The position numbers and the translations under genes are program-made. The notes below the pieces were generated by a model, which saw nothing but the letters and a program-made list of their open reading frames with translations, made no database searches and was not told the DNA's origin. Of a stretch of DNA of 22,412 bases, positions 1 through 22,412 are shown one piece after another. Every line of letters begins with the position of its first letter. The stretch's first letter is position 1. Origin of the DNA: a virus (taxonomy: Duplodnaviria > Heunggongvirae > Uroviricota > Caudoviricetes); the IMG/VR virus record IMGVR_UViG_3300032050_000048, positions 72,476 through 94,887 of that record; one strand, given 5' to 3'.

Positions 1-2
1 GA

Positions 3-665
3 ACGTATGATAATTTTAGAGATGCTTTAAATGGTAATGTTGGTAATAATATAATTGGTAGAGAACTTATTATGTATGATACAGTTAGTAATGAATATCA
101 TAAAGTTGTATTTACCAAATGGACTCAAGGAGGAAATGGCGGTGGATTTAAATATACTAGAGAATTGGTCTTCCCAACATCTGGACCTACAATCACATTT
201 GAAAGACCAGATTATAGTCCATCAACAATTGATGTTATAGTTCCTGGAGTACTTGAAATTAAAAGAGACGACAATGGTGGTGGTATATATAATGTTGCTG
301 TTGAGGGATCATTTAATAGTTCAGTTTCACCAACAAACACAACTTGGAACTCTATGTTCACGTCCCCAACACCCGGAAACAACTTTAGTAATAATGTAAT
401 TGGGTATGGGTTTTATAACAATGAAATTATAGGTAATAATTTTTATTATAATAACATTAGTAACGCCTTCCAAAGTGCGACAAATATAGGGTCAAACTTC
501 CAAAAAAATATTATAAACTGTATTGTTAGCGGTTATGATTTTACATCAGCAACTTTTGTGTATGACAACTACAATTGTAATGTATTTGAAAACTCAAGTA
601 ATTCTATTAGATTAAGCTATTATGATGGTAGTGACGTATTAAACATAACAAATATTAACTCTTAA
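3..665 (+). CDS. 5'-truncated Asn/Gly-rich beta-helix repeat protein, probable tail fibre or virion appendage
   Basis: The frame is open from base 3 (TYDNFRDALNGNVGNNIIGRELIM...), so the gene starts before the window. It has about 11-aa periodic repeats (NNFSNNVIG, NNEIIGNNF, NNISNAFQ, TNIGSNFQKNII) typical of parallel beta-helices. Confidence 0.6.
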   Translation, partial: TYDNFRDALNGNVGNNIIGRELIMYDTVSNEYHKVVFTKWTQGGNGGGFKYTRELVFPTSGPTITFERPDYSPSTIDVIVPGVLEIKRDDNGGGIYNVAVEGSFNSSVSPTNTTWNSMFTSPTPGNNFSNNVIGYGFYNNEIIGNNFYYNNISNAFQSATNIGSNFQKNIINCIVSGYDFTSATFVYDNYNCNVFENSSNSIRLSYYDGSDVLNITNINS

Positions 666-675
666 AAAAAAGAAT

Positions 676-1092
676 ATGGCAAGTAGTGAATTTTATATAT
701 TAGAAAGTTGTAAAAATCCAGGACAACGAATAATCGCACAATATGATAACAGGCGTGTTGAGGTGTTTCAAAATGAAAAACAATTAGGTGATATTGTAGC
801 ACTAGAGTCAAAGGATAACTTTTTGGCTAATGCTGAAAAAGGTGAAATAAAACCAGTCACAATATTTGTTTATAACTCATCAAATGATACGATTGCCGGT
901 TGTTTTACTGTGGTTGATCAAACTCAAACTGAGGGGTATGACTATTATATTAACCCCGGACTAGGTGGAGAATTTAAAAATTGTGGTGATTGTCAATACC
1001 AATTAGGTGTTGAGAATATCTCAAGTGTTGATACAATAAAAAAAGCTGAAGGATCAAAAATAATTTTAGCACAAATAATAGACAAAATATAA
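676..1092 (+). CDS. Hypothetical protein with a four-Cys module (Y-x4-C ... GCFT ... NCxxC), probably virion-associated
   Basis: 138-aa ORF packed between two fibre-like genes. Its Cys pattern resembles that of the 20721..21314 protein. Confidence 0.6.
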   Translation: MASSEFYILESCKNPGQRIIAQYDNRRVEVFQNEKQLGDIVALESKDNFLANAEKGEIKPVTIFVYNSSNDTIAGCFTVVDQTQTEGYDYYINPGLGGEFKNCGDCQYQLGVENISSVDTIKKAEGSKIILAQIIDKI

Positions 1093-1098
1093 CATAAA

Positions 1099-3003
1099 AT
1101 GAGCGTAAAATATATAATAGATAATTTAGACAATACACTAACAGAACAGATAATTAATGGTGCTGTAAGTGCTACAACATTTTCTGCTGTTACATATTAT
1201 GGTGATGGTAGTAATTTAACAGGTGTTGTATCTTCATTTACTGGGAACACATCAGGAAGTCCAATTAACGAACTACACGTTTGTAATGTTGTTGGTTGTT
1301 CACCAATAACTTTTTTTGATAGCATACAATCAAATGGGTCTATAGCTGATGATTTTTTATCAATGGCTTTTGGTTATAACGTTGTAGCTAGTGGGAGTTA
1401 TTCTCACGCCGAAGGTTATCAAACAACGTCAAAAGGTCTCACTTCCCATGCTGAAGGTATTGATACAACATCTAACGGTGAGTATTCTCACGCAGAAGGG
1501 TATCAAACAAGAACATATGGTGGTTCTTCACACACTGAAGGGGCTTATGGTGTTACAGGTTTACCTGCTTGGACGACTAATGGTACGTTTAATGGCCTAA
1601 TTCAATTACCTAGCGGTTTCGGTGATTTATCTAGCAATTTCCCATCCGGAACTATAGTTGTTTTATATGGTCAGTTCTACACTGTAAGTGCCTCAACATT
1701 CACCACTTTAACAAACATACAATTAACTGATACAACATTAAATGCAGGCGGAGGGCTACCACTTTCAATTTATGACCCAACCTCATTAGCAACAACGTAC
1801 CCATATCAAGGGGTAAACCAAAATACATCCCAATCCCTAGGTTTTGGGGCTCACGTTGAAGGTGGTTACTTTTTTAATAATGTTGCGTTAGGTGTTGGAT
1901 CACACGCAGAAGGTGATGACAACTTAAGTTTAGGTTACGTTTCTCACGTTGAGGGTGTTGGTAATATAACAATTGGTTACTCGTCACACGCTGAAGGCTA
2001 TAACAATAGAGTTGGGTTACCTGGTTGGGAAACAGACGGTACAAGTAGTAGTGTTGTTGGTTTACCAGCTTCTTTTGGGGATTTAACGGCTTATTTCCCT
2101 AGTGGAACTACAGTTATTTTAGATGGGTCAATACACACCGTAACTACAGCAACGTTTACAACAAAAACAAATGTCACATTAGCAACACCGGGGTTATTTG
2201 TTAGTGCCGGAGTTCCACTTTCTATTTATAACCCTGGAGCCTTTATGTGGGGAAAAAGTCTACCATACCAAACTTTATTTCAGGGGGGCACCTATTCACA
2301 CGCTGAAGGTAACACAACATTAAGTTTAAGTATTGGGTCACACGCTGAAGGTAATGGGACAATTGCATACGAAGGGTATCAACACGTTTCTGGTACGTGG
2401 AATGACACAACAAACCCAAATCAATTATTTATTATAGGTAAAGGCACATCAAATTCCGCAAGGTCAAACGCATTTAGAGTTGACACAAGTGGTAATGTTT
2501 ATGGCGCTGGTGCCAGTTATAATACTGGTGCCGATTACGCTGAATATTTTGAATCCGTAACAGGTGAAGCACTTCCTTTTGGCACCGTTGTAGAATTAGA
2601 CGGGGATAAAATAAAAGTTTGTCAAGACGCTAATAACGCAATTGGTGTCATATCATCAACACCTACACTTGTTGGTAACAATGAAGATGGTACAGCAGAT
2701 GAATGGGTTGGTAAATATGAAAAAGATATCTGGGGTAAAATAGTAATGGAGGATTATTCTTATGACGTTGTTGATAATGTTGTGAGTGGAGTTACAACTC
2801 ATAAAACAATTACGGGGAAAAGACCAAAGATAACACCAAATTTTGACCCAACTATTACTTACACACCTAGAGCCAAAAGACCTGAATGGAATGTTGTTGG
2901 TTTACTTGGTCAAATAAGAGTTCTAAAAAACCAACAAATCCCTAGTAGATGGATTAAAATGAAAGATATTAATGATGAAATATCATTATACTTTGTTAGG
3001 TGA
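1099..3003 (+). CDS. Tail fibre/adhesin with YadA-head-like SHAEG repeats and a C-terminal peptidase G2-like intramolecular chaperone (autocleavage) domain
   Basis: N-terminal SATT..YYGDGSNLTG fibre motif; ten xH(A/T/V)EG repeats at mostly 14-aa spacing; C-terminal GADYAEYFE...GTVVELDG...IGVIS...YTPRAKRPEWNVVGLLGQIRV matches the peptidase G2 pattern. Confidence 0.8.
   Translation: MSVKYIIDNLDNTLTEQIINGAVSATTFSAVTYYGDGSNLTGVVSSFTGNTSGSPINELHVCNVVGCSPITFFDSIQSNGSIADDFLSMAFGYNVVASGSYSHAEGYQTTSKGLTSHAEGIDTTSNGEYSHAEGYQTRTYGGSSHTEGAYGVTGLPAWTTNGTFNGLIQLPSGFGDLSSNFPSGTIVVLYGQFYTVSASTFTTLTNIQLTDTTLNAGGGLPLSIYDPTSLATTYPYQGVNQNTSQSLGFGAHVEGGYFFNNVALGVGSHAEGDDNLSLGYVSHVEGVGNITIGYSSHAEGYNNRVGLPGWETDGTSSSVVGLPASFGDLTAYFPSGTTVILDGSIHTVTTATFTTKTNVTLATPGLFVSAGVPLSIYNPGAFMWGKSLPYQTLFQGGTYSHAEGNTTLSLSIGSHAEGNGTIAYEGYQHVSGTWNDTTNPNQLFIIGKGTSNSARSNAFRVDTSGNVYGAGASYNTGADYAEYFESVTGEALPFGTVVELDGDKIKVCQDANNAIGVISSTPTLVGNNEDGTADEWVGKYEKDIWGKIVMEDYSYDVVDNVVSGVTTHKTITGKRPKITPNFDPTITYTPRAKRPEWNVVGLLGQIRVLKNQQIPSRWIKMKDINDEISLYFVR
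1558..2235 (+). repeat. Two copies of a 74-aa (222-nt) domain inside the fibre gene, at 1558..1779 and 2014..2235
   Basis: GLPAWTTNGT...FGDLSSNFPSGT...PLSIYDP versus GLPGWETDGT...FGDLTAYFPSGT...PLSIYNP align without gaps; 38/74 identical by hand count. Confidence 0.9.
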
Positions 3004-3027
3004 TATTATAAATTTTAAAAATAACAT

Positions 3028-3059
3028 AAACCCCTTTGTTTAAAATAACAAGGGGGTTT
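3028..3059. terminator. Probable intrinsic terminator hairpin between the fibre gene and terL, possibly bidirectional
   Basis: AAACCCCTTTGTT-TAAAAT-AACAAGGGGGTTT forms a 13-bp stem with one G-U pair; the U-tail is short. Confidence 0.65.
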
Positions 3060-3061
3060 GA

Positions 3062-3068
3062 TATTTAT
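3062..3068 (+). promoter_or_regulatory. TATTTAT motif, candidate phage late promoter, upstream of terL
   Basis: 14 nt upstream of ATG 3083 and right after a terminator hairpin; the same 7-mer precedes seven other starts. Confidence 0.5.
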
Positions 3069-3082
3069 ATAAAAATACTTTT

Positions 3083-4858
3083 ATGAGTTTGACAAAGGAA
3101 CAAATAATGCTTGAGTATGTGAAGTGTATGAGAGACACACCATATGCTTTAAGAACTTATTTACAAACATATGATAATACAGTCTCAAAGTATGTTCCAT
3201 TAGAGTTATTTCCAGATCAAGTATCTCTACTAAAAGATTATGAAGATTATGAGGAAAATATAGCCCTCAAGTATCGCCAGGCTGGTGTATCAACGGTAAC
3301 CGCCGCTTGGGTATCAAAAAGACTTGTGTTTGCTAAAAAAGAAAAACCAGAAAAAATTCTAATTATTGCAAACAAACTTGATACGTCAATGGAAATGGCA
3401 AACAAGATTAGAGCCTTTGTTGACCAATGGCCAAAGTGGGTTGGTACCGGATTTTCAGCCGACAAAAATTCACAAAGACATTATAAGTTAACAAATGGTT
3501 GTGAAGTTAAAGCTGTTGCAACATCACGAGATGCACTAAGGGGTTACACACCAACAATACTTGTTTTTGATGAAGCAGCCTTCATTGAAGCTGACAATGA
3601 TTTCTGGGCAGCTTGTATGGCGTCACTTTCTACCGGTGGTAAAGTAATTGTTGTATCAACACCAAATGGATATGACCCAATTTATTATGAAATCTACGAT
3701 CAATCAACAAAAGGTATAAATAACTTTAAAATCTCTGAAATGTTTTGGTGGAAAGACCCAAGATATTCCAAAGACTTATATCTTGTCCCAACAGATGATA
3801 TGGTTGATTATTTATTACACAAAGAAGAAAGAGACCATTCTGGAAATATTTCATTTGGGGATTCTGACCCATACGAAAGAGATTATGACCACATAAAAGA
3901 ATATTTCCTTAAAGGATATAAACCATGCTCATCCTGGTATGAGAAAATGGTTAAAAAATTAAAATACGATAAAAGAAAAATTAACCAAGAGTTAAATTGT
4001 GAATTCTTAGGATCTGGAGATAACGTATTTGACGCAAAACAACTAGAATATCTAAAATCAAATACAATCTATGATGCACCAAATAAAATGATGGGAAATT
4101 CTCTTTGGATGTGGAAAGAACCAGAACAAGGACATAAATACATTATGGGTGTTGATGTATCAAGAGGTGATAGTGAAGACTTTTCATCAATTCAAATTAT
4201 TGACTTTGATGAAAGAGAACAAGTTCTTGAATATGTTGGGAAAATACCACCGGATGCACTTGCTGAAATAGCATACAAATGGGGATTAATGTACAATGCT
4301 TTTTGTGTTGTGGATATTACCGGAGGTATGGGAATTACAACAGTTAGAAAAATGCAAGAACTTGGTTATAAAAACTTATATATTGATGGGGTTGATACGA
4401 CAAATATCTGGTCGTATAACGCAAAAGCCTTGGATAAAATCCCCGGGATTAATTTTAACAATAAACGGGTTCAGATTATTGCAGCGTTTGAGGAGTATGT
4501 AAGACACAAGTTTAAAATTAGAAGTTCTCGTTTGTACAATGAGATGAACACATTTATTTATGTAAATGGTAGACCAGATCACCAGAAAGGACAACACGAT
4601 GATTTAATTATGGGGATATCAATGGCAATTTATGTTGGGGAATCGTCATTCCAAAAACTTGAAAAGGTTGTTGAAAAAACAAAAATGATGATTGAATCTT
4701 GGACTGTGTCAAATAATGATTCAGTTAGTAGACAACTTCATTTTGACCCGGTACTTCCAAATATGAATACAATGAATGATAGATATAGAAATAATAGTGG
4801 GCCAAGTAGAGAGGAGTATATGAAATACGGCTGGTTATTTGGTGGAATGACAAGATAA
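3083..4858 (+). CDS. terL: Terminase large subunit (T4 gp17-like)
   Basis: Walker A variant LKYRQAGVST, Walker B ILVFDEAAF, coupling motif VSTPNG, RNase H-like nuclease motif YIMGVDVSRG and C-terminal HDDLIMG. Confidence 0.97.
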   Translation: MSLTKEQIMLEYVKCMRDTPYALRTYLQTYDNTVSKYVPLELFPDQVSLLKDYEDYEENIALKYRQAGVSTVTAAWVSKRLVFAKKEKPEKILIIANKLDTSMEMANKIRAFVDQWPKWVGTGFSADKNSQRHYKLTNGCEVKAVATSRDALRGYTPTILVFDEAAFIEADNDFWAACMASLSTGGKVIVVSTPNGYDPIYYEIYDQSTKGINNFKISEMFWWKDPRYSKDLYLVPTDDMVDYLLHKEERDHSGNISFGDSDPYERDYDHIKEYFLKGYKPCSSWYEKMVKKLKYDKRKINQELNCEFLGSGDNVFDAKQLEYLKSNTIYDAPNKMMGNSLWMWKEPEQGHKYIMGVDVSRGDSEDFSSIQIIDFDEREQVLEYVGKIPPDALAEIAYKWGLMYNAFCVVDITGGMGITTVRKMQELGYKNLYIDGVDTTNIWSYNAKALDKIPGINFNNKRVQIIAAFEEYVRHKFKIRSSRLYNEMNTFIYVNGRPDHQKGQHDDLIMGISMAIYVGESSFQKLEKVVEKTKMMIESWTVSNNDSVSRQLHFDPVLPNMNTMNDRYRNNSGPSREEYMKYGWLFGGMTR

Positions 4859-4862
4859 AAAA

Positions 4863-5117
4863 ATGGGATTAGAAAGTAGAAAAACATCTGGCAGATTAAT
4901 TGGTGGATCAACACTTACTGTGACTGGTCAACCTATTTATTCGGTTAAAAAATTTCCAAATACTTTTCAGTATAAGTATAGACCATTACCAGAAGGTGGT
5001 CCCGGAACACCGGTAACAACAACTACAACCACTCAAGAAATAACAACTTGTTATATTCTAACACAAGATTACGATTATATAACAACACAAGATAATTATG
5101 TCTTGGTTTGGTGTTAA
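4863..5117 (+). CDS. Small hypothetical protein with a Pro/Thr linker and a LTQDxDY-type C-terminal motif
   Basis: 84-aa ORF fills the terL-portal gap, with ATG 4 nt after the terL stop; contains PVTTTTTT then CYILTQDYDYITTQDNYVLVWC. Confidence 0.65.
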   Translation: MGLESRKTSGRLIGGSTLTVTGQPIYSVKKFPNTFQYKYRPLPEGGPGTPVTTTTTTQEITTCYILTQDYDYITTQDNYVLVWC

Positions 5118-5155
5118 AATATTTAATATTATAAAAAAATATTTAAATTTTAAAT

Positions 5156-6949
5156 ATGGAAAATAAAAATAATGAACTAACTGTTTGGCAACGACTGACC
5201 CAGGCCTTTGGTCCCAACTCTTTATTGGGTCAAGATGTCCCAACGTATAAGTTTGATAAGAAAGAACTTTTAAGAACTAAAGATAGAAATGAATACGAAA
5301 AAGAGTTACTACAATCTCAACAAACTTTATATTTAGCAAATCAATGGCAAAAGATTGAAAGTAATTTATATACTCAAGCAATATATTATGAACCAACAAG
5401 ACTTGCAGCATTTTATGATTATGAATCAATGGAGTTTACTCCGGAGATATCAACAGCACTTGACATTTATGCTGAAGAGTCAACAACACCAGATGAAAAC
5501 GGACATATACTTCAAATATATTCAGAATCAAAAAGAATAAAAGGAATTTTAGCCGATTTATTTAATAATACATTAGATATCAACACAAACTTACAGATGT
5601 GGATTAGAAACACTTGTAAGTATGGTGATAATTTTGTTTACTTAAAATTAGATCCAGAAAAAGGAATCATTGGTTGTGTTCAGTTACCGAATATTGAAAT
5701 TGAAAGGTTAGAAAAGGGTATGTCCCCAAAAAGACCTAACACTGAAGTAAAACCAGACGAGAAGGGTGTTAGGTTTAATTGGAAAGAAAAAAATATGGAA
5801 TTTAACACTTGGGAGGTAGCACACTTTAGACTTCTAGGTGACGATAGAAAATTACCATATGGAACTTCTATGCTTGAAAAGGCAAGAAGAATTTGGAAAC
5901 AATTAGTACTTGCTGAAGATGCGATGTTAATTTATCGTACATCAAGAGCCCCGGAAAGAAGGGTATTCAAAGTATTCGTTGGAAATATGGACGATAAAGA
6001 TGTTGAACCATACGTACAACGTGTTGCCAATAAATTTAAAAGGGATCAAATTGTAGATAATAAAACAGGTAATGTTGATTTACGATTTAATCAAATGGCG
6101 GTGGATCAAGATTATTTTATTCCGGTTCGTGATGCAACACAAACAATGCCAATTGAGACATTAGCAGGTGCTCAGAACCTTTCTGAAATTGCGGATATTG
6201 AGTACATCCAAAAGAAACTTGTAACCGCTATTCGTGTACCAAAAGCTTACCTTGGTTTTGAAGAACCAGTTGGTGATGGTAAAAATTTATCTCTACTTGA
6301 TATTCGTTTTGCAAGAACAATTAATAAAATTCAGAAAAATATGCTATCTGAATTAAACAAAATTGCAATTATTCATTTATTTCTTTTAGGATTTGAGGAC
6401 GAACTTACAAACTTTACATTAGGTCTTACAAACCCGTCAAAACAAGCTGATCTTCTTATGGTTGAGGTTTGGAAAGAAAAAGTATTACTTTATAAAGATT
6501 TGGTTACAGATATCCAAGGAACAATCGCACCAACATCGGCGACTTGGGCTAAGAAACATATATTTGGTTGGTCAGACGAGGATATCAAATTAGATATCCA
6601 AAGACAAAGAATGGAGAAAGCGGTTGCGGCAGAACTTGTAAACACACCAACAATTATTACACATACCGGATTATTTGATAACATTGACAATTTGTATAAA
6701 ACTGTAAGTGGGGTAACCGACTCAACAGCCGCAGCACCGGCCGAAGGTGGCGGAATGGATATGGGTGGTGACTTAGGAGGTCCTCCACCACCACCAGGAC
6801 CACCTCCGGGAGGACCAGAAGGTGGTCTACCAGAAAGTAAGGCAAAGATGGAAAATCTATTATTAGAAAATATTGATAATGAAATATTAATTGGTAATAA
6901 CTCTCTAGGTGAAATAGAAAAAGAACTTATGAAGATTTTAGATAAGTAA
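5156..6949 (+). CDS. Portal protein (T4 gp20-like)
   Basis: Motifs YESMEFTPEISTALDIYAEE, PYGTSMLEKARRIWKQL, EDAMLIYRTSRAPERRVFKVFVGN, EDYF-like QDYFIPVR and LAGAQNLSEIADIEY; located downstream of terL; Gly/Pro-rich disordered tail. Confidence 0.97.
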   Translation: MENKNNELTVWQRLTQAFGPNSLLGQDVPTYKFDKKELLRTKDRNEYEKELLQSQQTLYLANQWQKIESNLYTQAIYYEPTRLAAFYDYESMEFTPEISTALDIYAEESTTPDENGHILQIYSESKRIKGILADLFNNTLDINTNLQMWIRNTCKYGDNFVYLKLDPEKGIIGCVQLPNIEIERLEKGMSPKRPNTEVKPDEKGVRFNWKEKNMEFNTWEVAHFRLLGDDRKLPYGTSMLEKARRIWKQLVLAEDAMLIYRTSRAPERRVFKVFVGNMDDKDVEPYVQRVANKFKRDQIVDNKTGNVDLRFNQMAVDQDYFIPVRDATQTMPIETLAGAQNLSEIADIEYIQKKLVTAIRVPKAYLGFEEPVGDGKNLSLLDIRFARTINKIQKNMLSELNKIAIIHLFLLGFEDELTNFTLGLTNPSKQADLLMVEVWKEKVLLYKDLVTDIQGTIAPTSATWAKKHIFGWSDEDIKLDIQRQRMEKAVAAELVNTPTIITHTGLFDNIDNLYKTVSGVTDSTAAAPAEGGGMDMGGDLGGPPPPPGPPPGGPEGGLPESKAKMENLLLENIDNEILIGNNSLGEIEKELMKILDK

Positions 6950-6951
6950 TA

Positions 6952-6958
6952 TATTTAT
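6952..6958 (+). promoter_or_regulatory. TATTTAT motif, candidate late promoter
   Basis: 15 nt upstream of ATG 6974. Confidence 0.5.
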
Positions 6959-6973
6959 TAAAAAACAATTAAA

Positions 6974-7693
6974 ATGAAATTTGGACTTATAAAAAGTAAA
7001 ATAGAGAAATGTCTAACAGATTCATACCTTAAGGAATCATTTAAAAAAGACATTTTTATTTTTAGTGAACTTGTATTAAAAAACAAGACATTAAAAGAAA
7101 TGTATTATATGTACGACGAACTATCTTCAAGTAAGGGTTATAGTGATGATTTTGCAAATGAATTCCTTAACGAATCAATAACCACTTTAAAGGAAAGTAT
7201 TAAAAATTTAAGTTCAAACTCTATTAATGAATTAGATTTATGGTTATCTGAAATAGAGACTAAAAACATATATGAAAATATTGACAATCTAGTCTACACA
7301 AAAAACTTAAATCTTGAATCAAGAATTAAAAGTAAAAAGTTTATTTTAGAATCTTTATCAAAATCAAAAAAAGAAGAATACACTGATATGGTAAAATTAC
7401 CAGTAAGTAAAATTGTTGATGTTGCTAATAAGACAATTTCAGATTATTTATCTAGTATTAACGAATCTGAAAGAGAAGAAGTTAAAAAAATCTTGTCAGA
7501 AGACAATGATAAATTATTGGTTAAATATGAAGTATTAAAAGAGAGTACTCTTGATAAATTAAATGATTTAAAATCAACAAACGATGATACTGAAGTAACA
7601 TCAAGAATTAATCAGACAATTAATAAATTAAATAACGAAACCTACAATAGAGTAAATTATTACAAATTAAAAGATTTATTTACAAATCTTTAG
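6974..7693 (+). CDS. Helical, charged hypothetical protein, possible prohead core component
   Basis: 239-aa Lys/Glu-rich ORF between portal and protease, where T4 has core genes 67/68; contains several (L/I)xE sites (YLKES, TLKES, VLKES). Function is inferred from position only. Confidence 0.5.
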   Translation: MKFGLIKSKIEKCLTDSYLKESFKKDIFIFSELVLKNKTLKEMYYMYDELSSSKGYSDDFANEFLNESITTLKESIKNLSSNSINELDLWLSEIETKNIYENIDNLVYTKNLNLESRIKSKKFILESLSKSKKEEYTDMVKLPVSKIVDVANKTISDYLSSINESEREEVKKILSEDNDKLLVKYEVLKESTLDKLNDLKSTNDDTEVTSRINQTINKLNNETYNRVNYYKLKDLFTNL

Positions 7694-7874
7694 GAGTAAT
7701 TTTTAGTTTCTGAATATAGATTGCTTTTTTAACCTGGCTACGTTTTACAACAGATTTTTTCTTAAATTCCCGTCTATCATTTAGGTGGGAATTTTGTCTT
7801 GTTTTAATCACCTTACTTTTAAGTTCTTTTAACGCCCTTTCTATATCACCTCTTTTAACTTCTACTTTTAACAT
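7680..7874 (-). CDS. rpsU: Phage-encoded 30S ribosomal protein bS21, Bacteroidota type
   Basis: MLKVEVKRGDIERALKELKSKV...RREFKKKSVVKRSQVKKAIYIQ fits the bS21 pattern (IERALKxxK, xxFxKxSxxxR) with the Bacteroidota C-terminal KAxYIQ. It lies antisense within the head module and overlaps the upstream gene's 3' end by 14 nt. Confidence 0.92.
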   Translation of the reverse strand: MLKVEVKRGDIERALKELKSKVIKTRQNSHLNDRREFKKKSVVKRSQVKKAIYIQKLKITPKDL

Positions 7875-7901
7875 ATTTTGATATTATATTGATATATATC
7901 C

Positions 7902-7909
7902 CAAAAATA
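7902..7909 (-). promoter_or_regulatory. Possible Bacteroidota housekeeping-sigma -7 element (TAnnTTTG) upstream of bS21
   Basis: The minus strand reads TATTTTTG 27 nt before the bS21 ATG; there is no clean -33 TTTG, and a chance match is plausible in AT-rich DNA. Confidence 0.3.
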
Positions 7910-7953
7910 CATAAACTTCTAAAAAATAAACTAAATAATTATGAAAAAGTTTT

Positions 7954-8424
7954 ATGAAAAAAGGAAAAACTTCCAAAATAAATGGGTTTAGAACTTGTAA
8001 AGTCAGTTATGGTACTGTAGACTCAAAAGAATTCAAATCCCTTTATTTAAATTTACAAACCTGGGTAGAACCAAAAAAAGAAAGTCTAAACTGGGAAAGA
8101 GTTGTCCTTAATATGACAAGAGATATAAAACATTCTGTGTTTAATAATATTGATAAAAATTTATTTGATGAAAAATTTATAGTTGATTTAGACCTAAGAA
8201 CAAGTGGTATACAATTAAAGAAAAAATCATTTATGAATCTTGAGATAAATCTATACAACCTAGAAAATCCTATTGACTTTAAATCACCAATTCTTAAAAA
8301 AACACTTAAAAAATTATCCAAAGATATATACTCAGAGGTTTTCACACATAACAAATTTTTTAAATTCTATTTAACAAAAAAAGGAAATATTAAACCGGAA
8401 AAAATAAAAACTCAGATTGATTAA
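7954..8424 (+). CDS. Hypothetical phage protein in the head module
   Basis: 156-aa basic ORF divergent from bS21 and directly before the prohead protease; no motif recognised. Confidence 0.75.
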   Translation: MKKGKTSKINGFRTCKVSYGTVDSKEFKSLYLNLQTWVEPKKESLNWERVVLNMTRDIKHSVFNNIDKNLFDEKFIVDLDLRTSGIQLKKKSFMNLEINLYNLENPIDFKSPILKKTLKKLSKDIYSEVFTHNKFFKFYLTKKGNIKPEKIKTQID

Positions 8425-8431
8425 TATTTAT
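8425..8431 (+). promoter_or_regulatory. TATTTAT motif, candidate late promoter
   Basis: 14 nt upstream of ATG 8446 (prohead protease). Confidence 0.5.
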
Positions 8432-8445
8432 TATTAAAACTTAAG

Positions 8446-9183
8446 ATGAGTAATTATAAAATTTTATCACCAAGTGAAACTGGAAAGGGTATTCTAATTG
8501 AGTACGATGCCGGATATATCAACCCTAAAGTAACTCAAAATAGTTATATAATGGAAAATAAAAGTTTCCTTGATCACTCAAAACCATTTGAGTTCTACGC
8601 TGTATTACAAAAATACAATACGCCAAATAGAAACGGTAGAGTATATCCTGAAGATATTTTAAAAAGAGAAGCTGAAAATTATAAAAAGATGATTGAAAGA
8701 GGAACTTCTCTTTCTGAATTAAATCACCCAGAATCTTCTCTTATTGATCTTGACCGGGTATCACACATTATAACCGAAGTATGGTGGGAAGGAAATGTTC
8801 TTATGGGTAAATTAAAATTGCTTACAAGTCCAGGATTTCACGAAAGGGGAGTTTGTTCCACAAAAGGTGATTTGGCAGCAAACTACTTAAGACAAGGTGT
8901 TACTTTGGGTATTTCATCTCGTGGAGTTGGTTCACTTAAAAAAGTTGGTGAAACAAATGAGGTACAAAAAGATTTTGAATTAATTTGTTTTGACCTTGTA
9001 TCATCTCCCTCAACTCCTGGTGCATATCTTTTCTTAAATAAAGATGATAGAATGAATTATGAGGAGAATCTTGATGAGGAAAAGAAAATGCAATCAACAA
9101 GAAGTAGTGAAATGGATGATGCTTCAGCAATTGATAAATCAAAAAAATTAATGGATAAATTATCCGCTTTTCTTGATAAATAA
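8446..9183 (+). CDS. Prohead core protease (T4 gp21-like)
   Basis: NRNGRVYP, catalytic His in ELNHP, catalytic Ser region GISSRGVGS, and FDLVSSPSTPGA. Confidence 0.95.
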   Translation: MSNYKILSPSETGKGILIEYDAGYINPKVTQNSYIMENKSFLDHSKPFEFYAVLQKYNTPNRNGRVYPEDILKREAENYKKMIERGTSLSELNHPESSLIDLDRVSHIITEVWWEGNVLMGKLKLLTSPGFHERGVCSTKGDLAANYLRQGVTLGISSRGVGSLKKVGETNEVQKDFELICFDLVSSPSTPGAYLFLNKDDRMNYEENLDEEKKMQSTRSSEMDDASAIDKSKKLMDKLSAFLDK

Positions 9184-9218
9184 AAATAGTTGTTCTATAA
9201 TTAATTAAAATAAAAATT

Positions 9219-9434
9219 ATGGAACAAGGAGAAAAATATTTTGTAGCAAAAATTACTTCAGATTTACTTGATAGTGAATCCGGTAGAGTTAAAAAAGTTA
9301 AAGAAGAAAAATTAGTTTTGGGATATACACCAACAGATGTAGAGGCAAAGGTTACCAAGATTTATGAAAACTACACAATGGATTGGAGAATCACTTCAAT
9401 TACAGAAAGTAAAATTGATGAGGTAATTGAATAA
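9219..9434 (+). CDS. Small protein resembling Bacteroidota DUF4494
   Basis: YFVAKI...ESGRVKKVKEEKLV...TDVEAKV...WRITSITESKIDEVI parallels the DUF4494 pattern as I recall it (WFxxKV...ExGxxKKVxExYLV...TEAEARI...FxVxxIxxxxxxEI). Confidence 0.6.
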   Translation: MEQGEKYFVAKITSDLLDSESGRVKKVKEEKLVLGYTPTDVEAKVTKIYENYTMDWRITSITESKIDEVIE

Positions 9435-9459
9435 AATACAATTTATTTAAAAATACTTG

Positions 9460-9487
9460 AAGGATGGACAAATGTTCATCCTTTTTT
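9460..9487 (+). terminator. Intrinsic terminator after the DUF4494-like gene
   Basis: AAGGATGGAC-AAAT-GTTCATCCTT is a 10-bp stem with one G-U pair, ending in a T6 run. Confidence 0.8.
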
Positions 9488-9527
9488 GTTTTATATCACG
9501 CAAAACGAATTTTTTCATTTTTGTTAG

Positions 9528-9534
9528 TATTTAT
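9528..9534 (+). promoter_or_regulatory. TATTTAT motif, candidate late promoter
   Basis: Downstream of the terminator and 20 nt upstream of ATG 9555. Confidence 0.5.
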
Positions 9535-9554
9535 TGTTAATAGAAAACAAAATA

Positions 9555-11039
9555 ATGACAAAAAATAAAAATGTTATTGAAGAGGCGTTACTTCAGATTT
9601 CAAATCTGGAGGAGTCTCTTAACAAGAATGCAGAAGGAATACTTTCTTCAACAATGAAGGAAGAAATCAGTTCATTAGTAAAAGAATCTCTTAAAGAACA
9701 AGATGAGGTTGAAGACGATGAGGTTGATATTGAGGACACGGATGTTGATACAGATGTGGAAGATATTGATACTGATAATTTAGATGTTGATGATTCCGAA
9801 GAAGAAGATGACATGCTTGGCATGGATGACACAGAAGATGATTTTGAAATGGAATTTGATACTGATACAGAAGATGACACAATTGATTTAACCGGAGCTT
9901 CAGACGAAGAAGTTTTAACTGTGTTTAAAGCAATGGGAGATAATGATGGTGTTATTGTAAAAAAAGATGACAAAATGATACATCTATCAGATACAGAAAA
10001 TGATACCGAATATCTGATACAATTAGGTGAATCTGAAATGGATGATTTTTCTGAAGTGAATGATTTTTCTGAAATGGGTTCCGATGAAGAATTGGAAGAA
10101 CTCTATTCAAGAGAAGTTGATGATTTTGATTTTTACTTTTCTAAAGACGAAGAGAAAGATGAAGATGAATTTTCTTTTGATGATGAAGAAGAGGAAGATG
10201 AATTTTCTTTTGATGATGAAGAAGAGGATGATGAATTTTCTTTTGATGATGAAGAAGAGGATGAAATTATCTTTGAACTTGAGTTAGACGATACTGAGTT
10301 AGAAGACGAAATCGGCGTAGAAGAGTCAATTTACGAATCTAAAAAATCAATTAAACCTAAAGGTATCGGAATGGGTAACGCATCTAAATTCAAATATGAC
10401 AAGAAACCTAATATGGGTGGTGGATTTAAAACAGTTAAAAAATCTGCTAACAAAACTATGGGTACTGGTAAAGCAAAATTTGAATACAAAGAAGGTGCTA
10501 ACCTTGATGGTAAAATGAAAAAAGTTGAAGGTAAAAAAACTGAAACTAAAGAAGCGTCAAGAACATTGGCTAATGGCAAGTATTGGGGTAGAGAAGGTTT
10601 ACCAAAACCAAAAGCGGCACCAAGACATTTAAGAAAAGAAGGTACTGAAGAATTAGAAGTTTTGAGAGCAAAAAATGAAGAATACAGAAAAGCTCTTGAT
10701 CTATTCAGAACTAAATTAAATGAGGTTGCCATATTTAACTCAAATCTTGCTTATGCAACTAGATTGTTTACAGAACATTCAACAACAAAACAAGAAAAGA
10801 TTAATATTCTTAGAAGATTTGACAATGTTGATACTTTAAAAGAATCAAAAAATCTTTACAAATCTATCAAGGATGAATTAGGATCTCCAAAATCTACGGA
10901 AAATACAATCACAGAATCATTTGAGAGAACAGTCTCTAAAACACCAAGTACTGGTTCGGCTGCTAACTTAATTGAGTCTAAAACGTATGAAAATCCACAA
11001 TTTTTGAGAATGAAAGACTTGATGGGAAAAATAAAATAA
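9555..11039 (+). CDS. Prohead scaffolding/core protein (T4 gp22-like position)
   Basis: Directly upstream of the MCP; very acidic low-complexity middle, a Lys/Gly-rich block and a coiled-coil C-terminus (LNEVAIFNSNLAYATRLF...KQEKINILRRFD). ATG 9555 is preferred over the track's TTG 9534. Confidence 0.8.
   Translation: MTKNKNVIEEALLQISNLEESLNKNAEGILSSTMKEEISSLVKESLKEQDEVEDDEVDIEDTDVDTDVEDIDTDNLDVDDSEEEDDMLGMDDTEDDFEMEFDTDTEDDTIDLTGASDEEVLTVFKAMGDNDGVIVKKDDKMIHLSDTENDTEYLIQLGESEMDDFSEVNDFSEMGSDEELEELYSREVDDFDFYFSKDEEKDEDEFSFDDEEEEDEFSFDDEEEDDEFSFDDEEEDEIIFELELDDTELEDEIGVEESIYESKKSIKPKGIGMGNASKFKYDKKPNMGGGFKTVKKSANKTMGTGKAKFEYKEGANLDGKMKKVEGKKTETKEASRTLANGKYWGREGLPKPKAAPRHLRKEGTEELEVLRAKNEEYRKALDLFRTKLNEVAIFNSNLAYATRLFTEHSTTKQEKINILRRFDNVDTLKESKNLYKSIKDELGSPKSTENTITESFERTVSKTPSTGSAANLIESKTYENPQFLRMKDLMGKIK
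10164..10262 (+). repeat. Three near-perfect 33-nt tandem repeats encoding DEFSFDDEEE(E/D)
   Basis: GATGAATTTTCTTTTGATGATGAAGAAGAGGA(A/T) at 10164, 10197 and 10230; only the last base differs. Confidence 0.95.
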
Positions 11040-11058
11040 ACTTTTTAAAAGTACATAG

Positions 11059-11065
11059 TATTTAT
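11059..11065 (+). promoter_or_regulatory. TATTTAT motif, candidate late promoter
   Basis: 32 nt upstream of the MCP ATG 11098. Confidence 0.5.
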
Positions 11066-11097
11066 TAAATACATAAAATAAATTAAAAAAAAAGAAA

Positions 11098-12954
11098 ATG
11101 GGAGCATTATTAGAATCTGGTCTTGTTGGTAACATCGGTCTTAAGCACCTTAAAGTTATCAAAGAAGATACAATTAACAAATGGGATAAATTAGGATTCC
11201 TTGATGGACTTAAAGGTCATCTAAAAGAGAACGTGGCTCAGTTATATGAGAACCAAGCATCTCACCTAATTAACGAAGCAACTTCAGAAGGTTCAAACGG
11301 AGCTTTTGAAACGGTTGTTTTCCCTATCGTTAGAAGAGTTTTCTCTAAATTGTTAGCTAACGATATCGTATCAGTACAAGCTATGAACTTACCAATTGGT
11401 AAATTGTTCTACTTTGTACCTCGTATCCAAGGATATAACCCAAATGAAGCTGGTAGTGTTCACTATCCACCAATTGGTTCTCCTGAAGCGGTTAATGGTG
11501 GTTATAACGTACCGGGTCAAGGTTACCCAGGAGCTGATACAGCACCTAACGCTAACGCACCTTTCTCAAAAAATCTTTATGATTTATTCTACGAAGGAGC
11601 TGAGCCAGGATTGGATCCTGCTGGTCTATTTGATTATTCTAAAGGTCGTTTTTCTGCTATCACGGCAGCGGCTACTGTTGTAAAATGGTCAAATGGTGAC
11701 TTAGTTGATGCTAACAATGACGACGCTGCTTATGTTGGTAACACAAGAAAAGTTCTTATCAAACTTTGTGGGTGGAGTAACATCCCAGGTGCTGGTAAAC
11801 TTATCGGACCTGACGGAAATGAAATTGATACAGAATCTTTCCTTTCTGACCTTAAAATCCTTACTAATACAGGATTAGGATTTGATGCTGCTAACGTATG
11901 TCCAGTTCCTACAGTTGGTGCATCACCACTTTTATTTAGAGTTGTAACTCAAAAATATGGTAAAGGAATTGTTGACTATGGTAGTCAATATCAAACTACA
12001 TTCCCAGTTGATGGAAATGGTGGTTCTTTTAACAATATCTGTAACGCTAATGGTTGTATCATTCTTGAAGTAGATCTTTCTTGTCCTGCTTGTGCATCTT
12101 GTGGTGACACTTCACTTGATGGGTACACTGGTTCTACTCTTTCTGCTATCACATCTGCAACATCATTTACTGCTGTTTGGAGACGTTACGAAGAACTAGA
12201 GTTTGAAGAAAAAATCGGAGAGGTTTCTTTTGACCTTGAGTCTGTTACAGTATCAGTTACTGAAAGAAAATTAAGAGCACAATGGTCTCCAGAGCTTGCT
12301 CAAGACGTTGCGGCATTCCATAACATTGATGCTGAAGCTGAGCTTACTGCTCTTCTTTCAGAACAAGTTGCTGCGGAAATTGACCGTGAAATCCTAAGAG
12401 ACCTTCGTAAAGGTGCTGCATGGAACCTACGTTGGGATTACAATGGATGGAGAAGATTGTCTTTGACTACTTCTTACACACAGAAAGACTGGAACCAAAC
12501 GTTGATTACAGCAATCAACCAGTTGTCTGCACAAATCCACAAGTCTACACTTAGAGGTGGTGCTAACTGGATTGTTGTTTCTTCTGAAGTTTCAGCTATC
12601 TTTGACGATTTAGAATACTTCCACGTATCTAACGCGTCTCCTGAGCAAGACCAATACAATATGGGTATTGAAAGAGTTGGTACTCTTGCTGGACGTTACC
12701 AAGTTTATCGTGATCCTTACTTCCCACCAAACACAATCTTGTTGGGTCACAAAGGAACATCATTGTTAGACACTGGATACATCTACGCACCATACGTACC
12801 TCTTCAGTTAACACCTACAATGTACAACCCATTCAACTTCACACCTATCAAAGGTATTATGACAAGATACGCTAAGAAAATGGTTAACAACCGTTTCTAC
12901 GCTCGTATCACTGTTGATGGAGTTCGTACATTTGATTTAAGAGAATTGAGATAA
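11098..12954 (+). CDS. Major capsid protein (T4 gp23-like) with a large Cys-containing insertion
   Basis: PIVRRVF...DIVSVQAMNLPIGKLFY, ERKLRAQWSPELAQDVAAFHNIDAEAELTALLSEQVAAEIDREIL, GANWIVVS, and GYIYAPYVPL...FTPIKGIMTRYA. Confidence 0.98.
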   Translation: MGALLESGLVGNIGLKHLKVIKEDTINKWDKLGFLDGLKGHLKENVAQLYENQASHLINEATSEGSNGAFETVVFPIVRRVFSKLLANDIVSVQAMNLPIGKLFYFVPRIQGYNPNEAGSVHYPPIGSPEAVNGGYNVPGQGYPGADTAPNANAPFSKNLYDLFYEGAEPGLDPAGLFDYSKGRFSAITAAATVVKWSNGDLVDANNDDAAYVGNTRKVLIKLCGWSNIPGAGKLIGPDGNEIDTESFLSDLKILTNTGLGFDAANVCPVPTVGASPLLFRVVTQKYGKGIVDYGSQYQTTFPVDGNGGSFNNICNANGCIILEVDLSCPACASCGDTSLDGYTGSTLSAITSATSFTAVWRRYEELEFEEKIGEVSFDLESVTVSVTERKLRAQWSPELAQDVAAFHNIDAEAELTALLSEQVAAEIDREILRDLRKGAAWNLRWDYNGWRRLSLTTSYTQKDWNQTLITAINQLSAQIHKSTLRGGANWIVVSSEVSAIFDDLEYFHVSNASPEQDQYNMGIERVGTLAGRYQVYRDPYFPPNTILLGHKGTSLLDTGYIYAPYVPLQLTPTMYNPFNFTPIKGIMTRYAKKMVNNRFYARITVDGVRTFDLRELR

Positions 12955-12975
12955 TCAAAACTTAAATAACCCTTG

Positions 12976-13004
12976 AAAAGGTCAGAGAAATCTGACCTTT
13001 TTTT
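12976..13004. terminator. Strong, probably bidirectional intrinsic terminator after the MCP
   Basis: AAAAGGTCAGA-GAAA-TCTGACCTTTT is a perfect 11-bp stem with a GNRA loop, ending in a T7 run. Confidence 0.92.
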
Positions 13005-13084
13005 ATTTTGTTAAATAAAATATCATATATGATAAGTTATTGTTAATAATTAAATAAATCATTACATTCTTTAACCTTTTTATC

Positions 13085-13091
13085 TATTTAT
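13085..13091 (+). promoter_or_regulatory. TATTTAT motif, candidate late promoter
   Basis: 7 nt upstream of ATG 13099, the first accessory gene. Confidence 0.45.
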
Positions 13092-13098
13092 TGTTAAT

Positions 13099-14100
13099 AT
13101 GAAAAAGTTTTTTTTATTTTTTTTAATAGTTTTTTTCCCACCATTTTTATTTTCACAAACTTTAATAAAATACGACTATATTGAATCATTCAATTGGTTA
13201 GGCGGATGGTCAGTTGGGTATGGAAATAATACCGGTTATTACGCCAACGCGTTTGTTAGTAGTACATCATCAGCAGCTTTAATCGGTACCGGTAATGGAA
13301 CGTCAAACATTGAAGAAGGGGTCTATGTTTTACCAAATATCACAGGATTAGACCAAGGATTTGAGTATGAATTTAGATTTAGATTAGGGTCTTATAAATT
13401 TGGTTCATCGTCATCTTTAAGTGCTGGTGTTGATATTGCCGATTACGTATTACTTTATATTAGTACCGATAATACTACTTTGGTTCAAGAGATAAAAATT
13501 AATGGTTATGATAATGCGTTATGGAATTACAACACAACATTAATACAAAAAACAGCAAGCGGGACACTCACAACATATTCAGCACAAAACGGAACTTATT
13601 CTGATATACGTTTAAAATTTACAAACGTAACACAATTTACCGCAAGAGTTTATGTTAGAGTTAATTCCGTAGGTGAAGAATGGTGGTTAGATAATTTTGA
13701 ATTGTGGCAAATGACAACCCCATTACCGGTAAGTTTAATCTCTTTTGAAGGAGATAGAGATAGTTTATGGTGGGACATATATTCAGAATATAATAATGAC
13801 TATTACACAATATTACACTCAATGGATGGGTATAATTTTGAACCAAAATATAATGTACCATCTGAAGGTAAACATAAATATTCAATTAGAAATACGATTG
13901 GTTCTGGATATTTTATTTTAAGACAAACAGATTATGATGGTAAATTTGAAAATCTTAGTATTATCTACATTAAAGAACATAAGAATAGAATACTTATAAA
14001 AATCACAAATTTAATGGGACAAGCGGTGTTAAATATGAAAGAAGGTGAAATATATTTACTTATATATGATGATGGTTTTATAGAAAAAACTATGAAATAA
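13099..14100 (+). CDS. Secreted beta-sandwich (adhesin/lectin-like) protein with a degenerate PLPVxL Ig-like domain and a T9SS-like C-terminal tail
   Basis: Signal peptide MKKFFLFFLIVFFPPFLFS|Q; jelly-roll-like motifs YVLLYISTDN and WWLDNFEL; PLPVSLISFEG...SEYNNDYYTILHSMDG...YFILRQTDYDG; tail IKITNLMGQ...YLLIYDDGFIEKTMK. Confidence 0.75.
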   Translation: MKKFFLFFLIVFFPPFLFSQTLIKYDYIESFNWLGGWSVGYGNNTGYYANAFVSSTSSAALIGTGNGTSNIEEGVYVLPNITGLDQGFEYEFRFRLGSYKFGSSSSLSAGVDIADYVLLYISTDNTTLVQEIKINGYDNALWNYNTTLIQKTASGTLTTYSAQNGTYSDIRLKFTNVTQFTARVYVRVNSVGEEWWLDNFELWQMTTPLPVSLISFEGDRDSLWWDIYSEYNNDYYTILHSMDGYNFEPKYNVPSEGKHKYSIRNTIGSGYFILRQTDYDGKFENLSIIYIKEHKNRILIKITNLMGQAVLNMKEGEIYLLIYDDGFIEKTMK

Positions 14101-14242
14101 ACTATCATACAAAATTTTACCCCATTTAAGTATTTTTACCTAACCATTCGTATGTAGTACTTATACTACTATAGAGCGTACCCCTTAATTTAAAAATACT
14201 ATACCCCCCACAAAAGGACTTTATACCATTATATGACTAACT

Positions 14243-14270
14243 ATGTGTATACAATAAAAAATATACACAT
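14243..14270. promoter_or_regulatory. 9-bp inverted repeat abutting the subtilase start codon (possible operator or translational hairpin)
   Basis: ATGTGTATA-N10-TATACACAT ends 1 nt before ATG 14272. Confidence 0.35.
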
Positions 14271-14271
14271 T

Positions 14272-16257
14272 ATGAAAAATTTAATAGTAACAATTTTAAC
14301 AATTTTAACAACAACAATTAGTGTCTTATCTCAGGACAACGTATGGGTAAAAATCCCAAATTATGAATCAAAAAGAACTGAGGTTTTAAATTCAATCTCA
14401 GACCTTAGTATTACAGAAATAAAAAAGGCGTTTCCATCATCACATAATTCTGAATTACAACAAGTTTATCAAATAAATTGTAATTGTGATGTTAATGAAT
14501 TACTAGTAAGAACTTCTAAAAATAATAATTTTGTTAAACCTGAATTAGGTCCTGAATATAAAACTCTTGACACCCCAAACGACATCTCAGTTTTTATGTA
14601 CGATTACGCACTTAATTCAATAAACGCTGAACAAGCTTGGGATATCACACACGGAGATACTTCAGTAGTTATTGCTATTACAGATGCAAACTATTACCAC
14701 AATCACGAAGATCTTGGTGGTAAAATTACTTATAGAACAATTGACAACTATAGTACTGATTATACTCATGGTACCGCGGTAGCTATAACAGCTGCAGGTA
14801 ACACAAATAATTTCGCCGGTAAAAGTTCAATTGGTTACAATTCAAAGTTACAACTAAGAGTTATGGATTATAATGAATTACTTGAAGCAACTTATTCAGG
14901 AGCAAGAGTAATAAACGCTAGTTGGGCTTCTAGTTGTTATTTTAACTATTACGCACAACAAGTTATAAATGAGGTTCATAACAACGGTTCTGTTATAATA
15001 GCAGCCGCTGGTAACGGAAGTACTTGTGGTGGGTCAGTAAACGAAGTTTATCCTGCATCATACGAACACGTAATTTCAGTTACATCTGTTGGACCGAACA
15101 ACAATCACGAAAGATTCATCGGCAACCCAAATTCAACACACCAACACAATAATAAAGTAGATATTTCGGCTCCTGGATACGACATAGTGTTGTCAACATC
15201 ACCGGGTCAATATGTTACAGGAAATGGTTCTTCTTTCGCCACACCACTTGTTTCAGGAACCGTAGCTTTGATGTTATCTGTTAATCCTTGTTTAACTCCC
15301 GATCAAATTGAGTATATTCTTAAAGAAACTGCTGATAGCTCAATTTATGAAGTTAACCAAAACTATATTGGTATGTTAGGTTCAGGTAAATTAGATTCTT
15401 ATAAAGCTGTTTTAATGGCAAAAAAATTCAATACGATTGAGGGTGAACTAATAACTGATGTTAATTGTGTTGATTCAAAAAGACAGGCAAAATTTAACAA
15501 CATTACAGGTCAAGTTCCTTTATCTTTTGAATGGTCTAATGGTAGTACTAATGATAAAATAGAAGTAGATTCTACTGGTTTTTATAGTATAGAAGTTAAA
15601 GATGTTAAAGGTTGTAAATTTTACTCAGAAAGAGAAATTGAATCTTACAGTGAAATAACAACACAATCCGAAATTAATCATGTAACGTGTTATGGTTTTG
15701 AAAATGGTGGGATAAGTGTTTCAACACAAGGTGGTGATTCTACTTTAACTTATGAATGGTCAAATGGTAACACATTAAGTACTATGACAAATTTAAAACC
15801 TGGGTACTATCAGGTAAATGTAACAGACCAATCAGGGTGTGTTGTAATGGAAGATTTTACAATTAACGAACCCGAACTACTTGTTACAAGTTTAAATTAC
15901 GTACAACCAACTCAAAATACCTTTGGATCAATTGATTTAGATGTGGTTGGTGGTACTAAACCGTATAACTATCAATGGAATCATGGTGAAATTAGTGAGG
16001 ATTTAAATAGTGTGGTATCGGATTTTTATGAGGTATTAGTTACAGATGATAATGGATGTATGTCCTCTGAGAATGTAATTTTATCTAATTTAACAGAAGA
16101 AATATTAAATATAGGAGAAATAATAAACACTAATGAAAAATTAAATCCAGAAATTGTTTTAGATATGAACGGAAAACAAATTAGATTTGATAATGCCCCC
16201 GTTGGTTTTTACTTTATGGTTGAGGGTGGGGTAATAAAAAGAATATATAAAAGTTAA
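14272..16257 (+). CDS. Secreted S8 (subtilisin-like) serine peptidase with SprB repeats and a T9SS-like C-terminal tail
   Basis: Signal peptide MKNLIVTILTILTTTISVLS|Q (ATG 14272 preferred over 14233). Triad Asp in IAITDAN (14683), His in THGTAVA (14767), Ser in GSSFATPLVSG (15232); oxyanion Asn in AAAGNG. SprB-type repeats (HVTCYGFENGGISV..GG...YEWSNG...LKPGYYQVNVTDQSGC). Tail LDMNGKQI...PVGFYF...KRIYKS. Confidence 0.9.
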   Translation: MKNLIVTILTILTTTISVLSQDNVWVKIPNYESKRTEVLNSISDLSITEIKKAFPSSHNSELQQVYQINCNCDVNELLVRTSKNNNFVKPELGPEYKTLDTPNDISVFMYDYALNSINAEQAWDITHGDTSVVIAITDANYYHNHEDLGGKITYRTIDNYSTDYTHGTAVAITAAGNTNNFAGKSSIGYNSKLQLRVMDYNELLEATYSGARVINASWASSCYFNYYAQQVINEVHNNGSVIIAAAGNGSTCGGSVNEVYPASYEHVISVTSVGPNNNHERFIGNPNSTHQHNNKVDISAPGYDIVLSTSPGQYVTGNGSSFATPLVSGTVALMLSVNPCLTPDQIEYILKETADSSIYEVNQNYIGMLGSGKLDSYKAVLMAKKFNTIEGELITDVNCVDSKRQAKFNNITGQVPLSFEWSNGSTNDKIEVDSTGFYSIEVKDVKGCKFYSEREIESYSEITTQSEINHVTCYGFENGGISVSTQGGDSTLTYEWSNGNTLSTMTNLKPGYYQVNVTDQSGCVVMEDFTINEPELLVTSLNYVQPTQNTFGSIDLDVVGGTKPYNYQWNHGEISEDLNSVVSDFYEVLVTDDNGCMSSENVILSNLTEEILNIGEIINTNEKLNPEIVLDMNGKQIRFDNAPVGFYFMVEGGVIKRIYKS

Positions 16258-16262
16258 AAAAA

Positions 16263-16586
16263 ATGAAAATAGAACTTATTCTTGAAGAGGCTAAAATTAG
16301 GGTTATAAATATGGTGGATGACCATTGTTGGGAAGTTATACGGGACCTATTAGATGAGATAAATAAAAGTTCTAACGATAAAAATATAAAATCCATAAGT
16401 GATATTGAAGAAACTTTAGAAATGATTAGGGGGGTTCAGAGGTTTAAACAAAAAGTAACTGATGAAATAAAAGACAAAACAACTCTGTCTGAAATATTAA
16501 ATCTTTGTGAAGATGATTTAGTTAAAGAGGATGAAGAAGAAATATTAACGGCCTTTTTTGGTTATGAAATAAAAATAAAAAAATGA
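16263..16586 (+). CDS. Acidic helical hypothetical protein
   Basis: 107-aa ORF starting 5 nt after the peptidase stop; its stop overlaps the next start (ATGA). Confidence 0.7.
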   Translation: MKIELILEEAKIRVINMVDDHCWEVIRDLLDEINKSSNDKNIKSISDIEETLEMIRGVQRFKQKVTDEIKDKTTLSEILNLCEDDLVKEDEEEILTAFFGYEIKIKK

Positions 16587-16960
16587 GAACAACACTATCA
16601 GAAAAAACTAATACAACACCAAAAGTTGTTTTTAATCATAACAACAATACTTTGAGTATTGAGGGTAAATCAATATTGTTTGAACCAGAATTATTTTGGT
16701 CATTAATAATAAACCAAATTAAAAAATATGAGATAAAAACAATTATGGTAAAATTAAATCACATTAACACCAATTCTATACTCCACTTAATTAAGTTAAT
16801 CAATCTTAAACAAAATAATGTTATTTGGTTTTATGAGGAATCTGACGAAGACCTACTTGAATTAGGTAAAGATTTGGAGATATTGTCAAATAATTTATTT
16901 GAATTTGTTGTTTCTGATAATATAGAACTTAGTTTTACCGACTTAAAAGTGGTAGTATAA
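16583..16960 (+). CDS. SiaC family regulatory phosphoprotein (DUF1987)-like
   Basis: TTPKVVF...LSIEGKS..FEPELFW, then KLNHINTNS (SiaC motif YxNTSS, Thr63 retained) and VIWFYEESDEDLLELGKDL (SiaC motif WYYxxDDEDMxExGEDF). Confidence 0.8.
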   Translation: MRTTLSEKTNTTPKVVFNHNNNTLSIEGKSILFEPELFWSLIINQIKKYEIKTIMVKLNHINTNSILHLIKLINLKQNNVIWFYEESDEDLLELGKDLEILSNNLFEFVVSDNIELSFTDLKVVV

Positions 16961-17002
16961 ACAAATAACATCAAAAAACTTGATTATAACATTTATTTTT
17001 GA

Positions 17003-17009
17003 TATTTAT
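17003..17009 (+). promoter_or_regulatory. TATTTAT motif, candidate late promoter
   Basis: 18 nt upstream of ATG 17028; a TAnnTTTG-like TATTTTTG (16994..17001) lies immediately before it. Confidence 0.45.
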
Positions 17010-17027
17010 AATAATAAAAACGTAGTT

Positions 17028-18416
17028 ATGAAAAATTTAATATTATTTATTTTTACTTTATTAATGACTTTTTCAGGATTGTCACAGTATTGTAATACCG
17101 CAACAACAAATGAGACAATTACTCCAACAACAACCTTACAATATACGCCAGCTTATGCCGCTGGTCGTAGAGCGTTTAATTTTTATGCTGAAGCGGGTAA
17201 TGAATACACCTTTTCTACTGTAGGTCAAACTACGGTAGATACATATCTTCGTTTATATTCTACAGCAACTGGAGGTTCAGTTTTAGCGTGGAGTGATGAT
17301 TATTTTAATACACAATCAGAAATAACATGGTATTGTACTACTTCAGGTAATTATTCAATACTTTTAACTCGTTGGTCTGCCTCAAGTACATGTAACACCA
17401 TAAACGCTAGTGCAATAGTTAAGTATCAAAAAGGTAGTACGGCAGGAAGTACCATAGTAAGTATAGGTAGTGGTGAAGGTGTTGTTTATAACGCACCCGC
17501 CAATCATTACTACAAATATGGGTGGTCTGAAATAATTTATTTACAGTCGGAAATTAATACAGAAGGAAACATTACAAAAATACGTTTCCAAGTAGACCCA
17601 ACCACACCAGGTCCTTATACCGCAACAAACCAAAAAATATATATGGGTCACACAACACTATCAGTATTACCCTCACCGGTTAGTGAAAACGCACAAACAA
17701 ATTATGTATCATCTAACTATACATTGGTTTATGATGGTAGTGTTACTTGGAATATTGGGTGGAACGAAATTGCACTACAAACACCATTTCCTTGGAATAA
17801 CACAAATAACTTACTTATAAAATGGGAAAATAGAAATGGTACATATACTTTTGACGAACCTTGGTTTTATTACACATCAAAAACTAATACGGTAGGGTAT
17901 AGTCACCAAGATGCGTCATATCCCACGTCAAATGGTGTACAATCTAGTCTTAGACCAAATATAAAAATAGCACTTTCAGATCCAAACCCATTACCTGTTG
18001 AATTATCAACTTTTAATGGTGTGAATAAAGGTCCAAATAATTATTTATTTTGGTCAACTGTATCTGAACAAAATACAAGCCACTTTAACCTACAAAAAAG
18101 TAGAGATGGTGAAATATGGACTACTATCGCAACACTAAACGCAGCAGGAAATTCAACACAAGAAATAACCTACGATGTTGTTGATTTTAAAGTTGACCCA
18201 AACATAAACTATTATAGATTACAACAATATGATTTAAATGGTGTTTATGACACATTTGGACCAATAACTATAAATAATATAGATTTAGAAAGTAAAAAAA
18301 CTATAATTAAATATGTTAATTTAAATGGTCAGGAAATTGATCCTGAAAAACTTAAAATTTCTGATGTTTATGTAGAAATATATGATGATGGGACAATGAG
18401 AAAGGTTATTAGATGA
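17028..18416 (+). CDS. Secreted multi-domain protein: PPC-like domain, beta-sandwich, PLPVEL Ig-like domain and T9SS-like C-terminal tail
   Basis: Signal peptide MKNLILFIFTLLMTFSGLS|Q (ATG 17028 preferred over TTG 16980). PPC-like YTFST...DTYLRLY...LAWSDD...QSEITW...GNYSILL; beta-sandwich SEIIYLQSEI...GWNEIALQTPF...RPNIKI; PLPVELSTFNG...WSTVSEQN..HFNLQKSRDG...GNS...YYRLQQYDLNG; tail IKYVNLNGQ...YVEIYDDGTMRKVIR. Confidence 0.85.
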   Translation: MKNLILFIFTLLMTFSGLSQYCNTATTNETITPTTTLQYTPAYAAGRRAFNFYAEAGNEYTFSTVGQTTVDTYLRLYSTATGGSVLAWSDDYFNTQSEITWYCTTSGNYSILLTRWSASSTCNTINASAIVKYQKGSTAGSTIVSIGSGEGVVYNAPANHYYKYGWSEIIYLQSEINTEGNITKIRFQVDPTTPGPYTATNQKIYMGHTTLSVLPSPVSENAQTNYVSSNYTLVYDGSVTWNIGWNEIALQTPFPWNNTNNLLIKWENRNGTYTFDEPWFYYTSKTNTVGYSHQDASYPTSNGVQSSLRPNIKIALSDPNPLPVELSTFNGVNKGPNNYLFWSTVSEQNTSHFNLQKSRDGEIWTTIATLNAAGNSTQEITYDVVDFKVDPNINYYRLQQYDLNGVYDTFGPITINNIDLESKKTIIKYVNLNGQEIDPEKLKISDVYVEIYDDGTMRKVIR

Positions 18417-18892
18417 TAAGTAATTTTGAACTATATAAAAGGTTGTTTACCGCATTAATCGCAGTATTACAACCTTTTATTATTTATTTTACTTGTGGAG
18501 ACTTAATTTCACTTTCACAATCTTGGAACACACCATTACAACCACTTTTTATTTTTACAAACGCACTTGTAAGTTATTTCTTTTTTGATTTACCTCATTG
18601 GCGAATACCAGCAGTACTTCTTTTACTTTTAACCGTTTTTTCAGTTGAGGATTATGTCACAATTCATAATGTACTTGCTGTCGGTTTTTTTATTGTGTGT
18701 GTGTTTCCTTTGTGGTCAATAAAGAGATTTAGACTATACTTACCGGTATATCTTTTGTCCACAATTTTTTTAACTTTTGATGGATTATACTGGATGGAAA
18801 CTTGGGCAATTATTGTTCTTTGTTTTTATCACGTACACGTAATGTTATATACTAAATCAATCCATACTAGAAATCACCCGGATAGCCTTTGA
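18413..18892 (+). CDS. Multipass (about five TM segments) membrane protein
   Basis: Alternating hydrophobic segments, including SLSQSW and HNVLAVGFF motifs; start overlaps the previous stop (ATGA). Confidence 0.75.
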   Translation: MISNFELYKRLFTALIAVLQPFIIYFTCGDLISLSQSWNTPLQPLFIFTNALVSYFFFDLPHWRIPAVLLLLLTVFSVEDYVTIHNVLAVGFFIVCVFPLWSIKRFRLYLPVYLLSTIFLTFDGLYWMETWAIIVLCFYHVHVMLYTKSIHTRNHPDSL

Positions 18893-19075
18893 TATTACTT
18901 CCGTTTCACCAATTGTGAAAGCACCACGTTTGTGTGCGGCTTTCAAAGACTCCACAATAAAATATAGGGAACTATCCTTATCCATTGTTGTTAACATAAT
19001 ATTTAAATGATCTTCTGATAGGATGTCAATAGTCCCAAATAGATTTCCGTACAACTCTTTTTTTTCATCTTCCAT
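18857..19075 (-). CDS. Small hypothetical phage protein
   Basis: 72-aa ORF with ATG and natural composition, filling the gap before the divergent 19091 gene; 36-nt tail-to-tail overlap with the membrane gene. Confidence 0.65.
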   Translation of the reverse strand: MEDEKKELYGNLFGTIDILSEDHLNIMLTTMDKDSSLYFIVESLKAAHKRGAFTIGETEVISKAIRVISSMD

Positions 19076-19077
19076 AA

Positions 19078-19084
19078 TATTTAT
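19078..19084 (+). promoter_or_regulatory. TATTTAT motif, candidate late promoter
   Basis: Occupies the 15-nt divergent gap, 6 nt upstream of ATG 19091. Confidence 0.45.
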
Positions 19085-19090
19085 AATATA

Positions 19091-19801
19091 ATGGATGTAA
19101 GAGAAATAATAAAGAAAATATTAAAAGAAGCAACCGGTAATAACACTGGTTCAAGAGGGTCTTATATTATACCATTACAACCAGGATTAAGAAACTTTGA
19201 TAAAACGGCTTTAGGTCCTTTTACAGATGAGGTTTCACATTATGATAGTCCTTTATTACAATATGATAGTTTTGATGGGAAAATGGATATAAAACCAAAA
19301 CAAAGAAAGGAAATTGAACGTCAAGCTGAGAAAGCAACAAACTATATTAAAAAACACCCAAATTCAACATTTAGTGATGAAGACGGAAATAATCTAAACC
19401 CAACACCGGGCAAAGGAAAAAAAATAGTCCCGATTAAAGAATCAAATGAATTAGAAGAAGACCTTGCTGTATGGTTTGGTAAAAAGAAAAAACCAAAAGG
19501 TTCTTCACAACCAAAGGGTCCTTGGGTTGATATATGTAGAAAGGTTAATGGTAAACACCCACCTTGCGGAAGATCTGATGCTAGTGAAGGTTCATACCCT
19601 AAATGTAGAGCGGCCGGTGTTGCGGGTAAAATGTCTGATTCGGAAAAAAAATCTGCTTGTCAACAAAAAAGAAGAGCGGAAAAAAAAGATACTCAAACCG
19701 GTAAAGGACAAAAACCAGTTATGGTTTCATACAAACCAAAGAATGAATCTGTTGATTATATTGTTAATAGGGTTCTATCTGAAATCAGAAATTCTTTTTA
19801 A
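19091..19801 (+). CDS. Basic hypothetical protein, candidate internal head protein with a four-Cys C-terminal domain
   Basis: N-terminal IIKKILKE, C-terminal IVNRVLSE, and a basic domain WFGKK...WVDICRK...PPCGRS...YPKCR...SACQQKRRAE. Confidence 0.6.
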   Translation: MDVREIIKKILKEATGNNTGSRGSYIIPLQPGLRNFDKTALGPFTDEVSHYDSPLLQYDSFDGKMDIKPKQRKEIERQAEKATNYIKKHPNSTFSDEDGNNLNPTPGKGKKIVPIKESNELEEDLAVWFGKKKKPKGSSQPKGPWVDICRKVNGKHPPCGRSDASEGSYPKCRAAGVAGKMSDSEKKSACQQKRRAEKKDTQTGKGQKPVMVSYKPKNESVDYIVNRVLSEIRNSF

Positions 19802-20200
19802 GACATCGTGTAAAGAATTTTTTATCTGAGAATTAATTTTTTCTTCATATTCTAATCTTCTTTTCTCAGCTTCTAAATCAAACACATACGTAATTCTTTC
19901 CCAATCCCTATTGGTTAACTTTACATTATAATGATAAATGTGATTTGTTAAATCAACAGTCCCTTCATCTAAAGTGATAAAGATATCCATATCTTTATTT
20001 TCAATATACCTCTTGTTTGAGACGGGGGCAATCATAAATTTTGTATTTTTATCTTTGATTGCTTTAAGACAAATTAAAAAACAAGTTTTTTCATATGGTG
20101 TTTTATTTTCCTCATACGAAGGTATAATGTCTCTTTTTTTTGACCATAAATAAAATCTTAATTTTATTCTTTTAAAAAATCTTTTAATTCTTTTTTTCAT
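19775..20200 (-). CDS. Hypothetical phage protein
   Basis: 141-aa ORF with a basic N-terminus and a C-terminal coiled coil; no family recognised. Confidence 0.75.
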   Translation of the reverse strand: MKKRIKRFFKRIKLRFYLWSKKRDIIPSYEENKTPYEKTCFLICLKAIKDKNTKFMIAPVSNKRYIENKDMDIFITLDEGTVDLTNHIYHYNVKLTNRDWERITYVFDLEAEKRRLEYEEKINSQIKNSLHDVLKRISDFR

Positions 20201-20247
20201 ACTTCATATAAAGTATATTAAATAATTTTTTAATTAACAACTAAAAT

Positions 20248-20709
20248 TTAACAATATGGGGCAGAACATCTTTTTTTACCGTCAAGTCCTGGTTTTTTAC
20301 CTTTACACACTTGAACTCCGTAACCATTTGCATAAGCGGAGGGATAGACATCAAACTTTGCTTTTGCTGCCGACTTGCCTCTAGCACATAATTTTGTTCC
20401 AGTTTTTTTTCTTCCTTCCATCATCATATCATCGTCATCAATATTCATTGATAATTCCATACCATCTTTTTTTGATTCATTCATTAAAAAATCAAAAACC
20501 TGATCCATATTATTTTTCGCTTCTGCAATATGATCTTGCGCCCAATCGTGGCCATTCTCTAGAATTTCCTCAACCATGCTTTCATCTAAATCCAAAAGCA
20601 AATCACATTGTCTTCTCATTTGTTGTAAATTAGAGAAAAACATATATCTATTAGACCTTCCTTCTTCTTCTTTTAAAACTTTTCTTAATATTTGACTAAT
20701 CCTATCCAT
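20248..20709 (-). CDS. Hypothetical protein with a C-terminal YPSAYAN (DUF5872-like) basic domain, candidate internal head protein
   Basis: ATG 20709 (MDRISQILRKVLKEE) is preferred because 20799 overlaps the upstream gene. C-terminus KLCARGKSAAKAKFDVYPSAYANGYGVQVCKG...RCSAPYC. The DUF name is from memory. Confidence 0.65.
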   Translation of the reverse strand: MDRISQILRKVLKEEEGRSNRYMFFSNLQQMRRQCDLLLDLDESMVEEILENGHDWAQDHIAEAKNNMDQVFDFLMNESKKDGMELSMNIDDDDMMMEGRKKTGTKLCARGKSAAKAKFDVYPSAYANGYGVQVCKGKKPGLDGKKRCSAPYC

Positions 20710-20720
20710 AATATTTTTAA

Positions 20721-21314
20721 TTATCCATTTAATCCGTTTCCAGAACCAATTAATACCATATTTAATTGTGTTACCGGTGTTCCATAGCCATCTGTCCACA
20801 CTGGATGTGGAGGTGAAACTGCGGTAGATCCTGTGAACTCACAATCTGTAACACAAATAAATGTTTCCGTATTTGCACTTCTAGGTGGAATTTCACAGCT
20901 ACAATCGGAATATGGTACAGAAATTGTGTAAACACTAGAAGTTATAGCTTCAATAAACCCATAAACTTCAAAGCAATCACATTCTACATCATCACATATT
21001 GTGTAGAAATTACCAATTGGCCATTCAGTAAATTGACTTGGATTTATTAAAATAACTGACTCAGTTGTACAAGCTGAAGCTAAAAAAGAAAACTCGTTAT
21101 TCTGTAGACACTCTAAACAATTGTCATACCTACTTACTATAGTACTTATAGTATCATCAGCGGGGTCTGAAGTTTCAGAATTAATAGTATAACAACCAGA
21201 CGATGTTTCACCTGTAAAACCAAGATAATAAGTACCTCCTATCATTAACGAAGATTCACCAGAATCAACTATTACTGTACCACCACCACAATTTGTTATT
21301 AAATAATTTGCCAT
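20721..21314 (-). CDS. Cys-rich, Thr/Ser-rich hypothetical protein with two tandem Cys modules, probably virion-associated
   Basis: YLITNCG...GCYTI...YDNCLEC, then FLASACT...DCFEV...YSDCSC, then a C-terminal PPHPVWTDGYG segment. Confidence 0.65.
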   Translation of the reverse strand: MANYLITNCGGGTVIVDSGESSLMIGGTYYLGFTGETSSGCYTINSETSDPADDTISTIVSRYDNCLECLQNNEFSFLASACTTESVILINPSQFTEWPIGNFYTICDDVECDCFEVYGFIEAITSSVYTISVPYSDCSCEIPPRSANTETFICVTDCEFTGSTAVSPPHPVWTDGYGTPVTQLNMVLIGSGNGLNG

Positions 21315-21326
21315 TTCTATATTTTT

Positions 21327-22412
21327 TTACTTTTTATTCACTATTTGGAACTTGATTGTTCTTTTATAAGTATTTATTTCTCCGTTAGAAATCACTTTTA
21401 AATCAACAAAATATTCGTTTGGAATCTTATCTCTTGTATCAAAAATGAAATAGTATTCATTTGGAGTTTTATTAAGTTTTGTCCAATCTTGAACCTGAAC
21501 TTCTGTTTGTCCTTCTCTAACATAGACCCTATAATATGAATCTACATTTGGTAACCTTTTATTGGTTGTGTATGCTTGTTTAATTATTACGCCAACTTTT
21601 CTTATGTCGGTATTTAAAATCTTTTCGTCTTGTTTGATACCAAAGAAATCAAACCCATAAACTTTAGGATCTAAAGTTGTGGTCCCTATTTGAAAGGATG
21701 ATTGGTAAGGATAAACAACAAATTCATTTACCGTATTTGGAAGTGTGAAATTATTAACTTTTATGTTTGACCAAACATCTGTTAAAATGCAATTTGGTTT
21801 TATCCCCAAGAGTGGTGGTATTGTAACTTCATAAACACCTTTTGTTCTTTTACAAGTTGGTAGATTAACAAGTCCAGTTATTGGGTCACCATTCTGGTCT
21901 ATAATTGTAACAAGTGGATTTTGGTCCAGATTTAAAAAGTCACCATCTTCATATGTGTAAAGATAAAGTTTGTTAGTTTTACCAAGTGCAAAGTTATTTC
22001 TACTATCATCAATTAAATCATTGTAAGATGTCTCAAGTCGTGGTTCATAAAATGTTTGCGTATGTCTTGAGAAAAATCCGGTATAGTAACTTTTTGTATT
22101 TCCGGTTAAGTTCTCAAGTTGTGGTAAAAAAGATATACCCCAACCAACTGGATTTGTAAATGAACCATTAAGAACTGAGTCTATCTCATTAGTCATATCA
22201 AATTCAATGTCCTCGTTCCCAAATTCAAAATGTTGCACGTCAAGAATTGTAAGAGCTGAAAAATTAAAGACTCCTTTATTTAAATTATTATAAATTCCTG
22301 GTTGTTCCCAATTGTATATTGTTTCTCTTTGTACCCAATTTGAGGGTCTATCAGAGTAGTTCCTATCATTTTCAACTGGGTTTACATCATTAAAATCATA
22401 ACCAACACCTTC
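21327..22412 (-). CDS. 5'-truncated beta-rich protein, probable virion structural protein
   Basis: The frame is open to the window edge (EGVGYDFNDVNPVENDRNYSDRPSNW...QHFEFGNEDIEFDM), so the GTG at 22238 is not the start. It has a beta-strand-rich, Ig-like C-terminal part. Confidence 0.65.
   Translation of the reverse strand, partial: EGVGYDFNDVNPVENDRNYSDRPSNWVQRETIYNWEQPGIYNNLNKGVFNFSALTILDVQHFEFGNEDIEFDMTNEIDSVLNGSFTNPVGWGISFLPQLENLTGNTKSYYTGFFSRHTQTFYEPRLETSYNDLIDDSRNNFALGKTNKLYLYTYEDGDFLNLDQNPLVTIIDQNGDPITGLVNLPTCKRTKGVYEVTIPPLLGIKPNCILTDVWSNIKVNNFTLPNTVNEFVVYPYQSSFQIGTTTLDPKVYGFDFFGIKQDEKILNTDIRKVGVIIKQAYTTNKRLPNVDSYYRVYVREGQTEVQVQDWTKLNKTPNEYYFIFDTRDKIPNEYFVDLKVISNGEINTYKRTIKFQIVNKK

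What the first reader, a model, noticed from the sequence alone, without database searches (positions are those of the whole stretch)
13099..18416. Phage cassette apparently encoding three cargo proteins for the host type IX secretion system, directly behind the capsid gene
SEEN: three ORFs (13099, 14272, 17028) start with a Sec-type signal peptide ending in S|Q (LFS|Q, VLS|Q, GLS|Q). All three end in a short tail with an (N/D)(L/M)xG(Q/K) motif, a Tyr-containing strand and a terminal Lys/Arg-rich strand. They carry PLPVxL Ig, SprB and PPC-like domains. The cassette is flanked on both sides by phage genes, and two of the three genes share the TATTTAT motif of the head genes. KNOWN: Gln at +1 (pyroglutamate Q-rule), SprB repeats, PLPVEL Ig domains and C-terminal sorting domains are hallmarks of Bacteroidota T9SS substrates. 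Virion proteins assemble in the cytoplasm and normally lack signal peptides. INFERENCE: the infected cell exports phage proteins through Sec and its own T9SS, remodelling its surface or surroundings (superinfection exclusion, altered adhesion or gliding, nutrient scavenging). I know of no characterised phage-encoded T9SS cargo system, but I could not search the literature.
Basis: partly seen in the sequence, partly recalled or inferred. Interest (0 to 1): 0.88.

Follow-up and report, generated by a model that had tools for sequence, protein, structure and literature searches.

The report
Phage secreted proteins with short T9SS tails
A large uncultured freshwater phage of Flavobacteria-type bacteria carries, just behind its capsid gene, a protease and two binding-type proteins that bear the host's export signals, including a short, unannotated version of the type IX secretion tag; the infected cell therefore probably exports them, but this has not been tested.

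Summary
Three genes (13099, 14272, 17028) encode proteins with Sec signal peptides cut before Gln and a conserved 36-40-residue C-terminal tail. They lie deep inside an 80.7-kb phage contig, and independent assemblies carry the same arrangement.

The standard T9SS models (PF18962, TIGR04183, TIGR04131) do not match the tails. Five results still point to a short form of the type A sorting domain:
- Close orthologues of all three proteins carry PF18962 at the same position.
- Profile comparison aligns motifs B, D and E.
- AlphaFold2 gives a three-stranded tail.
- The tail occurs at the C-terminus of more than 2,000 protein clusters, and in 75 of 201 sampled Flavobacteriales genomes, on signal-peptide proteins with typical cargo domains.
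- A PorV-tail model scored 0.80 against 0.00 for the controls.

Functional short CTDs are published for Prevotella intermedia (PMC11969387), and phage T9SS cargo was predicted in 'Cryophage' (PMC7468147). This scan had already reported a near-identical cassette on another genome (e1-1846349), and many other phage T9SS cargo genes.

Verdict: a new variant of a known kind. Secretion, timing and role are inferred.

The parts
11098..12954 (+). gp23-type major capsid protein gene (context, left border of the cassette)
   Evidence: PF07068 Gp23 E 4.5e-73
12975..13002 (+). Intrinsic-terminator-like hairpin (12-bp stem, T run) that closes the capsid transcription unit
13085..13091 (+). TATTTAT motif 14 nt before gene 1 (candidate late promoter shared with the head genes)
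13099..14100 (+). Gene 1, 333 aa: signal peptide, MAM/CBM-like jelly roll, Ig-like domain, short tail
13099..13155 (+). Gene 1 signal peptide (aa 1-19, cut LFS|Q)
13720..13980 (+). Gene 1 PLPVSL Ig-like domain (aa 208-294)
13981..14097 (+). Gene 1 short C-terminal tail (aa 295-333), three predicted strands, pLDDT about 90
14272..16257 (+). Gene 2, 661 aa from the ATG at 14272: signal peptide, S8 subtilase (Asp151, His179, Ser334 in P0002 numbering), SprB repeats, short tail
14272..14331 (+). Gene 2 signal peptide (cut VLS|Q)
14662..15342 (+). Peptidase S8 domain
   Evidence: PF00082 E 8.3e-30
15445..16107 (+). SprB-type repeats
   Evidence: PF13573 E 1.2e-12
16147..16254 (+). Gene 2 short tail (36 aa), replaced by PF18962 in 75-100% identical orthologues
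16263..16586 (+). 107-aa acidic ORF, no family
16583..16960 (+). SiaC-like (DUF1987) gene, a constant neighbour of these cargo genes in related phages
   Evidence: PF09345 E 2.8e-14; synteny
17003..17009 (+). TATTTAT motif 25 nt before gene 3
17028..18416 (+). Gene 3, 462 aa from the ATG at 17028: signal peptide, two or three beta-sandwich binding-type domains, Ig-like domain, short tail
17028..17084 (+). Gene 3 signal peptide (cut GLS|Q)
17988..18278 (+). Gene 3 PLPVEL Ig-like domain
18294..18413 (+). Gene 3 short tail (40 aa); its N-L-N-G-Q-E-I loop is the centre of the predicted PorV interface
18413..18892 (+). 159-aa multi-pass membrane protein whose start overlaps the stop of gene 3 (ATGA); conserved with the cassette

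Best explanation
The cassette encodes three proteins that the infected Flavobacteriales-type cell most likely exports in two steps. Step 1 is Sec export, with signal-peptidase I cleavage before Gln. Step 2 is transport across the outer membrane by the host type IX secretion system. For step 2 the signal is a short (about 36-40 residues, three strands) derivative of the type A C-terminal domain. It keeps motif B (the N-L-x-G-Q-E-V loop), motif D (G..I/Y) and the basic motif E, and it docks into the shuttle protein PorV. The cargo is an intact S8 protease with SprB-type repeats and two non-enzymatic beta-sandwich (lectin- or adhesin-like) proteins. Genes 1 and 3 carry the promoter-like motif of the head and tail genes, so they are probably made late. 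The most likely role is to alter the cell surface or surrounding matrix around the time of lysis, for example by destroying or masking receptors or loosening the matrix. Shown here: the signals, their conservation, their interchangeability with PF18962, their presence in host-type genomes, and the phage context. Inferred: T9SS dependence, PorV binding in vivo, timing and role.
For: 1. Phage context. The window lies at 33-56 kb of an 80.7-kb virus record. Seven independent contigs carry the same capsid-cassette-downstream order. The terminase, portal, reverse-strand bS21, protease and gp23 block matches the bS21 phages predicted to infect freshwater Bacteroidetes (PMC9723584).
2. Tail swap. Orthologues of all three proteins carry PF18962 exactly where the window's proteins carry the short tail. 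P0002 is 75-100% identical to P0210, P0218 and P0209 over about 600 residues, then 7-27% in the tail. Those canonical-CTD orthologues are also phage-borne.
3. Homology. hhalign of short tail against canonical CTD gives P 1.5e-4 and aligns motifs B and D. S8-type tails against the other short tails give probability 92%, P 7e-7.
4. Structure. AlphaFold2 gives three strands in the tail at pLDDT about 90. This matches the three-stranded short CTDs of P. intermedia, which are cleaved and glycosylated in vivo (PMC11969387).
5. Census. A tail profile finds 2,390 cluster representatives at E<=1e-3, always at the extreme C-terminus. Most have a signal peptide cut before Gln and GEVED, GBD_T9SS_assoc, fn3, Ig_7, CUB, PKD or PPC domains.
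6. Host side. An all-phyla pattern scan returned only Bacteroidota, mostly Flavobacteriales. Five such genomes hold 1-14 short tails, 100-150 PF18962 domains and PorV above its cut-off, including a tail on a 1.95-Mb contig. In a sample of the order, 75 of 201 species genomes have the tail.
7. PorV model. Score 0.80, best of 3 controls 0.00; this mark was reached by 58 of 80 solved complexes and 2 of 110 mismatched pairs. The runs share at least 77% of contacts, partner pLDDT is at least 73, and the contacts centre on the motif B loop.
Against: PF18962, TIGR04183 and TIGR04131 do not match the tails, even at E 10. The tail is half the length of a type A CTD and lacks the PNP strand. Short CTDs have been shown to work only in Prevotella intermedia, and I did not compare the sequences directly. 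In F. johnsoniae the CTD is described as about 100 residues (PMC12618676). The PorV used was a stand-in from a Flavobacteriales MAG, not the unknown host, and PorV-CTD complexes have been solved, so the pass may reflect likeness only. The late-promoter reading of TATTTAT is an inference, and gene 2 lacks the motif. There is no expression, proteomic or secretion data and no cultured relative.
Confidence: 0.68

Rival explanations
1. The proteins are Sec-exported, but the short tail is not a T9SS signal. It would be a small beta-hairpin module with another job, such as periplasmic or outer-membrane anchoring, oligomerisation or ligand binding, that merely resembles the end of a CTD.
For: The curated CTD models do not match. 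The short-versus-canonical hhalign probability is only 51%. The tail lacks four of the seven CTD strands.
Against: Near-identical orthologues swap it for PF18962 at the same position. It is always the last residues of the protein. It occurs only in T9SS-bearing Bacteroidota and their phages in the scans made. The PorV model passes with controls at 0.00. A functional short CTD is published (PMC11969387).
Confidence: 0.15
2. The tails bind PorV, but the purpose is to jam or retune the host T9SS. The phage proteins would act as competitive plugs or decoys that shut down host secretion or gliding, rather than as cargo with an outside function.
For: PorV binding is predicted with high confidence. 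The phage uses the short form for all three proteins, while host-type genomes use it for 1-14 proteins against 100-150 canonical ones. An earlier scan note on another phage proposed docking or blocking (e1-1866189, unchecked).
Against: The same tail sits on ordinary chromosomal cargo-type proteins of Flavobacteriales. The phage proteins keep large, conserved functional domains, including an intact catalytic triad. Orthologues with full CTDs exist.
Confidence: 0.08
3. They are virion parts: Hoc-like Ig-domain decoration or fibre proteins encoded next to the capsid gene and made late. The hydrophobic N-termini would not be used for export.
For: They lie directly behind gp23, carry Ig-like domains and share the promoter-like motif of the head genes.
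Against: Signal peptides with Gln at +1 are conserved in 85-96% of family members. Homologues lie among non-structural genes in other large phage contigs. The C-terminal module is shared with bacterial chromosomal proteins. No PHROG structural family matches.
Confidence: 0.04
4. The cassette is host DNA joined to phage DNA by mis-assembly, or a recent inert passenger.
For: The domains are host-like (SprB, S8), and GC falls to 26-30% in parts of the cassette.
Against: The same junctions occur in seven contigs from different samples. There are hundreds of phage-borne homologues. The reading frames are intact, and there is phage-type promoter-like motif. The cassette is 38 kb from either contig end.
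Confidence: 0.02

Closest known systems
Short T9SS C-terminal domains of Prevotella intermedia (Ye et al. 2025, Open Biol, PMC11969387)
   Same: Both are C-terminal signals of about 40-55 residues, predicted as a single three-stranded sheet equivalent to strands 3, 6 and 7 of the long CTD. Both keep motifs B, D and E and are modelled to sit in PorV like long CTDs. Both coexist with long CTDs in the same organism.
   Different: The consensus differs (N-L-L-G-Q-E-V ... G..I..Y-x-D-G ... K-I-I-K). The organisms are Flavobacteriales and their phages, whereas the paper calls P. intermedia the only species seen with short CTDs. The tail usually follows a PLPVEL Ig-like domain. There is no experimental cleavage or glycosylation data. 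I did not compare the sequences directly.
T9SS type A CTD (TIGR04183 / PF18962 Por_Secre_tail)
   Same: Both sit at the extreme C-terminus of signal-peptide proteins of Bacteroidota. The motif order is shared, PorV is the predicted receptor, and the two are interchangeable in orthologues.
   Different: The tail is half the length, has three strands instead of seven, lacks the PNP strand, and scores below every curated threshold.
Phage-encoded T9SS cargo of 'Cryophage' (Bellas et al. 2020, Nat Commun, PMC7468147)
   Same: An uncultured Bacteroidetes phage carries three variable genes for secreted proteins with T9SS sorting signals, read as hijacking of the host system.
   Different: Cryophage is a 76-kb phage with standard type A domains on glycoside hydrolases and a PA14 protein. 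Here a T4-like phage estimated at well over 200 kb carries short tails on a protease and two binding-type proteins, placed behind the capsid gene.
bS21-encoding phages of freshwater Bacteroidetes (Chen et al. 2022, ISME Commun, PMC9723584)
   Same: The conserved block is the same: terminase, portal, bS21 on the reverse strand, prohead protease, capsid.
   Different: That paper does not mention secreted proteins, signal peptides or T9SS (zero occurrences of these terms).

Membership tests
T9SS type A CTD (TIGR04183 / PF18962) | Match to the curated model above its cut-off at the C-terminus | tested here: not met
   No hit on any of the three tails, even at E 10 on isolated tails. The only TIGR04183 hit (17.9 bits, below the cut-off of 23) is internal, in a SprB repeat. 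There is no PF18962 match anywhere in the 80.7-kb record.
T9SS type A CTD (TIGR04183 / PF18962) | Seven-stranded Ig-like beta-sandwich of about 70-100 residues | tested here: not met
   The tails are 36-40 residues. AlphaFold2 gives three strands (P0001 299-303, 318-323, 328-332).
T9SS type A CTD (TIGR04183 / PF18962) | N-terminal Sec signal peptide on the same protein | tested here: met
   All three proteins have one. It is conserved in 85-96% of family members by a simple hydrophobicity and cleavage rule; SignalP was not available.
T9SS type A CTD (TIGR04183 / PF18962) | Conserved motifs B, D and E, in order, at the extreme C-terminus | tested here: met
   Alignment with canonical-CTD orthologues. 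hhalign P 1.5e-4 and 6.5e-4 against a canonical CTD profile. The support is modest.
T9SS type A CTD (TIGR04183 / PF18962) | Binding to the PorV shuttle | tested here: met
   In silico only. Score 0.80, best of 3 controls 0.00; the mark was reached by 58 of 80 solved complexes and 2 of 110 mismatched pairs. Runs share at least 77% of contacts and partner pLDDT is at least 73. The PorV was a stand-in, and similar complexes are solved, so the pass may show likeness only.
T9SS type A CTD (TIGR04183 / PF18962) | T9SS-dependent secretion and removal of the CTD by PorU | not testable with these tools
   Needs reporter fusions in wild type and porV/sprA/porU mutants.
T9SS type A CTD (TIGR04183 / PF18962) | Confined to T9SS-bearing Bacteroidota (and their phages) | tested here: met
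   A pattern scan of 185,579 species genomes confirmed only Bacteroidota loci. The five genomes checked have PorV and 100-150 PF18962 domains. In the Flavobacteriales sample, 75 of 201 genomes have the tail.
Short CTD class (Prevotella intermedia, PMC11969387) | A 40-55-residue signal forming one three-stranded sheet that keeps motifs B, D and E | tested here: met
   Length, strand count and motif order agree. This is a comparison with the paper's description, not with its sequences.
Short CTD class (Prevotella intermedia, PMC11969387) | Sequence match to the P. intermedia short-CTD profile | not tested
T9SS type B CTD (TIGR04131 / PF13585) | Match to the curated model | tested here: not met
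   No hit.
Peptidase S8 (subtilase), gene 2 | Pfam match and the Asp-His-Ser triad | tested here: met
   PF00082 E 8.3e-30. The ITDAN, HGTAV and GSSFATP motifs are at residues 149-153, 179-183 and 332-338.
bS21 phages of Bacteroidetes (PMC9723584) | bS21 gene on the reverse strand inside the terminase-portal-protease-capsid block | tested here: met
   ORF 7680-7874 (-) matches PF01165 at E 3.6e-7, 30.2 bits, above the cut-off of 27.

The most novel reading that the evidence does not exclude
A distinct short form of the T9SS sorting signal (about 38 residues, three strands) goes unseen by current annotation models. It would be in regular use in roughly a third of Flavobacteriales species and be favoured by their large phages, which swap it freely with the full type A domain. 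These phages would export a protease and lectin-like proteins at the time of head assembly, to strip or mask surface receptors or loosen the matrix before lysis.
Probability: 0.3. Interest if true: 0.75.

Novelty: new variant of a known kind. Interest (0 to 1): 0.58.

Why it matters
If the short tail is a working T9SS signal, current annotation (TIGR04183/PF18962) misses a whole class of secreted proteins in Flavobacteriales, which are major degraders of organic matter in lakes and seas. It would also show how little of a CTD is needed for PorV recognition outside Prevotella. For phage biology, it would show that large freshwater phages routinely use their host's secretion machine for their own proteins, with the tag exchangeable as a module. 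That gives a sequence-based way to list the proteins a phage sends outside the cell. A 40-residue tag would also be a compact tool for secretion or surface display in Bacteroidota.

Tried and rejected
- Curated CTD models (Pfam and NCBIfam, whole proteins and isolated tails, E up to 10) gave no hit on the tails. PF18962 run over the whole record found none.
- A HMMER profile of the tails of families 1 and 3 did not find the protease tail. Profile-profile comparison later did.
- Pfam does not support a PPC domain in protein 3.
- Foldseek against PDB gave only generic beta-sandwich matches for both models (MAM, CBM, discoidin, CUB, FN3) and no enzyme fold.
- A PDB sequence search with the tail profile found nothing meaningful.
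- PHROGs returned only a generic protease family for gene 2.
- The phage DNA search found no close relative, and no cultured phage carries homologues of protein 3.
With bacterial protein P0422 it found nothing. A narrower alignment worked.
Independent contigs were used instead.
- I rejected the idea that the spot behind the capsid gene is a fixed site for these genes. It holds in L006, L040 and L041 but not in L002, L004, L044 or L045.
Full report
WHERE THE WINDOW LIES. The window is bases 33,374-55,785 (reverse strand) of an 80.7-kb linear IMG/VR virus record that CheckV estimates as 28% complete. The genome is therefore probably well over 200 kb. A crude gene map of the whole record shows phage genes throughout. 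In the window, the genes upstream of the finding are:
- a large terminase at 3083-4858,
- a T4-type portal at 5156-6949,
- a ribosomal protein bS21 gene on the reverse strand at 7680-7874 (PF01165, 30.2 bits),
- a prohead protease at 8446-9183,
- a gp23-type capsid gene at 11098-12954 (PF07068, E 4.5e-73).
This block is the signature of the 'bS21 phages' of Chen et al. 2022 (PMC9723584). Those are myoviruses of up to 331 kb predicted to infect freshwater Bacteroidetes. No close relative is in the deposited phage collection, and the nearest capsid genes are below 46% identity.

THE OBSERVATION. The three ORFs exist as described. Orthologue N-termini place the true starts at 14272 and 17028. Each protein has a textbook signal peptide cut before Gln. 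Each ends in a 36-40-residue tail with a shared pattern: a hydrophobic strand, N/D-L/M-x-G-Q/K, a spacer, G..(Y/I), and a basic last strand.
- Protein 1 (333 aa) folds as a MAM/CBM-like jelly roll plus a seven-stranded Ig-like domain that starts at PLPVSL, then the tail (mean pLDDT 80, tail about 90).
- Protein 2 is an S8 subtilase with an intact Asp-His-Ser triad followed by SprB repeats.
- Protein 3 (462 aa) is a chain of discoidin/CUB-type beta-sandwiches, a PLPVEL Ig-like domain and the tail (pLDDT 83).
Pfam does not support the 'PPC-like' label for protein 3.
A strong terminator-like hairpin at 12975-13002 follows the capsid gene. Gene 1 then has its own TATTTAT motif. The same heptamer lies 6-39 nt upstream of the terminase, protease, capsid and several fibre-like genes. 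It occurs within 60 nt upstream of 19 of 77 genes on the record, against 2.2 expected at uniform density. Gene 3 has it and gene 2 does not.

NOT A CHIMERA. The exact protease protein is on seven contigs. Two of them, from different sources (JGI 28 kb, ENA 7.7 kb), show the same order from terminase through capsid, the cassette and the downstream genes.

ARE THE TAILS T9SS SIGNALS? The direct test fails. PF18962, TIGR04183 and TIGR04131 do not match the tails at any threshold tried, and PF18962 matches nowhere in the record. Six other lines of evidence point the other way.

1. Interchangeability. Each of the three proteins belongs to a large family of metagenomic proteins found on contigs of up to 270-390 kb. 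In each family some members carry PF18962 exactly where the others carry the short tail. For the protease this is sharp. P0210, P0218 and P0209 are 75-100% identical to the window's protein over about 600 residues, then fall to 7-27% in the last 90 alignment columns, where they have a full CTD. These canonical-CTD versions are also phage-borne. On a 390-kb circular contig, a homologue of protein 1 and an S8 protease, both with PF18962, lie three genes apart. Two further phage contigs carry the protease with PF18962.

2. Homology. In the protease alignment the short tail reads as a CTD that has lost the PNP strand and one inner strand. hhalign of short tails against canonical CTDs gives P 1.5e-4, aligning the G-loop and the G.Y strand. 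The divergent protease-type tails match the other short tails at 92% probability, P 7e-7.

3. Shape. The tail is predicted as three strands. Ye et al. 2025 (PMC11969387) showed that Prevotella intermedia uses 48 'short CTDs' of 40-55 residues. These are predicted as one three-stranded sheet equivalent to strands 3, 6 and 7 of long CTDs and keep motifs B, D and E. Cleavage and glycosylation were shown by mass spectrometry. They state that P. intermedia was the only species seen with short CTDs.

4. Census. A profile of 98 tails finds 2,390 cluster representatives at E<=1e-3 (142 at E<=1e-10) among 1.84 billion proteins. Apart from four long proteins matched only by repeated short internal stretches, the listed hits have the match at the last residues. 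Of the 82 hits of 200 aa or more, 81 start with Met. Of these, 57 have a signal peptide with Gln at +1 and 10 more have a signal peptide by my rough rule. Their other domains are those of T9SS cargo: GEVED, GBD_T9SS_assoc, fn3, CHU_C-associated Ig, CUB.

5. The host side. One tail-bearing protein lies in plainly bacterial context, next to OmpA, a TonB-dependent receptor and PagL. A pattern scan of one genome for each of 185,579 species returned 16 confirmed loci. All are in Bacteroidota MAGs, and nearly all of those are Flavobacteriales or Crocinitomicaceae. Five of these genomes hold 1-14 short tails each, one on a 1.95-Mb contig, beside 100-150 PF18962 domains and PorV above its cut-off. The bacterial proteins have signal peptides cut before Gln, the tail at the very end, and PKD, P-domain, GEVED, LTD, PPC and GBD_T9SS_assoc domains. 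One of them shares the Ig-plus-tail module with protein 3 at 33% identity, E 3e-18. In an even sample of the order, 75 of 201 species genomes have at least one tail at E<=1e-5.

6. PorV docking. PorV of one such genome was folded with the tail of protein 3. The score was 0.80 against a best of 3 controls of 0.00. That mark was reached by 58 of 80 solved complexes and 2 of 110 mismatched pairs. The runs agree in at least 77% of contacts, and partner pLDDT is at least 73. The tightest contacts are tail residues 12-18, the N-L-N-G-Q-E-I loop. Published models also place motif B deepest in the PorV barrel (PMC11969387). PorV-CTD complexes have been solved, and this PorV is a stand-in, so the pass shows likeness rather than binding in the real host.

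MOST LIKELY MECHANISM. The proteins are exported by Sec and cut before Gln. In the periplasm the short tail is recognised by the host T9SS and PorV, and the proteins are released or fixed on the surface. The cargo is one protease and two binding-type proteins, and no glycoside hydrolase fold was found. The shared promoter-like motif suggests that genes 1 and 3 are expressed with the head genes, which is an inference. A late, outward-acting protease plus lectin-like proteins would fit destruction or masking of receptors, or loosening of the matrix, near lysis. That role is a guess. I put the T9SS-cargo reading at about 0.68.

RIVALS. A non-T9SS function for the tail (0.15) is hard to square with the tail swap and the taxonomic range. 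A jamming or decoy role (0.08) is possible, but the same tail sits on ordinary chromosomal proteins. A virion-decoration role (0.04) conflicts with the conserved signal peptides and with homologues that lie among non-structural genes. Chimerism (0.02) is excluded by the independent contigs.

POSITION AND NEIGHBOURS. The site behind the capsid gene is used again in a 301-kb relative, by a different short-tail protein of 931 aa with GEVED domains. In other large contigs the homologues lie elsewhere. These are therefore mobile gene units, not a fixed module. A SiaC-like (DUF1987) gene is a steady neighbour. It sits next to the protein 3 homologue in L002, directly after the protease in L042 and L043, and between genes 2 and 3 here.

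WHAT IS KNOWN. Phage-encoded T9SS cargo was predicted in 'Cryophage' by Bellas et al. 2020 (PMC7468147). This scan has many such notes. One of them covers a near-identical cassette on another genome and reached the same reading, shortened T9SS tails (e1-1846349). Short CTDs are published only for Prevotella.
- the tail swap in near-identical orthologues,
- the size of the tail family,
- its presence in about a third of sampled Flavobacteriales genomes,
- the link to the bS21 phages,
- the PorV model.
I class the finding as a new variant of a known kind.

Noticed in passing
window 7680-7874 (-): A 64-aa ribosomal protein bS21 gene lies on the reverse strand inside the head-gene block (PF01165, 30.2 bits). 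This is the hallmark of the bS21 phages of freshwater Bacteroidetes described by Chen et al. 2022 (PMC9723584).
   Followed up: partly
window 16583-16960 (+); also L002 11536-11919, L042 10082-10441, L043 10053-10397: A SiaC-like (DUF1987) gene is a constant neighbour of the secreted protease or of the protein 3 family in four different phage contexts. No SiaA, SiaB or SiaD partner was seen. Its link to exported proteins is unexplained.
   Followed up: partly
window 18413-18892 (+): A 159-aa protein with four or five hydrophobic helices starts at an ATGA overlap with the stop of gene 3 and travels with the cassette in L040 and L041. It matches no family. It could be a membrane partner of the cargo.
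   Followed up: no
G000 record, reverse-complement coordinates 5958-6356 (-), about 19 kb before the window start: A fourth small protein (132 aa) has a clear signal peptide cut before Gln (…GFS|QKD) but no short tail.
   Followed up: no
window 9219-9434 (+): A 71-aa DUF4494 protein lies between the prohead protease and a 500-aa protein of no known family (possibly the scaffold). It is conserved at this position in L006 and L040.
   Followed up: no
phage records LR745206.1 (42673-43014), LR756502.1, LR756504.1, LR756500.1: Unannotated huge-phage genomes of 460-640 kb contain matches to the Ig-like domain of protein 3; in two (LR745206.1, LR756502.1) the match runs on into the short tail. The signal is therefore not limited to the bS21 phage lineage.
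   Followed up: no
L043 10453-13899: In one relative, the protease-SiaC pair is followed by a ClpP-type protease, a DUF1573 protein and an ABC exporter. This may be a larger export-related gene group.
   Followed up: no
G001-G005: Each Flavobacteriales genome that has short tails also has three or four weaker PorV/FadL-like paralogues besides the true PorV. I did not test whether one of them is a dedicated shuttle for short tails.
   Followed up: no
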